From: a bacterium
Lineage (GTDB): Bacteria > Patescibacteriota > Patescibacteriia > UBA10025
Length of the DNA: 64,000 bases
Assembly (NCBI GenBank): GCA_021815445.1
Contig: JAKAGM010000002.1
Coordinates: forward strand, 31,373 to 95,372
Reading direction: 5' to 3'
Below the pieces are notes generated by a model. It saw nothing but the letters and a program-made list of their open reading frames with translations. It had not been told where the DNA came from and did not search any database. Both the position numbers and the translations under genes were made by a program. This document shows, piece by piece, positions 1 through 64,000 of this stretch (within the stretch, counting starts at the first letter, position 1; the number at the start of each line of letters is the position of its first letter).

Positions 1-911
1 AGATGCCAGTATATCGACATCCAACAGTTCAAAAGCGGCCAGGCGCCGCCGCCCTCTTGTGACGACCCCTCGCTGTCAAAATAATCAAACTCAAACCGAT
101 GCACGCCGCCGTCTACCACGAGTTTTTTTTCCATCATGGATACCGTGTTCGCCATGCGCTCATCGCCGGGTTCATAGATGGTAAAAGGCCAGACGAGCCC
201 AAGGAGGGAAGCGTCGATATTGGGGTCTGATACCTTTCCCTTATTTCTCAAGAAATATCCCCGCTCCTTGTCATATGCCGCGTCGATGACGCCCATCATC
301 TGCATCGCGGTTTCTTTCCAGAAGTGGTTGGGGAAAAAGTCATTCGCATAAAAAAGGCCGCATGCGCATGATGCGAGCGAGTATGTGAAGTTATTCTCAA
401 AACGGGGTGATGTCTTTCTGTGGGATTCTTCCCAGATGTCAGAACTCGCTATCGAAAAAAACGTTTTGTTCCAAATCTTCGCTATTCCGTTCGCAAGCCT
501 GTGGATGAGCTCCCGAAACGGCTCTACACTGTGTTTCGTTATGCTGAAATGTTCGTGGATAGCCCAGAGCAGCGCACCCGTCTGGTCCGCCATGAATATT
601 TTTCCCATGGTGGCTATCCGCCCGTTTGTCGAATAATTAGAATACAGCAATTCATCCTCGACGAAGTCCTCAGGGCGCTCGCTGACCCACCGGAAAAACG
701 GCTCCTGAATTTCAAGCCCGATGTGTTCACCGGCGACACACGCGAAAGAAGCGTCCCTGATCCACACATAACGGTAGTCCGAGGCATGTTTCGGCACGTA
801 GGGTTTGTCGGTATTCGCGGCTACGATTGCCCCGTTGCTCAAAACACTGTCGCGGATGACAGCCTGGGAAATATCGAGTATGGCCTGTATATTTTTCGGG
901 GTGTTAGTCAT
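1..911 (-). CDS. Glycoside hydrolase family 15 (glucoamylase/trehalase-like), N-terminal part; gene runs past the left edge
   Basis: Manual minus-strand translation from the ATG at 909-911 is open to position 1. GH15-like motifs YRYVWIRDASF and GAWPLLNCWMSIYW are present. The plus-strand ORF 420..1250 is its Arg-rich antisense. The start overlaps the ruvC stop by 8 nt. Confidence 0.55.
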   Translation of the reverse strand, partial: MTNTPKNIQAILDISQAVIRDSVLSNGAIVAANTDKPYVPKHASDYRYVWIRDASFACVAGEHIGLEIQEPFFRWVSERPEDFVEDELLYSNYSTNGRIATMGKIFMADQTGALLWAIHEHFSITKHSVEPFRELIHRLANGIAKIWNKTFFSIASSDIWEESHRKTSPRFENNFTYSLASCACGLFYANDFFPNHFWKETAMQMMGVIDAAYDKERGYFLRNKGKVSDPNIDASLLGLVWPFTIYEPGDERMANTVSMMEKKLVVDGGVHRFEFDYFDSEGSSQEGGGAWPLLNCWMSIYWH

Positions 912-1407
912 AATGTTTTTTTCTTCCTTCCATATACACCCAGCATATTGCCGCGGCGAGCGCATCGGAAGCGTCATCAGGGCGCGGAAGTTCGCGAAGT
1001 TTCAGGATCCGGCGCACCATCTGCTGCACCTGGCGCTTATCCGCTTTTCCATAGCCAGTCACGGTTTGCTTCACCTGGAGCGGAGAATACTCAGCTATTC
1101 GCGCCCGTGATTTTACGAGGGCAAGCAGCGCCACGCCGCGGGCTTGGCCCACGGCGAATGCGGTCTTGGCATTTTTCGCGAAAAAGAGCTGTTCGACCAC
1201 TACGACATCGGGGTTATATTTGCGTACCAACGCGCGTATGGCTGTATTAATCATGTACAGGCGCTGCGGCAGGCGGATCGTTTTTTTTGTTACTATCGCA
1301 CCGCATTCCTTATACGTAAGCGTTTTGTCGGCATAGGATATGACACCGAAGCCCGTGGTTGCGAGTCCGGGGTCGATTCCCAGGATAATGACCGGGGATT
1401 TAGACAT
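904..1407 (-). CDS. ruvC: Crossover junction endodeoxyribonuclease RuvC
   Basis: The N-terminus VIILGIDPGLATTGFGVI is the RuvC signature. About 167 aa from the internal ATG at 1407. It starts 2 nt after the yebC stop. Confidence 0.8.
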   Translation of the reverse strand: MSKSPVIILGIDPGLATTGFGVISYADKTLTYKECGAIVTKKTIRLPQRLYMINTAIRALVRKYNPDVVVVEQLFFAKNAKTAFAVGQARGVALLALVKSRARIAEYSPLQVKQTVTGYGKADKRQVQQMVRRILKLRELPRPDDASDALAAAICWVYMEGRKKHYD

Positions 1408-2125
1408 GCGCGTTGGTAAAAACGGCGTCCACGTCGTCGTGCTCCTCAAGCTCCTCAATCATAGTGAGCGTTTGTTGTTTCTGCGCTTCATTGAGTTCCA
1501 GGAGCGTTGTAGGCACCAATTCAATATCTGACGAGGCCAAGGGAATGTTCTGTCGACCGATGGCCTGTTTCAACTTTTCCATATCATGCGGCGGCACGAC
1601 GACAGTGATGCCTTCCTCCTGTTCATGTATATCCTCGGCTCCCGCATCTATCAGCGTGAGCTCAAGCGCGCTCTTGTCGACTGCTCCGAGGTTCTCCCGT
1701 GAAATGCGCACCACGCCTTTTTGAGCGAATTGCCACGCGACACTTCCGGCATTTCCTATATTGCCCCCGTGCACGCTCAAAATCCGCCGAATGTCTGACA
1801 CGGTCCGATTCTTGTTATCAGTCAGCGTCTGGATAATGAACGCCGCCCCGCCCGGGCCATATCCTTCATAGGTGACTTCATCGATCGTTCCCTCATTCGA
1901 TTCCCCGGTACCGCGCTTGATGGCCCGCTCTATATTCTCATTCGGCATGTTGGCTTCCCGCGCTTTCTCGATGGTGAGGCGGAGTTTGAAATTATCATCA
2001 GGATTTCCGCCACTTCGAGCGGCGACAGCAATCGCTTTTGCCAGCTTAGAAAAAACTCCGCTCCGTTTAACGTCCTTTACGCCTTTTTGCCTTTTGATTT
2101 GTGACCACTTGGAGTGTCCTGACAT
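1400..2125 (-). CDS. yebC: YebC/PmpR family DNA-binding transcriptional regulator
   Basis: MSGHSKWSQIKRQKG...GGNPDDNFKLRLTIEKAREANMP is the typical YebC N-terminus. The yebC-ruvC gene order is conserved. Confidence 0.85.
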   Translation of the reverse strand: MSGHSKWSQIKRQKGVKDVKRSGVFSKLAKAIAVAARSGGNPDDNFKLRLTIEKAREANMPNENIERAIKRGTGESNEGTIDEVTYEGYGPGGAAFIIQTLTDNKNRTVSDIRRILSVHGGNIGNAGSVAWQFAQKGVVRISRENLGAVDKSALELTLIDAGAEDIHEQEEGITVVVPPHDMEKLKQAIGRQNIPLASSDIELVPTTLLELNEAQKQQTLTMIEELEEHDDVDAVFTNAHV

Positions 2126-2226
2126 AGTGTGAATGTGCAGGTATTTTTCGAAATAAGGGGAAAAATTGTATGTATATTATAGCAGAAAATAGGGTTTTTG
2201 TAAATTTGAAAAAGTATATGTCATCA

Positions 2227-2287
2227 TGCTGAACTCGATTCAGCATCCCGGTTATATAACCACGGGACCCTGAATCAAGTTCAGGGT
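2227..2287. promoter_or_regulatory. Symmetric operator-like region: two CTGAA-N5-TTCAG palindromes flanking a perfect 12-bp palindrome GGTTATATAACC
   Basis: tgctgaactcgattcagca at 2227-2245, ggttatataacc at 2250-2261 and accctgaatcaagttcagggt at 2267-2287. It lies in the divergent region upstream of yebC-ruvC. Confidence 0.4.
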
Positions 2288-2328
2288 GGGTGTAATAAAC
2301 AATTGCGCTCGGCTTTGTTATAAAACCA

Positions 2329-2353
2329 GAGCGCACCCTTTCGAGGGTGCGCG
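2329..2353. repeat. GC-rich palindromic hairpin GAGCGCACCCT-ttcg-AGGGTGCGCG, a member of the dispersed hairpin family
   Basis: Inverted repeat read directly. Related copies are at 32783, 3341 and 29937. Confidence 0.5.
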
Positions 2354-2595
2354 TGCATGTTTGATACCCGATCGCGGCCGCAGACCTGCCCGCCGCGTGG
2401 CTCCGGCAGGCGGGGAGCCGCGCTCGGAGGGGGAATCCACGCTTGACATTTTTTCATCTCCGGAGCATGATACCTTCTTCGTTCATTCACATTCTCGAGG
2501 GCAGTCGAGAGCGTGGCAAATCGCAGTTTCAGAATTCACCAAACGTAAACCATAGCCGATGGCGTCGACGGTCTAGGCGATTGGAGGGTACGTGT

Positions 2596-3234
2596 ATGTG
2601 TGAACTTTGTTCAGATGTTGCGAAACGAGGATTCAACAATCTGGTAATGCGCGCCGAGCTTTTTCGTTACGTGGAAGACTACGAGGTGTATCAGGGAACG
2701 CCAATGTTGTGCGCTACTATTGATCTTCTTTTCGCGGCAGATTCCCCTCTCCTCACGCGCGGCAAAGAGTACTGGCTGATTCATTTCGTTGATAATCTTG
2801 ATCAACGACATGTTGACGACCCCCGCATGCGACGTAATCCAGAGCTCTCCTTTGGGCTGAAAAAAATGGGACTTTGGGTTGCCGGACACAACCCAGGCCC
2901 ACAGCAAGAGCTCATGGACAATCTCCACCTCGTGGTTGAAGAGTGGAAGATAAAATGCCAACTATGGGTTGCCAGTAATGCGTGCGTGATCACTTGCGGA
3001 AACATTGGCGCAAAAAGCGGAGCCATCCGCTTGATGGATCCGTCCCATCTGGTATTCATGCAGTACTACAGCTCTCTCCGGTCACTTATCGGCCAGGCAT
3101 TGTGTACTGCCTTAGTCTCTGAGGAGAAAAGGGTACTTGTAGAAGCTCTTAACAAGCTCGAGGGCTTCATCAAGGTGTGCCTGAAGAGTTGGGATAAGGC
3201 CCAAGAGATGCTTGGAGTCCTCACTGCCAGTTAG
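2596..3234 (+). CDS. Hypothetical protein, about 212 aa
   Basis: ATG at 2596 (MCELCSDVAKRG...) sits 7 nt after a GGAGGG site. The 2443..3234 ORF runs through a GC-rich repeat, so the shorter start is preferred. No family recognised. Confidence 0.45.
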   Translation: MCELCSDVAKRGFNNLVMRAELFRYVEDYEVYQGTPMLCATIDLLFAADSPLLTRGKEYWLIHFVDNLDQRHVDDPRMRRNPELSFGLKKMGLWVAGHNPGPQQELMDNLHLVVEEWKIKCQLWVASNACVITCGNIGAKSGAIRLMDPSHLVFMQYYSSLRSLIGQALCTALVSEEKRVLVEALNKLEGFIKVCLKSWDKAQEMLGVLTAS

Positions 3235-3286
3235 TTCATCCACTCCCGCCGCTGCCCCGGTGGTTGATCATCAGATGAGCAAACCT

Positions 3287-3320
3287 CGCCCAAACCAAGC
3301 TTTGGGCGGGGAGTTTTTTA
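3287..3320 (+). terminator. Intrinsic terminator after the hypothetical gene
   Basis: Hairpin cgcccaaaccaagctttgggcg followed by gggagtttttta. Confidence 0.5.
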
Positions 3321-3340
3321 TTCTCAAGGACAAGGTTAAC

Positions 3341-3370
3341 CCGAGCGCAGGCAGAGACGCCTGCGCTCGG
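3341..3370. repeat. Palindromic repeat CCGAGCGCAGGC-agagac-GCCTGCGCTCGG, 12-bp perfect stem
   Basis: Perfect inverted repeat. It is the prototype of the family whose other copies are at 24660, 28755, 29937 and 40477. Confidence 0.6.
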
Positions 3371-3453
3371 GATAGTCTTTTTCGATCGCGGGCACGGCGG
3401 CCCGGGCGCGGATTCCTTTGTAAATATCCATATTTTTTGGTACAATAACCGCA

Positions 3454-4527
3454 ATGAACATCCTTGATGACATGAAAAAAATTATACGGCTGGACCGGCA
3501 GAATATGCGCGGGTCTATTGACGCACTCCCTGACCAGATACGGCATGCATGGGCGGAGAGCAGGAAGATAAAATTTCCTGCCCGCTATGCTCAGGCAAAA
3601 AAAGTTGTCGTCGCAGGCATGGGCGGCTCCATCATCGGCGCTCATCTTTTAGAATCAGTTTTTGCCGATGAGTTCAAAGTTCCGTTTGTACGGCTCGGCG
3701 ACTATCGTTTACCAGCTTGGGTGGGTCGCGATACGCTGGTGATTCTCTCCAGCTATTCGGGCACTACAGAGGAGGTTCTCGCGATGGGCAAAGATGCGCT
3801 CGCACGCGGGTGCATGGTGGCGGGTCTATCCGCGGGCGGGACTCTTGCGCGGATGATGAAGGCCCGTCGGTTGCTGTGGTATCACATTGCTCCGACATTC
3901 AACCCTTCTAACCAACCCAGAATGGCTACCGGCTACATGGTTTTTGGGCTGCTTGGTTTATTGTCGCGGCTCCGATTCGTGCACCTCGGCAGCCGGGATG
4001 TAGAGCATATAGTTGCCACATTGCAAGCAAAGCACCACCATCTCGGAATCAAAAAACCGGTACGTAATAACATCGCAAAAACGATTGCCGCGAGACTTGT
4101 CGGCAAATATATCCTCTTTGTTTCTGCGGAACACTTAATCGGCAACGGGCATATCGCCGCAAACCAAATTAATGAGAATGCAAAACAGTTTGCCGCGTAC
4201 TTTTCCCTGCCGGAACTCAATCATCATCTCCTGGAAGCGCTCCGGTTTCCGCGTGAAAATCGGCGCCTGCTCACTGCCGTCTGCTTCCAATCACAGCGTT
4301 ATCACCCGCGGAACCAGCGCCGAGTAAATGCCACTGTCCGCATCCTCCAGCAACAGGGTATCCGCGCGATCATGGTCCCTGTGCGGGGGAAATCCAAACT
4401 TGATGAGGCATTACAAACTGTCCAGCTCGGTGCGTATTCCGGTTACTATCTTGCCATCCTGAACAGGCTAAACCCGGCGCCTATTACCTGGGTCGATGCG
4501 TTTAAGCGCATCATGGCCAGGGCGTAA
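3454..4527 (+). CDS. Bifunctional phosphoglucose/phosphomannose isomerase (SIS domain, archaeal-type PGI/PMI)
   Basis: VVVAGMGGSIIGAHLL and SSYSGTTEE motifs. The ~350-aa length fits the PGI/PMI family. Confidence 0.65.
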   Translation: MNILDDMKKIIRLDRQNMRGSIDALPDQIRHAWAESRKIKFPARYAQAKKVVVAGMGGSIIGAHLLESVFADEFKVPFVRLGDYRLPAWVGRDTLVILSSYSGTTEEVLAMGKDALARGCMVAGLSAGGTLARMMKARRLLWYHIAPTFNPSNQPRMATGYMVFGLLGLLSRLRFVHLGSRDVEHIVATLQAKHHHLGIKKPVRNNIAKTIAARLVGKYILFVSAEHLIGNGHIAANQINENAKQFAAYFSLPELNHHLLEALRFPRENRRLLTAVCFQSQRYHPRNQRRVNATVRILQQQGIRAIMVPVRGKSKLDEALQTVQLGAYSGYYLAILNRLNPAPITWVDAFKRIMARA

Positions 4528-4570
4528 GCGTTTCCATGCGCGCTTTGATGTAAGGGCTGATCTTTCCCGT

Positions 4571-6187
4571 ATGACAACGTCTCACGCCACCCTGTCATGG
4601 TTTCAGACTCACCGCCGTGTTATCGCGGCGCTTTGTCTATTTGCCTTCGCATTTGTATTTTTCCTGTGGCTACAGGATGACCCGACATTTGCGGACCCCG
4701 ACTCGTTTTATCACGCCAAAATGGCCCTGCTCATCCGCGATCAGGGAATCGTCAAAGATTTTCCCTGGCTCCAGGCCACCGTCCTCGCGAAATCTTACAC
4801 TGATCAGCACCTTTTATACCATATTGCCCTGATCCCGTTTGTAACTTTTTTCCAGCCCATTGTCGGGATTAAAATAGCTACTGTTTTGCTTGCCGCCGCC
4901 GTTGTTGAAATGGTGTATCTGCTGCTCTCTGCATTACGAGTCCGGTTTGCCGTGCTGTATGCGTTTATATTGCTTGCAATCGGTCCGTTTATCTTCCGCA
5001 TGAGCTTGGCGAAAGCCCCGAGTGTGTCCATGCTTTTTCTGCTCAGCGGAATATTGCTGATGTTCAAACGCAGACGGTGGTGGCTCTTTATTCTTTCGTT
5101 CCTCTACGTCTGGGCGTACGGCGGCTTTACCCTGTTGCTCGTCGCGGCGGCGATATGGAGCGGAATAGGGTTTTTTGAACAATTCATGCAATCTCCCGCC
5201 CGGATTGGGCGACGTCCCCTGGGTCTCATGATGCACTCGTTCGTGCGCAATGAACATGTCCGTACGGTTTTTTCCGTCTTTTCCGGGATTATCCTGGGCG
5301 TAGTCATCAATCCATATTTTCCGCACAACCTGTTTTTTTACTGGAGCCAACTTGTGCAGATTGGCATTATTAACTACCACTCGGTCATCGGCGTGGGAAA
5401 CGAATGGTATCCTTACCCGTTCATGGACCTGATCTCCAGCACGATATTTCTCACCGTCATCGTGATAATCGCGCTCGTGCTTTTTTCCGTCTTTCTCAGG
5501 TCGCAGCGCCGGCGCTCGTGGATGTTCTTTATCATGGCGGCGTTCTTTTTTCTCCTGACGTTAAAATCAAAACGGTATGTCGAATATTACGTGCCGTTTG
5601 GAATGCTTTTTGGCGCTACGGCTCTGGACACTTCACTCGGACGCATCGATTTCCGGCACTTTTTACGCGATGTCATGGGATGGTATTTTAAACATAAAGT
5701 ATTTGCCATGATTCTTATCGTTTATTTCCTCGTGACCCTTCCAGCCATTGCGGTGCGCGACACTGTCAGTATTAAAGGAGATCTTCGCGGAGGATCTTCT
5801 GTCACGAAATTTGCAGCGGCGAGCAGCTGGCTCGAGAACAATACCCCCGAGCATGCCGTCGTTTTTCATTCAAGCTGGGACGAATTTCCGCTGCTTTTTT
5901 ACCATAATACGCACAATTACTATATTGTCGGCCTCGACCCGACGTTTATGTATACGTACAACAAAGACCTCTATCAAAAAAATGTCGATATTACGACAGG
6001 CGTCGGTGTCCCCAAGATTCAGCAGGTACTCCAAAAAGATTTCAAGGCAAATTATGTTTTTATCGAAAAACACCACGGAGGCATGCACTCGCTGATCAGC
6101 GCCCTCCCCGACGCGAAACTTGTCTATGAGGATAGTGAAGCGTGGATCTATTATTTGCCGCCCGTGCAGAATGATTCCTCTTCCTAA
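4571..6187 (+). CDS. Polytopic membrane protein, GT-C-fold glycosyltransferase-like (G1)
   Basis: More than 10 predicted TM helices. The first extracytoplasmic loop has FADPDSFYHAKMA, a DxD-YH motif that resembles the acidic EL1 motif of GT-C enzymes. There is no WWDYG, so it is not an STT3/AglB. Start chosen at MTTSHATLSW to avoid overlapping the PGI/PMI gene. Confidence 0.4.
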   Translation: MTTSHATLSWFQTHRRVIAALCLFAFAFVFFLWLQDDPTFADPDSFYHAKMALLIRDQGIVKDFPWLQATVLAKSYTDQHLLYHIALIPFVTFFQPIVGIKIATVLLAAAVVEMVYLLLSALRVRFAVLYAFILLAIGPFIFRMSLAKAPSVSMLFLLSGILLMFKRRRWWLFILSFLYVWAYGGFTLLLVAAAIWSGIGFFEQFMQSPARIGRRPLGLMMHSFVRNEHVRTVFSVFSGIILGVVINPYFPHNLFFYWSQLVQIGIINYHSVIGVGNEWYPYPFMDLISSTIFLTVIVIIALVLFSVFLRSQRRRSWMFFIMAAFFFLLTLKSKRYVEYYVPFGMLFGATALDTSLGRIDFRHFLRDVMGWYFKHKVFAMILIVYFLVTLPAIAVRDTVSIKGDLRGGSSVTKFAAASSWLENNTPEHAVVFHSSWDEFPLLFYHNTHNYYIVGLDPTFMYTYNKDLYQKNVDITTGVGVPKIQQVLQKDFKANYVFIEKHHGGMHSLISALPDAKLVYEDSEAWIYYLPPVQNDSSS

Positions 6188-7397
6188 ATATTACCTTGCC
6201 GCAGGACTAGTCATGGCCGCTCTCGCAATAGTTTGGGGCGGTTTCGTCATGGCTCAACCAATCTACGATATCGGTGCAAAGTCTACACCTTTGGTACGCG
6301 ACCAACAGGAGACAATCAGTGTCTATTTTAATCGCGCCGAGTTCATCCCTCGTCATGAGTTTCCCTATTCCCATGTTCTGGAAGAATACCCTGTGCTTGG
6401 CGTGCTTTATATCAGTCTCCCTCGTCTGTTTACCCAGGATCCCGGCGGGTCCATGCAGATATTTTCATTCATGAGCCTGCTGGTCCTGTGCGCGCTGGTC
6501 GCAGTGACTTCCGCACTCCTGAGATTTTTTAAGCGATCTCCGTGGTATCTAACACTTTTTCTCCTGCCTGCAACGCTGTATTTTGCTTTTAACCGTTTTG
6601 ATATTCTCATTGCGCTTATTGTCCAGATAAGTCTGTACATGCTGGTTCGGCGACGGTATGCCTGGGCAATTTTCCTCCTTGCCATAAGTTTTTTTGTGAA
6701 ATGGTACGGCATTCTTTTCGTGCCCGTATATTTGGTATACATGAAAAATACTGTTGCCCCGGAGGTATGGCGAAAGTCATTTCGAAGGATGCTGCGGATC
6801 ATAGGGATAACACTGGTGGTTCCCACAGTCGTCTTATTCATCTTTGCGGGAGTTAACAGCATTCTTCCCTACGCGTTTCACGCCTCACGCGGTATCGAGT
6901 ATGGCAATGTTTTAGTTCCTTTTCTCGAGAGAATGTATCGTGTCCTTCCGCCTTCTCTCGTCCGTTTCCTGATGAAAGCGATTCCGCAGCTTCTTTTTGC
7001 CGGTCAGATTATTCTCCCGCTTGTTATGGCATTAAATCCTAGCGGTTTTATACAAAGAATCAAATCGCACCGCGATGTAGTGCGGTGGATGGTTATTATT
7101 GTCCTTCTTTTCCTCCTTTTCGGGAAATTTTATTCGCCGCAATTTATCCTTTGGTTATTGCCCCTCCTTATTCTTCTCGTACGGCGGTTTTCTGACATCT
7201 TGTTGTTTATTACACTTGACCTCATACACTACCTGTCGTTTCCGCTCATCTATATTCAGTCAGGGTATAATTCCGACGCTTACGCGTTAATGGCGTTTAT
7301 TCGCACGCTCGTATACTGCATCGTGCTGTTCAAAGCACTCCCCGCTACCCGCGCATGGTTTCCCGCAACATCATTTGTAGATACCCAAGAAGGATGA
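6171..7397 (+). CDS. Polytopic membrane protein, putative GT-C/DUF2029-like glycosyltransferase (G2)
   Basis: About 11 hydrophobic segments and no soluble domain. Start uncertain; MIPLPK overlaps the end of G1. Confidence 0.35.
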   Translation: MIPLPKYYLAAGLVMAALAIVWGGFVMAQPIYDIGAKSTPLVRDQQETISVYFNRAEFIPRHEFPYSHVLEEYPVLGVLYISLPRLFTQDPGGSMQIFSFMSLLVLCALVAVTSALLRFFKRSPWYLTLFLLPATLYFAFNRFDILIALIVQISLYMLVRRRYAWAIFLLAISFFVKWYGILFVPVYLVYMKNTVAPEVWRKSFRRMLRIIGITLVVPTVVLFIFAGVNSILPYAFHASRGIEYGNVLVPFLERMYRVLPPSLVRFLMKAIPQLLFAGQIILPLVMALNPSGFIQRIKSHRDVVRWMVIIVLLFLLFGKFYSPQFILWLLPLLILLVRRFSDILLFITLDLIHYLSFPLIYIQSGYNSDAYALMAFIRTLVYCIVLFKALPATRAWFPATSFVDTQEG

Positions 7398-8143
7398 GAC
7401 ACGGAAAAAAAATTATCGCCGTACTGCCCGCGTACAATGCCGAAAAAACGCTGCGCCAGACGCTTCGTGACATTCCTCGCGACGTGGTCGACGATATTAT
7501 ACTCGTTGATGACGCGAGCGCCGACGGTACGGCTTCCCTGTCCCGCTCACTCGGGCTCACGACTATAGTGCATCCGCGCAATCTCGGCTATGGGGGAAAC
7601 CAAAAAACTTGCTACACGGCGGCACTTCATGCCGGGGCGGATGTCGTCATCATGATCCACCCTGACCACCAGTACGATCCGACGCTTGTGCCTGCGATGG
7701 TCGAACCTCTGGCGGCAGGGGAAGCCGACGCAGTTTTCGGTTCGCGGATGCTTGTACCCGGCGGGGCGCTTTCCGGCGGCATGCCACAGTGGAAGTACAT
7801 TGCGAACGCCTTTTTAACCCGGGCGGCCAATGTGTGCATAGGAACGCATCTGAGCGAATACCACTCGGGCTTTCGCGCGTATTCGCGCGCAGTTTTAGAG
7901 CGCGTCCCGTATTCGCTGAATTCGAATAATTTTGTTTTTGATACTGAGATTATCGCCCAGCTCGCTGTATACAACTTTCGTATAAAAGAGATACCTATCC
8001 CCACCAAATATTTTAAAGACGCGTCTACAGTGGGTTTTTGGAAAGGGGTGCAGTACGGTCTCAATATTTTCGGCGTCCTTATGCGCTATCAGCTTCACCG
8101 GCTGGGTATCATCCGGACAAAGCAATTCAGTAAAACCGGTTAA
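7394..8143 (+). CDS. GT2 family polyprenyl-phosphate sugar synthase (Dpm1/ArnC/GtrB-like)
   Basis: IIAVLPAYNAEKTL...ILVDDASADGT and the DxD region VIMIHPDHQYDP, over ~250 aa. Typical of dolichyl/undecaprenyl-phosphate mannosyl- or glucosyltransferases. Confidence 0.7.
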   Translation: MRHGKKIIAVLPAYNAEKTLRQTLRDIPRDVVDDIILVDDASADGTASLSRSLGLTTIVHPRNLGYGGNQKTCYTAALHAGADVVIMIHPDHQYDPTLVPAMVEPLAAGEADAVFGSRMLVPGGALSGGMPQWKYIANAFLTRAANVCIGTHLSEYHSGFRAYSRAVLERVPYSLNSNNFVFDTEIIAQLAVYNFRIKEIPIPTKYFKDASTVGFWKGVQYGLNIFGVLMRYQLHRLGIIRTKQFSKTG

Positions 8144-8210
8144 TTCCGGCAGTCTATCTTTAATTATCTATTTCCATTATTATTCTTGATATAAGTATTT
8201 TTACATTTGT

Positions 8211-9869
8211 ATGGATGCCAATCTCGAACCATATTCCCTGACCTTAAAGTCACTTTGGAAATCTATCGGCAGAGGTGAATGGATATTTATCTCATGCATT
8301 ATATTAATTTCCGTAGCTGTTACGACTTTTCCCTATCTCTATGGGGCCGTGACAGCTCCATCTGGCATGACATACACAGGGATCCATAATCTCACGCCCG
8401 GAGACACGAATGCCTACCTCTCACTCATTGCGTCCGTCAAAGAGGGGACAAATACGTTTGTTAACCTCTTTACCAGCGAGCACCAGTCCGTCGTCGACGT
8501 GAACCCGTTATGGTGGAGTGTCGGAATGTTCGCCAAAATATTTCATCTTTCACCGCTTGCCAGTTTCCACGCAACACGAATCATCCTGATAGGCGTATTA
8601 GTTGTCGTGGCGTATCTTTTTCTCACCCTATGCTTCTCGTCGCGCGCTCGGCGCAAAGTAGCGCTCGTGGTGATTTGCTTTGCATCGGGGGTAGGTTTAT
8701 TCGTGGGTCCATTTGTCTACAACGAAGCTCACCGGATTAATTACCCGGTTGATGCATGGGTGCCTGAAAGCATCCCTTTTTTAATCATGTACAATTCACC
8801 GCACTTCATAGCGTCCCTAATACTGATAGTCATCTGTATCGCACTTATGTACATGGCATTTGTCACGGAAAAGTTCGTCTATTGCATCGCTGCCGGCGTA
8901 GCAGGATTTCTCCTCACCTGGTTCCACCCTTTCGATACGCCCACGGTAGTATGCGTGGTCGGAGTATTTTTGCTTTATCTGATGGTCAAAAGGAAAAAAG
9001 TTTACCGAAGATGGCTCTTGCAGTATTCTCTATATATTCTTCTGATAGCGCCCGCCGCGCTGTATCTTTTTTTCCTTATATATAAAGATCCCGTCATGGC
9101 ATTGTGGCAACAGCAAAATATCCTCCTTTCACCTTCAATCTGGATGTACCTTTCGGCGTTCGCGCTTCTTCTCCCGTTCGTTGTGTATGCGCTCATTCGC
9201 AATGACCTCAAAAGATCCGGAATCACGCGACTTCTGATAGTATGGATCGCCGTCTCAGCTATTCTCTTATACGTTCCGGTGAATTTCCAGCGGAGGATGG
9301 TCGAAGGATTATTCATCCCGGTCGCCATTTTGGCTGCAGATGGAATCGTGACGCTCTGGGAACGGTTAAAGATTTCGGCTGTACAGCATGGGTTACAATC
9401 ACTGCTCCTTTTCGGACTGGTGGTATTCTTGCCGTTGACGAATTTACAGATAATTGGTCAGGATGTAAGCCAATATGCGACAATGAAGGATTTTCCATTT
9501 TATCTTACGTCAGGCGAGATGGACACTCTCTCTTGGATAAAGAACGCTACTGATACCCAGTCAATTTTTCTCTCGAGCAGGTATTTCGGTAATTTTATTC
9601 CCGCGTACGCGATCCGCCGGGTATATATAGGGCATGGGCCGCAGACAATAGATCTCGAGCGTAAGATTCCTGAGGTTTACAATTTCTACACAGGAGCATG
9701 GGACGATGCCGCCCGCGAGCGTTTCTTAAAGGAAAAAGGCATTGCCTACGTGGTCATCGGACCCCGTGAAGAAGCATACGGAAGCACTGATCTCGCGAAT
9801 AAACCATTTTTGAAACTTGTACATTCGACATCGGATACTCGTGTGTATGCGGTTATCGCTCATCGCTAG
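8211..9869 (+). CDS. Polytopic membrane protein, GT-C-like (G3), tandem paralog of G4
   Basis: More than 10 TM helices. An N-terminal loop carries GDTNAYLSL...NLFTSEHQS. The C-terminus IPAYAIRRVYIGHGPQT is paralogous to 9903..11456. Confidence 0.4.
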   Translation: MDANLEPYSLTLKSLWKSIGRGEWIFISCIILISVAVTTFPYLYGAVTAPSGMTYTGIHNLTPGDTNAYLSLIASVKEGTNTFVNLFTSEHQSVVDVNPLWWSVGMFAKIFHLSPLASFHATRIILIGVLVVVAYLFLTLCFSSRARRKVALVVICFASGVGLFVGPFVYNEAHRINYPVDAWVPESIPFLIMYNSPHFIASLILIVICIALMYMAFVTEKFVYCIAAGVAGFLLTWFHPFDTPTVVCVVGVFLLYLMVKRKKVYRRWLLQYSLYILLIAPAALYLFFLIYKDPVMALWQQQNILLSPSIWMYLSAFALLLPFVVYALIRNDLKRSGITRLLIVWIAVSAILLYVPVNFQRRMVEGLFIPVAILAADGIVTLWERLKISAVQHGLQSLLLFGLVVFLPLTNLQIIGQDVSQYATMKDFPFYLTSGEMDTLSWIKNATDTQSIFLSSRYFGNFIPAYAIRRVYIGHGPQTIDLERKIPEVYNFYTGAWDDAARERFLKEKGIAYVVIGPREEAYGSTDLANKPFLKLVHSTSDTRVYAVIAHR

Positions 9870-9902
9870 CCGTATGCGTCTCCGTATCCATGGCATGGTG
9901 CT

Positions 9903-11456
9903 ATGATTTTTTCTCCGGCGGACAAAAAGTTTTTGACAGTTGTTACTGCAATTATTGTCATTATTGCGGCGATACCTTTTATCTACGCAGTGATGTCGAC
10001 ACCCAACGGCATGGCCTATAGCGGGAGGCATGCGCAAAACAGCGGAGATTACGCGGTGTATTTCTCCCAGATGGAGCAGGCTCGGCAGGGGCATATGCTA
10101 TTTTTAAATTTGTTTACCAGCGAGAGCCATGCGCGTACCATCTTTGATCCCGTCTGGCTCGTACTTGGTTGGATATCGCGGGTTACCGGATTATCTATTC
10201 CTCTCACCTTTCATGTAGCCCGGCTCATAGCAATCCCGCTATTTATATCGGTCGCCGCGCGCTTTGTGTGGACTATGCTTGATGATGCCCGTGAGCGGCG
10301 AGTCGCATTGCTCATGATCAGTTTCGGGGGCGGTATCACCGGCTATGCGAAGACGACCGATGCTTCAGCGTTTCATGCCATGCAGTTTTCCCCCCATGTG
10401 GTGCTCTCCCTCACTTTTTTGCTGGCAATATTTCTACTTATGTATCGCAGCTTTCATCTGCACATTATCCGATATGCGGTATACGCGGGATTCCTCGGGC
10501 TTGTATTATTTTTTTTCCACCCGTATCACATTTCGACAACCTATGGAATACTCGGTGCATACGCCATGGTAATGATCTTCCTTCGGAGATCACCAGCGTG
10601 GAGTATCATCAGCTCCTTCGCTGTCTATGTCGCCCTCTCAGTTCCGGCTGTCCTGTATTATTGGTTGTTCTTTAAACTTTCTCCTATCGGCAGCGGATGG
10701 TTGGCACAAAGCGATTCACTTATGCACGCAAGACCCCCGTGGGAAATTCTTTGGTCATTTGCCCCATTAGTTCTACTTGCGTTGATCGGGTACAAAGTCC
10801 TTTTAAACGAGCGACGTGAACAGGCGATATTCATGGTAACCTGGATCGTCATCGCTCTTACACTGATGTGGACTCCATGGTTTTTTCGCATGCGCACGAT
10901 TGGTGGAATGACCATTCCTCTGAGTATAGCGTCTGCGGCGGGTATCGTGTGGCTTCTGCGAATTGTGGCGCTCAGGAAGTCCGCTATGGCGTGGTCCATG
11001 GTGTTGATTATCGCCATTATCGGTACCACTATGCCCGTGCACGGTATGACGTTTATTCACAACATAGCTGTTTACGCTCAGCAGGTCGATTATGCGTATA
11101 TCTCCGATGAACTTGTCGATGTGATACGGGTATACAGACAGCAGGCGACTGATACCGACGTACTTCTCGCTTCTCCGTATACGAGCAATATTATTCCGGC
11201 ATTAACGGGTCGAAAAGTGTATATAGGCCACGGCATTCAAACCCTTTCTTCACATCAAAAAGTGAAGGACATTAACGCATTTTTCTCCCGGGCGGCGAAT
11301 GATGATCCTACATATACAGAACTTCGTTCATTGGGGATTACTTTTCTTCTGATTACCCCAAAGGAGCAGGAACTCGGGATGCTGCCACTCGATAATGCGC
11401 CGTTTCTGCAGATAGCTGCGCGAGAAGGGCCTTATTCTCTTTATCGTGTGCGCTGA
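9903..11456 (+). CDS. Polytopic membrane protein, GT-C-like (G4), tandem paralog of G3
   Basis: Shares SGDYAVYFS...NLFTSESHA and IPALTGRKVYIGHGIQT with G3. Confidence 0.4.
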   Translation: MIFSPADKKFLTVVTAIIVIIAAIPFIYAVMSTPNGMAYSGRHAQNSGDYAVYFSQMEQARQGHMLFLNLFTSESHARTIFDPVWLVLGWISRVTGLSIPLTFHVARLIAIPLFISVAARFVWTMLDDARERRVALLMISFGGGITGYAKTTDASAFHAMQFSPHVVLSLTFLLAIFLLMYRSFHLHIIRYAVYAGFLGLVLFFFHPYHISTTYGILGAYAMVMIFLRRSPAWSIISSFAVYVALSVPAVLYYWLFFKLSPIGSGWLAQSDSLMHARPPWEILWSFAPLVLLALIGYKVLLNERREQAIFMVTWIVIALTLMWTPWFFRMRTIGGMTIPLSIASAAGIVWLLRIVALRKSAMAWSMVLIIAIIGTTMPVHGMTFIHNIAVYAQQVDYAYISDELVDVIRVYRQQATDTDVLLASPYTSNIIPALTGRKVYIGHGIQTLSSHQKVKDINAFFSRAANDDPTYTELRSLGITFLLITPKEQELGMLPLDNAPFLQIAAREGPYSLYRVR

Positions 11457-11691
11457 TTGCCAGCGGACGGTTACGAAACTGTCAGCACCCCTCATTTTTT
11501 ATTGCTTCGTTCCGTAAGAAGTCAAATGCTCCCATTATTATGTACTGCGGGCTTCTTGTCCACCTTGTGTCACCCCGGTGAACCCATATCTCAAACCACC
11601 GGGAATGTTTTTTGCGAACATATCCCCTGTGCGCAGCTATAGTTACTACTCCCATGATATATGGTGCATGCCCGTGGAGTCCTCTTCCGGA

Positions 11692-13632
11692 TTAAAAGAG
11701 TCTCGCAGCATCCCCTGCCGGTTTTTCTTTATCGATATGCATGCTTGCCGAGCGTAATCCGTCGAGTGTCATGTAGCCCGTGACGTCAACAAGCTGGATG
11801 TCGGCATGTTCAATATTCGCTCCCGCGGGCTTCGCAAACCAGTAGTTCATCTGCACATTCTGTCCTGGCATCCACGTTGATGCCGGGTACAACCCGTAGG
11901 CGAGCGGATAGAGCTTGTTATTCACGACGTTCCCATGGTCATCAGTAAGCCTGATAAGCATCTGGTAATTTTTTTGTATCTGTCCCGTGGCTTGCATCAC
12001 CAGAGTAATGCCGAGCTCATCACTTCCCTGGGGCAGAGATTGCCAGCCAAGGAGTTTCGCGTTCGGCCCGAGCTCTTGAGGTGCTCCCTGCAGGTCGGTG
12101 GGTGGAACGCTTATTATGCGCACGAGCGGATTCACCTCTGTCGTTCGGCGGGTATAAAGAACTACTGTATCAAATATCTGGGTCGGCACGAATCCCCGGT
12201 CCAAAAGCTCACGGATATGCTCCGGTCCGGATGTTTTAGCTCGAGCATATGGCGCTATGGAGAACGATTGGAGGTGATAGATGAGAAAATCGTTGTAATC
12301 AACCAGTACTGTGTCTGCATCCTGAGGGATAGTATACGGGGCCAGAGAATATTGCCGTGTTCCTTCGAATGCATAGTGGAGCGAATACACCTTGTCCCGT
12401 CCGGAAAGGTCAGTAAGGGGCGCAAAACTCGCGACCACCGATGCATCAGACGGTACAGCCGCAATCGCCTGTGCCAGCGCATGCTGGTTTTGGTCACGCG
12501 TGGTGGATGTTGAAATCAGCGGAAGGAGGGGTCCGAACGTGAGGGCGCCATAGATGGTCGCTGTCGTCATGAGTATGAGACTGAGATTGAGCATATGCGG
12601 CACTTGTCTGAATATTTTCGGCGGCTTTTCCTTCAATTTCTGCAGACCCATGATGGTGGCCATGAATATAAAGGGTATAAGGAGGGCGCTGTAATGAGTT
12701 TTTAGCACGAGCTCTGTAAAGCCGGTAAGGAAAAGCTGCAAGAAAATCAGAAGCGATGGAATCAATAGACGGGGCCTTAACAACGGCAGACCAACAAAAG
12801 GCAGGAGCAATGCAATAGCCATGACAATCGTGTTAAATGACATGAGTTTGTTGAATAGCGAAGGGATGCTGGAGAGCAAAGAAACTAAAGATGAATGTGC
12901 GCTTGCCTGCAGTGTCGGGTAGTATGCAAAATATTTGTACGCGCCGTCAGGGTTCATGTGAGAAATGAACGCAAGCGACCCGGCAAACCATGCAGTGCCG
13001 AGAAGCAAAGGAATTATCACCCACTTCTTTGTTCGACGATCGCACAGGGCGAGCACGCCGAACATGAATACCACGAGTGCGACGTCTTCGCGTACAAGAA
13101 AGCTTATTATGAGAAAGATGAGGAATGGGGTGAACTTGTTTTCGAGATACATCGCGACTGCCCAGGCGAGAAATAGTATCCCGAACGGCAGAATATGAAA
13201 TTCAAATGCGTTGGTATTTTGAACAAACGGGTTTGCTAAATATAACAACGCAATGCCAGCAGCGATCCCTGGCCCGAGCTTTGATTTGGCAATCCGGTAT
13301 ATCGGCCACGCAGCGAGCGCGATGCCGACAGTTTGCATCAGGAGAAGCGTGAAGGGCGTTTTGCTTATCATATAGAGCGGGAGCAGAAGAATGATCAACG
13401 GTTCAAAATGGTCTCCGAGGTAGCTCTGCGGATGTATAGTCATGCCGAAGAGATCACCGTGTGAGGAATGCCAGAACACCTGATTATAAATCGCCAGGTC
13501 AATAGCATTGTACTTATGGAGCGTAAGTTTCACAAAACCCAGGAAAGCGAATACCGCTATGTAGACAACCATGCCTCCTACGACAAATAGCGCACCTCTC
13601 CGTTCCATTATTTTTCTCAGCCAATATGCCAT
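11692..13632 (-). CDS. DUF2079-like large integral membrane protein, putative GT-C
   Basis: AIDLAIYNQVFWHSSHGDLF...HFEPLI resembles the DUF2079 N-terminal motif. 646 aa, polytopic. Confidence 0.4.
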   Translation of the reverse strand: MAYWLRKIMERRGALFVVGGMVVYIAVFAFLGFVKLTLHKYNAIDLAIYNQVFWHSSHGDLFGMTIHPQSYLGDHFEPLIILLLPLYMISKTPFTLLLMQTVGIALAAWPIYRIAKSKLGPGIAAGIALLYLANPFVQNTNAFEFHILPFGILFLAWAVAMYLENKFTPFLIFLIISFLVREDVALVVFMFGVLALCDRRTKKWVIIPLLLGTAWFAGSLAFISHMNPDGAYKYFAYYPTLQASAHSSLVSLLSSIPSLFNKLMSFNTIVMAIALLLPFVGLPLLRPRLLIPSLLIFLQLFLTGFTELVLKTHYSALLIPFIFMATIMGLQKLKEKPPKIFRQVPHMLNLSLILMTTATIYGALTFGPLLPLISTSTTRDQNQHALAQAIAAVPSDASVVASFAPLTDLSGRDKVYSLHYAFEGTRQYSLAPYTIPQDADTVLVDYNDFLIYHLQSFSIAPYARAKTSGPEHIRELLDRGFVPTQIFDTVVLYTRRTTEVNPLVRIISVPPTDLQGAPQELGPNAKLLGWQSLPQGSDELGITLVMQATGQIQKNYQMLIRLTDDHGNVVNNKLYPLAYGLYPASTWMPGQNVQMNYWFAKPAGANIEHADIQLVDVTGYMTLDGLRSASMHIDKEKPAGDAARLF

Positions 13633-13725
13633 GGCATTATTGTACAGAAAAAGCGCGCTAAAACAAACACCCTCTCCGTTGCCGGAGAGAGTGCCGTATA
13701 ACGTTGAAATCTAGGTGAAAAGTCA

Positions 13726-14085
13726 CTAGTTGGTGACGTTTGAGGTAGTCTGTACGACGAAGATGACGATTGCCCAAGCGAGCAGGACGACGATGAGGCC
13801 GATGACTGCCGCTGAAATAATCTTTTTCGCACTGGCTACTTTTTCTTCGTTTCCGCCGGCTGTCATCCACTGGAATCCACCGATGAGAATCATAATGACC
13901 GCAACGAGGCCGAGAAGGCCGAGCGCCCATTGGATAATCTTAATGACTGTGCTTTGGAGACCTGCAGTTCCGAGGCCAAACGTTGAACCAAAGTCCTCAT
14001 TGATGAGGGCGGTAGCTCCTGCGCTTAATGGCAGCAAAAAAATGCCGAGCGCGAGAGAAGCTGATAATATTTTTTTCATTTTCAT
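13726..14085 (-). CDS. TrbC/VirB2-like pilin-like protein P1
   Basis: Signal peptide followed by two TM helices around the motif ILIGGFQWMTAGGNEEKV. The start ATG-AAA-ATG lies after GGAGGTG. The tail VVQTTSNVTN is Ser/Thr-rich. Confidence 0.55.
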   Translation of the reverse strand: MKMKKILSASLALGIFLLPLSAGATALINEDFGSTFGLGTAGLQSTVIKIIQWALGLLGLVAVIMILIGGFQWMTAGGNEEKVASAKKIISAAVIGLIVVLLAWAIVIFVVQTTSNVTN

Positions 14086-14133
14086 AATCTCACCTCCTTC
14101 CATCGAGTGAGTATAAGTAACCTCACTGAGTGT

Positions 14134-14162
14134 ATATAAGCATTTTTCAATCTAAATGTCAA
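14134..14162 (-). promoter_or_regulatory. Sigma70-like promoter driving P1 (TTGACA-N17-TTATAT on the minus strand)
   Basis: Minus-strand sequence cttgacatttagattgaaaaatgcttatatacact, about 50 nt upstream of the P1 start. Confidence 0.45.
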
Positions 14163-14211
14163 GTTTTCTGTGTAAATAAAGGGGTTTTTCAGTAAAACAG
14201 GGATCGAAAAA

Positions 14212-14559
14212 CTATGTACTGACCGAGTTCAGCGAGTCGAAAATAAACTTAAGTACAGTATAGCTCAAAGTGATTGCAACGACACCGATTGTCGCCCACA
14301 GGAGAGTGTCCCGGCCTTTCTTGACGAGGGTCGGATTGCCGCCCGACATCAAGAGTTCGAATCCCCCGAGGATAAACATAAAGAGGGCAAAAATGTCTAC
14401 CGCGCCAAGCACGAGACGCAGCGACCGCACGACAACGGTGATGAGATCCGCATTATTAAAATCTTTGCCCAGGGGATTCGGCAGTGTCACATCGGCTTGA
14501 GCGATAAGCGGGAAGAGGCAGAGTACCAGGAGAGAAAAGGCGAGTAAATGACGTTTCAT
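14212..14559 (-). CDS. TrbC/VirB2-like pilin-like protein P2
   Basis: Signal peptide and FILGGFELLMSGGNPTLVKKG core, paralogous to P1. Confidence 0.55.
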   Translation of the reverse strand: MKRHLLAFSLLVLCLFPLIAQADVTLPNPLGKDFNNADLITVVVRSLRLVLGAVDIFALFMFILGGFELLMSGGNPTLVKKGRDTLLWATIGVVAITLSYTVLKFIFDSLNSVST

Positions 14560-14608
14560 AGTTGCGGGGTAAAAGGATTATTTCGAAAGAAAAATATTTT
14601 TCTTGATA

Positions 14609-15529
14609 TTAAGGCTGGCACTGGGTAATTGAGGCGCACGAAGTTTGATCGCGGAGGTAATGGTCGCTTGCTACCGTACTGCATCCGCGAACCGGCTCAG
14701 GCGGGACACAATCATGCTTTGTCGTATCGTAAGGGACACAGCATCCCTGATCGAGATTCTGACACTGCTCATATTGCGAACACTCTGTCGCCTGGATCCA
14801 TGCCGTGGAGCAATCACTGCCGATACAATACGTTTTATCTGTCATGTACTTATCACATCCCGTTTTTGACTCGGCGTCAAGGCACCCCTGGAGAGTGACG
14901 CAGCAACCCGTACCCGGTGTAGTTACGGGAGTGATCTGGCTCCCTGTGCCTCCTCCCCACCACGGTTTTGCGCTGTTGGTCCCGGGAAAAACATTTGAAC
15001 TCCCGGTGAGAATAAAGACGACAAAGTTTGCCCACATCCAGGCGAGGATGAGAATAATAATCACTCCCAGCACGACGCCAAGGATCATGCGCTTGCCTTG
15101 CTGTATTTTTTCCGGGTTGCCTCCCGACGTGATGAGGTTAAATCCTCCCCAGATGAAAAATAGCATCGCGACTATTGGGAGGGCTATGAGCGCCGAGGAG
15201 GACATATTCACGAATGTCTGGACGAAGTCGTCGGGTTGGCACGGGCGCACTTCCCTGCAGTACTTGTCGTATTTCTTGCATGTTTTACTGTCAGACGGAC
15301 AGTCTGATAAAAGCTGTTTTGAAGTCGAATCAATGACGTAGACAGGGGTCTGGTCGCAAAAAGGAAGGAAATAAAGCCGCGGGGGAGTTAATTCTTCTAT
15401 GGGCTGTTTCGAAACCTCTTTACATGTTGGATTAATTGCCGTGCTCGCCGCAAGCGACGGGTGCGCAAACACAAGTGATCCGGCAATCACCGCCATGAGC
15501 AGAAAAAATGTTACTGATCGCAGGCGCAT
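14609..15529 (-). CDS. TrbC/VirB2-like pilin-like protein P3 with N- and C-terminal Cys-rich extensions
   Basis: Core FFIWGGFNLITSGGNPEKIQQGKRMI is paralogous to P1 and P2. The C-terminal ~110 aa contain about 16 Cys (GTGCCVTLQGCL...CCVPYD...) and a Ser/Thr/Gly-rich linker. Confidence 0.5.
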   Translation of the reverse strand: MRLRSVTFFLLMAVIAGSLVFAHPSLAASTAINPTCKEVSKQPIEELTPPRLYFLPFCDQTPVYVIDSTSKQLLSDCPSDSKTCKKYDKYCREVRPCQPDDFVQTFVNMSSSALIALPIVAMLFFIWGGFNLITSGGNPEKIQQGKRMILGVVLGVIIILILAWMWANFVVFILTGSSNVFPGTNSAKPWWGGGTGSQITPVTTPGTGCCVTLQGCLDAESKTGCDKYMTDKTYCIGSDCSTAWIQATECSQYEQCQNLDQGCCVPYDTTKHDCVPPEPVRGCSTVASDHYLRDQTSCASITQCQP

Positions 15530-15533
15530 AATT

Positions 15534-16907
15534 TTAATAACTTTGTTCTATCTCCTTGGACGCGAAGGTAATCGCGTCAGGAAGTGTCTGCGTCCCTGTC
15601 GTCACTGCGCGCACCATATTAGCAAAAGCTGTTTCTGCCGCGCCGGGATCCCTGCCATGGTACCAGCTTTTTGCATTGACAGCCTCCTGAGCAAAAGTGG
15701 AAATCAGCGGATCAGCGTCCTGGATATCCACATTGACCAGCGAGGTCAGCGCCGCCGTCTTTCCCGACGTCACGAGGTATTTAACCACGACATCGGGACG
15801 GGAAAGGTATTGGATAAAGTCCCAGGCTTCATTCGCATGCGTCGATCGTTTCGCCACTGATTGCACCCAGTAATTTGCATAATAAACGGGTCGCGCGGGA
15901 TCAACTTGGGGCATCGGGCCCACAGACCAATTGAGCTTCGACGCCTGGTTTTTTATGATATCCCTTTGGTATTCGTACCCGAAGAAAAATGCGGTTTTAC
16001 CCGCAATAAATGCTTCGAGAGCATCAGGCATCTGGCTATCCCATGAATGCACCTGTTTCGTAGGGAGCGCGAAATCGGTGTAGAACCTCAGCGCTTCCAG
16101 GCCTGGCTGTGAGGTAGCATTGTCTGCCGCACTGTTGGCGAATGCCATTTTGCCTTTGGCATCCACCATTGTCGCCCCATTTTGCATCATCAGCGCTGAA
16201 ACAATATCAAAAACGCGCGGAATATTGTTACCAGTGCCAAGCGCCGCGCCTGACTGGACTATTTTTCCCGTCGAATCCAGGATGGTCAGCTTGGGCACGA
16301 TATCGATGAATTCGTTCCATGTGCTCGGCGGCTGGGTAATCAATGCGTAGTTCAAAAGGTCTTTGTTATAAAATAACGTGAGTGTATCCATGCTCTGCGG
16401 CAGTCCCCATATCTTGCTTTGGAGGATGACATCTTGGGGGACTACGCTGACAAAACGATTGCGGACCTCATTCAAAGTAATCGACGGGGCGGCCTTGTAG
16501 GAAATTGTCAGCTCTTGTTTGATGCCAAGCGGCCGAGAAATCTGGTACCAGGCCATTCGGGTCGATGCGGGCATCGGCGTGAGGAATTCATTTGCCTGGA
16601 ATTTTCCTATCCATGAATTCGGCAGCGCAAAAATATCAGGTCCGGCTCCCCGCGCCCACGCCTGGATGAGTGAATTTTCATATTCCTCCATTCTAAATTT
16701 TTTATAGGTAATGGTGACGTACGGATGCAATTGTTTATACGCGCTGATAACTCCCGCATATGACGATTCGTCGTCAAAGACTCCCCACCATTCCAAGCTT
16801 ACTGCCGGGGGCGCCTGCGTTTTATTTCCGCCTATCATGAACAGAACGACGGCAATGATCGCCACGACTACCGCTCCCCCGATAATAATTAACGTTCCGC
16901 GCTTCAT
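15534..16907 (-). CDS. Extracellular solute-binding protein (SBP family 1, sugar-type) with N-terminal TM anchor; no cognate permease nearby
   Basis: LEWWGVFDDESSYAGVISAYKQLHPYVTITYKK...GAGPDIFALPNSW is the typical SBP_bac_1 N-terminus. No permease or ATPase genes are adjacent. Confidence 0.6.
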   Translation of the reverse strand: MKRGTLIIIGGAVVVAIIAVVLFMIGGNKTQAPPAVSLEWWGVFDDESSYAGVISAYKQLHPYVTITYKKFRMEEYENSLIQAWARGAGPDIFALPNSWIGKFQANEFLTPMPASTRMAWYQISRPLGIKQELTISYKAAPSITLNEVRNRFVSVVPQDVILQSKIWGLPQSMDTLTLFYNKDLLNYALITQPPSTWNEFIDIVPKLTILDSTGKIVQSGAALGTGNNIPRVFDIVSALMMQNGATMVDAKGKMAFANSAADNATSQPGLEALRFYTDFALPTKQVHSWDSQMPDALEAFIAGKTAFFFGYEYQRDIIKNQASKLNWSVGPMPQVDPARPVYYANYWVQSVAKRSTHANEAWDFIQYLSRPDVVVKYLVTSGKTAALTSLVNVDIQDADPLISTFAQEAVNAKSWYHGRDPGAAETAFANMVRAVTTGTQTLPDAITFASKEIEQSY

Positions 16908-17788
16908 AGACTCTGAGTAAGCTTCTTAAGATATTTGCGAAGATCAGTCCCGAGTTCCTGGCGCCTCAACGCAAATTCAATGTTAGCCTTCAGGTACTCA
17001 AGCTTATTTCCCGTGTCGTAGTAACGCGCGTTTTTTATCTCGACAGCGTTCACCGGCTCCTGCGCGATGAGCATATTTATGGCGTCCACGAGCCAGATCT
17101 CGCCGTCCCGTCCGGGCCTCGTCTGTGCCAGGCATGAAAAAATAGACGGAGTGAAGATATACCCGCCGTGCGCGGCGAGATTGGACGGTGCGTCCTCTGG
17201 TTTGGGCTTTTCAACGATTTTATTCAGGCGCCAGATATTTTTTTTCACATGTTCTCCGTCTGCAATGCCGTATTTTGAAAGTTCCCGGCGGTTCTTTATC
17301 GTAATGGCGCTGACGACGGATCCGCCTATTTCCTCGTACACTTCCATCATCTGCTGGAGTCGCGGAGGTTCGGAGGCAATAAACTCATCCCCCCAGAGCA
17401 CTGCAAAGGGCTCGTCGCCCACGACATGCCGGGCGCAAAGAACCGGCGTCCCATTGCCATAGGGGCCTTTTTGGCGGACATAAATAAAATTTGCCATTTC
17501 AGCAATTTTTCGGACTTCCTCGAGCTCTTTCATTTTCCCCGCCTTTTCGAGACGTTTTTCAAGTTCAAAAGGATAGTCGAAATGGTCCTCGATAGATTTC
17601 TTTTGCCATCCCGTCACGATGATAATGTCCTCGATGCCCGAGCGCACCGCTTCCTCAACGACATACTGTATGATGGGCTTGTCGACAATCGGCAACATCT
17701 CTTTCGGTTGGGCTTTTGTCGCAGGCAAAAAACGCGTGCCATAACCAGCCGCGGGGATGACTACTTTTCGAATTTTCTTTTTCCCCAT
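16904..17788 (-). CDS. galU: UTP--glucose-1-phosphate uridylyltransferase
   Basis: KVVIPAAGYGTRFLPATKAQPKEMLPIVDKPIIQY is the GalU signature. Confidence 0.85.
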   Translation of the reverse strand: MGKKKIRKVVIPAAGYGTRFLPATKAQPKEMLPIVDKPIIQYVVEEAVRSGIEDIIIVTGWQKKSIEDHFDYPFELEKRLEKAGKMKELEEVRKIAEMANFIYVRQKGPYGNGTPVLCARHVVGDEPFAVLWGDEFIASEPPRLQQMMEVYEEIGGSVVSAITIKNRRELSKYGIADGEHVKKNIWRLNKIVEKPKPEDAPSNLAAHGGYIFTPSIFSCLAQTRPGRDGEIWLVDAINMLIAQEPVNAVEIKNARYYDTGNKLEYLKANIEFALRRQELGTDLRKYLKKLTQSL

Positions 17789-17989
17789 ATATGTTGGTAT
17801 AAAGGTATGTGCACTCTAACACAAAATAGGGGAAAAGTAAAGGAAAATCCGTCTTTTACCTAGCCGTCTTGACGCATAGAATGTAACTATTGTACATTAG
17901 TACATCAGGTTAACTGAGGGGGAATGACCTTTGACAACTAACTGTAGAGTTTGTAGCAAACCGACCACCAACAGGAACGGAGGTACACA

Positions 17990-19297
17990 ATGTCTGCGGC
18001 AGTGAGCACCCCGCTAGACAGGCATCACCCAAAGGGATTTTGGTTCATCTTTTGGGGGGAACTGGCTGAACGCGCCAGCTTCTATGGCATGGCGTCAATT
18101 CTCGTGCTGTACATGACCGAAACTCTCAAATTCTCAGACGCGAACGCGGCAACCGTCAACCATCTTTTCCGTGCGGCTGCCTACATCCTCCCGCTTCTCG
18201 GGGGGTATGTCGCCGACCGGTGGTTAGGAAAATTCCGCACGATTGTCATCTTCGCCGCTCCCTACATCTTGGGGCACATCATCCTGGGGCAATTTTCGAC
18301 AGAGTCGGGTTTGATCCTGGGACTGATCCTCTTAGCCGGCGGCTCCGGCGCGATCAAACCGAACCTCAGTCCTTTGATGGGACAGATGTATGAACAACAG
18401 GGCAAGCAGCATCTCATGAGCCAAGCGTTTGCATGGTTTTACACAGCTATCAACATCGGTGCCGCCCTGACCATGCTTACGTTGCCGAATATTCGGAGTC
18501 ACTATGGGTATTCGGCTGCATTTATGGCGCCGACTGTTCTCATGGTCATCTCTCTGGCCATCTTCTATGCGGGCAAGAAGTACTATCCGAGGGAAACCGT
18601 CGGCATCGTAAGGGTAAAAACGCCTGCGCAACGCGAGGAACAGCGCGCTGTTCTGCGTCGGTTGGCTGGAGTGTTCCTTCTCATCGTCTTCTTTTGGTCA
18701 ATCTTTGACCAGTCATCCAGTACCTGGATACTCTTCGCCAAGAATTACCTGAACTTGGATACAATCTTTGGCAAGATCGATCCTGACGCGGTCCAGGGAC
18801 TCAATCCCATCCTCATCGTTGTCATGTCGCCCCTTTTTGCCATGTACTGGGCGAGGAAGGACCGCAAACTCGGGTATAAATACCCATCGACAAAGAAAAT
18901 GCAGATCGGCTACTGGTTAGTGGTCCTCTGCATGGGCGTGATGGCTGTCGCCGGCTACATCTCCACAGGCTACGATACCGCCGGCAAGCTTGTCAGCATC
19001 AACAAGATCACCGTCCTTTGGGAGGTCGGCGCCTATCTGCTGATTACCATGGCTGAGTTATGTCTTTCAATCGTGGGCCTGGAGTTCGCCTACACGCAGG
19101 CGCCGCAGCACATGAAGTCGTTCCTGACAGGTTGTTTCTTGTTTACCGTATTCCTCGGTAACTCACTGGCAGCCTGGCTCTCGCGCATCTACACGGAAAT
19201 GCATCCCGGCAATTATTTTCTCTTGATGACGGTGATGATGACGGTGGTGGCGATCGTGTTCATTTTTGTCAGTCGCCGTTTTGAACGTACGGCATGA
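17990..19297 (+). CDS. POT/PTR2 family di/tripeptide:proton symporter
   Basis: FWGELAERASFYGM (ExxERFxYYG motif) and GGYVADRWLGKF. Confidence 0.7.
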   Translation: MSAAVSTPLDRHHPKGFWFIFWGELAERASFYGMASILVLYMTETLKFSDANAATVNHLFRAAAYILPLLGGYVADRWLGKFRTIVIFAAPYILGHIILGQFSTESGLILGLILLAGGSGAIKPNLSPLMGQMYEQQGKQHLMSQAFAWFYTAINIGAALTMLTLPNIRSHYGYSAAFMAPTVLMVISLAIFYAGKKYYPRETVGIVRVKTPAQREEQRAVLRRLAGVFLLIVFFWSIFDQSSSTWILFAKNYLNLDTIFGKIDPDAVQGLNPILIVVMSPLFAMYWARKDRKLGYKYPSTKKMQIGYWLVVLCMGVMAVAGYISTGYDTAGKLVSINKITVLWEVGAYLLITMAELCLSIVGLEFAYTQAPQHMKSFLTGCFLFTVFLGNSLAAWLSRIYTEMHPGNYFLLMTVMMTVVAIVFIFVSRRFERTA

Positions 19298-19332
19298 TTA
19301 CGGAGGCGGGGGGTTCTCTTCGAAAAGACTAT

Positions 19333-19360
19333 GGGCGGCTGTTTACAGTCGCTCTTTTTT
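19333..19360 (+). terminator. Intrinsic terminator, likely bidirectional, between the convergent POT and csaA genes
   Basis: gggcggctgtttacagtcgctctttttt: a 7-bp stem followed by a T-run. Confidence 0.5.
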
Positions 19361-19393
19361 GTTTCTTAAAAATATTCTTTCTCACGTTATGTT

Positions 19394-19729
19394 CTAGGCC
19401 AGTTTCATCCCGTTCGGCACCGGCTTGTCAGGGCGTGCAAGGACCACGTCACCATTTTCTAACACAAAACCAGTCGTTAAAACTTCTGAGATGAAACCGG
19501 CAATATTCTTAGGAGGAAAGTTTGTCACGCAGATTACCTGTGTTCCGATAAGTTTCTCAAGCGGGTAGAGCGTAGTAATTTGCGCGCTAGACTGTTTCAC
19601 ACCGATTTCGCCAAGGTCAATCCATAGTTTATATGCCGGTTTTCGCGCTTCGGGAAAAAACTCGGCACGAACGATTGTTCCCGCACGTATACCTACTTTT
19701 TCGAATTCTTCCCAGGTGATAGTTGGCAT
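19394..19729 (-). CDS. csaA: tRNA-binding protein CsaA (EMAP/Myf domain)
   Basis: [29 protein letters not shown]...[15 protein letters not shown] closely matches CsaA. Confidence 0.75.
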
Positions 19730-19781
19730 AGAGGTTGTAATATACCGTTTATAAGTTGATTAGGCGCCTGCGTCGATCAGC

Positions 19782-20618
19782 TTAGAATACGAGTAAAATA
19801 ATCCCCCCAGCTAGAACAGCAAATAGGAGTATTTTGACGAGAGTATTTTTTTCCTTAAAGTAGGCTTTGCCGGAGAGAACGGACCAGAACACCGCAGAAG
19901 AGCGTTTTGCCGCTATGATAACTGAAGCGGGAGCCAAACCGTAGGCAAAGCTTTCAATAACCGCATCAATACCTTGTGTTGATGTTTGGGCCATGTAAAT
20001 GCGCTTCTTTAAAAAAACAAACGGATTTTCTTTTGCGAAAATATACGCACCAATCGAGAAAACTATAGACAACATTCCACAAGTTATCAGCTGTTCTGCC
20101 ACTACGGAATTAAAATGGCTAATGTTGTATTTATATAGCGAGGTGGTTATTGCCGCATTTACTGTGCAAAAAATGGTATATCCTATCCCCCTTTTGTTTA
20201 TAGAGTGGCTGGTAAAAATGAAAAGCAGAGAAAAAATGATTACCCCGATGCCAATAAGCTGGGTCAAATGCAGTTTGTACCCCAAGGTAATATCAATAAT
20301 CAGTACCAAAACTATCGTGCCGGTGCGTATAAAACCGTAGGTGCTGCGATCAGATCGCACCACCGCCATCATTGAAGTATGCAATTGCAGGATTTCTAAA
20401 ACAGCTCTGACTAAAAAAGTTGGCAACGACTGAACTGAAAAGACGAAGCTATTTTCCTTCACTATGGCGATTACCAAAAAGAATAGTGAAGCTCCTAGCA
20501 CGCTCAAAAAACCCATAGTGAAAACACTCTCCTCTTGCATTGCAACCTTCCACTTTCCAATTGAGGAAGAAATTTCCTCAAAAAGCGTGGCTAACGAAGT
20601 GAGAAAAACGCCTAGCAT
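19782..20618 (-). CDS. Hypothetical polytopic membrane protein (about 9-10 TM, possibly DMT/EamA-like)
   Basis: Hydrophobic throughout. It lies between csaA and a csaA 5' remnant. Confidence 0.4.
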   Translation of the reverse strand: MLGVFLTSLATLFEEISSSIGKWKVAMQEESVFTMGFLSVLGASLFFLVIAIVKENSFVFSVQSLPTFLVRAVLEILQLHTSMMAVVRSDRSTYGFIRTGTIVLVLIIDITLGYKLHLTQLIGIGVIIFSLLFIFTSHSINKRGIGYTIFCTVNAAITTSLYKYNISHFNSVVAEQLITCGMLSIVFSIGAYIFAKENPFVFLKKRIYMAQTSTQGIDAVIESFAYGLAPASVIIAAKRSSAVFWSVLSGKAYFKEKNTLVKILLFAVLAGGIILLVF

Positions 20619-20622
20619 AGTT

Positions 20623-20723
20623 TACTCGGTTTCCGCGCCTTAGGAAAAAGTTCGGCGCGAACGATTGTTCCCGCGCGTATGCCGGATTTTTCAAATTTAT
20701 CCCGGGTGATTGTTGAAATATTC
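20623..20723 (-). pseudogene. Remnant of a second csaA 5' end (first ~30 codons only)
   Basis: About 80% nucleotide identity to 19640-19735. It would encode [28 protein letters not shown] and then stops. Confidence 0.5.
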
Positions 20724-20784
20724 ATGTGGTTATAAATTTTTGGTAAATATACTGCAATAGTGAGTTGATATTGTGGTGTTTGGC

Positions 20785-21549
20785 TTAGCGATCCGGTAGT
20801 TTATCCCAAAGCAACATAAAAAAGTACTGAAACATTTGTGCCATTAAACCATCCTCTATTAACGCTATTTTGACAGCTTGGTCTTTGGAAGCAAGCGCAA
20901 CGACATTCCCGAAAAGCAGTATTCCTGCATCGATAGTAAAGTTCTTTTCTAAAAAGCGAAACTGACGAAAATTGCCGATCTTTTCTCCAAATCTTTTCTT
21001 TTCCACTATTCTCCGGTCAGTAATGGCATATGAGGTTGTAGCTTGCTTAAGGCGGCGAAGCGTAAGTCGACGATATAACTCCTCCTCGCCCACAAGGGAT
21101 AGTAACATGTCGATGGAGCCGAACCAGTACATGTTTGTTTTGGTTTCAATGATCTTGTCGATCATCAAACGCACTCCCGCGATGCCTTCGTAGTAATGCA
21201 CTTGTGTGGTAGCATTTTTTTTCTTCATCATCGCCATTAACTGGGGGATAAGACTGGCGATTACTTTCTCCTGCTGAGAAAGTTTTTCACTTTCATCAGC
21301 AAGGTATTCTCGGAAAGCCTGTTGTGGCTGTTCTGCAACGATGTATTTTCTTTTGCCCTTGATTTTATAACCGAGGACGCCTTTTTCCTTTAATTTTTCC
21401 AGATAGAAATACACCGTGGCGCGTTTAATACCAGTAATCCTAGCCAGGCTTGCGGGAGTATTTGATTCTTTTTCTAGACAACTGAGATATATCGCTGATT
21501 CTTTGTCGTCAAAACCGAGTTTTTTCAATAGGTTTTCCATAAGTGCCAT
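20785..21549 (-). CDS. TrmB family transcriptional regulator
   Basis: N-terminal wHTH: LLKKLGFDDKESAIYLSCLEKESNTPASLARITGIKRATVYFYLEKLKEKGVL. Confidence 0.65.
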   Translation of the reverse strand: MALMENLLKKLGFDDKESAIYLSCLEKESNTPASLARITGIKRATVYFYLEKLKEKGVLGYKIKGKRKYIVAEQPQQAFREYLADESEKLSQQEKVIASLIPQLMAMMKKKNATTQVHYYEGIAGVRLMIDKIIETKTNMYWFGSIDMLLSLVGEEELYRRLTLRRLKQATTSYAITDRRIVEKKRFGEKIGNFRQFRFLEKNFTIDAGILLFGNVVALASKDQAVKIALIEDGLMAQMFQYFFMLLWDKLPDR

Positions 21550-21758
21550 TTTTATTCCAAAAAGTGACGATAGTCATTGACATCATCACTGTAGCAGAAT
21601 CGTCAATAAATGCAAGTATGCATCGACCTCTAGTTCTTTTTTTGTACTGTATTGTCAGTGATTCGTTGACGATAATCGTATGTTGGATGAACATATATAA
21701 ATACTAAATAAACCGTATATTCAAAACCGTTCTTTTCACTCGAAGAGGAGCTCACAAA

Positions 21759-22178
21759 ATGGAAAAAGTGAATCTGCAAGGTACACCCCGGCCACATTAT
21801 CTGCAAGAGGCAGAGATCGATGAAGGGGGGCACCATCTCGTGGGGGTAGTGCTTTTCCCAAGTGAAGACCCCAGTGTCGGTGATCGTCGGGATCACGTCA
21901 ACGTCAGTCATCACCTCTTTGCCGCTTGGAACGCCGCGCATTTTCTTGCCAGAAATTTGGTAGGGAGTGCAAGACTCTGGGCGAGGGAAGTGTCAGCCAA
22001 ACTTCACGAAGTCACACTGCCGGATGTGCCGATCAGGATTGAAGCCGATTTGACCATCGACCGAGAACGCGGTCCACGGAGATGGGGTCACTACCAAGTC
22101 AGCTTCTGGGACGAAAGTGGGCAGAAGCTGCTTGCAGAGCTCAACGTGCGATTCGTCGGAGAAATCATTCAACAGTGA
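21759..22178 (+). CDS. Hypothetical protein
   Basis: GAGGAG ribosome-binding site upstream and coding-like composition. No family recognised. Confidence 0.35.
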   Translation: MEKVNLQGTPRPHYLQEAEIDEGGHHLVGVVLFPSEDPSVGDRRDHVNVSHHLFAAWNAAHFLARNLVGSARLWAREVSAKLHEVTLPDVPIRIEADLTIDRERGPRRWGHYQVSFWDESGQKLLAELNVRFVGEIIQQ

Positions 22179-22217
22179 TTTTCCCGAGATTTCTTTCCGA
22201 ACTCCCAGCATCCTTTC

Positions 22218-22616
22218 TCAGGGGGCTGGGTTTTTCTTTATTTTTTGTATAAAATCCAACGCCAGCGAGTTTATGCAGTACCGTTTGCCCGTTGGTTTAG
22301 GACCGTCGTCGAAAACATGGCCAAGGTGCGCACCGCAGTTGGAACACACCACCTCAAGGCGTTGCACGCCGAGTGAGTTGTCTGCCTCTGTTTTTACATT
22401 TGCCTTTACCGCAGGATCCCAGAATGACGGCCAACCCGTGCCTGAATCGAACTTTGTGTCGGATTTGAAAAGTTCCTGTCCGCAGTTGACGCACACGTAC
22501 ATGCCCTTCGCTTTGTTATGAAGCCACTTTCCGGAGCCGGGAGGTTCTGTCCCTTTGAGAAAGCAAACGTTGTACTGTTCCGGAGTGAGATGAGTTTGAT
22601 TTTTATCTTGCGGCAT
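22218..22616 (-). CDS. msrB: Peptide-methionine (R)-S-oxide reductase
   Basis: CVNCGQELFKSDTKFDSGTGWPSF...CSNCGAHLGHVFDDGP is the SelR/MsrB signature with a Zn-binding CxxC pair. Confidence 0.85.
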   Translation of the reverse strand: MPQDKNQTHLTPEQYNVCFLKGTEPPGSGKWLHNKAKGMYVCVNCGQELFKSDTKFDSGTGWPSFWDPAVKANVKTEADNSLGVQRLEVVCSNCGAHLGHVFDDGPKPTGKRYCINSLALDFIQKIKKNPAP

Positions 22617-22619
22617 ACA

Positions 22620-23102
22620 TCATGAATGAAATAGTTTAATGCACTCTTTGCGCATGAAGCCTTTCACAAGAAACGGCCGGGGGGTTCCTTTTGAGACAAT
22701 ATACGAGCAGGGGACGTTAATTGTGCGCCATGACCAACTCTTGTTCCCGTGAGTTTGTTGGTATGTTTTCATATCCTGCATTGTTGAGCCGTATACAATG
22801 CCTTTCACCTTCGACCATACTGCCGCCGAGGCGCACATAGGACACGGTTCAGCGGTAGAATATAAGATGCAATCGCCAAGATACCGCCTTTTCAGTTTTT
22901 TTGACGCTTGCTGGAGGACGAGTACCTCCGCGTGCTGGGTTGAATCATGGCGAATCCGCACCCTGTTGCCTGCTACAGCGATTATCTTCCCGCTTTTCAC
23001 TAATACCGCCCCGACGGCGTAATCGTTCTTATCGTATGCGGAACGTGCGGCGGCTATAGCTTTCTGCATGAACTTTTCTTTGGGTGTATACATAAGGTTC
23101 AT
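22620..23102 (-). CDS. Nucleoside deaminase (CDA/TadA-like zinc deaminase)
   Basis: HAEVLVL...PCPMCASA zinc-binding motifs. Confidence 0.7.
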   Translation of the reverse strand: MNLMYTPKEKFMQKAIAAARSAYDKNDYAVGAVLVKSGKIIAVAGNRVRIRHDSTQHAEVLVLQQASKKLKRRYLGDCILYSTAEPCPMCASAAVWSKVKGIVYGSTMQDMKTYQQTHGNKSWSWRTINVPCSYIVSKGTPRPFLVKGFMRKECIKLFHS

Positions 23103-23180
23103 GGGCCTAGTATACCTGATTTTTCTCTATTCAAAAATGACGGCATTTAACCGGCATACTCGGGGGGTATTTGTTACGTC

Positions 23181-23202
23181 GCGCGGGCAGAGCCGCCCGC
23201 GC
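23181..23202. repeat. GC palindrome GCGCGGGC-agagcc-GCCCGCGC just after the stop of the hydrolase gene
   Basis: Perfect 8-bp inverted repeat. Related to cgcgggcacggcggcccgggcgcg at 3380. Confidence 0.45.
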
Positions 23203-23213
23203 CGTGAGTTTGA

Positions 23214-24452
23214 TTATTTTTTCTCGGTCTCCCGCTTCGCCATATCTTTCAACACTTTCCCGACTCGACCCGTATAATCACGCGGTCGCTGGTAAATTTC
23301 ATCGTGTTTCATTGGCAGGATTTCTGTCCGGACATTAGGATTATCTCGTAGAGCCTCTTTTGCCTTACTCATCTGTTCTTTGGGAAAAAGCCCATCCTCA
23401 CTTCCGTAGACGATATACATATTTGTATCTGCGTCTATGTCCTTTAGGGTTTGCAGCATGCCCCCCTTTGCGATGGTAAGAGCTTCCCAGAGCACCAGGC
23501 GCAGCCCTTCTCTATACCTTCCTCGTGCAGTGTTTGCGCCGGAGTCTTGTATAATATCCTTTGTTACAGCACGGTACATGTCCGTCTCTTGTTGAGTCGC
23601 ATCCTGCAAGCTAAATTCGCCTTGTCCGCCAGCTTCTTCCCAGGCTTGTTGCAACGACTTCCCAAATGTCTCTTGGTAATCCCTTTCCATCTCAGCCATT
23701 TCTTGGTCGGTAAGAGGCTTGCGCCGCTTTGTAGCAATTTTACTCCCCAACGTTTCAGGAAAATACCGTCTTGCCAGTTGAAAGACATTTTCTTCATTAA
23801 CGCCGCCGGGATGTAGAAGGACCAGGTCTTTGACTTTCTCAGGATGCGCTTTGGCCATCTCTGCCGCAATAATTGAGCCCATTGAAGACGAAACAACGCT
23901 AAGCTCCTCTGTTGTAAGGTTGTTTCCCGACTGCGCTTCGTTAGCGCGGATAGCATCAACGGCGCGACTCAGCGATTCAGCAAACGGGGCGAACGAGCGT
24001 TCCTTCCGTGAAAACTTCATCCACTCCTTCGGCGCGGAATCCGACTTGCCCGTTGACGGCTGGGACATGACGATGACACGTTTTTTTTCTCGGAGCGCCA
24101 GCAGTTTCGCAAACGCATCCGGACTGCGTAATGATGAACCGTAGCCGGGGATATGCACGACTGTATGTTCATTGTTTTTGACCGCTTCAGCCTTTTCCTG
24201 GTCAGTTCGTACATCCAATACAACATATTCGATTTTCATATGCTGATTCTCGAATTCTGGGGTGGAGATCTCTACAAACTGCGGGCTCGCAAACTGCTTG
24301 TCCAGCTCAACTAATTTCCCCTGCTCTTCGGGTGAGAGCTCGCCGTACTCCATGGCAGGTTTCCCTCGCTGCGGTTTCTGTTCCGGGGTATCTTGCCGAG
24401 CCGGTGCATCGGGCGCTGTGAATTGGGCTTGTTCTGGAGATAGTTGTTCCAT
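23214..24452 (-). CDS. Alpha/beta hydrolase fold protein with a disordered N-terminal region
   Basis: Nucleophile-elbow-like SSSMGS and an HPGG segment. N-terminal ~60 aa are low-complexity. Confidence 0.45.
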   Translation of the reverse strand: MEQLSPEQAQFTAPDAPARQDTPEQKPQRGKPAMEYGELSPEEQGKLVELDKQFASPQFVEISTPEFENQHMKIEYVVLDVRTDQEKAEAVKNNEHTVVHIPGYGSSLRSPDAFAKLLALREKKRVIVMSQPSTGKSDSAPKEWMKFSRKERSFAPFAESLSRAVDAIRANEAQSGNNLTTEELSVVSSSMGSIIAAEMAKAHPEKVKDLVLLHPGGVNEENVFQLARRYFPETLGSKIATKRRKPLTDQEMAEMERDYQETFGKSLQQAWEEAGGQGEFSLQDATQQETDMYRAVTKDIIQDSGANTARGRYREGLRLVLWEALTIAKGGMLQTLKDIDADTNMYIVYGSEDGLFPKEQMSKAKEALRDNPNVRTEILPMKHDEIYQRPRDYTGRVGKVLKDMAKRETEKK

Positions 24453-24540
24453 AATTTCCTGGATGATAATAACGTACTACGTTACTCAATTGTAGCGTGT
24501 TTGTCAATTGTTGTCGCGCGGTTGGAATGTTTACGCGGGC

Positions 24541-24684
24541 CGAATTTTAGTACACGCACCCAGACCCGCCCGCCGCACGGCTACGCTGCACGAAGCGTTT
24601 CGCGTAGTGAAGCTTCGACAGGCGGGGCCGGGTGCGCCTCGAGGTGAGTTTACCTCATCGCGCAGGCAGGGACGCCTGCGCTTG
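24541..24684. repeat. GC-rich intergenic repeat island: composite of a cagacc-gcccgccgc module and a GCGCAGGC-agggac-GCCTGCGC hairpin
   Basis: cacccagacccgcccgccgcacggct...caggcggggcc parallels 2385-2425 (gcagacctgcccgccgcgtggct...caggcgggga). The hairpin at 24660-24681 matches the 3341 prototype. Confidence 0.5.
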
Positions 24685-24687
24685 CGG

Positions 24688-25347
24688 TTACTTTACCGGA
24701 TATCGTATGACTGTCTTCAGTTTACTCGGCGCAACTCTCCGCGGGTCACCCAGGTAGATTTCGTGGTGGTGTCCGGCGATTTTGTACCCTTTTTCCTTGA
24801 TAAAGGCCTTGAGTTTCTCGATATTGGGTCTTTCTTTATCATACGGGCCGATGTGCATTATCTGTGCTGATAGTCCCTCGGTAAAAGTCTTTAAGACGAT
24901 ATTTCTAAGTTTCGAGCTGGGTTTTTCATGTCCGCCAGAGGCGGATCCGCCTTTGGCGGATTTTTTTGCCGCACGTTCTTTTATCAATTTGATGGCGTCG
25001 GTGATGTGTTTCTGTGTAATGTGGTTCGGTTGAGCGATCATGAGGCGCCAGAGCCACTCCCCAGGTTTCTTCTGATCAAACGGTTTATTTCCCTTCATCC
25101 ACCACAAGCCGTCAAGCGGGGGTATGGTGTACTCGGGACCTTTTTTTGCAAACTTCAAGGTAAATTTTACCGTGTACGCAATACTATAGAGCGCCTGGAT
25201 CGCCTGTTTAAAATCGGGATTTTTTCCGGGGTTACCTCCTTTGCCGTCTACCATGAGGTAGTTCATTTTTGGAACCTTCACCAGTACCGGCGTGGTGGGC
25301 GGGAGGTAGAGCTGTTTAAAGTCCTTTTTGTAGTCGATTTTTTTCAT
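24688..25347 (-). CDS. GyrI-like small-molecule-binding domain protein
   Basis: Typical GyrI-like architecture (MKKIDYKKDFKQLY..., ...IYLGDPRRV) with a C-terminal HHHEIY motif. Confidence 0.55.
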   Translation of the reverse strand: MKKIDYKKDFKQLYLPPTTPVLVKVPKMNYLMVDGKGGNPGKNPDFKQAIQALYSIAYTVKFTLKFAKKGPEYTIPPLDGLWWMKGNKPFDQKKPGEWLWRLMIAQPNHITQKHITDAIKLIKERAAKKSAKGGSASGGHEKPSSKLRNIVLKTFTEGLSAQIMHIGPYDKERPNIEKLKAFIKEKGYKIAGHHHEIYLGDPRRVAPSKLKTVIRYPVK

Positions 25348-25359
25348 TAAAGCGGGGAG

Positions 25360-26421
25360 TTATCTTGTTGTAAGCGGTTTTACCTTATAGAGCATTAGGT
25401 ATGTTCCATTAGCGAGTTTTACCACCGAGGGATCTGCCGTCACATCTCCTTGGTCACGATCTACAAATCGTTTGCCCGCAGAGGTAAAAGTAAGGCCGTC
25501 GGTTGACGTGGCAATGTCGATACCCGCCGTGTAGAGATACCATGTGCCGTTTTCATACCATACATCCGGCACGGCGCCGCCCTGGAATGCCGTCCCACGC
25601 TCGGTGAACGTCAATCCGTCCGTTGATGTCGCGACGATGACCTTATTGCCATTAATGTCGCCGACGTAAAGATACCAGGTATCTCCCACTTTTACCGCAT
25701 CCGGATCAAAAATGCCTTGCCGTTCAAACCGGACGCCGCTTTCCTGAGTAAAGTTAACGCCGTCGTTCGAGATGGCCGAATAAATCTTGTTGGTCGGTTC
25801 GGATCCGCTCGCTGACGCATTCAAGCGCACTTCATTGATATCATAATAGAAAAGGCGTATGCGTCCGTCATCCAAAAGCAACGGCGCCGGGTCTGCTGTT
25901 GCCTTATCGCCGAGCCCCGTAATAGTGAGGGTTGCCGGTGCTGTCCAGGTCTTTCCCTGATCGGCGGATTTTATCATTCCCAGCTGTTCTTTCACGCCAT
26001 CCGTTGATACATCCACGAAGTAGACAAAGATAGCCCCGTCTTTGACTACTGCCCCGGGCACTGAGGCATGGGAGGCCAGTATTTTTCCTGACGGTGTCCA
26101 GTTGAGCAGGTCGGTACTTGTCGCGAATGTGATCTTGTCATTATACGGGCCTTGATTCATCGTGGACCAATTATACTGGCTGGGGTCTGCTTCTTTTACA
26201 GTTACGGTATTGGCATTTGTTTTTTGCCCGCCGCAGGGCGCTGTCGGCTGTACCGCGGACGGATTACCGTGTTTTACCCACCGGCCGTTTTCACATAACC
26301 ACGTGTCTTCATTGCCGCCGATGACAAATCGGAGCACAAACCAGGCGCCTGCCCCCAGCACTATGACTATTATTATTGCAGTCAACGCTTTTTTCATAAT
26401 ATTCCTATAAATATTTAACAA
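25360..26421 (-). CDS. Secreted BNR/Asp-box repeat beta-propeller protein (glycosidase-like)
   Basis: N-terminal TM or signal peptide. Repeated S-x-D-G-x-T-F/W Asp-boxes (STDLLNW, SADQGKTW, SNDGVNF, STDGLTF x2) and WYLY motifs. Confidence 0.55.
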   Translation of the reverse strand: MLNIYRNIMKKALTAIIIVIVLGAGAWFVLRFVIGGNEDTWLCENGRWVKHGNPSAVQPTAPCGGQKTNANTVTVKEADPSQYNWSTMNQGPYNDKITFATSTDLLNWTPSGKILASHASVPGAVVKDGAIFVYFVDVSTDGVKEQLGMIKSADQGKTWTAPATLTITGLGDKATADPAPLLLDDGRIRLFYYDINEVRLNASASGSEPTNKIYSAISNDGVNFTQESGVRFERQGIFDPDAVKVGDTWYLYVGDINGNKVIVATSTDGLTFTERGTAFQGGAVPDVWYENGTWYLYTAGIDIATSTDGLTFTSAGKRFVDRDQGDVTADPSVVKLANGTYLMLYKVKPLTTR

Positions 26422-26746
26422 ACATATTATGCTTATCTACCAGGATATTTTTCGGCGTTATGGGCCGGTCGGTAATTTCAAAGCCCATAATAATAACCTC
26501 CTCACCTGTTTTAATCAGGCGGGCGGAGGCGCCGTTCATGCAGATTATGCCGGAATTTTTTTCTCCGCCGATGACATATGTTTCAAGCCGGGCGCCGGTG
26601 GTGTTGCTGACGACTAAGACCTTTTCTCCCGGCCAAAAGGAGGCTTTATCGATTAAGTCCTGATCAATGGTTATACTGCCGATATATTCCAGATTGGCCT
26701 CGGTTACCGTTGCCTTGTGGATTTTTGAACGCAGAACGGAACGCAT
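26405..26746 (-). CDS. panD: Aspartate 1-decarboxylase
   Basis: MRSVLRSKIHKATVTEANLEYIGSITID is the PanD N-terminus, including the pyruvoyl-forming Gly-Ser site. Confidence 0.85.
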   Translation of the reverse strand: MRSVLRSKIHKATVTEANLEYIGSITIDQDLIDKASFWPGEKVLVVSNTTGARLETYVIGGEKNSGIICMNGASARLIKTGEEVIIMGFEITDRPITPKNILVDKHNMFVKYL

Positions 26747-26830
26747 AGGGGTATGGTTATTGTATCACCGTATACGATTTTTTATAAATGCCAGTTCTTG
26801 CTTCGCGTTGAAAATAGATTGCGCGGCCCT

Positions 26831-26859
26831 TGACACGTTGACGCTTTTGTACTATTATT
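26831..26859 (+). promoter_or_regulatory. Near-consensus sigma70 promoter TTGACA-N17-TATTAT
   Basis: ttgacacgttgacgcttttgtactattat, upstream of the small membrane ORF and fabF. Confidence 0.45.
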
Positions 26860-26916
26860 CCCGATTAACTGGCGGGAAAACAAAATGTCACCGCACACTC
26901 ACAGGAGGGGTTTACG

Positions 26917-27111
26917 ATGTCTCAAAAGCGTTCTCGCAACCGTCATGAACAGCCAAAGCCGGCGCCGAAGCCGATGTGGAAAGTCACGCTGACGATGGCG
27001 ATTGTCGCCCTCGTTGTGGTTCTCATCATCCGTTATGCGATTCGGGAGCGCACAGCAGAGGCGCGCGGGACCCAGGGTTCCGTTGCCGCCGCGTCGGAAG
27101 CGTTCGTCTGA
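26917..27111 (+). CDS. Small membrane protein (64 aa, one TM)
   Basis: GGAGGGG site 7 nt upstream. KVTLTMAIVALVVVLII is a TM helix. Confidence 0.4.
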   Translation: MSQKRSRNRHEQPKPAPKPMWKVTLTMAIVALVVVLIIRYAIRERTAEARGTQGSVAAASEAFV

Positions 27112-27337
27112 TCTACGGCTCGCGCCGAGATCATCATGCCCCGAGATCATCTCAACGGGCTCTTTTTTATCAAAAGATCACGGGTGATATATCGCCCAGC
27201 GCAGCTTGTGCTTAATAAAAATGCTTTTTTTGCAATATATCTGCTTGACAATTCACATTGACGCATGTTAACACACACTAATGACTGTATAACAGAACTA
27301 GACGTAAACGATGTTCATTGATAAGGAGAAGTCAGAG

Positions 27338-28621
27338 ATGTCGAAAAGACGAGTCGTTATTACCGGCTTGGGTGCGGTCACCCCACTCGGGAACAATGTT
27401 CAGGAATTGTGGGCCAACTTGCTGCAGGGCAAAAACGGCGTCGGCCCGATTACCCGTTTCGACGCCGGCGCCTTTACCACCCGAATCGCCGCCGAGGTCA
27501 AAGACTTTGACCCGATGCCGTGGCTGGACGCCAAGGAAGCCTCGCGGATGGATCGCTGCACGCAGTTTGGCATCGTGGCAGCGGAACAAGCACTCCAGGA
27601 CGCTGGGGTGAAGCCAAGGGTTCAACCTGGAGAGCAAGGCAATGCTGACGCTGAGGTCATACTAGACCGCGCTCGCGTCGGGGTCATTATCGGCTCGGGT
27701 ATTGGCGGGCTGGAAACGACTGCAGCCAACTGCCAAACTCTGTTCACGCGCGGACCTCACAATGTCAGTCCGCTCATGATTCCCCGGATGATCCCGAACA
27801 TCACCTCGGGCATCGTTGCCATACGGTACGGCTTCCGCGGGCCCAACTACTGTACCGTGTCTGCCTGCGCATCGGCGAACCATAGTATAATCGGCGCAGT
27901 CCACTCCATCGTGCTGAGTGAAGCGGACATGGTCATCACTGGAGGAACGGAAGCGGCCATCATCCCCCTGGGCGTGGCCGGATTCGCCAAAATGCGGGCG
28001 CTTTCAAGGCGAAACGATGAGCCGGCACGCGCTTCTCGGCCCTTTGACCGCGAACGGGATGGATTCATTATGGGTGAAGGGGCGGGCATCCTCGTCCTGG
28101 AAGAACTGGAGCATGCCCTGGCCCGGAAAGCGAACATTTACGCCGAGGTGCTGGGAGTAGGCATGTCCGCCGATGCCTATGACCTTACCGCGCCCGACCC
28201 CGATGGAGTCGGCGCCTGGCTCGCGATGATTCGGGCACTCAACAGCGGCGATATCTCTTTGGAGGAAGTGGACTACATCAACGCCCACGGCACTTCCACC
28301 TCGCTCAACGATCCGATCGAAACCAGGGCCATCAAACGACTCTTCGGTGCGCGGGCCCACGATATTCCTGTGTCCTCCACCAAGTCGATGATCGGGCATT
28401 TGCTCGGCGCCGCCGGAGGGGTCGAACTCATTGCCACCGCTCTGTCAGTGGCTCAAGGCATGATTCATCCGACGCGGAACTATGAGTTCCCGGACGATGA
28501 CTGCGACCTGGACTATGTGCCTGAGGGGGCCAGGCAGCATCCGATCCGCGTCGCCCTGTCAAACGCCTTTGGCTTCGGCGGGCACAATGCCACCATCGCC
28601 GTCGGTGCATACCGACAGTAA
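27338..28621 (+). CDS. fabF: Beta-ketoacyl-ACP synthase II
   Basis: RRVVITGLGAVTPLG, active-site Cys in TVSACASANHS, NAHGTST and GHLLGAAG. AAGGAG ribosome-binding site. Confidence 0.85.
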   Translation: MSKRRVVITGLGAVTPLGNNVQELWANLLQGKNGVGPITRFDAGAFTTRIAAEVKDFDPMPWLDAKEASRMDRCTQFGIVAAEQALQDAGVKPRVQPGEQGNADAEVILDRARVGVIIGSGIGGLETTAANCQTLFTRGPHNVSPLMIPRMIPNITSGIVAIRYGFRGPNYCTVSACASANHSIIGAVHSIVLSEADMVITGGTEAAIIPLGVAGFAKMRALSRRNDEPARASRPFDRERDGFIMGEGAGILVLEELEHALARKANIYAEVLGVGMSADAYDLTAPDPDGVGAWLAMIRALNSGDISLEEVDYINAHGTSTSLNDPIETRAIKRLFGARAHDIPVSSTKSMIGHLLGAAGGVELIATALSVAQGMIHPTRNYEFPDDDCDLDYVPEGARQHPIRVALSNAFGFGGHNATIAVGAYRQ

Positions 28622-28754
28622 CTCAACCCTTGTACATTCGTTTCTGCACCTCAGCGCTTATCTGCTGGGGTTTTTCTTTATGATATGTGCACCTTAACCT
28701 TCGATTAACTCAAGATCATCGAGAAAAGGTGTGCTCGGAGGTTTAATGCAGGTC

Positions 28755-28776
28755 GCGCAGGCATTGGAGCCTGCGC
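28755..28776. repeat. Palindromic repeat GCGCAGGC-attggag-CCTGCGC
   Basis: Member of the hairpin family. Confidence 0.5.
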
Positions 28777-28787
28777 TAGGGGGTTGT

Positions 28788-29423
28788 CTACATTGCCTCG
28801 ATCGCAGGGATAATATCGGACGGAGTATTTACTTTGATCTGTTGTCTAAAATTCGGAATACTTGTTGAATCATACCCCCATCCATATCCAACAAGCAGCA
28901 CTTTTTCTATTCCGGCTTTTTCCGCGTCGATAAAGTCGTTTGGCCTGTCTCCGACCATGACTATTTCATCTTTGCGCAGCTTTTCACTCTCAATAAGTTC
29001 AAGTAATTTTGCCGGTTTGCTCATGGGGCCGATATCACCGCCGATTATTTTTTTGAAGTGGGCAGAGAGTCCGAAGCCATTCAGCTTGTTTTGCACATCG
29101 CTATGTGGGCTCGAGGAGATCACGTATAGCGCATATTTTTTTGACAGCGTGATAATGACCTCCCGAACCCCAGTATAAAGCGGCGGTTGGAAAGTTCTAA
29201 TAAGACTATTGTACAGCACGTCTGCCTTATCTATATCCTCTTTGCTAAATTGCAGATTCCTCAGCATTTTGCGGGAATTAAGCCCGTATATTTTCTTAAA
29301 CTCACTAAAGTCCTCGGGGCATTCTTTACCCAGTTGTTTGCATATTTCACGGTATACCCTATGGACGATCGGGAAGGAGTCCACGATAACCCCGTCGTAG
29401 TCAAAGAAGATGGCTTTAATCAT
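28788..29423 (-). CDS. HAD-IA family hydrolase
   Basis: MIKAIFFDYDGVIVDS (DxD nucleophile motif) and the ~210-aa length. Confidence 0.7.
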   Translation of the reverse strand: MIKAIFFDYDGVIVDSFPIVHRVYREICKQLGKECPEDFSEFKKIYGLNSRKMLRNLQFSKEDIDKADVLYNSLIRTFQPPLYTGVREVIITLSKKYALYVISSSPHSDVQNKLNGFGLSAHFKKIIGGDIGPMSKPAKLLELIESEKLRKDEIVMVGDRPNDFIDAEKAGIEKVLLVGYGWGYDSTSIPNFRQQIKVNTPSDIIPAIEAM

Positions 29424-29433
29424 GTTTATCGAG

Positions 29434-29853
29434 TTAATATATTCTTACCCCGTACTTTTTCACCAGAGTCCGTTTTTTTGATGTTTTGATCTCCGTATTA
29501 CTCATTAACTGCCGCAACAACGGTTTGGGCAGGACGGCTTTACCCGCCGCGCACATTTTTTTCTGCCAGATGAGCCGTTTAATGTGACCCAAATTGTGTT
29601 TTGACCAGAGACTATTTTGCCGGCGAGGGGAGAAGCGGATGATATGTTTTGTATCGCCCAGACTTTTTAAGATTCCATCTACCCAGCCATAACAAAGAGC
29701 TTCGTCAAGTGCTTCCTGGTAAGTCATCGTAGGCTTGTTAGCATGCTTTTTATAAAACAGCAACCAGGCGGAGTCCTGTTGACTATGGTTCTTTGCCAGC
29801 CACTTCCGGAAGAGTTGAGCGTTTTTAAAGTAAAAGATTTTGCCGACTTGCAT
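29434..29853 (-). CDS. YdeI/OmpD-associated family protein
   Basis: FRKWLAKNH...LLFYKK...ALCYGWVDG pattern. Confidence 0.5.
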   Translation of the reverse strand: MQVGKIFYFKNAQLFRKWLAKNHSQQDSAWLLFYKKHANKPTMTYQEALDEALCYGWVDGILKSLGDTKHIIRFSPRRQNSLWSKHNLGHIKRLIWQKKMCAAGKAVLPKPLLRQLMSNTEIKTSKKRTLVKKYGVRIY

Positions 29854-29936
29854 AGACTTGTAGCAGTTCTAAAGATTATCGCGCGAGTGGCCGCTTCGCC
29901 GGAGGCTCACAGCCTCGCCGAGGCTAGGCGGGCAGG

Positions 29937-29959
29937 CGAGCGCAGAGACCTGCGCTCGG
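29937..29959. repeat. Palindromic repeat CGAGCGCAG-agac-CTGCGCTCGG
   Basis: Shortened version of the 3341 repeat. Preceded by GC-rich gccgaggctaggcgggcaggcg. Confidence 0.5.
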
Positions 29960-30012
29960 AAGTTAAAAAAAAGACTCAAAAGATTTAATTTGATTTACTC
30001 AATTCTTATCCG

Positions 30013-32631
30013 CTAGAAATATCCGGCCGCGATTGTAACGCCACTTTGGTAGCCGGTGGAGTAGGCGTTGAATTCTTTCAGTACCTGTTTTCCTTTTTGG
30101 TCGAATATTCTCACTGTCGGGTTACTGTTGCCGCCGACTCCCGTAATAATCTCATCCTTGCCGTCGCCATTCACATCAACCATTGTTACAGAGATGCCGC
30201 CCCTGAATGAAGGACTGAAGGCCATAAATCCATTATTCAGCAGCCCAAGTTTGTTATTACTCCCTACACCGAATATTCGGACATGAGGGCCGCCGGCGCT
30301 GACAATACCGGTCATAATCTCATCCTTCCCGTCGCCATTAATGTCTCCAACAGTTGAATTTATCCCGCCACGGAATTTGGCGTCATACGCCATGATGCTG
30401 CCGCCCACTGGCACGTATTTATTATTTTGTAAACCGAACACCCTTATCTGCGGGCCGCCCTTACTGGTCGGGCTGGTCACAATCTCATTTTTTCCATCTC
30501 CATGAATATCGCCTACGGAAACTGCGATGCCGCCCCGGAAATTCTTATCATAGGCCAAAAAGTCAGAAATCACGCGCACCATTTTGCCGCTTTTTAGTCC
30601 GAATATTCTGATATTCGGCCCGGCACCGCCCATAGGAGCGGTGATAATTTCCGCCCGCCCGTCTCCATTAACATCGGCTGCGGTTATATTCACGCCACCC
30701 TTATATGTCTTATCGTAAGCAAAATAATCCAGCTTTTTACCCGTTCCATCGGGGCTGAATATTTTAATTGTTGAATCTCCGCCCTCGCGCATGCTGGTAA
30801 TAATTTCGGCTCTGCCGTCGCCGTTGATATCGCCAACGGCCACATTAACCCCGCCGCGAAACTTCGCGTCATACGCGTTGAAACTTTTGAGTAATTTTCC
30901 AGCTGTGGTCAATACTCGCACCTCCGGCCCGCCGCCGGCCTTAGTACCCGTGACAATAAAGGGAGTACCGGCTTTCTGGCCCAAAATTTTTGGGATATAC
31001 GTATCAGCTACAACTTTATAGGCATTTATCACCCCGCCATCAACGTCCCGCCAAAGCCGTGTAATGATTTCATCGGGCGGTATGGTGGGATATTTTTGGA
31101 TAAGCAAGGAAATGATGCCGCTGATGATGGGTGCGGCAAAAGAAGTGCCGTCACCCTGATCATAAAAGCCGCCGAGGGTGCTATAAGCCGGAACGGCTGT
31201 GGTAACAATATCTACACCCGGGGCATAGGCATCGACGCATTTACTGCCAAAATTAGACCAAGCGGTTAAATAATTATTAGCATCGACGGCGCCAACCCCG
31301 ACCACCAAAAAATTGCTGCCCTCATTACATACCGGCGATTGCGGTATGATGTTTAAATCCTGCCCGATGCCGCCCTCCACGTCTCCGTTGCCGGCAGCGG
31401 CGACAATAATAGCTCCTTTATCATAGGCATATTTGATGGCCGAATTGAACTCTGTTGTATAACCCGTTGTTGCCCAAGTGCTCAGGCTCATATTAATGAT
31501 TTTTGCGCCGTTATCTGCAGCATAGCGTATGGCCTTTACAATGGCCGACGTCGAACAGCCGGATTGTGAATCACAAACAATGAGGGGCATCAGTCTGACA
31601 CCTGAGTTAATCCCGGCAATGCCAACCTGGTTATTGCTCACGGCGCCGATAATTCCTGCCACCATGGTCCCGTGTGTGCCGCGGGTCGTCATTTCGCCGT
31701 TATTGGTAAGGTAATTCCAGCCGTAGATATCGTCGATATAACCATTTTTATCATCATCGACGCTGTTTCCGATTTTCTCCTTGGCATTAATCCAAATATT
31801 ATTCCGCAAATCCGGATGATTGATATATACACCGTCATCAATAATGGCCACTATCGGGCCGGACTTTTGGGACACAAGCCCCCAGGCATCATTAATCTTT
31901 ACCTGCTGTATATACGTTTGCAGGTAAGAGTAAGGATCATTGGTTATCCCCGGTAAAATTTCAAGACTTGGTCCGGTCGCAGTAACCTCAGCGCTGTCGT
32001 CTGCGAACTTCAGCTTCATGGTAACGGGGCCGGTGGAGGCGCCGACCGGTACGGGAACATCAATTTCGCCGCTTGTCCATACGCTGGCCGTACTGGCAGA
32101 CACTCCGTTAAAAAATACATAGAGATAATACGTTGAATTCGCCGCACCTCCCAAGGCATCCTGAAAGTATCTGCCGGAGATTTTAACAGTATCTCCAACA
32201 TGCGCTTGCGCGATATTCAAAGAGGTTATGGCGGGCTGTACATGATAATATGGCCCGTCGTAGGACGTAGTATCTGTTTTAACATGGATCTGGCCTCCGA
32301 CCATTATCGAGCCAGGATCGCTGGTAACCGTAGTGACAATCGTGGTATCTGACCATGAAGTGACTTCAGTAGAACCATAGGTAGTGCAAAGTCCTGAATA
32401 GGACAAGTCATTATTAAGATAATTGAAACAAACCTGGTCGCCGCTATTATCATATGCGCCGAAACCGCTGCCGGTAATTGTCAGCTCAGTTTCTCCCGGT
32501 GTGATGGCAGAAGGCGAAATGCTGGTAATAGTAGCGGCTTTTACCTGTTTTGGGAGAATAGACAACGCAACTCCTACTACAGCGACGGCTGCAATAAACC
32601 CGAATCTGCCAAAACCTTTATTATTTATCAT
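30013..32631 (-). CDS. S8 subtilisin-like serine protease with N-terminal Ig-like domains and C-terminal FG-GAP repeats
   Basis: Catalytic triad in VAIIDDGV / HGTMVAG / GTSFAAP. About seven FRGG-x-VGDINGDG-x-EI repeats (FG-GAP). Signal or TM segment at the N-terminus. ATG start chosen at MINNKGFGRF. Confidence 0.7.
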   Translation of the reverse strand: MINNKGFGRFGFIAAVAVVGVALSILPKQVKAATITSISPSAITPGETELTITGSGFGAYDNSGDQVCFNYLNNDLSYSGLCTTYGSTEVTSWSDTTIVTTVTSDPGSIMVGGQIHVKTDTTSYDGPYYHVQPAITSLNIAQAHVGDTVKISGRYFQDALGGAANSTYYLYVFFNGVSASTASVWTSGEIDVPVPVGASTGPVTMKLKFADDSAEVTATGPSLEILPGITNDPYSYLQTYIQQVKINDAWGLVSQKSGPIVAIIDDGVYINHPDLRNNIWINAKEKIGNSVDDDKNGYIDDIYGWNYLTNNGEMTTRGTHGTMVAGIIGAVSNNQVGIAGINSGVRLMPLIVCDSQSGCSTSAIVKAIRYAADNGAKIINMSLSTWATTGYTTEFNSAIKYAYDKGAIIVAAAGNGDVEGGIGQDLNIIPQSPVCNEGSNFLVVGVGAVDANNYLTAWSNFGSKCVDAYAPGVDIVTTAVPAYSTLGGFYDQGDGTSFAAPIISGIISLLIQKYPTIPPDEIITRLWRDVDGGVINAYKVVADTYIPKILGQKAGTPFIVTGTKAGGGPEVRVLTTAGKLLKSFNAYDAKFRGGVNVAVGDINGDGRAEIITSMREGGDSTIKIFSPDGTGKKLDYFAYDKTYKGGVNITAADVNGDGRAEIITAPMGGAGPNIRIFGLKSGKMVRVISDFLAYDKNFRGGIAVSVGDIHGDGKNEIVTSPTSKGGPQIRVFGLQNNKYVPVGGSIMAYDAKFRGGINSTVGDINGDGKDEIMTGIVSAGGPHVRIFGVGSNNKLGLLNNGFMAFSPSFRGGISVTMVDVNGDGKDEIITGVGGNSNPTVRIFDQKGKQVLKEFNAYSTGYQSGVTIAAGYF

Positions 32632-32782
32632 GTATTTGTAATAATTAGTAGCTACTCTCAATGAAATTATACACCCGCAAAACTAATATACAACATATGC
32701 ATTCATCAATTCTGTGGGTTAATAAATACCAAAAAACAGACCGAACACACGTTTCCCAGCGTACAATTGGTTTATTGATGAC

Positions 32783-32810
32783 GAGCGCACCCTAGAGAGG
32801 ATGCGCTCGG
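32783..32810. repeat. Palindromic repeat CGAGCGCA-ccctagagagga-TGCGCTCGG
   Basis: Same terminal arms as the 3341 and 29937 copies. Confidence 0.5.
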
Positions 32811-32832
32811 TTGGCTGTGATATTTCGAATTA

Positions 32833-33306
32833 TTAAATCGGATTTCCCGCATTATCCCGTCCGTGTACCCAGTCGTACCGCTCCACGAAACGGAGGTAAA
32901 AACCGAAAGGATCTAGCATCCTGAAGTCTAATTTGTCAAAACGGATTTTCAGCGGCCCAATAATGGAATCCGGGTACAGACGGAAAATTTTTTCATAAAG
33001 CGCCTTGATGTCATCATGCGGCAAAATTATTTCCACCCCATATCCGCGCGGAGTATCCTTGGGAAAGCGCTTGAAATATGACTGCTCATAAATATGTTCA
33101 TTACCGCAATAAAAGTTAATAATACTGTCGCCGTTTTTCATGACCATGTAGCCCTTTTTCCCTTCGGGCTTTTTCTCCCACACGACATGGAACCCCAAGT
33201 CCCCGTAAAACTTCTTGACCAGCTCAAAATCGGGGACATGCAGTTCAAGTAAAATGTCAGAGGTTAATTTAGGCATGGCGGTATTCATAATATTATGTTT
33301 TTTCAT
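32833..33306 (-). CDS. VOC (glyoxalase/bleomycin-resistance) family protein
   Basis: LHVPDFELVKKFYGDLGF is a VOC beta-alpha-beta-beta-beta module. Confidence 0.5.
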   Translation of the reverse strand: MKKHNIMNTAMPKLTSDILLELHVPDFELVKKFYGDLGFHVVWEKKPEGKKGYMVMKNGDSIINFYCGNEHIYEQSYFKRFPKDTPRGYGVEIILPHDDIKALYEKIFRLYPDSIIGPLKIRFDKLDFRMLDPFGFYLRFVERYDWVHGRDNAGNPI

Positions 33307-33410
33307 ATTTTTTTATTTTAAAATTCCGTAATTAAAGTGAACCCTGCTATCAAATTTTACCGCAATTGATGCGGTAAGCATGAATTAGTCGTTAGATATA
33401 TCCAGTTTAC

Positions 33411-34622
33411 TCATGAAGTTTCTCGGGCGCCTAATTGGACGGCATCGCCGCGCCGTTCTACGCCGGTTCTCTCGATATAGTTCACTGCTTTATCGGAAAA
33501 CGCAGTCGGATAGGAATCTGCTTGGTATTCCAACTTTAATCTTGCTCTGTCGCTCGTCTCATCAAGCTCAAAGATGCCGTAGTACACGTTGTTTTCCTTT
33601 GTTGTGATTTTCAACCTGTGATTGGGATAATCTACTTCGAATGTACCGCTGATGTCCCCGGAAAACTTGTCGCCGCCCGATTCATCCTCTGCGGAAAGCA
33701 CTATATTCCCCGTGTAGTACGGCGTGCTTGCTTCGATAAAAGTGATAATGTCAATCGGCGGCCGGAGTTCCCACTTCGTGGTGAGAAGCCATGTGCCGGT
33801 TATTTTTCCTTCGTTGCCCGAATGAAGCAGAGGAGTATTCGTTAGGTAGGGCTGATAGGCGTTGAAAGCGGGGATTACTTGGCCGTCTTGCGTCGGTTCC
33901 AAATAATGTTTCTTCCACCAAGCGACCACTTTTTCCTTATCGCTGGTTTTCAAGTAATCGTACGGCGAAACTGAAGTGCCGTTACCCTTATCAATCCCGT
34001 CATCGCGCAACGAGTCTACTAAGGTAAATTCGCCGCTCGATATCGTCGGCTGGAAACTTTTGCCCGTGCCGATAGTATCTCCGATTTTGACAACTTCGCC
34101 GACTTTCACCACAGGTTGATCAATCTCCATATGGATACCGGAGAGGTTATGGCCATAGTCTACGCTGATATGGTATTCATCGCCTGACAGCGCGACGCTA
34201 GTGATAGTCCCGTCCCCCCAACTTCTAGCCGGTGTACCTTTTTTCAGTTCAATCCAGACGTGGTCCAGTCCTTCGATGTGGCCTCCTGCCGCCAATCCGT
34301 AGCCGACCATATACGTGTTGGTGCCCCCGAAGACCTCATCTTCAGTGTAAGGGAATGCCAGTCTCGTCGGCGAGCCGCAGTCGGGCACCGTCCACACGAT
34401 GTTGTCGAACATCGGATCTGGTCGGGCTTGGGTGCCGCAAGGTAATGTCCCACTGTTTGCATTCTTGGCAGTTTGCACATCAGCCTGTGCGCTATTTTGT
34501 ACGTTTTCTTGGGAGTTATCTCGGGGCTTATTCAACTTACTTTTTATATTTCCGTAGCTAGCTATGCCGGCTATGCCGAGGAGTGCAATGATGGCTATAG
34601 GAATGAGTACTTTTTTAGACAT
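33411..34622 (-). CDS. Secreted hypothetical protein (N-terminal TM/signal), possibly a degenerate M23/LytM-like domain
   Basis: Signal anchor. A GHIEGLDH...GHNLSGIHME region is weakly M23-like. Confidence 0.3.
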   Translation of the reverse strand: MSKKVLIPIAIIALLGIAGIASYGNIKSKLNKPRDNSQENVQNSAQADVQTAKNANSGTLPCGTQARPDPMFDNIVWTVPDCGSPTRLAFPYTEDEVFGGTNTYMVGYGLAAGGHIEGLDHVWIELKKGTPARSWGDGTITSVALSGDEYHISVDYGHNLSGIHMEIDQPVVKVGEVVKIGDTIGTGKSFQPTISSGEFTLVDSLRDDGIDKGNGTSVSPYDYLKTSDKEKVVAWWKKHYLEPTQDGQVIPAFNAYQPYLTNTPLLHSGNEGKITGTWLLTTKWELRPPIDIITFIEASTPYYTGNIVLSAEDESGGDKFSGDISGTFEVDYPNHRLKITTKENNVYYGIFELDETSDRARLKLEYQADSYPTAFSDKAVNYIERTGVERRGDAVQLGARETS

Positions 34623-34735
34623 AGATTTTTGTTAGCTTTTCGGCGTGAAATTTTTGATTGAGGCAGGAGAGTTGGGTTATGAGTTTTTTGAACGTCATCT
34701 TATTGCCCTTACTCGTTATTAACAAGATCAGAAAT

Positions 34736-35704
34736 TTAATTTTCCACTTGCGTAGTAATTAATAACCCGATGAGCCGATGCACCTCAATAAAAGATTCTT
34801 TGATCACTTTTTTATCAGTTATCGGTGTGCCACCTTCATGGACAATACCGTTTCTCCATCTAATTATATTGTTGATTTTTTTGTAGTCTACTTTTTTAAA
34901 CTTCTCCAGGGACCTGATAAATAAATTGACTTTATAGTAGACGCCCGCTTTAAGTATATTACTCTTATCTCTTTGTTCGAGCATATAATTTTGAGAAGTA
35001 TATTTTAAAATGTATTTGCTGATCGCAATCTCTAGCGCCGTAATTATTTCGATAATTGCTAATCGGTAATTGTGTTTAATTAAATACTCAATTGAATTAT
35101 TTAATATAATAATTTCTGAAAGTAACCTTTGATTCGATATTATGGACTTAATAACATATTGAAATCGCTGTGCGTCAATTTCTTCAATATCTTTGTAGGA
35201 TGAGCTAAACAGCGCAATGATTGAGCGATAGTCTTTAATTTTTTCCCATTTCCCATCTTTTTTTATTTCTACTTGCCATAAATTAATGTAACTAGAATAA
35301 TCTCTCGAGTCTTCATTTATTTCATGTAAGTTTAAAATATGGCCAATATTTCTGAAATGAAGTATTAAAAGATTTATTATTTTTAGAGTTCTGCGATAGA
35401 TTTTTCTCGTATCTTTGTATAGATTGTGTTTAGACTCTAGGTCATAGTAAACAATTAAGTAATCTACTTTTATGATAAATCGTTCATCTTCAGACTTAAC
35501 AGGGCCAAGGCGCTCCATGTTTAATTTGACTTTACAGTTTATTTTTCTTTCTAATTGAAAAGTAAACTGAGTTTGGAAAGTTGATAGTTCTGTACTTTTT
35601 ACTGGAATGGCAATATTTACTGGGTACTTAAACTTAAAGTGATATCTCATAGTACAAATTGAATCTTTACTACTTGTTTTTTTAATACTATTATCACTAC
35701 CCAC
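34736..35704 (-). CDS. AT-rich hypothetical protein with C-terminal Rx4H (HEPN-like) motif; candidate Abi/defense protein
   Basis: Gene GC is far below the flanking DNA. The C-terminal NIIRWRNGIVHEGG carries R-x4-H in a predicted helical region. About 320 aa, similar in size to Abi_2/AbiD-like proteins. Confidence 0.35.
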   Translation of the reverse strand: MGSDNSIKKTSSKDSICTMRYHFKFKYPVNIAIPVKSTELSTFQTQFTFQLERKINCKVKLNMERLGPVKSEDERFIIKVDYLIVYYDLESKHNLYKDTRKIYRRTLKIINLLILHFRNIGHILNLHEINEDSRDYSSYINLWQVEIKKDGKWEKIKDYRSIIALFSSSYKDIEEIDAQRFQYVIKSIISNQRLLSEIIILNNSIEYLIKHNYRLAIIEIITALEIAISKYILKYTSQNYMLEQRDKSNILKAGVYYKVNLFIRSLEKFKKVDYKKINNIIRWRNGIVHEGGTPITDKKVIKESFIEVHRLIGLLITTQVEN

Positions 35705-35777
35705 AGCCCCACTGACGGCACGAGGTAGGCGAGGTCAAACCAGCCGACTTGGTTTTATTGAGGGTTCAGTGACATTC

Positions 35778-36194
35778 CTATGTTTCATGCAGCTCGTAAG
35801 ATGTTTTTATCCACTGCAAGAGCTTAGCATCGACATCCTTTTTGCTCTTCAGGTCAAAGTAGTAGAGGTAGCGATTAGGGGACATGCGGATCATTTTATA
35901 TAGTTTCTTGGTTTTAATTTTACCATCAGTGCGGAAATCAATCCGGATTCTGTCCCGGAGCGCCCATACTCCGCCAAACGTGTATGTGCTGACCAGATGG
36001 ATACAGCAGGGCAGGGATTCTATTTTCACCGGTCCGATTTTTTTCGTGATTTCCTGCTTCAGGTGTCCAAACAGTCCCTTGGCGTATTCCTTATTCTTGA
36101 AATGGTTTGCGAGCGGGTAGCTGACGCAGGAGTGCGCCTGGTTTTTCTTCTCAAATTGCCGTTTGCACTTCGGGCAAGTCCAAAGTTTTTGCAT
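35778..36194 (-). CDS. Hypothetical protein with N-terminal zinc-finger-like CPKCx10HSC
   Basis: MQKLWTCPKCKRQFEKKNQAHSC. Adjacent to the AT-rich gene. Confidence 0.35.
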   Translation of the reverse strand: MQKLWTCPKCKRQFEKKNQAHSCVSYPLANHFKNKEYAKGLFGHLKQEITKKIGPVKIESLPCCIHLVSTYTFGGVWALRDRIRIDFRTDGKIKTKKLYKMIRMSPNRYLYYFDLKSKKDVDAKLLQWIKTSYELHET

Positions 36195-36246
36195 AAGTTA
36201 TCAATACATTGTCAGCTCCCGTTCAGCCGGGGGAGCTGGCGACCAA

Positions 36247-36651
36247 TTATGTCGTTGGATTAGAATTTTGAATCGCGGACTTTGGCTTGAATAATACCGG
36301 CCCCACAGCCACGCCGATAAATATCAGATAGGTGCCCAAATGGCCGAAGACTTTGCCGGCTGTCTGATTGGGGATGGCAATTATCAATAAGATGACTGCT
36401 ACCATTACTGCCCAGATTATTCCATAAGTTAAGGATTGTTTGATTGAAGCAGAATGAAGTCGGCGGGAAAACCACAATGAGCAGGCGGCCAATAGCATTG
36501 CGATAACCACCCCGACCCAGAGGAATTTCGCCGGGGGATACTCCGTGTCCTCAGTGCCGGTAACTAGCGACATGATAAAGATTAAAACCATCGTGATGAT
36601 GAAGAGCAGGAAGCCGAAGCCGAAGATTTTGAGATATGAAGTTTTTGGCAT
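36247..36651 (-). CDS. Small membrane protein (4 TM)
   Basis: Four hydrophobic helices. Confidence 0.4.
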   Translation of the reverse strand: MPKTSYLKIFGFGFLLFIITMVLIFIMSLVTGTEDTEYPPAKFLWVGVVIAMLLAACSLWFSRRLHSASIKQSLTYGIIWAVMVAVILLIIAIPNQTAGKVFGHLGTYLIFIGVAVGPVLFKPKSAIQNSNPTT

Positions 36652-36665
36652 AGCGGTTATAAAAG

Positions 36666-37379
36666 TTAATTTCTTTCTAAATATTTCTCAATGAACTCTT
36701 TTTCTTTTTTGATATTATTAGGATGAATGCCGCTTTCGCAGATGATGGGCGCGTCTATGTTTTTAATAGCCGCGACGATCTCTTTTTGATGCATTTCAAA
36801 AAGTGGCACATGAGGTTTTTCGGTCCCGAGTCCGCTTACATGGTAATGGGTGAGTTTATTGCCAAGCGCCGCATAGAATTGGTCGGCGAGTTTCATTGTC
36901 GGGTCGTTAGTTTTGATATGGTTCACGTCGAGGACGAAACGGAATGAAGGATCACTATCAATGAGTTTTTTCACGTCTTCCGGCGTCTTGCCGTATGGTT
37001 TGGTGTTGTCCATGTTTTCGAATGCTACAGGGAAGGACAGGTTGCCGAAGACCGTGATATCCTCTACGTCGCAGGGATGGATCACGACGGCATCAAGCGG
37101 CCTCAAAGCATTGATTTTACCGATTATTGCAAAGATCTTTTTTACCGCTTCATTATTTTTGTATTTCATTACCGGAGCGTGAAGGCTCATGTACGCGAAA
37201 CCGTCTAAGTCCTTTGCGGTAAGCGCATCCAGCCATCCCCACTCAATGCACTCTTTTCTGACAACGCCTAGCTCAACGGCAAGACAGCCGGCCTGCTTAA
37301 TGACTTTAAGCGCTTCTCTAGTATCAAGATACTGTGCAAATGTGCCGGTGGAAAACCCGACTGAAAAACCGAGGAGCAT
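36666..37379 (-). CDS. Sugar phosphate isomerase/epimerase (xylose-isomerase-like TIM barrel)
   Basis: The ~235-aa length and a VLDVNH...E...H pattern are typical of AP-endonuclease-2/xylose-isomerase-like TIM barrels. Confidence 0.45.
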   Translation of the reverse strand: MLLGFSVGFSTGTFAQYLDTREALKVIKQAGCLAVELGVVRKECIEWGWLDALTAKDLDGFAYMSLHAPVMKYKNNEAVKKIFAIIGKINALRPLDAVVIHPCDVEDITVFGNLSFPVAFENMDNTKPYGKTPEDVKKLIDSDPSFRFVLDVNHIKTNDPTMKLADQFYAALGNKLTHYHVSGLGTEKPHVPLFEMHQKEIVAAIKNIDAPIICESGIHPNNIKKEKEFIEKYLERN

Positions 37380-37394
37380 GTTGAATGACGATAA

Positions 37395-38219
37395 TTATTT
37401 CGCCGAAACCGTGATCGGGGTCGACTTCGCTTCTATGCCGTTAACGAAGACCTTCACAAAATAATTCCCCGCTGTTGACGGCAAGGCGAAACAACAGGTG
37501 CCATTGGTGCCGGTTTGCAGGTTCGAAGGCGCGCTCTGCGGCTCAATCTCCCGTCCGGTACTGTCGGTTATTGAGAATGTTGATGCATCTCCTGCCTTAA
37601 AGGTTCCGGTAACGCTCAGGCCGAATTGGTCGCCGACCCGAAAGCTAGTGGTAGTCTCATAGGTATTAGTCGGACTGAAGGCAGTGCCTGCCGGGATACG
37701 CTGGAATTCCACCTTAGAGACCTGGCCGACGGAATTAGTGTTAGCTCCAACGCCGGCATTTACGGTCCCGTTAGTGTTTCCACCGGCCGCGGAGTTGGCG
37801 TTTGTTTTTGGTATGACAGTCAGTGTAATATTTCCGCAATCACGATCTGCGCAAATAAGATGGTAGGTGCCGCCCTGGTCATTATCCTGGATAATGGTGC
37901 CAAAAACGCCGTTAGTCGAAGCTGCAGCCGGCACTTCCCGGAACTTGAAATTTACCGGCTGGTCATCGCTCGTCAGGCGGATCTCTATCGTGTCGCCGGC
38001 ATGAAAGGTCATGGTTTTATAGTTCAGCTGGCCGTTTACCAGCTTGAGGTTAAAGACCTTATTGGAGCCGGTCAACGTATAGGGCGCCTCCGTCACGACT
38101 GCATTAATGTTTTTTGCAGTGTTGGCCGTAGTGGTCGCGGTTTTCTTAGTACAACCGGAGAGTATCAGCGCTGCCATAGCTAAAAGAACACAACTGCCGA
38201 GAATGAACTTTTTGTTCAT
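37395..38219 (-). CDS. Lipoprotein, hypothetical
   Basis: LILSGC lipobox. The C-terminal NGTCCFALPSTAGNYFVKVFVNG motif is shared with the next gene. Confidence 0.45.
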   Translation of the reverse strand: MNKKFILGSCVLLAMAALILSGCTKKTATTTANTAKNINAVVTEAPYTLTGSNKVFNLKLVNGQLNYKTMTFHAGDTIEIRLTSDDQPVNFKFREVPAAASTNGVFGTIIQDNDQGGTYHLICADRDCGNITLTVIPKTNANSAAGGNTNGTVNAGVGANTNSVGQVSKVEFQRIPAGTAFSPTNTYETTTSFRVGDQFGLSVTGTFKAGDASTFSITDSTGREIEPQSAPSNLQTGTNGTCCFALPSTAGNYFVKVFVNGIEAKSTPITVSAK

Positions 38220-38268
38220 ATGGATGGTGCTAGTTAATGAGTTAATTAACTAAAAATAGCGAAATTAA

Positions 38269-39294
38269 TCATTCAGAAATCAGTTCGAGCGTTTTTACCA
38301 GGTTATTGCCATAGTAAAAAAGGTATTGGTATCTGCCTTTGCCGGGAGGAGAAAAACAGCAGAGGCCGTTGGAGCCGCGTTTGGCATCCAGCTTTTGCTC
38401 GCCGCCGAAGATTTTACCAGCGGCATAATCGTAGACTTTTAAGGTGAGTGAGCCCTCGGATGGGAATGCGTTTGTCGTGGTAATGCTATACGCCAAGTCC
38501 TCGCTGCTGTCATCTAATCTCGAAATGCCGTAGGAGGCTGTCTGAGGCGGATCGTTTTTCTTGTGCGTGCCAAGCTCAATTGAGGCAAAATTATCGCTGT
38601 ATATGCGATCGTTCACTTTTTCGCCGCTGGCGCTGAAGCCTGCGTTAGCGCTGGTTCGGTTAGTGTTCGTGCCGGATCCGGCGATCTGCAGCGAATCAAG
38701 CAAATGGGTTACGATGCTTTTGTATTGCGTGACCCTGCTCGTAGGAACCGTCACTTCCATGAGCGCCCAGCTGGTCCTATTGTCTCCGGCGAAAAATATC
38801 AGGTAGCGGGAAAAAACGGTATATTGGTTGGCACCGGAAGTGACGTGTATTTCAGTCCGGGCGTCAGACTGATTTACACTTTCATTTGTCATGTCGGCGT
38901 TCGGGTTTTTATCAGCCCTGGCTTTGTCGTCAGCAACTATTTCAGCCATGCTCATTTTACTATCTACTACTCCTTTCTCGGATACTGACAGCACAACCGA
39001 ATCCGGGTTTGTAGAAAAATACATGATGCTATACCCATGGCGCTGTTCCTCAGGAATTGATTTTTGGACTTCTTCTGGAGTAACACTCGTCCATTCTTTC
39101 ACCATGTCAAAAACGTATAGTGAGTTGCTGGAATTGGTTTCATAAATGACATTCGGCGCCGAAACGTTAGCGTTGGACGCCGGCTGGTTTGTAACGTTGG
39201 CATTTGTGTTCGACCGCGTACCGAGCCAGTAGGCGCCGCCGGCTATGGCAAGCACGGCGAGTATGATGATTGTGATGACCACAGGTTTCTTCAT
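38269..39294 (-). CDS. Secreted/membrane-anchored hypothetical protein, paralogous C-terminal domain
   Basis: N-terminal TM helix. The C-terminal NGLCCFSPPGKGRYQYLFYYGNN parallels the lipoprotein. Confidence 0.4.
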   Translation of the reverse strand: MKKPVVITIIILAVLAIAGGAYWLGTRSNTNANVTNQPASNANVSAPNVIYETNSSNSLYVFDMVKEWTSVTPEEVQKSIPEEQRHGYSIMYFSTNPDSVVLSVSEKGVVDSKMSMAEIVADDKARADKNPNADMTNESVNQSDARTEIHVTSGANQYTVFSRYLIFFAGDNRTSWALMEVTVPTSRVTQYKSIVTHLLDSLQIAGSGTNTNRTSANAGFSASGEKVNDRIYSDNFASIELGTHKKNDPPQTASYGISRLDDSSEDLAYSITTTNAFPSEGSLTLKVYDYAAGKIFGGEQKLDAKRGSNGLCCFSPPGKGRYQYLFYYGNNLVKTLELISE

Positions 39295-39323
39295 ATGTGG
39301 TGTATTTGGTTAATCAATTTGCA

Positions 39324-39890
39324 CTATATTATTTTTCTATAAATTTGAACTAATCCGGCCATATTTTTCTTTGTCTCCTGTTTGCATGCCGGAAGAGTGA
39401 GAAGCGCGTACTTCTGGTTCATTTTTTCAATACAGTACTCTACCGATTTCTCCCAGGAAATGCCTCTGGATCCCAAGGCATGGAGAAAAATGAAACAGCC
39501 TTCGATTGTTAAGAATTTGTACCCCTCGGCATTTCTCATGATTTCAGATACCCGCGAGTGGGGCTTGGCACGGTCATGGTGTGTCCTGATGGCGTCGACG
39601 ATAATTATACGTTCGTTGTCAGCGACCTTCCATTTTCGCAAGTATCTGTCTGCAAGCGCGGCACTTAAGCGCGGATGATTTTCCATCTCGTAACTATGCC
39701 GCTTCGTGTGAAATACGACGTGAGCCAGATAGAGCGCGGCGACAACGAGGTGTCCGTTAGCATGATATTGTCGCGCGAGCTTTTTTCCCATGACGGCGGC
39801 AAGTTCGGTCAGTCCCCAAGCCGGAGCGCCATTTTTCTGAGTTTGGCGCTGCATGAGGGCGCGGGATTTAGAGATAATGTTACTTTTCAT
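39324..39890 (-). CDS. HD domain phosphohydrolase
   Basis: H...HD...H...D pattern (YHANGHLVVAAL...DAIRTHHD). Confidence 0.5.
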   Translation of the reverse strand: MKSNIISKSRALMQRQTQKNGAPAWGLTELAAVMGKKLARQYHANGHLVVAALYLAHVVFHTKRHSYEMENHPRLSAALADRYLRKWKVADNERIIIVDAIRTHHDRAKPHSRVSEIMRNAEGYKFLTIEGCFIFLHALGSRGISWEKSVEYCIEKMNQKYALLTLPACKQETKKNMAGLVQIYRKII

Positions 39891-40080
39891 TCTTTGTCTT
39901 TTTTTTCAATAATTTCCACGCCCCCTTAGGCACCAAACTGCGCCAGTTGCCGTCAGGCCATTCTTTATCCAAAATACTACCCGATACCCCTTCTAACGGT
40001 TCGACAAAGTCAACTGTCCATCCGTTTTCTTCGTATTTTTTTACTTTAAAATAATGATGGTAATCTTTCGCCGCAAGCAC
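39880..40080 (-). other. 66-codon ORF in the +1 frame relative to the nadM-like gene. It may be a C-terminal continuation disrupted at the C5G7 homopolymer.
   Basis: Reading through cccccggggggg (40089-40100) with a 1-nt shift gives ...DFIPPGAVIVLAAKDYHHYFKVKKYEENGW... Confidence 0.3.
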
Positions 40081-40429
40081 GATAACAGCCCCCGGGGGGG
40101 ATAAAGTCCTTCCAGTTTACTGTTTCATAATAAGCGAAGTGCGGCGCAATATGTACGCGACTCATATCGACACCGTGCTGCTGCAGGGAATTCCAGACCA
40201 TTTCATACCGCTCAAAGTATGTGTACGGATTATTTTTAGGATCTCGCGCTCGTTTCACACTTTGTTGCAAGTCAGCTTCAAGCTTCTCAAAATCCTGCGG
40301 AAGCTGTCTCAGCGGGTTGGCAATACCAATCCACAGCTCATCGTATTTTTCGAGTATTTTGAGAAACGTATTGAAATGCCCGTTATGCAAAGGCTGAAAC
40401 CTTCCGTGGTTGTATCCGATAGTTTTCAT
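40046..40429 (-). CDS. Nicotinamide-nucleotide adenylyltransferase-like (archaeal NadM-type cytidylyltransferase), possibly frameshifted at the 3' end
   Basis: The start MKTIGYNHGRFQPLHNGH carries the (H/T)xGH motif as in NadM (GRFQPFHKGH). The ORF ends immediately after the G/C homopolymer. Confidence 0.5.
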   Translation of the reverse strand: MKTIGYNHGRFQPLHNGHFNTFLKILEKYDELWIGIANPLRQLPQDFEKLEADLQQSVKRARDPKNNPYTYFERYEMVWNSLQQHGVDMSRVHIAPHFAYYETVNWKDFIPPGGCYRACGERLPSLF

Positions 40430-40476
40430 ATCAATGAGACTGGTTAATGACAGTTTGATTCCTACTTTCTTTGTCT

Positions 40477-40498
40477 CGCGCAGGCTCAGAGGCCTGCG
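40477..40498. repeat. Palindromic repeat CGCGCAGGC-tcagag-GCCTGCG
   Basis: Family member, between the GIY-YIG and nadM-like genes. Confidence 0.5.
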
Positions 40499-40551
40499 TT
40501 CTTTATATCTTTTACTTGTCATTGCGATCCCGCATAGCGGGAGAAGCAATC

Positions 40552-40863
40552 TCATACTGTGTCATCATCATACCACCCATCGCTTAGGTCTTTCCAATCT
40601 GGATTGATGCTATTTACCAAATCAATCTTCTTTTTTCGCGATCCGGCTTTTATTTGTTTTTCTCTGTAAATTGCATCATCGATATATTCGAATTCCTCAT
40701 AGTAAACAAGTTTCGTGAGATTGTACCTTTTTGTAAAGCCTTCGATTTCTTTCTTTTTATGCTGCAGGACACGTACCTCAAGTCCACCCGTTACCCCAGT
40801 ATAGAGTGTTGTATTTCCTTTATTGGTCATGATGTAGACGCAGTAGCTCTGTTCTTCACGCAT
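40552..40863 (-). CDS. GIY-YIG nuclease family protein (small, ~100 aa)
   Basis: YCVYIMTNKGNTTLYTGVTGGLEVRVLQHK is a GIY-YIG module. A CCCCCGCCTTTCGCGAAAGGCGGGGG hairpin lies upstream. Confidence 0.7.
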   Translation of the reverse strand: MREEQSYCVYIMTNKGNTTLYTGVTGGLEVRVLQHKKKEIEGFTKRYNLTKLVYYEEFEYIDDAIYREKQIKAGSRKKKIDLVNSINPDWKDLSDGWYDDDTV

Positions 40864-40980
40864 AACAAAGTAAGAGATTGCTTCGTCGCCCCCCGCCTTT
40901 CGCGAAAGGCGGGGGTGCTCCTCGCAATGACACGAATAATGAACGAACTATAAAAGCTCCTGTACCCTGCTCACCACCCG

Positions 40981-41283
40981 TTATCCCATTTTAAGTTTTT
41001 TCTGATCATCCTCGACTATTTTCATCAGCACTTTCTCGATATCCAGGCCGCGAAGGTCGGCGAGACGGATGGTTTGCAGTAAAATATCACCAATGGCATT
41101 TTCAACTTCGGCATCGCTATACCTGTCCTTTCGGGCCTTTTGGTCAACATACTGACTTGCCAGCTCGCCGACTTCTTCAACGAGGTGAGTAAATGCTAGT
41201 TGTTCGTCATAGGTGACGTTTCTTTTTTTATCCCATGCCTCAAACAAGTCGACGACGTTCTTTTGGAGTTCTCGCACTTCCAT
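40981..41283 (-). CDS. MazG-like nucleotide pyrophosphohydrolase
   Basis: MEVRELQKNVVDLFEAW...HLVEEVGELA is the MazG EExxE core. Confidence 0.6.
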   Translation of the reverse strand: MEVRELQKNVVDLFEAWDKKRNVTYDEQLAFTHLVEEVGELASQYVDQKARKDRYSDAEVENAIGDILLQTIRLADLRGLDIEKVLMKIVEDDQKKLKMG

Positions 41284-41298
41284 AGAAAAAAAAGTTTG

Positions 41299-41490
41299 TT
41301 AATAAATAGTTTGCACCCTTCCCACCTCGCCTGTCTCAAGCCGCACTTTAATGCCATGCGGATGGGTGGGGGAGCTCGTTAAAATATCTTGAACAACACC
41401 CTCGGTCAAAGTACCAGTACGCTGGTCCTGTTTTTGGACTATCGCTACGCGCAGACCCGGGTAAATGTTTTTTCGGAGTTGGCCGTCCAT
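41299..41490 (-). CDS. ywbE: YwbE family protein (DUF2196)
   Basis: IYPGLRVAIVQKQDQRTGTLTEGVVQDILTSSPTHPHGIKVRLETGEVGRV closely matches the YwbE family. Confidence 0.7.
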   Translation of the reverse strand: MDGQLRKNIYPGLRVAIVQKQDQRTGTLTEGVVQDILTSSPTHPHGIKVRLETGEVGRVQTIY

Positions 41491-41524
41491 GTATGAATCC
41501 TACGCTTTTAACGGGGGAAAATCA

Positions 41525-41562
41525 ATAAAAAAGGCGCCCCCCTCTCGGCCCAGAAGGGGACG
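41525..41562 (-). terminator. Hairpin plus T6 on the minus strand, 35 nt upstream of the ywbE start. Possible attenuator or the terminator of a small transcript.
   Basis: Minus strand reads gtccccttctgggccgagaggggggcgcctttttt. Confidence 0.4.
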
Positions 41563-41821
41563 TTTCCGCACTGTAAAAATTGGTGGACGTGGCATACTGA
41601 GGGCTCGCCGTGTTCCTTCGTCACGGGTAGAGTGCGGACCTACTCCGCAGAAGTATAACTTTTACCCTCTTGTGTTCGGCGATGTCCACCGACGACAGCC
41701 TCCTTTTCGCGGTCCTCCAGAAGGTTAAGAGTGAAAGAGCGCCGCCTCCGTTAAACTTATGAGGCATAGGAAGTATAAAGGAAATACAGATAAAAATAAA
41801 ATAGTGGAAAAATGCAGAAAA

Positions 41822-41856
41822 CAAAAAAATCCCCGCACCAACTTGGTGAGGGGGCG
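41822..41856 (-). terminator. Intrinsic terminator of the bifunctional-nuclease gene
   Basis: Minus strand reads cgccccctcaccaagttggtgcggggattttttt, about 15 nt after the stop. Confidence 0.6.
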
Positions 41857-41871
41857 TTCTTTCCTGGAGCA

Positions 41872-42372
41872 TCAGCCCGGCACTTGGCCGAAGTCTTCCG
41901 GCCTCATGCCTTTTAGAAGATTCTTGAGCGTCTCGCCGTCAATCTGGTGGGGCTTGGGATCGTCCGGCGTTATTTCCTGGAAAAGCTCAGGATTGGCGAA
42001 TATCTCGACCTTGGCCTTGAGCGCCAATGCCACGGCGTCAGAAGGTCGCGCATCGATCAGAACGGTTTCCCCGCCGGTCGCGATATGGATCTTGGCAAAG
42101 TATGTATGTTCCTTGAGCTCTGTGATTTCAACCCGGGTGATCATTCCTCCCAGTCTGAGGATCATTTGGTGCAGTAGCTCGTGGGTCAGCGGACGCTGGG
42201 AGCGCGCTCCCGAAAGCTCAATGGCAATTGCCCAGGCCTCATATTGCCCGATCCAGATCGGCAACAGAGGTGTATCCTGATTGTCTTGGGCAAGTATCAA
42301 GACCGGAGACCGGGATTCGACATCAAGCGCCATCCCTTTAACTTTTACTTTAACCATGTGCCACCCTCCCAT
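41872..42372 (-). CDS. Bifunctional nuclease family protein (DUF151/BFN)
   Basis: SPVLILAQDNQDTPLLPIWIGQYEAWAIAIEL...DARPSDAVALALK is the BFN signature. Confidence 0.65.
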   Translation of the reverse strand: MGGWHMVKVKVKGMALDVESRSPVLILAQDNQDTPLLPIWIGQYEAWAIAIELSGARSQRPLTHELLHQMILRLGGMITRVEITELKEHTYFAKIHIATGGETVLIDARPSDAVALALKAKVEIFANPELFQEITPDDPKPHQIDGETLKNLLKGMRPEDFGQVPG

Positions 42373-42507
42373 TTATCCTAAGTCTAACGGTTGATTCATC
42401 TTATTTTCCGCAAAGCAAAGAACGAAGCTCTATCCTAGAATAGCCCGAATGCTTTGTCAATGGGACTTTTCTTGACACTGAAGGCGGAATTCAGAATCCC
42501 GCATACC

Positions 42508-42536
42508 TAAAAAACGGGCGGATTCTGAATCCGCCC
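42508..42536 (-). terminator. Intrinsic terminator of msrA
   Basis: Minus strand reads GGGCGGATTCAGAATCCGCCC followed by GTTTTTT. A degenerate copy lies just upstream. Confidence 0.65.
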
Positions 42537-42580
42537 TCATCTCGCGTCCGGCGGACTTAAAATGACGAAAAGATGCGCAA

Positions 42581-43126
42581 TTATTCCTCTTTCAAGTATT
42601 CTAAAAACTTTTTTCTCAACTTGGCCACTTTTGGATCAATCACAATCCGGCAATATGGCTTATCAGGATTGTTGGCGTAGTAGTCGCGGTGGTAGTCTTC
42701 GGCAGGATAGAACTTTTCAAACGGGACGATCTGCGTCACGATGGGCGCACCAAAAGTATTCTCGGCATCGAGGCGGTCAATAGTTTCCTCCGCCGCTTTT
42801 TGCTGTTCAGCATTATGGAAGAAAATGGCCGACCGGTACTGATCGCCGACATCGTTGCCCTGGCGGTTCATCGTCGTAGGGTCGTGCGTGGCGAAAAAGA
42901 CATCAAGCAGGCGTTCATACGGGATGATCGTCGGATCGTATTCGAGCCGGATGACTTCAGCGTGACCGGTGTGACCGCTTGACACCTGTTCGTATGACGG
43001 ATTATCTATCATACCGCCGGAGTATCCCGATGTTACATTCGTAACGCCTTTTAAACGCGTAAAGACAGCTTCTGAGCACCAGAAACAGCCAGAACCAAAT
43101 GTGGCTATTTTAGTTGACAGGGTCAT
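42581..43126 (-). CDS. msrA: Peptide-methionine (S)-S-oxide reductase
   Basis: ATFGSGCFWCSEAVF is the MsrA active-site motif. Confidence 0.85.
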   Translation of the reverse strand: MTLSTKIATFGSGCFWCSEAVFTRLKGVTNVTSGYSGGMIDNPSYEQVSSGHTGHAEVIRLEYDPTIIPYERLLDVFFATHDPTTMNRQGNDVGDQYRSAIFFHNAEQQKAAEETIDRLDAENTFGAPIVTQIVPFEKFYPAEDYHRDYYANNPDKPYCRIVIDPKVAKLRKKFLEYLKEE

Positions 43127-43196
43127 TTTCTGAGTGATTTGCTCGCGCGTTTTTTAAAGCTTCATTAAATCTCCAACTTGGGGTATTCGTTGTCAC

Positions 43197-43511
43197 TCAG
43201 TGGGTGGCCGCGATGATGCTGAGGGCGGCGACAGTGAAAATGGTCAGCCAGCAGACAGTGTACATCACGAAAAGAACGGCATCCTTTTTTTGTCCTTCAA
43301 GGTACATATAGACCGGCCTGCCAAAGATGAGGAGTCCGACGATGGCGGCAGAGAGGACAAAAAGCATCAGGATTGTCGCCGGTCCAAAAAAGTTGTTCAT
43401 TTTTCCAAAAATACTCTCGGCATTGAACATCAGCGATGCAACGAGCATGCTGTATACCGCAACGCCGAGTGCGTGGAGAAGACTATGTAAGGCGAGCTTC
43501 GATGGTTTCAT
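43197..43511 (-). CDS. Small membrane protein (3 TM)
   Basis: Three hydrophobic helices. Confidence 0.4.
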   Translation of the reverse strand: MKPSKLALHSLLHALGVAVYSMLVASLMFNAESIFGKMNNFFGPATILMLFVLSAAIVGLLIFGRPVYMYLEGQKKDAVLFVMYTVCWLTIFTVAALSIIAATH

Positions 43512-43554
43512 GGGGGTAGTAGTGAGTTGTTAGTATCTAGTACCGAGCGAACAA

Positions 43555-43944
43555 TTACTGCATATCATTCTCCACGTACTCTTTCAACGGGCCGAGATAG
43601 TAATCGCGCCATCCGTCATCAATATCTTTCAGTTCATCTTTGGGTACTCCCGTGTGGTGTAGTACCAGTTGAGTCCCGGCTTTCTCTTTATTGAGAGTGA
43701 ATGTCACTATTGACGGTTTCGCCCATTCACCGCTCATCCATTCTTGCACCAGTCGCTTGTTTTTCACCACCTCAACATTTTCCCCCCAAATATCGCCTCC
43801 CCACAATGAGAACTTGGAGCCAACTTTTGCACTCATCTTCGCCGGCCCGCCGCCCCACGCCTCAATGTCTTTAGGAACAGTCAATGCCTGCCATACTTTT
43901 TCGATTCGGGCCTTGATATGGTAGCTTTGGTGGATCGGTTTCAT
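43555..43944 (-). CDS. SRPBCC / AHSA1-like domain protein
   Basis: YHIKARIEKVWQALTVPKDIEAWGG...SKFSLWGG is the Aha1/SRPBCC pattern. Start chosen at MKPIHQ. Confidence 0.55.
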   Translation of the reverse strand: MKPIHQSYHIKARIEKVWQALTVPKDIEAWGGGPAKMSAKVGSKFSLWGGDIWGENVEVVKNKRLVQEWMSGEWAKPSIVTFTLNKEKAGTQLVLHHTGVPKDELKDIDDGWRDYYLGPLKEYVENDMQ

Positions 43945-44189
43945 ATAAACTAATGACAGTATATCACCATTATTTTTTGCGTACAGGATGCCCATGTATT
44001 GACACACCCTTCCCGTGCTGACGTAATGTATGATGCTGAAAATCGCAGGACGGGCCCGCTTCGCCGGTGCGAAGCGGGGCGAGATACAAGCATCACCTAT
44101 GAGTCAAGCCTCACTCGGTTTTCAGCTAGGTTGAGATTTCTTAACTTCTTCTCGCTATGCTCGGTGTCGATCGAAATGACAATGTTGGG

Positions 44190-45392
44190 TTATGCCGGCA
44201 CTGGCTTTTTTCTGTAGCTCAGGAAAATCACCAAGGCGACAACCGCCATTGCGCTGCCAAGCCAAAAAGCAAGACTTGGAGACGTGTGCCAGAGGACGCC
44301 CGCTGTCAGTGAAGCGACGAAAGCGCCGAGGCCGACGATAGTCTGTTGGAGACCAAAGGCCGTGCCGGAAATTTCAGACCCGACCATCGAAGCGATATAC
44401 GATTTGCTCACGCCGTCAGTGAGCGCCATATAGAACCCGTAGACGGGAAAGATGAACCACAGCCAGAACGACTGGTGGGTGATTGCCAGCGCGGCGTAGA
44501 CGACTGCGAAAAGCCCGAAACCGATTGCCAAAATCTTTTTAGGGCCGATTTTATCGCTCCACGCGCCGGCCGGGTACGAAAGGGCCGAGTAGGTGATGTT
44601 AAAGAGGACATACGCAGCCACAGCCGCGATAGTGGTCAGGCCAAGATTCTTTGCACGCAGGATCAGGAAGGCGTCAGAGCTATTACCGATTGCAAAAACG
44701 CCGCTGACAACCATGAACACTTTGAGGTAGGGGTCGAAATGTTTTACATCACTTAGGTGAATTTCGCGGTGGAGCTTGCTCGCCGCAGGACGGGCTTCCT
44801 TGACCAAAAGGATCAGCACGACAACGCCTACAGCGGCGGGGATAGCGGCAATGTAGAAAATGGTTGAGTAGCTGTCCTTAAAAACCGCGAGCAAGAGTAA
44901 GGCAAGAAGCGGGCCGATAACGGCGCCGGCGCTGTCCAGCGTTCGGGTCAAACCAAAAGCCCTGCCGCGTATCTCGGGCGTGACACTTTCAACAATGAGC
45001 GCATCCCTTGCCGCGACTCGAGAACCTTTACCGAATCTGTCCAAAAAGCGCGCGAACAATACCAGAGGCCATGTGGTGGCCAGCCCCATGATCACTTTCG
45101 AAATCGTTGAAACCGAGTAGCCGACGACAACCAGCGGTTTGCGCCTGCGGATCTTGTCCGACAGCCAGCCGGAAAAAACTTTTACGATGCTCGAGGTTGA
45201 TTCCGCGAGCCCCTCGATGAGTCCCACAATAGCCACCGGCGCGCCAAGTACACTCGTCAAAAAAATCGGGATGATGGGGTAGATGGTTTCGGATGCAATA
45301 TCATTAAAAAAGCTGACAAATCCCATTGCCCAGACGTTTTTAGGCAGGCGAGGTTTATCCTGCATATTCACTTGTTGCGGGGAATCAGGCAC
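44190..45392 (-). CDS. MFS transporter
   Basis: Twelve TM helices. The loop motifs GFVSFFNDIASE and DKIRRRKPL are MFS-like. Confidence 0.65.
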   Translation of the reverse strand: MPDSPQQVNMQDKPRLPKNVWAMGFVSFFNDIASETIYPIIPIFLTSVLGAPVAIVGLIEGLAESTSSIVKVFSGWLSDKIRRRKPLVVVGYSVSTISKVIMGLATTWPLVLFARFLDRFGKGSRVAARDALIVESVTPEIRGRAFGLTRTLDSAGAVIGPLLALLLLAVFKDSYSTIFYIAAIPAAVGVVVLILLVKEARPAASKLHREIHLSDVKHFDPYLKVFMVVSGVFAIGNSSDAFLILRAKNLGLTTIAAVAAYVLFNITYSALSYPAGAWSDKIGPKKILAIGFGLFAVVYAALAITHQSFWLWFIFPVYGFYMALTDGVSKSYIASMVGSEISGTAFGLQQTIVGLGAFVASLTAGVLWHTSPSLAFWLGSAMAVVALVIFLSYRKKPVPA

Positions 45393-45527
45393 GGTCGCTA
45401 TGACATTAAACGGGTATTGACTCTATCGCATTGATACACCGCCAGTGTAGCATTTTTTTACTTCTTTCAAAACCAAAAACGCCCCATCATCTTGACGGAG
45501 CGTTTTTGAATAGTTACTTGTGGGTAC

Positions 45528-45848
45528 TTAGGACTTTTGGAACTCGCCTAAGTGTTTTCCTAACTCAAAAGCCATTTTCTTTATTGCAGTCATGATGTCT
45601 TCTCTCTGCTCGAAATCAGGTTCACTCTTAACTAACCTCTCTAGCGCGGTTAACTTCGCTTCATAGTCAACCTTATTCTCATCTGTTAGTGACATTGCCG
45701 CAAGCGCAGTATCCAGTTCCCGCGCAAGCTCGTTGAGATCGGAATTCAACTCATTCCAGTTTTTTGTTTCCGCGTCATGCATGCAGTGGCTGATTTCCGC
45801 TTCGACGCGGTTTGCGCCGGGGCTAAATTCGTCTTCTGGGGTTGGCAT
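45528..45848 (-). CDS. Hypothetical acidic helical protein
   Basis: ORF with coding-like composition. No family recognised. Confidence 0.35.
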   Translation of the reverse strand: MPTPEDEFSPGANRVEAEISHCMHDAETKNWNELNSDLNELARELDTALAAMSLTDENKVDYEAKLTALERLVKSEPDFEQREDIMTAIKKMAFELGKHLGEFQKS

Positions 45849-45922
45849 AGTATATCTTTACCGGTTAGTTAATGAAATTTTACTCTTAAAAAACAATAAG
45901 ATATTATGGAATCCTATCACAT

Positions 45923-46435
45923 TTATCTTATACTGTCAAGGTTCGGTTGCCTATTGGCAGTTCCAATAATACCCTGCGCCCACGCTGCTGCCCTTTCCAG
46001 TTCCCCCTGTTTCAGCGGGCCTTCTTTTCCAAGGACGAAAAATGTTTCAGCGGCTACGATTATCGCGCCTTTGCTTTTTAAAATAGAAGCGAGCCGTTTG
46101 GAAGCGTAACCAAAAAATTTTACGATAAAGCGTATAAAGCCCTGCTTGTTGTCCATCGGCATACCTGTATCAAAGGCTGCAGCGCGAACATTGCCCAACG
46201 CATGGGCGGGAATGGCATTTAAAAATTGTTGCATTGCCTGCGATGGGCGCCCGCCGTGGGTAGGGGAACCGACGATTAACACATCAGCTGATCGCAGATC
46301 AGCCGCTGAAGTTTCACTAACACGGAGTATCTTTACCTCGCCGACCAGACCCTTGGCAACCGCCTGCGCGACTTTCCCCGTGTTGCCATAGAGGGAGTCG
46401 TAGATGATGAGAGTTTTCATGGTTGTATTTCTCAT
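45923..46435 (-). CDS. Flavodoxin family protein
   Basis: MKTLIIYDSLYGNTGKVAQ is the flavodoxin FMN-binding N-terminus. Confidence 0.65.
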   Translation of the reverse strand: MRNTTMKTLIIYDSLYGNTGKVAQAVAKGLVGEVKILRVSETSAADLRSADVLIVGSPTHGGRPSQAMQQFLNAIPAHALGNVRAAAFDTGMPMDNKQGFIRFIVKFFGYASKRLASILKSKGAIIVAAETFFVLGKEGPLKQGELERAAAWAQGIIGTANRQPNLDSIR

Positions 46436-46484
46436 TCACTATATTCTAATTTAAACACAGAGTATTTGTATTCCTTGAGGCAGC

Positions 46485-47687
46485 TTATCTGCCCAGTATC
46501 GCATCGAGCATCTTCGTACGGGTGATAATGGCGGCGGGTATTAATCCTGACAGCACCGACACCCACATGATCGCTTCGCTGCGGGCTATATAGTCGGCTT
46601 TATCCAAAACTAACACAGCATCGGCTATCGGCAAAACGAAAGGGTGCGCCTGGAAATATGGCGTGAGCACCAGGAGAAATATTGCCGTGCCGAGTATCAC
46701 TCCAAGTACCGAGTATACCGCAGATAAAATCACATAGCTTGTGATAATGATATACGGCTTGATGCCGATAGCCCGCAAAATGCCGATCTGCTTTTTTTTG
46801 TTGATAATATCGACATAGATCACGATAAAAATGGTTACTCCCGCGATCAATATGCCGACGGTCGACATCAGGATATTGATGCTTAAGAAACTTTCGCTGA
46901 TTGATTTCATCAGACCGGCGGCCTCTTGCCATGAGTAGACATTTGCTTCAATGCCGATGGCATGTATTTTGCTGATGATATCTTGTTCTTTTTGACCGGC
47001 GCTGATTTTGACTACAATTGTTGTGGCCTGAGTATCTGCGCCCGGCATCAATTGACCCAGAGCTTTTTCGGTAATAAACGCGCGTTTATCCGTTTCAGAA
47101 AATTTTGTCTCAAAAATTCCCTTGATGGTAAAATCCTTTGATACCCCGTCGATTGCCAATGTTACTTTTTCTCCTATCTTGGCTCCCTTGAAAGAAGACG
47201 CGCCACCCCCGTCATCTGATCCACCCGTAATCTGCCGGCCGATGATAATCGCATCTTCGTCGTTTACATTCAAATAAGAGCCCTCAATTATTTTCTGTCC
47301 GACGTTAGTTACCTTGCTTTCGTCCGCCGGATTGATTGCTAAAATTTGCCAGTTGCCTTTTAAGTTTTTGTATTTGAGCTCTGCTGGAACGAGCATTTCG
47401 GCGCTTGCCGCCTCTACTCCATTCACACTTTTTAGCGTGTCCAGAACTTTATTTTTATCCTTAATAAAATCATCGCCATCCTTCGGCGTTAGGTAGATGT
47501 TGCCTGTGAGCGTATTGATGATTTGCTTATTACTGCCGTCTATGATGCCGTTAAAAAGGGATGAAATAAAAATTAGATTAATGAAAGCAACCGCCATCAA
47601 CGAAGTCGTCAGAAAAAAGGTCCACTTCCTGCCGCGGCGGATGTATTGCCATGCTAAATAAAAGGGGAGACGAAGTTCACTTTTCAT
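46485..47687 (-). CDS. ABC transporter permease, FtsX-like (MacB/LolE type)
   Basis: One N-terminal TM, a large periplasmic domain, then 3 C-terminal TM helices. The 4-nt overlap with the ATPase gene suggests an operon. Confidence 0.65.
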   Translation of the reverse strand: MKSELRLPFYLAWQYIRRGRKWTFFLTTSLMAVAFINLIFISSLFNGIIDGSNKQIINTLTGNIYLTPKDGDDFIKDKNKVLDTLKSVNGVEAASAEMLVPAELKYKNLKGNWQILAINPADESKVTNVGQKIIEGSYLNVNDEDAIIIGRQITGGSDDGGGASSFKGAKIGEKVTLAIDGVSKDFTIKGIFETKFSETDKRAFITEKALGQLMPGADTQATTIVVKISAGQKEQDIISKIHAIGIEANVYSWQEAAGLMKSISESFLSINILMSTVGILIAGVTIFIVIYVDIINKKKQIGILRAIGIKPYIIITSYVILSAVYSVLGVILGTAIFLLVLTPYFQAHPFVLPIADAVLVLDKADYIARSEAIMWVSVLSGLIPAAIITRTKMLDAILGR

Positions 47688-48367
47688 ACCAGTTTCCCGT
47701 CAGAAAGTTTGATATGGCGAGTGGCATATTCGAGTTCCTCGGGTTCATGGGTGATCATGGCAATGGTGATATGCTCCTGCTCGTTCAAGGACTTAAAAAT
47801 ACGAAGCACGTCTTTGGAAGCGATTGTATCAAGGTTTGCTGTCGGTTCATCAGCGAAAAGAATCCGGGGGGCATTGATTAACGCCCGGGCGATAGCCACT
47901 TTTTGCTGCTCTCCGCCCGAGAGCTGGGTCGGCAGGCGGCGCGCTTTATCACGCAAGCCAACTTTGGCTAAAAGTGTAAGCGCCTTATCTCTCGCATCCT
48001 TTGATGTGCCGATCATCATCGCCGGGAGCATGACATTTTCCAGAGCCGACAGCTCGGCGACCAATGCGTATTCCTGGAAGATGTATCCCAGCTGGCGCAA
48101 GCGCATATCCATGCGCTTTTTTTCCGACAGACGGGTCACTTCCCGGCCGTTGATATATATCTCCCCGGTGTCAGGGGAATCCAGAAGCCCGAGCTGGTGG
48201 AGAAGCGTCGATTTGCCGGAACCGTTCCTCCCGGTAATCATGATAAATTCTCCCTGTGCGATCCGTAAAGATACATTCTTCAACGCCACAGTCTTTGCGT
48301 CACCTGAACGGTAGGACTTAGTAATGTTCTCAGTCGCAATGTGGAGATTGTTTGTATCCTGGTACAT
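47684..48367 (-). CDS. ABC transporter ATP-binding protein (MacB/LolD type)
   Basis: Walker A GRNGSGKST, signature LSGGEQQ and Walker B ILFADEPT. Confidence 0.8.
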   Translation of the reverse strand: MYQDTNNLHIATENITKSYRSGDAKTVALKNVSLRIAQGEFIMITGRNGSGKSTLLHQLGLLDSPDTGEIYINGREVTRLSEKKRMDMRLRQLGYIFQEYALVAELSALENVMLPAMMIGTSKDARDKALTLLAKVGLRDKARRLPTQLSGGEQQKVAIARALINAPRILFADEPTANLDTIASKDVLRIFKSLNEQEHITIAMITHEPEELEYATRHIKLSDGKLV

Positions 48368-49578
48368 TAGTCCAAATGTTTCAGAGTATCCATTAGTATT
48401 TCCAGCCCCTCGTCCAGCAGTTCTCGGGAAATAGTAAGCGGTGGCATAATTTGCAGGTTGTTTTCGCTGCCGACAACAATGTGCAATCCCTTCGCAAATG
48501 CCGCATCGACTACTCGTTTTGCAGTTTCAGAGTCTTTAAGTTCTACTCCGATTTCCATGCCTTTTCCGTGCAGATTAACGACTGAGCTGCCGACAAATTG
48601 TTGTAATTTCTCAATAATATGCTGCCCCTTTGATTGCGCCATTTCCCACGTTTTTTCCCGCTGGTGGATTTCGAGCGTTTTAAGCGCCGCGGCGCATGCG
48701 ACAGGGGTCCACCCAAAGGTAGTGATAAGAAAAATGTCCTGCAGTATAGACTGGAACATATCAGAGTTTCCGACCACAGTTCCGATGGCTGATGCTCCGT
48801 TGGAAATGGCTTTTGCCATCACGATCATGTCGGGTACTACGCCCTCGTGTTCAATAGCGAAAAGCTTTCCTGTCCGCGAAAAGCCGGTGCCGACTTCATC
48901 GACGGTAAGGAGCGTGCCATACTTTTTTGTCAGCTCACGCATCGACTTGAGAAAACCCGGGTACGCGACCAGCGTCGTTCCCCAGCCCGTGATGATGCCG
49001 GGTTCTGCCACCACTGCTGCGACATCCCGATGGCTAAGCGTTTCTTCTAAAGTTGCGAGGAACTGTTTCATCGCGTCCTCTCCCAAGTTCTCCGAGGGAA
49101 AGTCTAATTGCACGAACTCAGGAACCAGCGGCGCAATTTTTGCTACCGACTCTGAAGAATACCCAAGCGCCAGTGAAGCAAAAAGCTGGCCGTGGTAGCT
49201 GTTCTTGAAACCGACTATTTTTTTCCGGCCGGTGGCGGCGCGTGCGATCTTTATCGATTCCTCGATAGCTTCGGTGCCGCCGGTCGCTTTGACGCAGGCG
49301 TCAAGCCCTTGGGGGAGCGCCGCTGTGAGCTTCGCCGCGTATTCTTCCTGGACAGGATCAGTGCCCCAGAGGAGTCCCTGAACATTTTTCTTGGTTTGAG
49401 CAATAACTGCCTCGTTTACCTCCGGGTGGTTCCATCCTAAGTTGGTCACATTCCACGCGGACGTGAAGTCTATGTATCTTTTCCCGTCCCTGTCCCAAAT
49501 CAGCGAACCTTCCGCTTTTGAAATCCGAAAAAAGTTGTATTTCTTCATGTTCCGGTAGACGATGCTGTTTTCGATCAT
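48367..49578 (-). CDS. Class III PLP-dependent aminotransferase
   Basis: LTVDEVGTGFSRTGKLFAIEHEGVVPDMIVMAKAISNG is the class-III fold with the PLP-binding Lys region. Confidence 0.7.
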   Translation of the reverse strand: MIENSIVYRNMKKYNFFRISKAEGSLIWDRDGKRYIDFTSAWNVTNLGWNHPEVNEAVIAQTKKNVQGLLWGTDPVQEEYAAKLTAALPQGLDACVKATGGTEAIEESIKIARAATGRKKIVGFKNSYHGQLFASLALGYSSESVAKIAPLVPEFVQLDFPSENLGEDAMKQFLATLEETLSHRDVAAVVAEPGIITGWGTTLVAYPGFLKSMRELTKKYGTLLTVDEVGTGFSRTGKLFAIEHEGVVPDMIVMAKAISNGASAIGTVVGNSDMFQSILQDIFLITTFGWTPVACAAALKTLEIHQREKTWEMAQSKGQHIIEKLQQFVGSSVVNLHGKGMEIGVELKDSETAKRVVDAAFAKGLHIVVGSENNLQIMPPLTISRELLDEGLEILMDTLKHLD

Positions 49579-49655
49579 AAGGGTGTATTAATGTGTGGGC
49601 GAAAGTCTTATTAATCAGCGGAACCTATCAATATTGTGCGCGGGTTTACGAGATA

Positions 49656-51074
49656 CTACTGACTAAGCGCGAATGAAGGGTTGCTGGAATGTTGCCAGTC
49701 AACACTTACCGGGCTGCCGCCGAGATCTTTCCGATCCGGTCCGACCGAGTACACCAATTTTTGGTCCGCGGAATATGCCAGTGGCTGCCCGTTGTACGGG
49801 TCTTTGGGCACGGCATCAAGGTATTTTGGAACTATATCAGACCAACTTGCCGGGAGACGGCCATTCTCGGCTGTAAATGCTCGGGAGCCAAGCGTGGCCT
49901 CAGTGGCAGAAATTGCTACAGATTCGTTACAGCGTTTGGTGGACAGACCGCCTAATGACACTTCACCGAGAGAGGCCAGGATTTTACCGATTGCATTAGG
50001 CTTGAATATCCAGGTTGCATTCGGGTATTGCACCGGGAAAGTCCGCGGCGGATTCACGTCCACAATCGTGCAATCGGCTTCCGAGTTGCGCACGCCATCG
50101 GTCATCTGTTCAACCTTATACCGCCATGTTTGGTTTGGATGATAGTAGAATTTTGACAATCCCGAGTAGTCGAGAAAATTGCCCAAACGCGAGTTTCGCT
50201 GGATGGTGCGTCCGTTACTATCGACGCTGATGCTGTATGATCCGAGCAACGGTCCAAGGAGAGAATTTTTTTGCAAGAAATTTTTATACGCGACATACTC
50301 CATTTTCATTGCATTCGCCTGGCCATCTCGGGAATCACGGTAGTCCTCCAGCTTTTGTGCTGTCTCTTTTGCCTGTGCTGTCGTTATGGCAGTATTGAGC
50401 GCGATATGCCGCAAGCCCGTTAAACCGGTTTGTTTAATGCTGCTTGCGACAAGGTAGGTGATCAGGGCTCCTTGGCCATTTTCCATCGTGTGGCCGAATC
50501 GAACCACATCCTTTGCCTCATCCAAGCCGCCCTGGATATCGCCATTTCGCGCCCGTGATTCGGCCTCGAGCGCTGCCACTTGCGCTACTTGGCGGTATGA
50601 GGAATACACCGGAAATATTTCTGTGTCCAAGTCTATGGTAGTCGGTGACGCAAAAACCTGGTCTTGATAGCGGAATTTGCCCGCGGCCTGCCTGAAGAGA
50701 GTGATATCCGCGGCATGATCCGTGATTACTGTTGCCGCGTACGCTTCGTTTCCTGGATAATCATTTACCGCCGCCACTAACCTAGGGTCCGGTTCTGAGG
50801 GGAATGAATGCGCATTCTCAATCCGCTGCATTTCCACAAATGCGTTGTCCGTATCAGCGACAACTACGTTCGGCAAAAACAATAACGAGTCGTCCGGCCG
50901 CGGTTCATCATGAGTAAAAATTACAGCGAATAAGAAAAAGGCCGCCAGTAAAACGATGGGAATGGCTACAATGAGGAGGGAAATCGGGATAATGCGATGG
51001 GAATGGTTCATACGAGCGGTAGTTAATGCGGAGGAGGAAGTTCCACCAGTCAGCGGAGTTTTATCGTCCCGCAT
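49656..51074 (-). CDS. Membrane-anchored extracellular hypothetical protein
   Basis: N-terminal TM helix (IIPISLLIVAIPIVLLAAFFLF) and a large soluble domain. No family recognised. Confidence 0.4.
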   Translation of the reverse strand: MRDDKTPLTGGTSSSALTTARMNHSHRIIPISLLIVAIPIVLLAAFFLFAVIFTHDEPRPDDSLLFLPNVVVADTDNAFVEMQRIENAHSFPSEPDPRLVAAVNDYPGNEAYAATVITDHAADITLFRQAAGKFRYQDQVFASPTTIDLDTEIFPVYSSYRQVAQVAALEAESRARNGDIQGGLDEAKDVVRFGHTMENGQGALITYLVASSIKQTGLTGLRHIALNTAITTAQAKETAQKLEDYRDSRDGQANAMKMEYVAYKNFLQKNSLLGPLLGSYSISVDSNGRTIQRNSRLGNFLDYSGLSKFYYHPNQTWRYKVEQMTDGVRNSEADCTIVDVNPPRTFPVQYPNATWIFKPNAIGKILASLGEVSLGGLSTKRCNESVAISATEATLGSRAFTAENGRLPASWSDIVPKYLDAVPKDPYNGQPLAYSADQKLVYSVGPDRKDLGGSPVSVDWQHSSNPSFALSQ

Positions 51075-51357
51075 TCACGAAACTTTACATGACTCTTTGT
51101 TGTCGTAGGACGGCCTCCTCTTGGAAGATACTACTACCCTAGCAAGAAAAACCAAGAAAGTGAAGAAACGCCGATGAGCTTTTCCCTGCTGAGTTGAAGC
51201 TGAGTCGCACGTAGTACCGAGAACAAAGGCAGAAAAAAACGCTCGTATCAGGAAAGATATCGGACACTGATGTCGACCTCATCAAGATTTATGTGATAGA
51301 CTGAAAGAAGTCAAAAAATTACTGTGTAAAGAAAAAAGATGCAAAATTGCAAAGACA

Positions 51358-53415
51358 ATGAGCTTGAACGAAACTACGATCACGAAACTGGGAACTAACA
51401 AAAAGATTGCGCCGTCCGGTCTGCGAATGCGGCTGTTCATGACCAGCGGTCTGCTGTTGTTTTTAGAGTTGGCGCTTATTCGCTTTATTCCTTCGCAAAT
51501 TACCTACTTTGGGTACTACGCCAACTACATTCTACTCGCCAGTTTTGTCGGCATCGGCGTCGGAACACTGCTGGCAAGCCGGCGGTTTTCATTTCAAACA
51601 ATATTTCCCTGCCTGCTTCTAGCGGTCGTTCTGGTTTGTATGTTCTTTTCTTTCACTGTGGCACCGGGTGTAAACGGAGAAATTCGATTCACGTCGAGCA
51701 CCGAGGGATATATCCTCCCGGACTACCTCCTGGTGCCTGCCATTTTCCTCATTGTGGCGCTCACATTTGCCTCGGTAGGCCAGTATCTCGGCAGGTTGCT
51801 GGATCTCGGCAAACCGCTTGTCGTGTATACATGGGATATTCTGGGAAGCCTGGCGGGTATCGCAATCTTCACGCTTTTCTCCTACCTCCAAACGCCTCCG
51901 TGGATGTGGTTCATTGTCGTAGTGTGCCTGGCAACGGCCATGCCATGGCCCGCTCGACGGATTTTCCGGGTCTTCGCTGTAATCTTTTTTATCATGGTTG
52001 TTGCCCTATCCGTGCAGGCGGGAAAAAGTCAGCGCTGGTCCCCATACCAAAAGGTGACCACAACGCCAGTATACGAAAATTCCGTACCCCGCACTCTAAG
52101 CGGCTATCGTTTATCTGTCAATAACATCGGCCATCAGGAAATTATCCGTGATTTTTCTTCCCTACACTGGTTCTACGCCTATCCCTACAGGGCACCCAGT
52201 AATGCGACGTTCAATCGGGCCCTTATCATTGGCGCCGGTACCGGTAATGATGTTGCTGTGGCGCTTGCGCACGGCGTCAAGCATGTGGATGCGGTGGAAA
52301 TTGACCCGGTATTATTCGACATCGGTAAAAAGATTCACCCCAACAAGCCGTATGACGATCCTCGGGTGACGGTATATGTCGATGACGGCCGGGCGTTTCT
52401 GCAAAAAACGAAATCTACCTATGACTTGATTATTTACGCTCTCCCTGATTCACTGGTTTTGGCGGCTAGCCATGGCAACCTGCGATTGGAGAGTTATCTG
52501 TTCACGTTGGAATCCTTCGCTGCGGCAAAAAAGCATCTGGCGCCGGACGGGTTATTCGCACTGTACAATTTCTACCGCCAGCCCTGGCTGGTAGAAAAAA
52601 TTACCGGCATGGTCGACAGCACCTTTGGCAAGCCGTCGTATCTCTTTTATGGCAGAGATAACATAGACGGAATCGTGATGAACGGCGGACGGATTGATTC
52701 ACTGGTTCCGGAAGCCGAGCCGTCCCGCACGGTGCAAAACCCGCCGCCTCCAGCCACTGACACCTGGCCTTTCCTCTATCTTCGAAATCCCTCGGTGCCA
52801 CTGTACTATATCGAAATGCTAGCCATCATCGCGCTTATCATCAGCGGTCTCGTATTCTCAGCGCTCCGCGGAACTGCACAACGCAAACTGGAGCCGACAT
52901 ACTTCTTTCTTGGCGCCGCATTCCTCCTGTTGGAAACCAAAAGTATCACGCAGTTTGCCCTGTTGTTCGGTTCGACCTGGATGGTCAATGCGCTGGTGTT
53001 TTTTGCCATTCTTTTATTAGTGCTGGCTGCGATTCGTTTGGTTGACCGTCTGCGCATCGGCTCTCTCACACCCTGGTATATTGCACTCGGTCTTTCATTG
53101 GTTATTCAGTTTTTGGTTCCGCTGTCGATTGTGCTGCCGCTTTCGCCGGCTCTGCGCTATGTCCTCGGCGCACTATTGACACTTTTCCCGGTCTTTCTCG
53201 GCAATGTGATCTTTGCCCGGACGTTTCGGGATTCAACGCACAACGCGACAAACTTCGCATTCAACCTTCTCGGGGCGGCTGCCGGAGGCATTTTGGAATA
53301 CTCAGCGATGCTAATCGGATATCAGTATCTGGTCCTTGTTGTGATGGCGATGTACGCGCTCGCATTTATCATGCCATATGTAGGCCGTCGCCAGAAAGTT
53401 TTGACAAGCGCCTAA
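51358..53415 (+). CDS. Fused polytopic membrane domain / spermidine-synthase-like (PABS) protein
   Basis: Central ALIIGAGTGNDV...VEIDPVLFDIGKK...VYVDDGRAFL is the PABS/SpeE fold. TM bundles lie at both the N- and C-terminal ends. Confidence 0.6.
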   Translation: MSLNETTITKLGTNKKIAPSGLRMRLFMTSGLLLFLELALIRFIPSQITYFGYYANYILLASFVGIGVGTLLASRRFSFQTIFPCLLLAVVLVCMFFSFTVAPGVNGEIRFTSSTEGYILPDYLLVPAIFLIVALTFASVGQYLGRLLDLGKPLVVYTWDILGSLAGIAIFTLFSYLQTPPWMWFIVVVCLATAMPWPARRIFRVFAVIFFIMVVALSVQAGKSQRWSPYQKVTTTPVYENSVPRTLSGYRLSVNNIGHQEIIRDFSSLHWFYAYPYRAPSNATFNRALIIGAGTGNDVAVALAHGVKHVDAVEIDPVLFDIGKKIHPNKPYDDPRVTVYVDDGRAFLQKTKSTYDLIIYALPDSLVLAASHGNLRLESYLFTLESFAAAKKHLAPDGLFALYNFYRQPWLVEKITGMVDSTFGKPSYLFYGRDNIDGIVMNGGRIDSLVPEAEPSRTVQNPPPPATDTWPFLYLRNPSVPLYYIEMLAIIALIISGLVFSALRGTAQRKLEPTYFFLGAAFLLLETKSITQFALLFGSTWMVNALVFFAILLLVLAAIRLVDRLRIGSLTPWYIALGLSLVIQFLVPLSIVLPLSPALRYVLGALLTLFPVFLGNVIFARTFRDSTHNATNFAFNLLGAAAGGILEYSAMLIGYQYLVLVVMAMYALAFIMPYVGRRQKVLTSA

Positions 53416-53583
53416 CATGGGATGCAATATTCACAAAAAGCCAGCTCAGCGGCGGTGAGTGGCGGGCGATTTATGAGTTCCGGAGCGGAGGAGGTGACGC
53501 CACAAATCGGTGGGGCAGGGATTTGTTACGGAACAAGCCCCAAACGGAGGAGAGAGGATTCGTCACGGGGGGAACCTGCAAAA

Positions 53584-53670
53584 CGGAAGGGGTGAGATTC
53601 GAACTCACGAAGCCCGTGAAGGCTTATCGGTTTTCGAGACCGACCCGTTCGACCACTCCGGCACCCTTCC
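53584..53670 (-). tRNA. tRNA-Ser (anticodon CGA), type II with long variable arm; CCA not encoded
   Basis: Minus strand GGAAGGGTGCCGGAGTGGTCGAACGGGTCGGTCTCGAAAACCGATAAGCCTTCACGGGCTTCGTGAGTTCGAATCTCACCCCTTCCG. Acceptor, D, anticodon (TCGGT/ACCGA stem, loop CTCGAAA) and T arms fold by hand. Confidence 0.8.
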
Positions 53671-53680
53671 ACTTTGAAGG

Positions 53681-53944
53681 CTACTTTTGTATATCAAGTA
53701 GCAAGTCGCGGATCTGCTGCTTAAGGAATCTTTTACCTTCAGTCGTTTTTAAATATTTTTCACGCCGTTCTGCGTCCGATTTTCTTGAGTAAACTTCATA
53801 ATGCACCAACCTAAGCGGGTGCCGATACTGAGTTGATTTTACTTTCCCATTTTTATGTTGCTCAAGCATACCTTCTAGATTTGTAGTGAAACCAGTATAC
53901 AACTGTTTGTTGGAAAGTAATAATATGTAAACGTAGTTGTTCAT
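53681..53944 (-). CDS. GIY-YIG nuclease family protein (small, 87 aa)
   Basis: YVYILLLSNKQLYTGFTTNLEGMLEQHKNG is the GIY-YIG core. It lies between a tRNA-Ser and a duplicated tRNA 5' half. Confidence 0.75.
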   Translation of the reverse strand: MNNYVYILLLSNKQLYTGFTTNLEGMLEQHKNGKVKSTQYRHPLRLVHYEVYSRKSDAERREKYLKTTEGKRFLKQQIRDLLLDIQK

Positions 53945-54005
53945 ATAATTCAGGTAGCGGTTTTCGCCCTGTCATTCGACAGGGCGCCCCGAGTTTATCT
54001 CGGGG

Positions 54006-54041
54006 CGAGACCGACCCGTTCGACCACTCCGGCACCCTTCC
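54006..54041 (-). pseudogene. Duplicated 5' half of tRNA-Ser(CGA): 36 nt, acceptor through anticodon loop position 35
   Basis: Identical to nt 1-36 of the complete tRNA. It is followed by two hairpins (CCCCGAG-ataaa-CTCGGGG and CGCCCTGTC-gaat-GACAGGGCG) and not by a 3' half. Confidence 0.7.
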
Positions 54042-54176
54042 ATTCAGGGCTCCAGTGTATATAAAAAATTGGATTTAGGCAATGCTTACAACACGATCAG
54101 ATTTCATTGTATAAGGAGGTCCCGAGATCCTTCACTGCATTCAGGACATGGTTCGGGATGACAGACTCAAGTTGAA

Positions 54177-55430
54177 TCAGAACAATGACGACTGGCCCAC
54201 CGGTTTTGCCCGCTCCGCATCCGAAAAGACTTTAATGATACCGTACGTACCATCGTACCCAGGCGTTATCTGAAGCTTACCCGCTCTTACGCGCATGACA
54301 CCCTCGGCAACCATTGGCTGTGTTATTGCCCGCAGCTCTTTTTCTGGGATATTCAGAAGAATGTTAAATTCACTCTTTCCAACGTTCACGAGCCTGTCGT
54401 ATTCCGCGGCGACTGATTTGGAAAGCTTGCCCACGCCCAGCGCTTCGCCGATGATTTCAGCAAGCGGGACCAGACTTTTAAATGGCGGACGGTTGCCTGG
54501 ATTAAATCCTTGGGGACGTTGTGTTAGCGTTTCCACACGGTTCATGACGCCGACGGTCACTTTCTTCCCGCAGACGGGGCAGATGCCCTTGTGCTGTTTA
54601 GTATCCCGGGGAGACCAACGCGTTTTGCAGTTCCGATGCCCGTCCCAGTGGTACATGCCTTCCTCCGGAAAGAACTCTATGGTAAACGCAATTCTGTTCT
54701 CCGCAGATTTCTGGCGGATGGAGTCAGCTATGACCTGATATGAGCGTTCCTTCAGTTCAAACACCGTCGCTTCACGGCCGATATTGGGAGCCGAGTGAGC
54801 ATCGGAGAAAGACACGATTGATTTCGAATCAAGCTCAGCTATTCTCCAGTTCATCGGCGGGTCAGATGAAAGGCCTGTTTCTATTGCATAGATTGACGGT
54901 GCCAACTCGTCAAAACATTCCTGCAGCGAGTCAAATCCCGACATGGAGCCGAATAAACCGAACCACGGTGTCCACACGTGGGCCGGGATGACCAGACAAT
55001 CTGGCGAGGCGTCAAGGACAATTTTTGCCAGCTCTTTTGCATCAAGGCCGATGATTGGCCTGCCGTCTGACTTCAAGTTGCCGATCCAGCCGAGCTGAGC
55101 GTTTATTTTTTCCGCAACGGCAAACGACGGAGCGTACAGCAGGATGTGGACCCGTCTTCCCTTTCCATTTTTTGAGTAAATGCAACTCACTTCCGCCGAA
55201 AGCAAAAAGCGAATCGGTGACCCCGACCCCTTTTGTTTGTACAAGCCGGGCTCAGCTTCTTCGAGCTCTTCTTTCAACTCCGTGAACCATTCTGGGTGCG
55301 TAAAATCCCCGGTACCGATGACATCAATGCCTTTTTTTATCCCCCACGTCTCAAGATTCTTGATGGTCATCTCTTTAGATACGGCACGGGCGAAACGTGA
55401 ATGAATTTCAAGATCGCAAATTATCCGCAT
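54177..55430 (-). CDS. PHP-domain endonuclease Q-like protein (TIGR00375 family)
   Basis: The N-terminal MRIICDLEIHSRFARAVS (PHP His motif), an internal zinc-finger CPVCGKK and the ~417-aa length match EndoQ architecture. Confidence 0.5.
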   Translation of the reverse strand: MRIICDLEIHSRFARAVSKEMTIKNLETWGIKKGIDVIGTGDFTHPEWFTELKEELEEAEPGLYKQKGSGSPIRFLLSAEVSCIYSKNGKGRRVHILLYAPSFAVAEKINAQLGWIGNLKSDGRPIIGLDAKELAKIVLDASPDCLVIPAHVWTPWFGLFGSMSGFDSLQECFDELAPSIYAIETGLSSDPPMNWRIAELDSKSIVSFSDAHSAPNIGREATVFELKERSYQVIADSIRQKSAENRIAFTIEFFPEEGMYHWDGHRNCKTRWSPRDTKQHKGICPVCGKKVTVGVMNRVETLTQRPQGFNPGNRPPFKSLVPLAEIIGEALGVGKLSKSVAAEYDRLVNVGKSEFNILLNIPEKELRAITQPMVAEGVMRVRAGKLQITPGYDGTYGIIKVFSDAERAKPVGQSSLF

Positions 55431-55538
55431 ACGAAATTCGCCTGTAGTATAGCATTACCCAAGATCCATGTCGCTGTTTTTTTGTAGAGAGAAAAAAGCG
55501 TACTCGGGGGAGTACGCGTAGAATTCCATGTTCATGTT

Positions 55539-56543
55539 TCAAGAAAGGGCGAGCGTGAGAGCCTCACGGAGCTTCACTGGGCAGTGCGTGAGCCAGTGGG
55601 GCGATTTTAGTTGACTACCCGGGCGCTCACCCTCACTGAGCGAGATGTTCTGGGGGATGAGGTCACTGAAAACGGCGGCAAAGTTTCCGGATTCTCCCAG
55701 AGTCGGAGCGACGGGCTCAGCCCCAATGGAACGATAACGGTCGAGCACATTCTCCGGTACTGCTCCGGTGTTGACGATCACTACATCGGGCAACCTTCCC
55801 AAGTATGGTGGCAGCATTGAAACATGATTGCCCGCATTCCAGCCGTCGGTAAGGCCGGGCTGCGTCATCATATTGCACAACATAATGACTTTTGCCCGAC
55901 TGTCTCGAACGGCATCCTTGATTCCCTTCGGAAGCAATGCCGAGATAATTCCCGTGTGGAGTGATCCCGGGGCAATGATGATAACATCGGCGCTCCGTAT
56001 TGCCTCGATAGCAGGCGGGTACGCCCCGGCATCATTTGACAGACGCATCTGGGCGATGGGTATGCGGGGAACACGTTGAATGATGTTCCATTCACCCGTG
56101 ACGACACTGCCGTCGGTCAATTCAGCGACAACGTTGACGTTAGCCTCCGTCGCAGGCAATACCTTTCCGAGACAGCCTAGATCGCGCGCGACTGTTTCGA
56201 ATGCAGCTCCTATCCCCCCCAAGGAAAGAATGTGATCTGCGATGAGCAGATTTCCTACGGATATCCCCGCTTCGTTTCCATCTCTGAACCGGACCGCGAA
56301 GGCAGATGCTTCCGTAGTGTTCGGCGCTAAAGCCTGAATACAGTTGCGTCCATCGCCGACTTGCGGTATTCCATGAAGTTCTCGCAGATCGCCACTATGT
56401 CCCCCAGTGTCGGTAACCGAGACGATGGCCGTAAGTGATTGAGCATATCCTCGGACTGCTCCGAGAATGCTTGCTTGTCCGGTACCCGCGCCGATAACTG
56501 CCACTTTCTGGTCCTGTAATGCGGTGAAAGGGACTTCAGTCAT
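55539..56543 (-). CDS. yvcK: YvcK/UPF0052 family protein (gluconeogenesis factor; UDP-sugar binding)
   Basis: VAVIGAGTGQASILGAVRG...VSVTDTGGHSGDLR parallels YvcK (VIGGGTG...VADDGGSSGRLR). Confidence 0.6.
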   Translation of the reverse strand: MTEVPFTALQDQKVAVIGAGTGQASILGAVRGYAQSLTAIVSVTDTGGHSGDLRELHGIPQVGDGRNCIQALAPNTTEASAFAVRFRDGNEAGISVGNLLIADHILSLGGIGAAFETVARDLGCLGKVLPATEANVNVVAELTDGSVVTGEWNIIQRVPRIPIAQMRLSNDAGAYPPAIEAIRSADVIIIAPGSLHTGIISALLPKGIKDAVRDSRAKVIMLCNMMTQPGLTDGWNAGNHVSMLPPYLGRLPDVVIVNTGAVPENVLDRYRSIGAEPVAPTLGESGNFAAVFSDLIPQNISLSEGERPGSQLKSPHWLTHCPVKLREALTLALS

Positions 56544-56698
56544 TAACCACCTCCCTGGTGTATGTCCTTGTTGCTTTAAGTTGCTTTCAAGAGTTAACGA
56601 ACTTTTTTCTCGCGTGTGAAGTATTTTTCTTCACGCTCAATCAATAAATGGCGAGAGCATTTTCTCCCCGCTTTTTGACTGATCATGAGCACCGTCGA

Positions 56699-57967
56699 TT
56701 AAATTTCAGTGCGCAGTTTTTTTGTCTTGGAAAATACCTTTTTGAAGTATTCTTGTTGGACTTCGGTAAATTCCTGATCCCGTCTCCGCATAACCCGCGA
56801 GGTAACTTCTGTGGCCTTGTCAAACATATATTCTTCTGTGCCATCCAGCGTATTATGCCATGAGAAGGGCGGCAGGTATTTTGGCTGGAAGCCGGGACCG
56901 AAAACGTTGCTTATTGGGCCTATATTCGTGCCTCCCGCGAACATACTATTAATACCGGATTTTACATGATCCCCCATAAGAAGTCCAATGAAAAGCTGGC
57001 CCGTGTCAACCGGCGCTCCCGAGAGATGGACTCGAATAGGCGAATACGTATTTTTCAAATCACTGGTTGTCGTTCCTGCGCCGAGATTGCACCAACTCCC
57101 GATGTAGCTGTGTCCGACAAATCCGTAGTGCTGCTTGTTCGTGAATGGCAGGATAATTGAGTCCTCGACCTCGCCGCCGATTTTGCACGTATGTCCAATA
57201 GTGGTTCCACCATACAATGTCGCACCAGCCTTAATGACGGTGTTGTGACCGATATAGATGGGCCCCTTTATCACGCTGTTTGCCATTATCCGGGCGCCAT
57301 GCTCAATAATAATGGGGCCTTCGGTCGCGTCCAAAACGACTCCGGATTCGGCAACGCTTTCCGGCGCGAGAAAAATATTTTTAGGGTTCACCTGGACTGT
57401 AGTGGCATAGACCATACCCTCCTGTTTCCCAAGTGGAAAGGCGCGGGCGTTCTCCTGAAGCGCTCCGCCGTTATCGAGCATGAGCTCCCAGATGTACGAG
57501 TACAGTTTTATCGAAATCTCTTCATTGGGGATGGATCCGCGAATCTCCTTCAAGTAGCCATAAATATTCCCCTTGCGGTTTTCCGTTAATATCACTCGTG
57601 CAGCAACTATGGTATCGTGAGCAACATACATAACGCCGTTTCCGGCGAGCTTAATAATCTGAGCCAAACGATCCGGGTGTGCGACGCGAGCATTCACAAA
57701 GAGATACTCTCCGGCTTCAAGATTATTTGTCGTTATATCATCTCCCAGATCAGCCACAGGTGCAAGCTCATCGCGGCAACTCAGTGATGTCAGCAAGTCG
57801 GGAAACGCGAGAGCAAAGCGGTGATAACGTGGCATGGTTCCTTGCATCAGCTCCCATACAGGGTGAAAGTAATGCAACGGTTCAAATGAAGCTACGGTCT
57901 CATCCTCAAAAATACACAATCGAGTCGGCTCGATTTGAAATTTCTTTTTTTTCGAAAAAAACCCCAT
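56699..57967 (-). CDS. Left-handed beta-helix (hexapeptide repeat) protein, GlmU C-terminal-like, with a non-canonical N-terminal domain
   Basis: C-terminal hexapeptide repeats (IGHNTVIKAGATLYGGTTIGHTCKIGGEV...). The N-terminus lacks the GxGTRM nucleotidyltransferase motif. Lies between glmS and yvcK. Confidence 0.45.
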   Translation of the reverse strand: MGFFSKKKKFQIEPTRLCIFEDETVASFEPLHYFHPVWELMQGTMPRYHRFALAFPDLLTSLSCRDELAPVADLGDDITTNNLEAGEYLFVNARVAHPDRLAQIIKLAGNGVMYVAHDTIVAARVILTENRKGNIYGYLKEIRGSIPNEEISIKLYSYIWELMLDNGGALQENARAFPLGKQEGMVYATTVQVNPKNIFLAPESVAESGVVLDATEGPIIIEHGARIMANSVIKGPIYIGHNTVIKAGATLYGGTTIGHTCKIGGEVEDSIILPFTNKQHYGFVGHSYIGSWCNLGAGTTTSDLKNTYSPIRVHLSGAPVDTGQLFIGLLMGDHVKSGINSMFAGGTNIGPISNVFGPGFQPKYLPPFSWHNTLDGTEEYMFDKATEVTSRVMRRRDQEFTEVQQEYFKKVFSKTKKLRTEI

Positions 57968-57972
57968 AGTAA

Positions 57973-59820
57973 TTATTCTACGGTAACGCTTTTAGCGAGA
58001 TTTCTCGGCTGATCAACATCACACCCGCGCTCGACTGCGACGTAGTATGCGAGGAGCTGAAGCGGAATCGTGGTGACAAGCGGAGAAAGTTCGATAGGCA
58101 CTTGCGGTACGCGAAGCACGTGGTTGGCTTTCTTTTCTATCGTTTTGTCATTATCATTCGCGACGGCAATTATGTCCCCCCCGCGGGCAAGGATCTCTTC
58201 CATATTGGATAAAATTTTCGGATATAGAGGATCATGGTCGAGCGCAATAATGACCGAGGGCATCCGCTTATCTATCAGCGCGATAGGGCCGTGTTTCATC
58301 TCTGCTGCCGGGTATCCTTCTGCGTGGATGTAGGATATTTCTTTCAGTTTTAACGCTCCCTCCAAGGCGACAGGGAAGTTTATGCCCCTTCCTAAAAAGA
58401 GGAAATGATCGCGGGATGCGTGCTTTTTTGCGATTTCGCGGATTTTCTGCTCCTTTTCCGGCTGGAGTATCTCTTGGATTCTCTCAGGAATATTCTTTAA
58501 CGCTTCGAGGATTACCTTTCCTTTTTCGACGGACATGGCGCGGCTGCGTGCGAGGAGGATACTGATAAGAGTCAAGATGGTAATTTGAGCCGTGAACGCC
58601 TTTGTAGAGGCGACGCCGATTTCGGGTCCCGCATGGAGGTAGACGCCGGCGGCGGTTTCTCTGGCTATCGTGCTACCTACGACATTGCAGATTCCCAACA
58701 CTGTCGCTCCCTGACGTTTTGCTTCTCTCAGTGCCGCGAGGGTATCAGCAGTCTCCCCGGACTGGCTAATAACGAGAACGACAGTGCCTTTCTCAATAAT
58801 GGGTGACCGATACCTGAATTCGGACGCGTATTCCACCTCAGCGGGGATACGGGCGAGCTCCTCTATGAGATACTCGCCGACTAGCCCGGCGTGCCATGAT
58901 GTTCCGCATGCCGTAATAATAATACGTTTTGCATGTTGGAGCTGTTCAAGATGAGATGCCAGACCGTTCAGGTGTGAAACTCCATTTTCCAGGTCAATCC
59001 GGCCGCGCATCGTATCCCTGAGGGCGCTCGGCTGTTCGTCAATTTCTTTTTTCATGTAGTGGTCGTATCCGCCCTTTTCAATTTTTTTCGCATCCCAGTC
59101 GATATGCGTCGCCTTGCGAATAATGGGAATATTTTTCAGCGAAATAATCTTATATCCCTTGGGGGTCAGATGCACCATTTCCCCGTCTTCGATATGAATG
59201 ATTTCCTTAGTGTGGGCGATAAACGCCGACGGGTCTGAAGCGATATAGTATTCTTCCTTGCCCACGCCGAGCACGAGAGGACTTTGGAAGCGCGCTGCGA
59301 CAATCTCTTCGGGGTGTGATGCGCTGATAGCCACGATAGCGTACGCGCCGACCAGGTCGTTGAGCGCTGTGCGGACGGCCTCGACAAAGTCGCCGTTGGC
59401 GTATTCCTCGATCAGATGGGCGATAACCTCGGTGTCTGTTTCGCTCGAAAACATGTGCCCTTTTTTCTCGAGCATGGTTTTGAGCGTCCTGTAATTTTCT
59501 ATTATGCCGTTGTGCGCTACGGCAAGCTGGATATTTTTGTTCCACGGGCAACCGGTGTGCGGGTGGGCATTGAGCTCTGTCACTCCGCCGTGGGTTGCCC
59601 AACGGGTATGGCCTATCCCGATGGCTCCCTTCCATGCGCCATGCGCAGTCGCCCGCTCGAGATCATTAATTTTCCCGACAACTTTCTTTATTTCCAATGT
59701 CGTTCCGTCTGTCATTGCCAGGCCCGCAGAATCATACCCGCGGTATTCGAGCCTGTGCAGACCTTCGATGACTACGTCTCGAACGTTTTTATTGCCGACA
59801 TATCCGATGATGCCGCACAT
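57973..59820 (-). CDS. glmS: Glutamine--fructose-6-phosphate aminotransferase
   Basis: MCGIIGYVG N-terminal nucleophile and two SIS domains, 615 aa, ending ...VTVE. Confidence 0.9.
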   Translation of the reverse strand: MCGIIGYVGNKNVRDVVIEGLHRLEYRGYDSAGLAMTDGTTLEIKKVVGKINDLERATAHGAWKGAIGIGHTRWATHGGVTELNAHPHTGCPWNKNIQLAVAHNGIIENYRTLKTMLEKKGHMFSSETDTEVIAHLIEEYANGDFVEAVRTALNDLVGAYAIVAISASHPEEIVAARFQSPLVLGVGKEEYYIASDPSAFIAHTKEIIHIEDGEMVHLTPKGYKIISLKNIPIIRKATHIDWDAKKIEKGGYDHYMKKEIDEQPSALRDTMRGRIDLENGVSHLNGLASHLEQLQHAKRIIITACGTSWHAGLVGEYLIEELARIPAEVEYASEFRYRSPIIEKGTVVLVISQSGETADTLAALREAKRQGATVLGICNVVGSTIARETAAGVYLHAGPEIGVASTKAFTAQITILTLISILLARSRAMSVEKGKVILEALKNIPERIQEILQPEKEQKIREIAKKHASRDHFLFLGRGINFPVALEGALKLKEISYIHAEGYPAAEMKHGPIALIDKRMPSVIIALDHDPLYPKILSNMEEILARGGDIIAVANDNDKTIEKKANHVLRVPQVPIELSPLVTTIPLQLLAYYVAVERGCDVDQPRNLAKSVTVE

Positions 59821-59859
59821 AGGTAAGGGAGATAAAAGATGAAAAAGAAGAATGGAAAA

Positions 59860-61047
59860 TTACTGGATAAGTCCGTGCTTTTTGCCGATGCGGGTAAAGG
59901 CCTCGATTGCCTTATTAACATGCTCATCCGTGTGCGCTGCTGACAGCTGTACGCGTATACGCGCAGTTCCCTGCGGGACCACGGGATACCAAAATCCGAT
60001 AACAAAGACACCCTCATTAAGGAGATCGGCGGCAATCGCCGCGGCGACAGTAGCTTCGCCGAGCATGATGGGCACTATAGGATGGTTGTTGCCGCGGATG
60101 GTAAAGCCCGCTGACGTCATCGCCGAACGGAATTTCTCCGTGTTGTGCATCAGCTGTTCACGCGCTTGTTTAAGCGTGTCGGCGTGGTCGACAATATATT
60201 GCGTTGTGGCCACGACTACGGGAGCAAGGGAGTTAGAAAAAAGGTACGGCCGGGACCGCTGCCGCAAAAAGTCGACGATCTCCTGCCGCGCTGCAGTAAA
60301 CCCGCCTGATGCCCCGCCAAAGGCCTTGCCAAATGTCGATGTAACAATATCAATGCGATCCATGGTCCCTGTCGCTTCGCCGCTGCCCCTGCCATTCGGA
60401 CCCAGGATGCCTGTGGCATGCGAATCATCCACCATAACGACAGCATCATAGCGGTCTGCGAGGTCGCAGATATCTTTCAGTTTCGCCATTTCTCCATCCA
60501 TGCTAAAGACTCCGTCAGTCACGATAAGCTTGATGCGTTTAGATTGAGCCGCCTTCAGCTGGTTCTCGAGATCATCCATGTCGTGATGTTTATAGCGATA
60601 CCTCTCGGCCTTGCAAAGCCTGACACCGTCAATAATGCTTGCATGGTTAAGCTCGTCGGAAATTATTGCATCATCGCCGGCGAGCAAAGTTTCAAAGAGC
60701 CCCGCATTTGCGTCAAAGCAGGATGAATAGAGGATTGCATCATCCATTCCTACGTACTGCGCGAGAGTTCGCTCGAGTTTCCGATGCTGTTCCTGCGTGC
60801 CGGAGATGAAACGGACCGATGAGAGGCCGTAACCGTAGCGATCAAGCGCTTTTTTTGCGGCAGAGATGACATCGGGATTATTCGCGAGCCCGAGGTAATT
60901 ATTTGCGCTAAAGTTAAGCACGCGTTTGCCGTTAACGGTAATCTCGGCGCCTTGGGGAGATTGCAGCTCGCGTTCTGTTTTCCAGAGCCCTTGTGATCGG
61001 ATGTCGTCCTCGGTTTTTTTAAGTATGCGTTGTAAAGAATCGTACAT
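59860..61047 (-). CDS. kbl: Glycine C-acetyltransferase (2-amino-3-ketobutyrate CoA ligase)
   Basis: AOS-family PLP enzyme ([10 protein letters not shown]..., ...[12 protein letters not shown]). Adjacent to tdh. Confidence 0.75.
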
Positions 61048-61054
61048 AGGGGGA

Positions 61055-62200
61055 TTAAAACTTCAAAATAGTCTTAGGGTGGGCGAGCATGTGCTCCTCA
61101 AATGTCTGCGTCGTCGCTTCTGAAAAAGGGAGCATGGTGCCTTTTCCTCCCTGCAAAAGCTCATTCCATAATTTGTCCTGAATGCCGTTCGACGCGTCTT
61201 CGAGGAGGCGCTGGGTTATTTCCCACGTTCCAAATATCCTGCGGCCAATGATTGAATGCAGGGTAATTCCGCGCACGATAAGCTTATCAAACATTTTGAT
61301 TGATATGTCGCCCGTTTTTATCCCGAAGAGTACGACATCCCCGCCCCGTCTCACTGTTTGGATGGCCGTATTAACACTCGTATGGTAGCCGGCCATTTCC
61401 AGCGCGACATCCACTCCCACGCCCTCGGTCAGGTCGTGAATTTTCCGGACAAGTTCAGCATCATATCCCGGCTCCGGGTCTCGTGCGGTTACCGCGGTGA
61501 CATCAGCGCCGAATGACTTTGCGAGCGCCAGTTTATTCTCGTTTGGGTCTGCGGCGATAATGTACGATGCGCCCGTAGCTCGGGCAACCATGGTGGCCAT
61601 CAGGCCGATTGGTCCGCATCCAAAGACTGCTATGCGTTTACCCTTGAGATCCACGCGAGTGGCAGCATGAACAGCATTACCAAAGGGCTCCTGCATACAG
61701 GCTATCTCAGGTCGTATTTTATGTGTATCCGTATGCCACAATATTTTTGCAGGGATTTTGATGTATTCAGCAAAACATCCGTCAATGCCGATTCCCAGAA
61801 TGATTTCATCGGTACATACATGCCGTTCACCGCGCACGCACTGGTAGCATTTGCCGCAGGTGATATGGGACTCAGCGCTAACCAGGTCACCTTTTTTGAA
61901 CCCATACTTTTCTTTGACCGCAGAGCCAGCCTCAACAATTTGACCGAACAATTCGTGGCCGACAATGCGAAGAAACTTATTCTCTCTTTTTAACGATTTA
62001 AAAATCTGGTCTTGAAACGCCGTCCGGAACCATATGCCCCTGTCCGACCCGCACACGCCGACAAAGATAAGCTTTACGACAACCCACTCGGCGTCTTGCT
62101 TGAGGTTCGTTTCATCTATATGCGGGTCATCCACTGAAATCTTTTTAAGACCCTTAGTTTTTTCCCATGATTCCCGACTGTCGAGGATGAATGCTTTCAT
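61055..62200 (-). CDS. tdh: L-threonine 3-dehydrogenase (Zn-dependent MDR)
   Basis: [15 protein letters not shown] and the NAD-binding site GCGPIGL. The tdh-kbl pairing is conserved. Confidence 0.7.
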
Positions 62201-62958
62201 GTTGTAGGTGCGATGTTAGGTAATGTTGAATATACATGTTCAAAAATGACTCTTTGAGTTTCAGCAATCGTCGCGTCAGCCATCAGGATTCCGTGCAGTT
62301 TCTTGTGTTCGTCGAATGAAATGATAGCCATCTTATGTTCATAGATGATAATGTAGGCAGGACTGCTTTCGGTTTTGGTCAGCCACTTCCGTTCATCCAT
62401 GCCCCAGAGCTTACCTCCAGATCCTAAGGCGATCACCTTGACTCGGATTTTTTTAGCGATGCGTTTTTTCGCAAAATTCGGAAAGTCAGTGTACAAATGC
62501 TCCCGGACGTCTGCGGCTGAGTACGCGTAGTACTCTTTTGTTTTCGCCGAGGACATCGTGTCAATCACATCCTGGAGGATGGCTTTGATGCCTGTCGCAC
62601 CCTCGTAGTACTTGACCACAGGTTTTGACGGGGATGTCGGAATCAGGGAGCGGAGATTGGGCAAGATACTCTCCAGCTCTCGCCGAGACCTCTCAAGAAT
62701 CGATACGTTTTGCTCGATAATTTCCTTCAGCCGTTCAGGGTTCTCCGCGACAAAGTACTGGTGCGTGTTCTTATGATAATAGCTGACCAGGCCTTTTTTG
62801 AGAAGCGATTTTAAAGTGTCGTACGTCGTTCCACGGTTGACGCCAGTAGTCAAAGCCAAGGTTCGCACAGACGACTGACCCGCCTCAAGAAGTTTGAGGT
62901 AGATTTGGGTCTCCTTTTGGTTCAATCCGATACGTTGGAGGATTGATTCGGCCGGCAT
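62197..62958 (-). CDS. TrmB family transcriptional regulator
   Basis: QRIGLNQKETQIYLKLLEAGQSSVRTLALTTGVNRGTTYDTLKSLLKKGLV wHTH. Overlaps the tdh start by 4 nt. Confidence 0.65.
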   Translation of the reverse strand: MPAESILQRIGLNQKETQIYLKLLEAGQSSVRTLALTTGVNRGTTYDTLKSLLKKGLVSYYHKNTHQYFVAENPERLKEIIEQNVSILERSRRELESILPNLRSLIPTSPSKPVVKYYEGATGIKAILQDVIDTMSSAKTKEYYAYSAADVREHLYTDFPNFAKKRIAKKIRVKVIALGSGGKLWGMDERKWLTKTESSPAYIIIYEHKMAIISFDEHKKLHGILMADATIAETQRVIFEHVYSTLPNIAPTT

Positions 62959-63153
62959 AAGGTATGTAAAACAGTATAGTTTTTAGCAGAATACCTGTCA
63001 ATACTTTTACAACCATTTTTACCATTTTTTTCTTATTTGGCTAAAATGAGCCAAAAAGAAGGATAAGGTTTGTCATTTTCTGCTCTACACTATGGATGTA
63101 TGACTGGGAGCAATTTTTGACCCGGGACGGAAAAATGAGTACACTATGCGCAT

Positions 63154-64000
63154 ATGGCAAAAAAAACAGTTATTGTGTTAACAGGCGGGGGCCTGGCGCC
63201 TGCGCTCAATCCTACATTATATGGGGTCATCACGGCCGCACGTAAGCAGGGGTACCGCGTTCTCGGGGGTGTTGCAGGATGGCTTAGTCTACTCGAGGAC
63301 GGACGTCGGATAGACCTGTCGAATGTTGACGTAGAATCAATTAGAAACATGGGCGGCACCTTTTTACGGTCCTCCCGCACCAATCCCTTTAAGGTAGCTG
63401 GCGGAGTAGATGCCATTAAAGCAACGCTAAACAGAGAGGGCATTGATGCAATAATTGCCATCGGAGGGAATGATACGCTGGGTGCCGCACGAGAACTCGC
63501 GCGAAAAGAAGGCATCCCGGCTGTCGGTATTCCCAAGACTATTGATAACGACCTTTCCGGAACCTACTGGTGTCCGGGATTCCCGTCAGCCGCTCATTAT
63601 ATCAGCTCATTCGTCAGGGAAATCCGCGAAGACGCCGCCTACGCGCTCCAGCGCATTTATGTCATCGAAGCACTCGGCATGCATAGCGGGTGGCTCGCGG
63701 CGAGCGGCAGCTATGGCGGCGCTGATGTCATCATTCCTCCCGAGAAGACCGTGTCATTACAGTCGGTGCTCAAGATAACACAACGTCGTTATCGGGATAA
63801 TGACAACTTCGCCGCCGTTGTTGTGGCGCAGGAAGCTCAGTTCGATGAACCCCTCGGCGTGAGTTATGACGACCAGCACGACCAGTACAGTACCAAGCGG
63901 CAGCAATATATAGCGTTAAGCCTGCGTGCCGTCATTGCTGAAAAACTCGGTATCACCACGCGCATGCTGTATCCCGGCAACTATTTTGAAACGGGCGCGC
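63154..64000 (+). CDS. pfk: 6-phosphofructokinase (PFK-A family), N-terminal part; gene continues past the right edge
   Basis: Manual translation from the ATG at 63154 is open to the window end: MAKKTVIVLTGGGLAPALN...AIGGNDTLGAA...GIPKTIDNDL, the PFK substrate-binding signature. Confidence 0.7.
   Translation, partial: MAKKTVIVLTGGGLAPALNPTLYGVITAARKQGYRVLGGVAGWLSLLEDGRRIDLSNVDVESIRNMGGTFLRSSRTNPFKVAGGVDAIKATLNREGIDAIIAIGGNDTLGAARELARKEGIPAVGIPKTIDNDLSGTYWCPGFPSAAHYISSFVREIREDAAYALQRIYVIEALGMHSGWLAASGSYGGADVIIPPEKTVSLQSVLKITQRRYRDNDNFAAVVVAQEAQFDEPLGVSYDDQHDQYSTKRQQYIALSLRAVIAEKLGITTRMLYPGNYFETGA

What the first reader, a model, noticed from the sequence alone, without database searches (positions are those of the whole stretch)
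34640..36200. AT-rich foreign-looking island encoding an Rx4H (HEPN-like) protein next to a zinc-finger-like protein
The 322-aa ORF at 34736-35704 has markedly lower GC than its neighbours, with long A/T runs and Lys/Ile/Asn-rich coding. No homolog is obvious. Its C-terminus carries RWRNGIVH, an R-x4-H motif like that of HEPN RNase domains found in Abi2/AbiD-type abortive-infection proteins. The adjacent 138-aa protein begins with a CPKC...HSC zinc-finger-like motif. This is a candidate horizontally acquired phage-defense or toxin module.
Basis: partly seen in the sequence, partly recalled or inferred. Interest (0 to 1): 0.6.

Follow-up and report, generated by a model that had tools for sequence, protein, structure and literature searches.

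The report
Foreign one-gene island encoding HEPN RNase
A 1-kb AT-rich insertion, absent from the same site in a sister strain, carries one gene for an uncharacterised HEPN-fold protein with an invariant RNase motif, most likely a self-contained anti-phage or toxin RNase; the neighbouring "zinc-finger" gene is ordinary core genome.

Summary
The ORF at 34736-35704(-) exists, and its likely true start is the ATG at 35650 (304 aa). Its GC is 0.297, against 0.488 +/- 0.044 for 62 window ORFs (z = -4.3).

A sister-strain contig places the foreign segment at about 34699-35703, which is this one gene only. That contig carries three different genes at the same site.

The protein is not an orphan. An exhaustive search found 125 distant relatives (22-36% identity), scattered across many bacterial phyla. 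The family gene has lower GC than its flanks in 56 of 59 loci, and no neighbouring gene is conserved.

- R266-N267-x3-H271 is present in 124, 122 and 124 of 127 family sequences, and E201 in all 127.
- The AlphaFold model built with the family alignment has pLDDT 92.
- The N-terminal 160-residue alpha/beta domain matches no known fold.
- No Pfam, NCBIfam or PADLOC model captures the protein.

Best reading: a solo sensor-plus-HEPN RNase acting in abortive infection or as a toxin. RNase activity and the defence role are inferred, not tested. The adjacent 138-aa protein is a core-genome DUF5655 gene with normal GC, and is not a partner.

The parts
34736..35650 (-). Gene for the 304-aa HEPN-family protein (P0001), stop codon included. 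The 322-aa reading from GTG 35704 is probably an upstream over-extension.
   Evidence: ORF. The same 304-aa product is called in GCA_027341205.1. Family N-termini align to the Met at 35650. The AlphaFold model with the family alignment has pLDDT 92 and pTM 0.88.
35171..35650 (-). N-terminal alpha/beta domain, residues 1 to about 160. It has four long beta-strands, a long helix ending in the conserved N93...R100-N-x-G103 motif, and a small beta-hairpin carrying the W-x-V-E...DG..W motif. It is the proposed sensor or regulatory domain, and its fold is unassigned.
34739..35128 (-). C-terminal HEPN domain, residues about 175-304. It is a helical bundle with helices at 178-191, 195-221, 256-271 and 280-303, plus an insert at 226-245.
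34838..34855 (-). Codons for R266-N267-G-I-V-H271, the predicted RNase catalytic motif (R-[N]-x3-H).
   Evidence: Codons read from the sequence. R is present in 124, N in 122 and H in 124 of 127 family sequences; the remainder are mostly gaps or truncations. The motif is as defined for HEPN in PMC3710099.
34699..35703 (.). The AT-rich foreign segment itself, about 1.0 kb, holding exactly one gene. Boundaries are good to about +/-20 bp.
   Evidence: blastn and pairwise alignment to sister contig L016: homology stops at window 35704 on one side and resumes at 34683-34700 on the other. L016 has 2.4 kb of different genes in between. The GC step is seen.
35704..35753 (-). A 50-bp remnant of the 3' end of a 113-aa membrane-protein gene that is intact in the sister strain. 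It marks the upstream junction and an adjacent deletion.
   Evidence: 92% identity to L016 2337-2386, which lies inside the L016 gene at 2087-2428.
35778..36194 (-). Flanking core gene, not part of the element: a 138-aa DUF5655 protein with an N-terminal C-x2-C...H-x-C motif.
   Evidence: Pfam PF18899, E 5.9e-9, 36.4 bits against a cut-off of 24. GC is about 0.46. Its 3' end is 86% identical in L016, where an aminotransferase gene follows it.
34615..34698 (-). Flanking core feature, not part of the element: a conserved 27-codon small ORF whose stop overlaps the start of the M23-peptidase gene (33411-34622). It marks the downstream junction.
   Evidence: Read. The sister strain encodes MTAQHLLTLFTRLNHKLSAEKLTKIYV, against MTFKKLITQLSCLNQKFHAEKLTKIYV here.

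Best explanation
The segment at about 34699-35703 is a horizontally acquired one-gene cargo. It sits in a strain-variable spot of the chromosome of an uncultivated bacterium (assembly GCA_027341205.1).

Its product belongs to a previously unnamed family of two-domain proteins. An N-terminal alpha/beta domain of unknown fold is joined to a C-terminal HEPN domain that carries an intact R-N-x3-H site.

The proposed mechanism, by analogy with characterised HEPN enzymes, has four steps:
1. The protein homo-oligomerises through the HEPN domain, so that two R-N-x3-H motifs form a composite, metal-independent RNase site.
2. The N-terminal domain keeps the enzyme inactive, or senses a trigger such as a phage component.
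3. On activation the enzyme cuts cellular RNA (tRNA anticodon loops, rRNA or mRNA), leaving 2',3'-cyclic phosphate ends.
4. Translation stops and the infected cell is sacrificed or arrested. This is abortive infection by a solo HEPN protein.

Shown here:
- the gene and its foreign composition;
- the presence/absence difference between strains;
- the existence of the family, its patchy spread and its AT bias;
- the HEPN fold and near-invariance of the catalytic residues;
- the absence of a conserved partner gene.

Inferred:
- oligomerisation;
- RNase activity and its substrate;
- the sensor role of the N-terminal domain;
- the anti-phage function.
For: - **Active site.** R266, N267 and H271 are present in 124, 122 and 124 of 127 sequences. 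E201 is present in 127 of 127, R196 in 125 and N185 in 123. This matches the HEPN definition: Rx4-6H, a polar N/D/H after the R, and an upstream acidic residue (PMC3710099).
- **Sequence-level HEPN signal.** 23 of 60 members hit PF18735. A few hit PF18737, PF18739, or the PADLOC RT-associated-HEPN and Csx1/Csm6 models.
- **Foreign origin.** GC z = -4.3. Sister contig L016, whose flanking M23 protein is 93% identical, has other genes at the site.
- **Mobility of the family.** Members occur in Paenibacillus, Elusimicrobia, Clostridia, Acidobacteriota lineages, Tectomicrobia, Melainabacteria, Dadabacteria and Bacillota. The family gene has lower GC than its flanks in 56 of 59 loci. One member lies beside an integrase inside a prophage-like element, and one lies on an IMG/VR contig.
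- **Solo status.** No neighbour recurs across unrelated loci. No antitoxin-like ORF, Rfam RNA or tandem repeat lies in or beside the island.
- **Defence-like company.** Neighbour ORFs at 13 genome loci include AbiEi/AbiEii, pAgo plus SIR2 and several PADLOC candidate families. The sister strain's alternative cargo includes a methyltransferase that matches PADLOC mad2 at 8e-11.
- **Precedent.** HepS is a single HEPN protein with no partner. It is inactive by default, is triggered by a phage protein, and cleaves tRNA anticodon loops (PMC13043305).
Against: - No experiment bears on activity or phenotype.
- PADLOC, Pfam and NCBIfam do not recognise the protein.
- Enrichment of defence genes near family members was seen but not measured against a background. 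Most neighbours are housekeeping genes.
- No homolog was found in 50,697 phage or 72,556 plasmid records. There is no integrase, transposase, tRNA or flanking repeat at this locus, so the route of acquisition is unknown.
- Dimer geometry and the positions of the conserved N-terminal residues relative to the active site could not be examined.
- Only one close relative of the host was available for the presence/absence test.
Confidence: 0.6

Rival explanations
1. It is the toxin of a toxin-antitoxin or addiction module. Its antitoxin has not been recognised: it could be encoded elsewhere, be an RNA, or be the protein's own N-terminal domain. On this reading the gene serves its own persistence rather than phage defence.
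Against: The island holds a single ORF, with 53 bp upstream and about 37 bp downstream. There is no MNT or nucleotidyltransferase neighbour here. Only 2 of 126 neighbour ORFs elsewhere have NTP_transf_2. No gene recurs beside the family. No Rfam hit or repeat array suggests an RNA antitoxin.
Confidence: 0.15
2. It is a host RNA-processing or regulatory RNase, or an RNA- or nucleotide-binding HEPN protein, that happens to be AT-rich. It would play no role in conflict.
Against: The gene is missing from the same site in a sister strain whose flanking DNA is 92% identical. Its distribution across phyla is sporadic, with only 125 clusters among 1.84 billion representatives. Its GC is systematically lower than its flanks. 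Copies are often disrupted. Non-catalytic HEPN domains usually lose Rx4H (PMC3710099), whereas here the motif is near-invariant.
Confidence: 0.12
3. It is a decaying or non-functional remnant, a spurious ORF in AT-rich junk DNA.
For: The 322-aa GTG start lies in junction DNA. No Shine-Dalgarno sequence is obvious before ATG 35650. Promoter-like matches do not exceed those in shuffled sequence.
Against: The ORF is full length and aligns end to end with relatives. All near-invariant residues are retained. The model has high confidence. An uninterrupted 915-nt ORF in DNA of 30% GC is very unlikely by chance. The identical protein is present on 10 assembled contigs.
Confidence: 0.05

Closest known systems
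HepS (Gifsy-1 prophage 'HEPN Solo' abortive-infection protein; PDB 9oik; PMC13043305)
   Different: No sequence similarity was detectable. HepS is 218 aa and essentially HEPN only, whereas this family has a conserved 160-residue N-terminal alpha/beta domain, and most members have a further 110-residue C-terminal domain. The trigger, oligomeric state and substrate are unknown here.
HEPN domain of AbiA (Lactococcus lactis abortive-infection polymerase; PDB 8oz7)
   Different: In AbiA the partner domain is a reverse-transcriptase-like polymerase. Here it is a small beta-rich domain with no polymerase motifs. Sequence identity is 14%.
HepT toxins of HEPN-MNT toxin-antitoxin pairs (e.g. SO_3166, PDB 5yep; 7ae2; 8xdj)
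   Different: Those are proteins of about 130-140 aa that are always paired with an MNT antitoxin gene, which AMPylates them. No MNT gene is adjacent here or consistently near relatives.
Pfam PF18735 HEPN_RiboL-PSP, and PF18737 MAE_28990/MAE_18760-like HEPN (families defined in Anantharaman et al. 2013, PMC3710099)
   Same: These are the nearest sequence models. 23 of 60 relatives match PF18735 over the half of the model that holds the Rx4H motif, and 3 of 60 match PF18737. The MAE_18760 family is described as fused to a beta-rich N-terminal domain of about 121 aa and as having Abi-like architectures.
   Different: All scores are below the curated thresholds: 19-25 bits against 28.4, and about 16 bits against 26.8. 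The window protein itself gives no hit. Equivalence of the N-terminal domain with MAE_18760-NTD1 could not be tested.

Membership tests
HEPN superfamily | Alpha-helical up-down bundle of about 100-120 residues, superposable on solved HEPN domains | tested here: met
HEPN superfamily | Rx4-6H motif with a polar residue (N/D/H) after the R, conserved across the family | tested here: met
   R266-N267-G-I-V-H271. R is present in 124, N in 122 and H in 124 of 127 relatives. It is invariant in the 60-sequence alignment.
HEPN superfamily | Second conserved acidic residue upstream of the motif (often E-x3-[KR]) | tested here: met
   E201 is present in 127 of 127, E207 in 123 of 127 and E188 in 101 of 127. 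P0001 has E188-Y-L-I-K192. Spatial proximity to R266/H271 was not checked, because no coordinates were available.
HEPN superfamily | Metal-independent endoribonuclease activity | not testable with these tools
   Requires biochemistry.
Pfam PF18735 HEPN_RiboL-PSP | Score at or above the gathering threshold (28.4 bits) | tested here: not met
   P0001 gives no hit at E<=1. Relatives score 19.2-24.7 bits. The best E-value among the 60 members is 9.8e-6.
Pfam PF18737 MAE_28990/MAE_18760-like HEPN | Score at or above the gathering threshold (26.8 bits) | tested here: not met
   Relatives score 15.8-16.5 bits, and only 3 of 60 match at E<=0.1.
   No Abi_2 family appears among the Pfam families matched by P0001 or its 59 aligned relatives at E<=0.1. 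PADLOC gives no Abi hit for the protein.
HEPN-MNT (HepT/MntA) toxin-antitoxin | Adjacent minimal nucleotidyltransferase (MNT) antitoxin gene | tested here: not met
   The neighbours are a DUF5655 protein and an M23 peptidase. The island holds one gene. NTP_transf_2 occurs in only 2 of 126 neighbour ORFs at other loci.
CRISPR ancillary Csm6/Csx1 | CARF sensor domain fused to HEPN, with a type III CRISPR-Cas neighbourhood | tested here: not met
   There are only weak PADLOC hits (best 5.7e-4, 4 of 60 members). The N-terminal domain is beta-rich, with no CARF match. No cas gene families occur within +/-10 kb.
Any catalogued anti-phage system (PADLOC-DB v2.0.0) | Significant match to a system protein model | tested here: not met
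   There are 0 families for P0001 at E<=1.
Classical genomic island / integron cassette / prophage | Integrase or transposase, tRNA target, flanking direct repeats or an attC site | tested here: not met
   No integrase or transposase Pfam family lies within +/-10 kb. The only tRNA is at 53583. Only short chance-level repeats flank the island. An attC-specific model was not run.
HepS-like solo HEPN abortive infection (functional class) | A single HEPN protein that is sufficient for phage sensing and abortive infection | not testable with these tools
   Solo status and accessory location are met. Phenotype needs experiments.

The most novel reading that the evidence does not exclude
This is the first noticed member of an undescribed family of self-contained bacterial immune proteins. 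The family has about 125 sequence clusters spread over many phyla. In it, a new N-terminal alpha/beta sensor fold, carrying its own invariant N...R-N-x-G motif, gates a HEPN RNase. The gene travels as a one-gene cassette into strain-variable hotspots. The same hotspot in a sister strain carries a MADS-like methyltransferase and two further AT-rich orphan genes.
Probability: 0.4. Interest if true: 0.55.

Novelty: new variant of a known kind. Interest (0 to 1): 0.42.

Why it matters
HEPN RNases are among the commonest effectors of prokaryotic immunity and toxin systems. Even so, only a few solo HEPN proteins have a known trigger, HepS being one.

This family is absent from Pfam, NCBIfam and PADLOC. 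It has a high-confidence predicted structure and a clear catalytic motif to mutate. It also has a conserved N-terminal domain of unknown fold that is a natural candidate sensor. Together these make it a compact and testable addition to the defence catalogue.

The locus is also a clean natural example of cargo swapping at a fixed chromosomal hotspot in an uncultivated bacterium. If the family proves to be ordinary, the result is still a better annotation for about 125 protein clusters now labelled hypothetical.

Tried and rejected
- **Direct family searches of the window protein.** Pfam, NCBIfam, PADLOC and PDB sequence searches found nothing. PHROGs gave only a 0.0075 hit to a family of unknown function.
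- **Word-indexed homolog search.** It returned only the protein itself. A profile version was limited by the candidate cap to 5 hits.
- **Single-sequence AlphaFold.** pLDDT was 40, which is unusable. It was replaced by the alignment-based model.
- **Profile against PDB sequences.** No HEPN entry was found. There was only a motif-level resemblance of W-x-V-E-x-S-x-DG-x-W to discoidin/F5/8-C domains (E 0.11), judged to be chance.
- **Fold of the N-terminal domain.** Foldseek against PDB and BFVD gave no hit. AFDB50 was unavailable.
- **The 138-aa neighbour as a partner.** Rejected: it is core genome with normal GC and is not a conserved neighbour.
- **The sister strain's 237-aa protein.** It carries RRRYLH, but hhalign gives probability 0.2% that it belongs to the family.
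- **RNA antitoxin, repeats and expression signals.** No Rfam hit, no meaningful tandem repeat, and promoter or terminator scans at the level of shuffled sequence.
- **Flanking repeats, tRNA and integrase.** None found.
- **Plasmid and phage record searches.** No match.
- **Host taxonomy.** Cluster look-ups and a literature search for the assembly accession gave no name.
- **First related-locus scan.** The 60-sequence alignment was too diverse to use. A 16-sequence sub-alignment was used instead.

Full report
**1. The observation**

The window has an ORF at 34736-35704 on the minus strand, 322 aa from a GTG. The public assembly that holds this sequence is GCA_027341205.1, contig DAIENG010000002.1. 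It calls the gene from the ATG at 35650, giving 304 aa (P0001). The N-termini of relatives align to that Met.

The gene's GC is 0.297 and its GC3 is 0.291. The 62 window ORFs of at least 100 aa average 0.488 (sd 0.044) and 0.546 (sd 0.062). This gives z = -4.3 and -4.1, and nothing else in 64 kb comes close. In 100-bp windows the GC drops sharply at about 35700 and recovers at about 34650.

The motif RWRNGIVH is present. One R-x4-H is not significant in itself, since 0.44 are expected per protein of this composition.

The adjacent 138-aa ORF (35778-36194, minus strand) does begin with C-P-K-C...H-S-C. However, its GC is about 0.46.

**2. Boundaries and foreign origin**

The downstream M23-peptidase-like neighbour (33411-34622) has a 93%-identical homolog on a 6.8-kb contig from another sample (L016). 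blastn and pairwise alignment of L016 against the window show three matches:
- L016 4769-6090 matches window 34683-33362 at 92%.
- L016 1-145 matches window 35927-35783 at 86%. This is the 3' end of the 138-aa gene.
- L016 2337-2386 matches window 35753-35704 at 92%.

Between the last two anchors the window has the HEPN gene. L016 instead has 2.4 kb encoding three other proteins:
- a 237-aa protein (GC 0.35);
- a 217-aa protein (GC 0.36);
- a 284-aa methyltransferase-like protein that matches the PADLOC model mad2 at 8e-11.

The foreign segment is therefore about 34699-35703. It lies between a 50-bp remnant of a membrane-protein gene that is intact in L016 and a conserved 27-codon small ORF that overlaps the M23 start.

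No integrase, transposase, tRNA gene or convincing flanking repeat accompanies it. The means of insertion is unknown.

**3. The protein is not an orphan**

The word-indexed search of 5.8 billion proteins found only the protein itself. Exhaustive phmmer against 1.84 billion cluster representatives found 125 relatives at E<=1e-3, 19 of them at E<=1e-10. Identities are 22-36% and lengths 148-456 aa.

Scans of genome, metagenome and viral collections with a sub-alignment recovered 13, 57 and 1 loci respectively. The genome hits come from:
- Paenibacillus;
- Elusimicrobia;
- Clostridia and other Bacillota;
- Blastocatellia, Terriglobia and Acidobacteriaceae;
- Tectomicrobia;
- Melainabacteria;
- Dadabacteria.

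This is a thin, patchy spread.

In 56 of 59 loci with enough flank, the family gene has lower GC than its surroundings. The mean difference is -6.3 points. It reaches about -20 points in this window and in three further distinct loci: a Dadabacteria contig (L012), the IMG/VR contig (L018, also recovered as L021), and L047.

One member lies directly upstream of a phage-type integrase, in an element that also has primase, terminase and resolvase genes. Several copies are split into two ORFs (L012, L014, L070-L074). Near-identical contigs L063-L065 keep the gene intact.

**4. What the protein is**

In an alignment of 127 family sequences, conservation is as follows:

| Residue (304-aa numbering) | Sequences retaining it |
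|---|---|
| R266 | 124 of 127 |
| N267 | 122 of 127 |
| H271 | 124 of 127 |
| E201 | 127 of 127 |
| R196 | 125 of 127 |
| N185 | 123 of 127 |
| E207 | 123 of 127 |
| R100 (N-terminal half) | 121 of 122 non-gap |

For R266, N267 and H271, the exceptions are mostly gaps in truncated sequences.

R-N-x3-H is the canonical form of the HEPN Rx4-6H motif. In that motif the residue after the R is typically N, D or H, and a second conserved acidic residue lies upstream (PMC3710099).

AlphaFold without an alignment failed (pLDDT 40). With the 60-sequence alignment it gave pLDDT 92 and pTM 0.88.

- further HEPN toxins;

At the sequence level, 23 of 60 members weakly match Pfam HEPN_RiboL-PSP, and a few match the MAE_28990 and Apea HEPN models. 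All are below the curated thresholds. PADLOC gives only weak hits, to RT-associated HEPN and Csx1/Csm6 models.

The N-terminal 160 residues comprise four long strands, a long helix ending in the conserved R100-N-x-G motif, and a small hairpin. They have no confident structural match. This domain accompanies the HEPN domain in nearly all full-length relatives.

About two thirds of the family (79 of 127) carry a further C-terminal domain of about 110 residues. The window protein and 40 others lack it.

**5. Partners**

Clustering the neighbour ORFs of all loci shows no gene that recurs beside the family, apart from near-identical contigs of one population.

Pfam on 126 neighbour ORFs shows mostly unrelated housekeeping families. 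PADLOC on the same set shows scattered defence genes: an AbiEi/AbiEii pair, pAgo with SIR2 proteins, and several candidate PDC families. This was not tested against a background.

The 138-aa neighbour in the window is a Pfam DUF5655 protein (36.4 bits against a cut-off of 24). It belongs to the core genome, because in L016 it is followed by an aminotransferase gene.

No Rfam family, tandem repeat or small ORF in or beside the island suggests an antitoxin. The element is a single-gene unit.

**6. Most likely mechanism**

All characterised HEPN proteins that keep the Rx4-6H motif are metal-independent endoribonucleases. Their active site is completed by dimerisation (PMC3710099; PMC13043305).

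The most economical reading is a solo, self-gated HEPN RNase:
- the HEPN domain oligomerises and cuts RNA;
- the conserved N-terminal domain holds it off or senses a trigger;
- the outcome is growth arrest or abortive infection.

HepS shows that one HEPN protein with no partner can both sense a phage protein and cleave tRNA anticodon loops.

I put this reading at about 0.6. The HEPN fold and the intact catalytic motif are near certain. RNase activity is likely. The defence role is plausible but untested.

The rivals, with evidence in their own sections, are:
- a toxin with an unrecognised antitoxin (0.15);
- a non-conflict RNA-processing or binding protein (0.12);
- a dead ORF (0.05).

**7. 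Comparison and novelty**

The protein is a member of the HEPN superfamily by fold, by motif and by the conserved acidic residue. It fails the thresholds of the nearest Pfam HEPN families. It also fails every test for HEPN-MNT, Csm6/Csx1, Abi2/AbiD and catalogued PADLOC systems.

Functionally it most resembles HepS and the N-terminal-domain-plus-HEPN 'Abi-like' architectures described for the AbiJ and MAE_18760 families.

It is therefore a new variant of a known kind: an unnamed HEPN family with an unassigned N-terminal domain. It is not a new principle.

**8. Verdict**

The suggested two-gene module and the Abi2/AbiD affiliation are not supported.

Interest is moderate. The finding is unsurprising to a specialist. 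It is, however, clean, experimentally tractable and currently unannotated.

Noticed in passing
window 34615-34698 (-): A 27-codon small ORF (MTFKKLITQLSCLNQKFHAEKLTKIYV) lies immediately upstream of the M23-peptidase-like gene. Its stop overlaps that gene's ATG (ATGTCTAA). The C-terminal half is conserved in the sister contig L016. It could be a leader peptide or a translational-coupling element.
   Followed up: partly
window 35704-35782, compared with L016 146-2428: The window retains only the last 50 bp of a 113-aa membrane-protein gene that is intact in the sister strain. It also lacks the aminotransferase (473 aa) and 81-aa genes that precede it there. This is a deletion or rearrangement next to the island. 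The remnant frame runs into the AT-rich DNA and stops at a TGA overlapping the HEPN ATG.
   Followed up: partly
L016 2455-4757: The same chromosomal site in the sister strain carries different low-GC cargo. There are two orphan proteins (237 aa and 217 aa, GC 0.35-0.36) and a 284-aa methyltransferase-like protein matching the PADLOC MADS component mad2 (8e-11). The site behaves as a variable cargo hotspot.
   Followed up: partly
L063-L065 versus L070-L074; also L012 and L014: Family genes are intact (343 aa) in some near-identical metagenome contigs and split into two ORFs (187 + 141 aa) in others. Copies are also split in a Dadabacteria locus and a Terriglobales locus. This suggests recurrent inactivation of a costly gene.
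   Followed up: no
L004 8254-9681, L005 7352-8683, L031 1224-2531, L032 1134-2438 and 3909-5288: In four unrelated loci the family gene lies within about 1 kb of a homologous 435-475-aa protein. This protein is probably a MiaB/RimO-like radical-SAM methylthiotransferase (UPF0004 + Radical_SAM + TRAM appear in the pooled Pfam scan). It may be a favoured insertion site or a coincidence.
   Followed up: no
window 40552-40863 (-): A small 103-aa GIY-YIG domain gene is the second-lowest-GC ORF in the window (0.388, z = -2.3).
   Followed up: no
window 19782-21549 (-): Two adjacent ORFs (278 aa and 254 aa) have moderately low GC of 0.41 (z about -1.7 to -1.8). The 1-kb window 20001-21000 is the second-lowest in the profile (0.397). 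This may be another acquired segment.
   Followed up: no
window 35778-36194 (-): The DUF5655 protein has an N-terminal C-x2-C-x10-H-x-C motif (residues 7-23). It lies outside the Pfam DUF5655 match, which covers residues 30-136. It may be a small zinc-binding extension. Its conservation in the DUF5655 family was not examined.
   Followed up: no

Follow-up and report, generated by a model that had tools for sequence, protein, structure and literature searches.

The closest known system to the locus described here is SegB of phage T4, a GIY-YIG homing endonuclease that recognises the tRNA-gene motif GGTTCRANTCC and leaves 2-nt 3' overhangs (PMC2330249, PMC13096335). SegB spreads with flanking tRNA genes, is enriched beside tRNAs of many isotypes, and drives the segmental amplification of tRNA genes together with segB (PMC2330249, PMC13096335). 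In CPR bacteria, the rRNA genes carry GIY-YIG-encoding insertions that are not introns and that tend to lie at the tops or bases of stem-loops; tRNA is never mentioned in that paper (PMC11270868). Fungal mitochondria, for their part, contain short, G+C-rich double-hairpin elements that are regarded as potentially mobile (PMC10085805).

Other precedents also deserve a place in the comparison. Partial tRNA copies beside tRNA genes are classically att sites. Paquin et al. in 1994 reportedly described a free-standing endonuclease ORF in Allomyces mitochondria that comes with a replacement piece of atp6, the displaced piece being left as a pseudogene. Slx1, which acts on branched DNA as a structure-specific nuclease, has a RING domain and requires its partner Slx4. 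Lastly, small UPF0213/YhbQ-like GIY-YIG proteins are abundant and their structures have been solved since 2005, although to our knowledge no function has been established for them. Literature searches on UPF0213 proteins returned no report of tRNA-gene linkage, hairpins, or mobility, and full-text searches gave no description of a cassette combining a GIY-YIG gene, a tRNA, and hairpins. Here, we describe such a cassette, which is widespread, and apparently undescribed, in the loops of bacterial tRNA genes.

In the window (the whole 64-kb stretch of DNA that was analysed), an intact tRNA-Ser(CGA) is found at 53583..53671 on the minus strand by ARAGORN and by Rfam RF00005 (56.9 bits); all features of this locus given below lie on the same strand. 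The sequence-only reading had noticed that the 5' half of this tRNA is duplicated on the far side of a GIY-YIG gene, and the duplication is real: the copy at 54006..54042, ending in CTCG, is an exact 37-nt direct repeat of 53635-53671, running from position -1 of the tRNA through the second base of its anticodon. Chance cannot plausibly produce an exact 37-nt match within a 900-nt region. The two copies lie 371 nt apart, with one ORF of 87 aa between them and housekeeping genes on the outside. The same reading had the duplicate ending exactly in the anticodon loop, which needs correction, since a 40-nt double hairpin is inserted inside that loop after CTCG and the tRNA sequence resumes beyond it at 53955..53966. 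The resumed piece, CGAAAACCGcTA, matches 11/12 positions of tRNA 53625-53636 (CGAAAACCGaTA) and represents the 3' side of the anticodon loop and the 3' strand of its stem. The upstream copy, therefore, comprises about 47 nt of the 5' part of the tRNA, about 10 nt of which lie past the hairpins.

Between the stop codon of the ORF and tRNA +1 there is a spacer of only 9 nt (53672..53680), recognised from the sequence, inverted repeat I2, and the fold, which forms imperfect pairs with the trailer of the tRNA. Pairing of leader with trailer at the intact tRNA was considered as a family feature and rejected, as it was seen at 6/58 cassette tRNAs and at 2/70 controls. On the other side of the tRNA, 53545..53562 (CGAATCCTCTCTCCTCCG, repeat D2) is a weak but probable remnant of another tRNA-Ser allele, running from the T loop to the 3' end; it aligns to positions 71-89 of the tRNA-Ser at two relatives' loci (L003 and L005; individual loci are cited by such numbers) with a score of 28 against a shuffle maximum of 26, which is marginal. 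Strong analogues of this remnant occur at L002, L003, and L058. A possible second 3' remnant at 53508..53523 (AATCCCTGCCCCACCG) is weaker evidence, with a score of 22, inside the shuffle range, when aligned to several tRNA-Ser genes from their T loop to the 3' end; it is given for the fit of its position and register. A consensus promoter scan, which bears on possible co-transcription from the native tRNA promoter, found none upstream of the 5' copy and one weak site within the ORF.

A repeat of this kind should immediately raise the suspicion of misassembly. However, the identical protein and arrangement are present on 8 contigs, and an independent Logan assembly of the locus breaks inside the 37-nt repeat. 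Because short-read assemblers break at true repeats and the 8 contigs agree, the repeat is not an assembly artefact, an outcome that the sequence-only reading had named as a way in which it could be wrong.

The ORF (53681..53944) is a stand-alone GIY-YIG gene of 87 aa, as had been read from the letters, with a match to Pfam PF01541 over residues 3-71 (E = 2.6e-13, 50.5 bits, cut-off 22.6). A profile search of the PDB returned 1ZG2 (E = 1.2e-11) and 1YWL (E = 1.9e-11), that is, Bacillus halodurans BH0048 and Enterococcus faecalis EF2693, and nothing else. The AF2 model (pLDDT 91.2) has the element order E-E-H-E-H-H-H of the GIY-YIG fold, a three-stranded sheet with helices, and among Foldseek matches in the PDB the UPF0213 proteins come first (ranks 1-10), followed by Slx1 and the UvrC N-terminal domain. 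The protein thus resembles UPF0213 / COG2827 in being a single stand-alone GIY-YIG domain, about 90-100 aa long in that family, and in its sequence likeness to BH0048 and EF2693. There is no DNA-binding domain: all 87 aa are accounted for by the GIY-YIG fold and short C-terminal helices. It differs from Slx1 in standing alone, where Slx1 has its RING domain and Slx4.

The catalytic set of the window protein is incomplete. Y4/Y6, Y16, G18, H30, and E62 are present, but position 26, at a spacing from G18 and H30 that we take to equal that of I-TevI G19/R27/H31, is Met. Arginine occupies this position in 119/120 relatives, and Met is found in the window protein alone. With Met in place of the catalytic Arg, the protein is a GIY-YIG homologue whose nuclease is probably inactive through loss of that residue (R26M), and the assay of endonuclease activity proposed in the sequence-only reading would probably fail on the window copy for the same reason. 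The ORFs of syntenic relatives are under purifying selection, with dN/dS of about 0.1 where dS is measurable. A phage origin was considered and rejected; a scan of viral contigs for the protein gave one weak match (48% identity) with no tRNA nearby, and PHROGs and NCBIfam gave no family.

The two strong hairpins between the half-tRNA and the start of the gene, also seen by eye in the sequence, each have a 9-bp stem and share a CG. Hairpin 1 (CGCCCCGAGATAAACTCGGGGCG, 53985..54007), of the GATAAAC-loop type, folds as DNA at -12.1 kcal/mol with z = -7.6, and hairpin 2 (CGCCCTGTCGAATGACAGGGCG, 53965..53986), of the GTCGnATGAC type, has z = -6.7; for both, 0/200 shuffles were as stable. The hairpin 1 type is found at the same junction in L007, L013, L014, L058, L063, and L079. 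The core motif of hairpin 2 occurs 4.1 times per kb beside the ORFs, as against 0.058 times per kb in other parts of these loci and 0.022 in control loci, an enrichment of 70- to 190-fold. Across 90 distinct copies of hairpin 2, 7/9 stem pairs show compensatory changes, and 91% of cells are paired compared with 75% in shuffles, a value that 0/500 shuffles reached. Adjacent hairpins are in (+,-) orientation in 40/46 pairs, exactly 20 nt apart. The doublet is a dyad-symmetric, covarying hairpin pair, and its type co-varies with the protein clade. A minority of loci have other hairpin types and other junctions (L049, L077 (after CA), L062).

Homologues of the 87-aa protein were collected at 81 loci, whose carriers, by provisional MAG labels, include Patescibacteria, Lentisphaerota, Kiritimatiellia, Cloacimonadota, and Pseudomonadota, the label 'Gammaproteobacteria' being especially provisional. 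At 71/81 loci there is a tRNA on the same strand, either no more than 70 nt downstream (58 loci) or no more than 130 nt upstream (13 loci), against a background tRNA density of 0.09 per kb. The linked tRNAs belong to 12 isotypes, and most of the 71 loci also have a partial copy of the adjoining tRNA. The full set of ORF, hairpins, partial tRNA, and intact tRNA recurs in about 70/81 relatives, which upholds the earlier suggestion of an insertion- or homing-type footprint. The ORF and the intact tRNA are close to fused: the gap from stop codon to tRNA is 0-12 nt in 34/59 relatives, and in 20/59 the stop codon lies inside the tRNA.

The partial copies follow a junction rule. Each begins at +1 and stops at position 36/37 or at the T loop, and at least 13 are perfect over 36-72 nt. 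The break point falls after CG, either within the T loop (TTCG|AATCC) or within an anticodon loop that contains CG. In 37/41 cases CG precedes the hairpin doublet (TTCG 26, CTCG 6, TCCG 3, TGCG 1, CGCG 1), and the doublet is followed by AATCC, AGTCC, or AAAA, the relatives keeping 3-10 nt of tRNA after the hairpins. Anticodon-loop insertions of the M1 type are confined to tRNAs with a CG in that loop, namely Ser-CGA, Arg-TCG, -CCG, and -GCG. Other arrangements include a mirror layout of intact tRNA, ORF, hairpins, and 3' fragment (L017, L018, L030, L036, L042, L047, L071), tandem arrays (L015, L029), and a nested cassette in L002. In one MAG, two loci (L033 and L036) carry a nearly identical unit of ORF, GGTTCG, and doublet with different flanks, as recent copying would leave them.

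One would wish to compare the window with a related locus that has no insertion, as the sequence-only reading had suggested. An empty site was sought through the neighbouring 417-aa MJ0043_C-domain protein, which led to 80 metagenome loci with 50-58% identical proteins and lost synteny, none of which has a tRNA-Ser or an 87-aa-type GIY-YIG gene downstream; these were used as a control set only. When the exact sequences of the neighbour and of P0036, a widely sampled relative (24 contigs), were looked up, only the same context came back. By these two routes, no pair of empty and filled sites was found among close relatives. Nor did a half-tRNA without the gene, which would have told against the sequence-only reading, turn up in relatives, where the half-tRNA is held together with the GIY-YIG gene.

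Compared with SegB, the cassette likewise places a GIY-YIG gene among tRNA genes, with junctions in the same motif (TTCG|AATCC), uses many isotypes, replaces tRNA alleles, and forms tandem arrays. As with free-standing homing genes, the gene lies beside its target family, 9 nt from tRNA-Ser. Unlike SegB, however, the cassette protein is a bare UPF0213/Slx1-like catalytic domain without a DNA-binding domain, resides in cellular chromosomes, mostly of Patescibacteria, has its stop codon fused to the tRNA 5' end, and comes with a conserved double hairpin in the broken tRNA copy; SegB also cuts near the tRNA 3' end, whereas the cassette junctions are in the loop. The Allomyces atp6 case shares an endonuclease gene with a duplicated or replaced segment that keeps the host gene intact, but its target is a mitochondrial protein-coding gene. 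The mitochondrial double-hairpin elements also consist of two adjacent short G+C-rich hairpins as one unit, but they have other sequences and lie scattered, in many copies per genome, through intergenic regions and rRNA genes, whereas the cassette doublets are confined to tRNA fragments. The CPR insertions occur in the same organism group and likewise put GIY-YIG ORFs inside structured-RNA genes, though in rRNA targets, with no partial duplication or hairpin doublet described. A REP/RAYT (REPIN) or IS200/IS605 element was considered and rejected, the only ORF being the GIY-YIG gene, with no HUH (Y1) transposase.

Our preferred reading, to which we give a probability of roughly 0.6, is that the locus carries an old, resident selfish cassette of a kind that specialises in tRNA genes. 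Such a cassette has three parts: a partial tRNA copy whose loop is interrupted by the 40-nt double hairpin at the CG of a palindromic TYCGRA (TTCGAA in the T loop, CTCGAA in the anticodon loop); a gene for a stand-alone GIY-YIG nuclease of minimal size; and an intact tRNA that starts 0-12 nt past the stop codon or overlaps it. This architecture, its recurrence, the junction rule, the covariation of the hairpins, the purifying selection, and the remnants of alleles are observed; the cleavage specificity and the route of repair or integration are inferred. The nuclease, probably as a dimer, would break tRNA-gene DNA at the loop CG and, by analogy with other GIY-YIG enzymes, leave 2-nt 3' overhangs. 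The break could then be repaired with a cassette-carrying donor as the template, or a cassette copy could be integrated by a single crossover; in both cases, tRNA sequence would supply the homology arms. If the crossover fell 5' of the hairpins, the product would be 5' fragment, hairpins, ORF, and intact tRNA, which is the layout in the window, and if it fell 3' of them, the product would be the mirror layout of intact tRNA, ORF, hairpins, and 3' fragment. The hairpin insert would destroy the target site in the broken copy. Since every event would regenerate a complete tRNA or bring one with it, we propose that the insertion would be neutral for the host.

A selfish cassette has points against it, among them the failure to find an empty and a filled site in close relatives and the minority of loci with other hairpin types and junctions. 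A bare 87-aa protein without a DNA-binding domain leaves sequence-specific targeting unexplained, and every characterised homing GIY-YIG enzyme that we know of has such a domain. In addition, the intact tRNA beside the gene keeps the presumed target site, so that a simple homing model predicts self-cleavage.

The repeat in the window is not a fresh target-site duplication, which corrects the sequence-only reading. The cassette is found at the syntenic locus in three relatives (L002, L003, and L006), which differ from the window to the point of saturation at synonymous sites; the 5' half upstream is there either diverged or derived from another tRNA-Ser allele. At L003, positions 3565-3619 are a perfect 55-nt 3' half of an L006-type tRNA, and at L002, positions 3388-3421 are a fragment of a window-type tRNA. 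The shared cassette, the purifying selection, and these remnants of swapped tRNA-Ser alleles indicate that the insertion is old; it would predate the split from the three relatives, later exchanges would have swapped tRNA-Ser alleles and left the 3' remnants downstream, and the R26M loss in the window nuclease would have come afterwards. The perfect 37-nt repeat is, therefore, probably the product of secondary and recent gene conversion from the adjacent tRNA. In the pair L058/L063, the perfect copy is visibly secondary. Between these two loci, the tRNA is 100% and the ORF 87.5% identical (as protein), with the neighbouring gene at about 50%; at L058, the 5' fragment and the 3' remnant belong to one displaced allele. 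The low divergence of the cassette against its neighbours, the almost identical copies at two loci of one MAG, and the remnants of replaced alleles point, at the level of sequence comparison, to transfer.

Long inheritance with the locus and purifying selection would also fit a function useful to the host. The protein and the hairpin-bearing tRNA fragment could be a domesticated module serving the tRNA locus, whether by nuclease-driven tRNA amplification or replacement (compare SegB against tRNA-cleaving defences), as a toxin decoy, or through control of tRNA transcription or processing. Such a role would suit the vertical retention at one locus with dN/dS of about 0.1, the tandem arrays, and an ORF-tRNA fusion so tight that in many loci the two must share one transcript, and SegB-mediated tRNA amplification does benefit its phage (PMC13096335). 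We nevertheless consider domestication unlikely. The truncated partial copies gain hairpins and deletions (L006, L013, L026, L034, L064) and vary in extent between relatives, as pseudogenes do; the window copy lacks the catalytic Arg and is otherwise intact; and 12 isotypes, many phyla, and a patchy phylogeny of the association across them fit mobility better than a fixed cellular role.

The distribution of the hairpins bears on a different possibility, namely that the double hairpin is itself mobile in a MITE-like fashion, inserting at CG in tRNA loops with the GIY-YIG protein acting in trans, so that the ORF linkage and the tRNA duplications would be secondary results of repairing hairpin-induced damage. 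Doublets without an ORF do occur in tRNA T-loop fragments far from GIY-YIG genes (L042 at 4088, L064 at 1766, L010, L020, L057), extra single hairpins are found in D loops and anticodon stems of broken copies (L013, L026, L034, L064), a CG flanks each hairpin unit on both sides, as a 2-bp target duplication would leave it, and the double-hairpin elements of mitochondria are regarded as potentially mobile (PMC10085805). Stem-forming matches to the motif away from the ORFs are, however, again within tRNA fragments; control loci have no stem-forming doublet except beside a GIY-YIG gene, and the 64-kb window holds one doublet only. With essentially no copies outside tRNA fragments, there is no genome-wide dispersal of the MITE or REPIN kind, and the covariation of hairpin type with protein clade suggests one co-inherited unit, which together make an independently mobile hairpin quite improbable.

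Integrase islands at tRNA genes resemble the cassette in that a partial tRNA copy flanks the insert and an intact tRNA is regenerated, and in one relative's locus (L172-L179) a large serine recombinase gene lies beside the cassette. The locus in the window might be taken for the att leftover of a decayed integrase-mediated island or prophage in the tRNA-Ser gene. That reading is effectively refuted here, since the repeats are just 371 nt apart around one 87-aa ORF and no recombinase, the 5' part of the tRNA is duplicated and not the 3' part, the breakpoints at the loop CG are marked by hairpins, and about 70 loci repeat this compact arrangement. There is a negligible chance that the locus is an assembly artefact, a tRNA with an intron, or a tRNA gene that is split or permuted. 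The anticodon loop is where a tRNA intron would canonically lie, but what comes after the ORF is a complete tRNA and not a matching 3' half, an Rfam search with E up to 1 found tRNA and no intron or other family, in line with the earlier exclusion of an intron, and the arrangement is present on 8 contigs and in relatives.

Returning to the selfish cassette, a broader proposal is that the window copy represents an undescribed cross-phylum class of minimal mobile elements, in which a UPF0213/Slx1-like nuclease of about 87 aa and its cognate double hairpin would target TYCGRA in tRNA T and anticodon loops, propagate via tRNA homology arms, and always regenerate or import a whole tRNA. The target might be recognised as stem-loop or cruciform DNA instead of a long sequence. 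We put this proposal forward tentatively, at somewhat under even odds. If true, part of UPF0213 would for the first time have a biological role, and the turnover of tRNA-gene alleles in Patescibacteria would have an identified driver; the near-obligatory fusion to tRNA genes, the fixed junction rule, and the covarying hairpin already offer a testable role for one large UPF0213 branch. At about 300-370 bp, and with nothing but a catalytic domain, it would be the smallest self-contained nuclease-based mobile unit that we know of. Target choice by such a small protein might work through dimeric or structure-specific reading of a 6-bp palindrome within a stem-loop, which bears on nuclease engineering. 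The cassette would also extend the SegB paradigm, a GIY-YIG nuclease and the tRNA T loop, from phages to cellular genomes and would explain the tRNA fragments and the rapid tRNA-Ser allele turnover in these Patescibacteria genomes. We recommend that annotators not record such tRNA fragments as att sites of islands.

The window contains a second small GIY-YIG gene with a G/C hairpin upstream, which the sequence-only reading had tentatively placed in the same cassette family. Gene and hairpin are both real, the former encoding 103 aa at 40555-40863 on the minus strand (Pfam E = 1.6e-13) and the latter lying at 40890-40915, but the shared family does not stand: the two proteins are 39% identical, and the 103-aa gene has inverted repeats and no tRNA link. 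The terminal inverted repeat motif of this cassette is in none of the tRNA-linked loci. The gene and its hairpin belong to a separate cassette at 40510..40939 (minus strand) with bipartite terminal inverted repeats (I1-I3), which also flank relatives at L168-L170, where tRNA is absent. The window, then, carries cassettes of two distinct types rather than a pair of the same type.

The minus strand of the window opens this locus with a 37-nt copy of the 5' part of a tRNA (54042-54006), identical to tRNA-Ser(CGA) from position -1 to the second anticodon base. It is followed by two hairpins with perfect 9-bp stems that have one CG in common, CGCCCCGAGATAAACTCGGGGCG (54007-53985; DNA fold z = -7.6) and CGCCCTGTCGAATGACAGGGCG (53986-53965; z = -6.7), by resumed tRNA sequence, CGAAAACCGcTA (53966-53955; 11/12 positions match), by an 87-aa GIY-YIG ORF (53944-53681; Pfam GIY-YIG E = 2.6e-13), by a 9-nt spacer (53672-53680), and by the intact tRNA-Ser(CGA) (53671-53583), the first 37 nt of which are the repeat partner of 54042-54006. 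Taken together, the copy, the hairpins and the resumed sequence show that the upstream element reproduces ~47 nt from the 5' end of the tRNA, its anticodon loop being interrupted after CTCG by a double hairpin of 40 nt. The sequence-only reading had seen a half-tRNA duplicate beside the GIY-YIG gene, ending in the anticodon loop; the exact repeat is there and does stop at that point, but the tRNA sequence of the copy continues beyond the hairpins. The same arrangement was found on eight contigs, and an independent assembly breaks within the 37-nt repeat; the arrangement is real and not an assembly artefact.

The spacer that forms the leader of the intact tRNA is complementary to its trailer (53573-53582), so that the acceptor stem is extended. 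Such complementarity, over 6-14 bp, also occurs in loci L002, L003, L006, L048, L067, and L070 (6/58 cassette tRNAs vs 2/70 control tRNAs), and may be a trace of the route by which the tRNA was imported.

The closest named homologues are from Patescibacteria. A PDB profile search with the 87-aa protein returned only the UPF0213 proteins BH0048 (1ZG2) and EF2693 (1YWL), and the AF2 model (pLDDT 91) matched, in order, 1ZG2 and 1YWL, the nuclease domains of Slx1, and UvrC. Positions conserved in 120 relatives include Y6, Y16, G18, R26, H30, and E62. Position 26 (codon at 53867-53869, minus strand), which from its spacing we take to be the equivalent of I-TevI Arg27, is a catalytic Arg in 119/120 relatives and Met in the window only. 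The window's nuclease, though otherwise intact, is thus probably inactive; because the identical protein occurs on eight contigs, the Met is not a read error. The 87-aa protein has no DNA-binding domain.

Scanning a genome collection with a profile of 30 sequences yielded 80 loci from different species, which together with look-up loci gave 81 that are non-redundant. Further pairs of a GIY-YIG gene and a partial tRNA are to be found in other genomes, and this recurrence bears out the kind of event first proposed, an insertion or homing footprint. A same-strand tRNA starts within 70 nt after the ORF in 58/81 loci and ends within 130 nt before it in 13/81, against a background of 0.09 tRNAs per kb in the same loci; most of the remainder have tRNA fragments or a contig end where the tRNA is expected. 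The linked isotypes are Ser (four anticodons), Arg, Gln, Asn, Thr, Tyr, Lys, Leu, Ala, Gly, Glu, and Pro. Among 80 control loci, chosen by a neighboring MJ0043_C-domain protein, the only GIY-YIG homologue (L160, 4435-4659; 41% identity) lies ~150 nt upstream of a same-strand tRNA-Ala.

With a downstream tRNA, a copy of it that begins at +1 is usually present in the 250 nt ahead of the ORF and runs to position 36/37 or into the T loop; at least 13 partial copies are perfect over 36-72 nt. Loci with an upstream tRNA show the mirror order, that is, intact tRNA, ORF, GGTTCG, hairpins, and AATCC to the 3' end. The stop codon lies 0-12 nt from tRNA +1 in 34/59 loci and within the tRNA in 20/59, and in 11 of those 20 it is the TAG of the conserved U8-A9-G10. 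ORFs without a stop of their own, ending inside the tRNA, were seen in L019, L021, L022, L027, L040, L044-L046, L060, L072, and L073. One may speculate that, where the stop lies in the tRNA, RNase P cutting of a common transcript leaves a non-stop mRNA and so puts a brake on nuclease expression.

At the junctions, CG precedes 37/41 regular doublets, that is, pairs of adjacent hairpins (TTCG 26, CTCG 6, TCCG 3, TGCG 1, and CGCG 1), and the sequence after them is AATCC or AGTCC in the T loop and AAAA or AAG/GAAC in the anticodon loop. M1-type anticodon-loop junctions occur only where that loop has a CG (Ser-CGA, Arg-TCG, -CCG, and -GCG). The core motif, [GA]TCATnCGA[CT] or its complement, is present at 4.1 per kb beside the ORFs, 0.058 per kb away from them in the same loci, and 0.022 per kb in the control Patescibacteria-like loci (411 kb). 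Stem-forming matches elsewhere again fall within tRNA fragments, and control matches have no stem, the single exception being in the locus with the GIY-YIG gene (L160, position 2764, ~1.7 kb from that gene).

Adjacent hairpins are in (+,-) orientation and exactly 20 nt apart in 40/46 pairs, making the doublet dyad-symmetric. Across 90 distinct units, compensatory changes were found at 7/9 stem pairs (two of the nine are fixed by the extraction motif, the others being free), and 91% of cells are paired vs 75% in shuffles, with 0/500 shuffles that high and slid controls at 26-40%. Doublets lie in the middle of TTCGAA and TCGA, both palindromic, and are bordered by CG on either side, which would fit a 2-bp target duplication; such a length would agree with the 2-nt 3' overhangs that GIY-YIG enzymes, SegB among them, typically leave. 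As to their role, the hairpins may serve as a block on the target, as a binding site for the protein, or as a mobile unit in their own right.

A second hairpin type with a GATAAAC loop, to which hairpin 1 of the window belongs, and another that is specific to Leu and has its junction after CA are each tied to particular protein clades. In outgroup clades of the protein tree, L049 and L077 (tRNA-Leu) and L062 (tRNA-Arg TCT) have different hairpin sequences, e.g., CCATGCACnnCGTnGnGTGCATGG, and anticodon-loop junctions after CA or TC, not CG, a hint that the type of hairpin, the target site, and the clade of the protein vary together. Doublets without a GIY-YIG ORF were seen in L042 (4070-4130) and L064 (1750-1800), and directly downstream of an intact tRNA in L010, L020, and L057, set in a T-loop fragment (GGTTCG, doublet, AATCC to the 3' end); they are either deletion derivatives or a sign that the doublet moves alone.

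The closest known system is SegB, a GIY-YIG homing endonuclease of the T4 tRNA cluster, which recognizes GGTTCRANTCC in tRNA genes, leaves 2-nt 3' overhangs, carries tRNA genes along, is enriched beside tRNAs, and drives segmental amplification (PMC2330249, PMC13096335). The cassettes described here differ in protein architecture and in their location in cellular genomes, and add the ORF-tRNA fusion, the hairpin doublet, and the systematic partial tRNA copy. GIY-YIG insertions have been reported in CPR rRNA genes, not for tRNA (PMC11270868), and double-hairpin elements are known from fungal mitochondria (PMC10085805); no description of such a cassette was found in the open-access literature searched. 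We regard the cassettes as a variant form of the SegB-like, tRNA-associated GIY-YIG selfish elements, a reading that is well supported for the architecture and that we infer for the mechanism.

In such a mechanism the nuclease, probably dimeric, would break tRNA-gene DNA at a loop CG, and repair would draw on a cassette-bearing donor with the tRNA sequence as homology; alternatively, a cassette copy could integrate by a single crossover through that homology. From the element, a hairpin-interrupted pseudo-tRNA plus ORF, either layout could arise: the window's if the crossover falls 5' of the hairpins, and the mirror one if it falls 3' of them. This scheme would account for the existence of both layouts, for one long and one short tRNA arm per subtype, for duplications beginning exactly at +1, and for the intact tRNA always being present. 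Two points are difficult for the mechanism: the presumed target is also present in the tRNA that is kept, and the protein is not large enough to recognize a long site in the classical manner.

Several loci bear signs of movement. L033 and L036, from one MAG, have a near-identical unit of ORF, GGTTCG, and doublet in differing flanks, and the unit of doublet, 3' end, spacer, and ORF from L010 (a full-length tRNA with a doublet in its T loop, then the ORF, then an intact copy) recurs in another context in L041. Tandem arrays of two or three units (tRNA fragment, doublet, GIY-YIG ORF) with one intact tRNA after the whole array (L015, 2350-3140; L029, 1700-2760; L033, 27-600) resemble the segmental amplification that SegB is reported to drive in phage T6. 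In the pair L058 and L063 the cassette has diverged much less than the gene next to it (87.5% vs ~50% protein identity). The ORF tree, whose resolution is low because it was built by neighbor-joining from a short protein, mixes host phyla and follows tRNA isotype in part only.

The timing first implied for the window's insertion does not hold. All three syntenic relatives examined, L002, L003 (with L005), and L006, whose MJ0043_C-domain neighbor is 59-67% identical to the window's in protein sequence and whose GIY-YIG protein is 72-79% identical, share its layout (5' fragment, hairpins, CGAAAA..., and ORF directly before tRNA-Ser(CGA)); no relative lacking the insertion, and no close pair differing in its presence, was found among the loci examined. 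The ORF is under purifying selection (dN/dS is 0.10 between L001 and L002 and 0.09 between L003 and L006; the remaining pairs show saturation at synonymous sites, with pS 0.8-0.9 vs pN 0.13-0.17). The relatives' upstream fragments come from other tRNA-Ser alleles, not from their own tRNA, and the matching 3' pieces sit downstream of the intact tRNA, likewise beside hairpins: a perfect 3' half of the L006-type tRNA, 55 nt long, occupies 3565-3619 in L003, and part of a window-type tRNA occupies 3388-3421 in L002. The shared layout and foreign-allele fragments thus indicate that the insertion is old in the clade and that tRNA alleles have been exchanged since, and recent gene conversion best accounts for the perfect 37-mer in the window. 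L058 and L063 show such secondary conversion of the 5' fragment directly: they share hairpins, ORF (88% nt identity), tRNA (100%), 13-nt trailer, and 3' remnant, and the 5' fragment is a displaced allele matching that remnant in L058 and is now identical to the locus's own tRNA in L063.

Directly upstream of its main cassette, L002 has another (2570-2900) encoding an 86-aa GIY-YIG protein (41% identical to the first). Ahead of it stand GGAGAGGTGCCAG, a pair of hairpins of a further type, and AGTGGGTTAAT, which make up a 5' fragment of tRNA-Ser whose D loop is interrupted. This looks like an invasion, serial or nested, by another subfamily that targets another loop.

The window's second GIY-YIG gene (40555-40863, minus strand), at first tentatively placed in the same family, does not belong there: it is 39% identical to the 87-aa protein and has terminal inverted repeats, and no tRNA lies near it in the window or in three relatives (L168-L170). 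Its cassette (40510-40939, minus strand), with an extra G/C hairpin, is bounded by bipartite repeats, TTGTCATTGCGA...GAAGCAATCT at one end and AGATTGCTTC...TCGCAATGACAA at the other, the latter being complements of the TTGTCATTGCGA and GAAGCAATCT arms. The same repeats flank the gene in those relatives (Patescibacteria and one Bacteroidota), and all these cassettes are set between unrelated housekeeping genes. With a subfamily of at least 8000 proteins, this looks like a separate, very abundant TIR-bounded mini-cassette family.

In a widely sampled Moranbacteria population (L172-L179, 1818-3267), a large gene for a serine recombinase, encoded on the opposite strand, adjoins the cassette on its tRNA side, and an integrase-type element may use this tRNA locus too.
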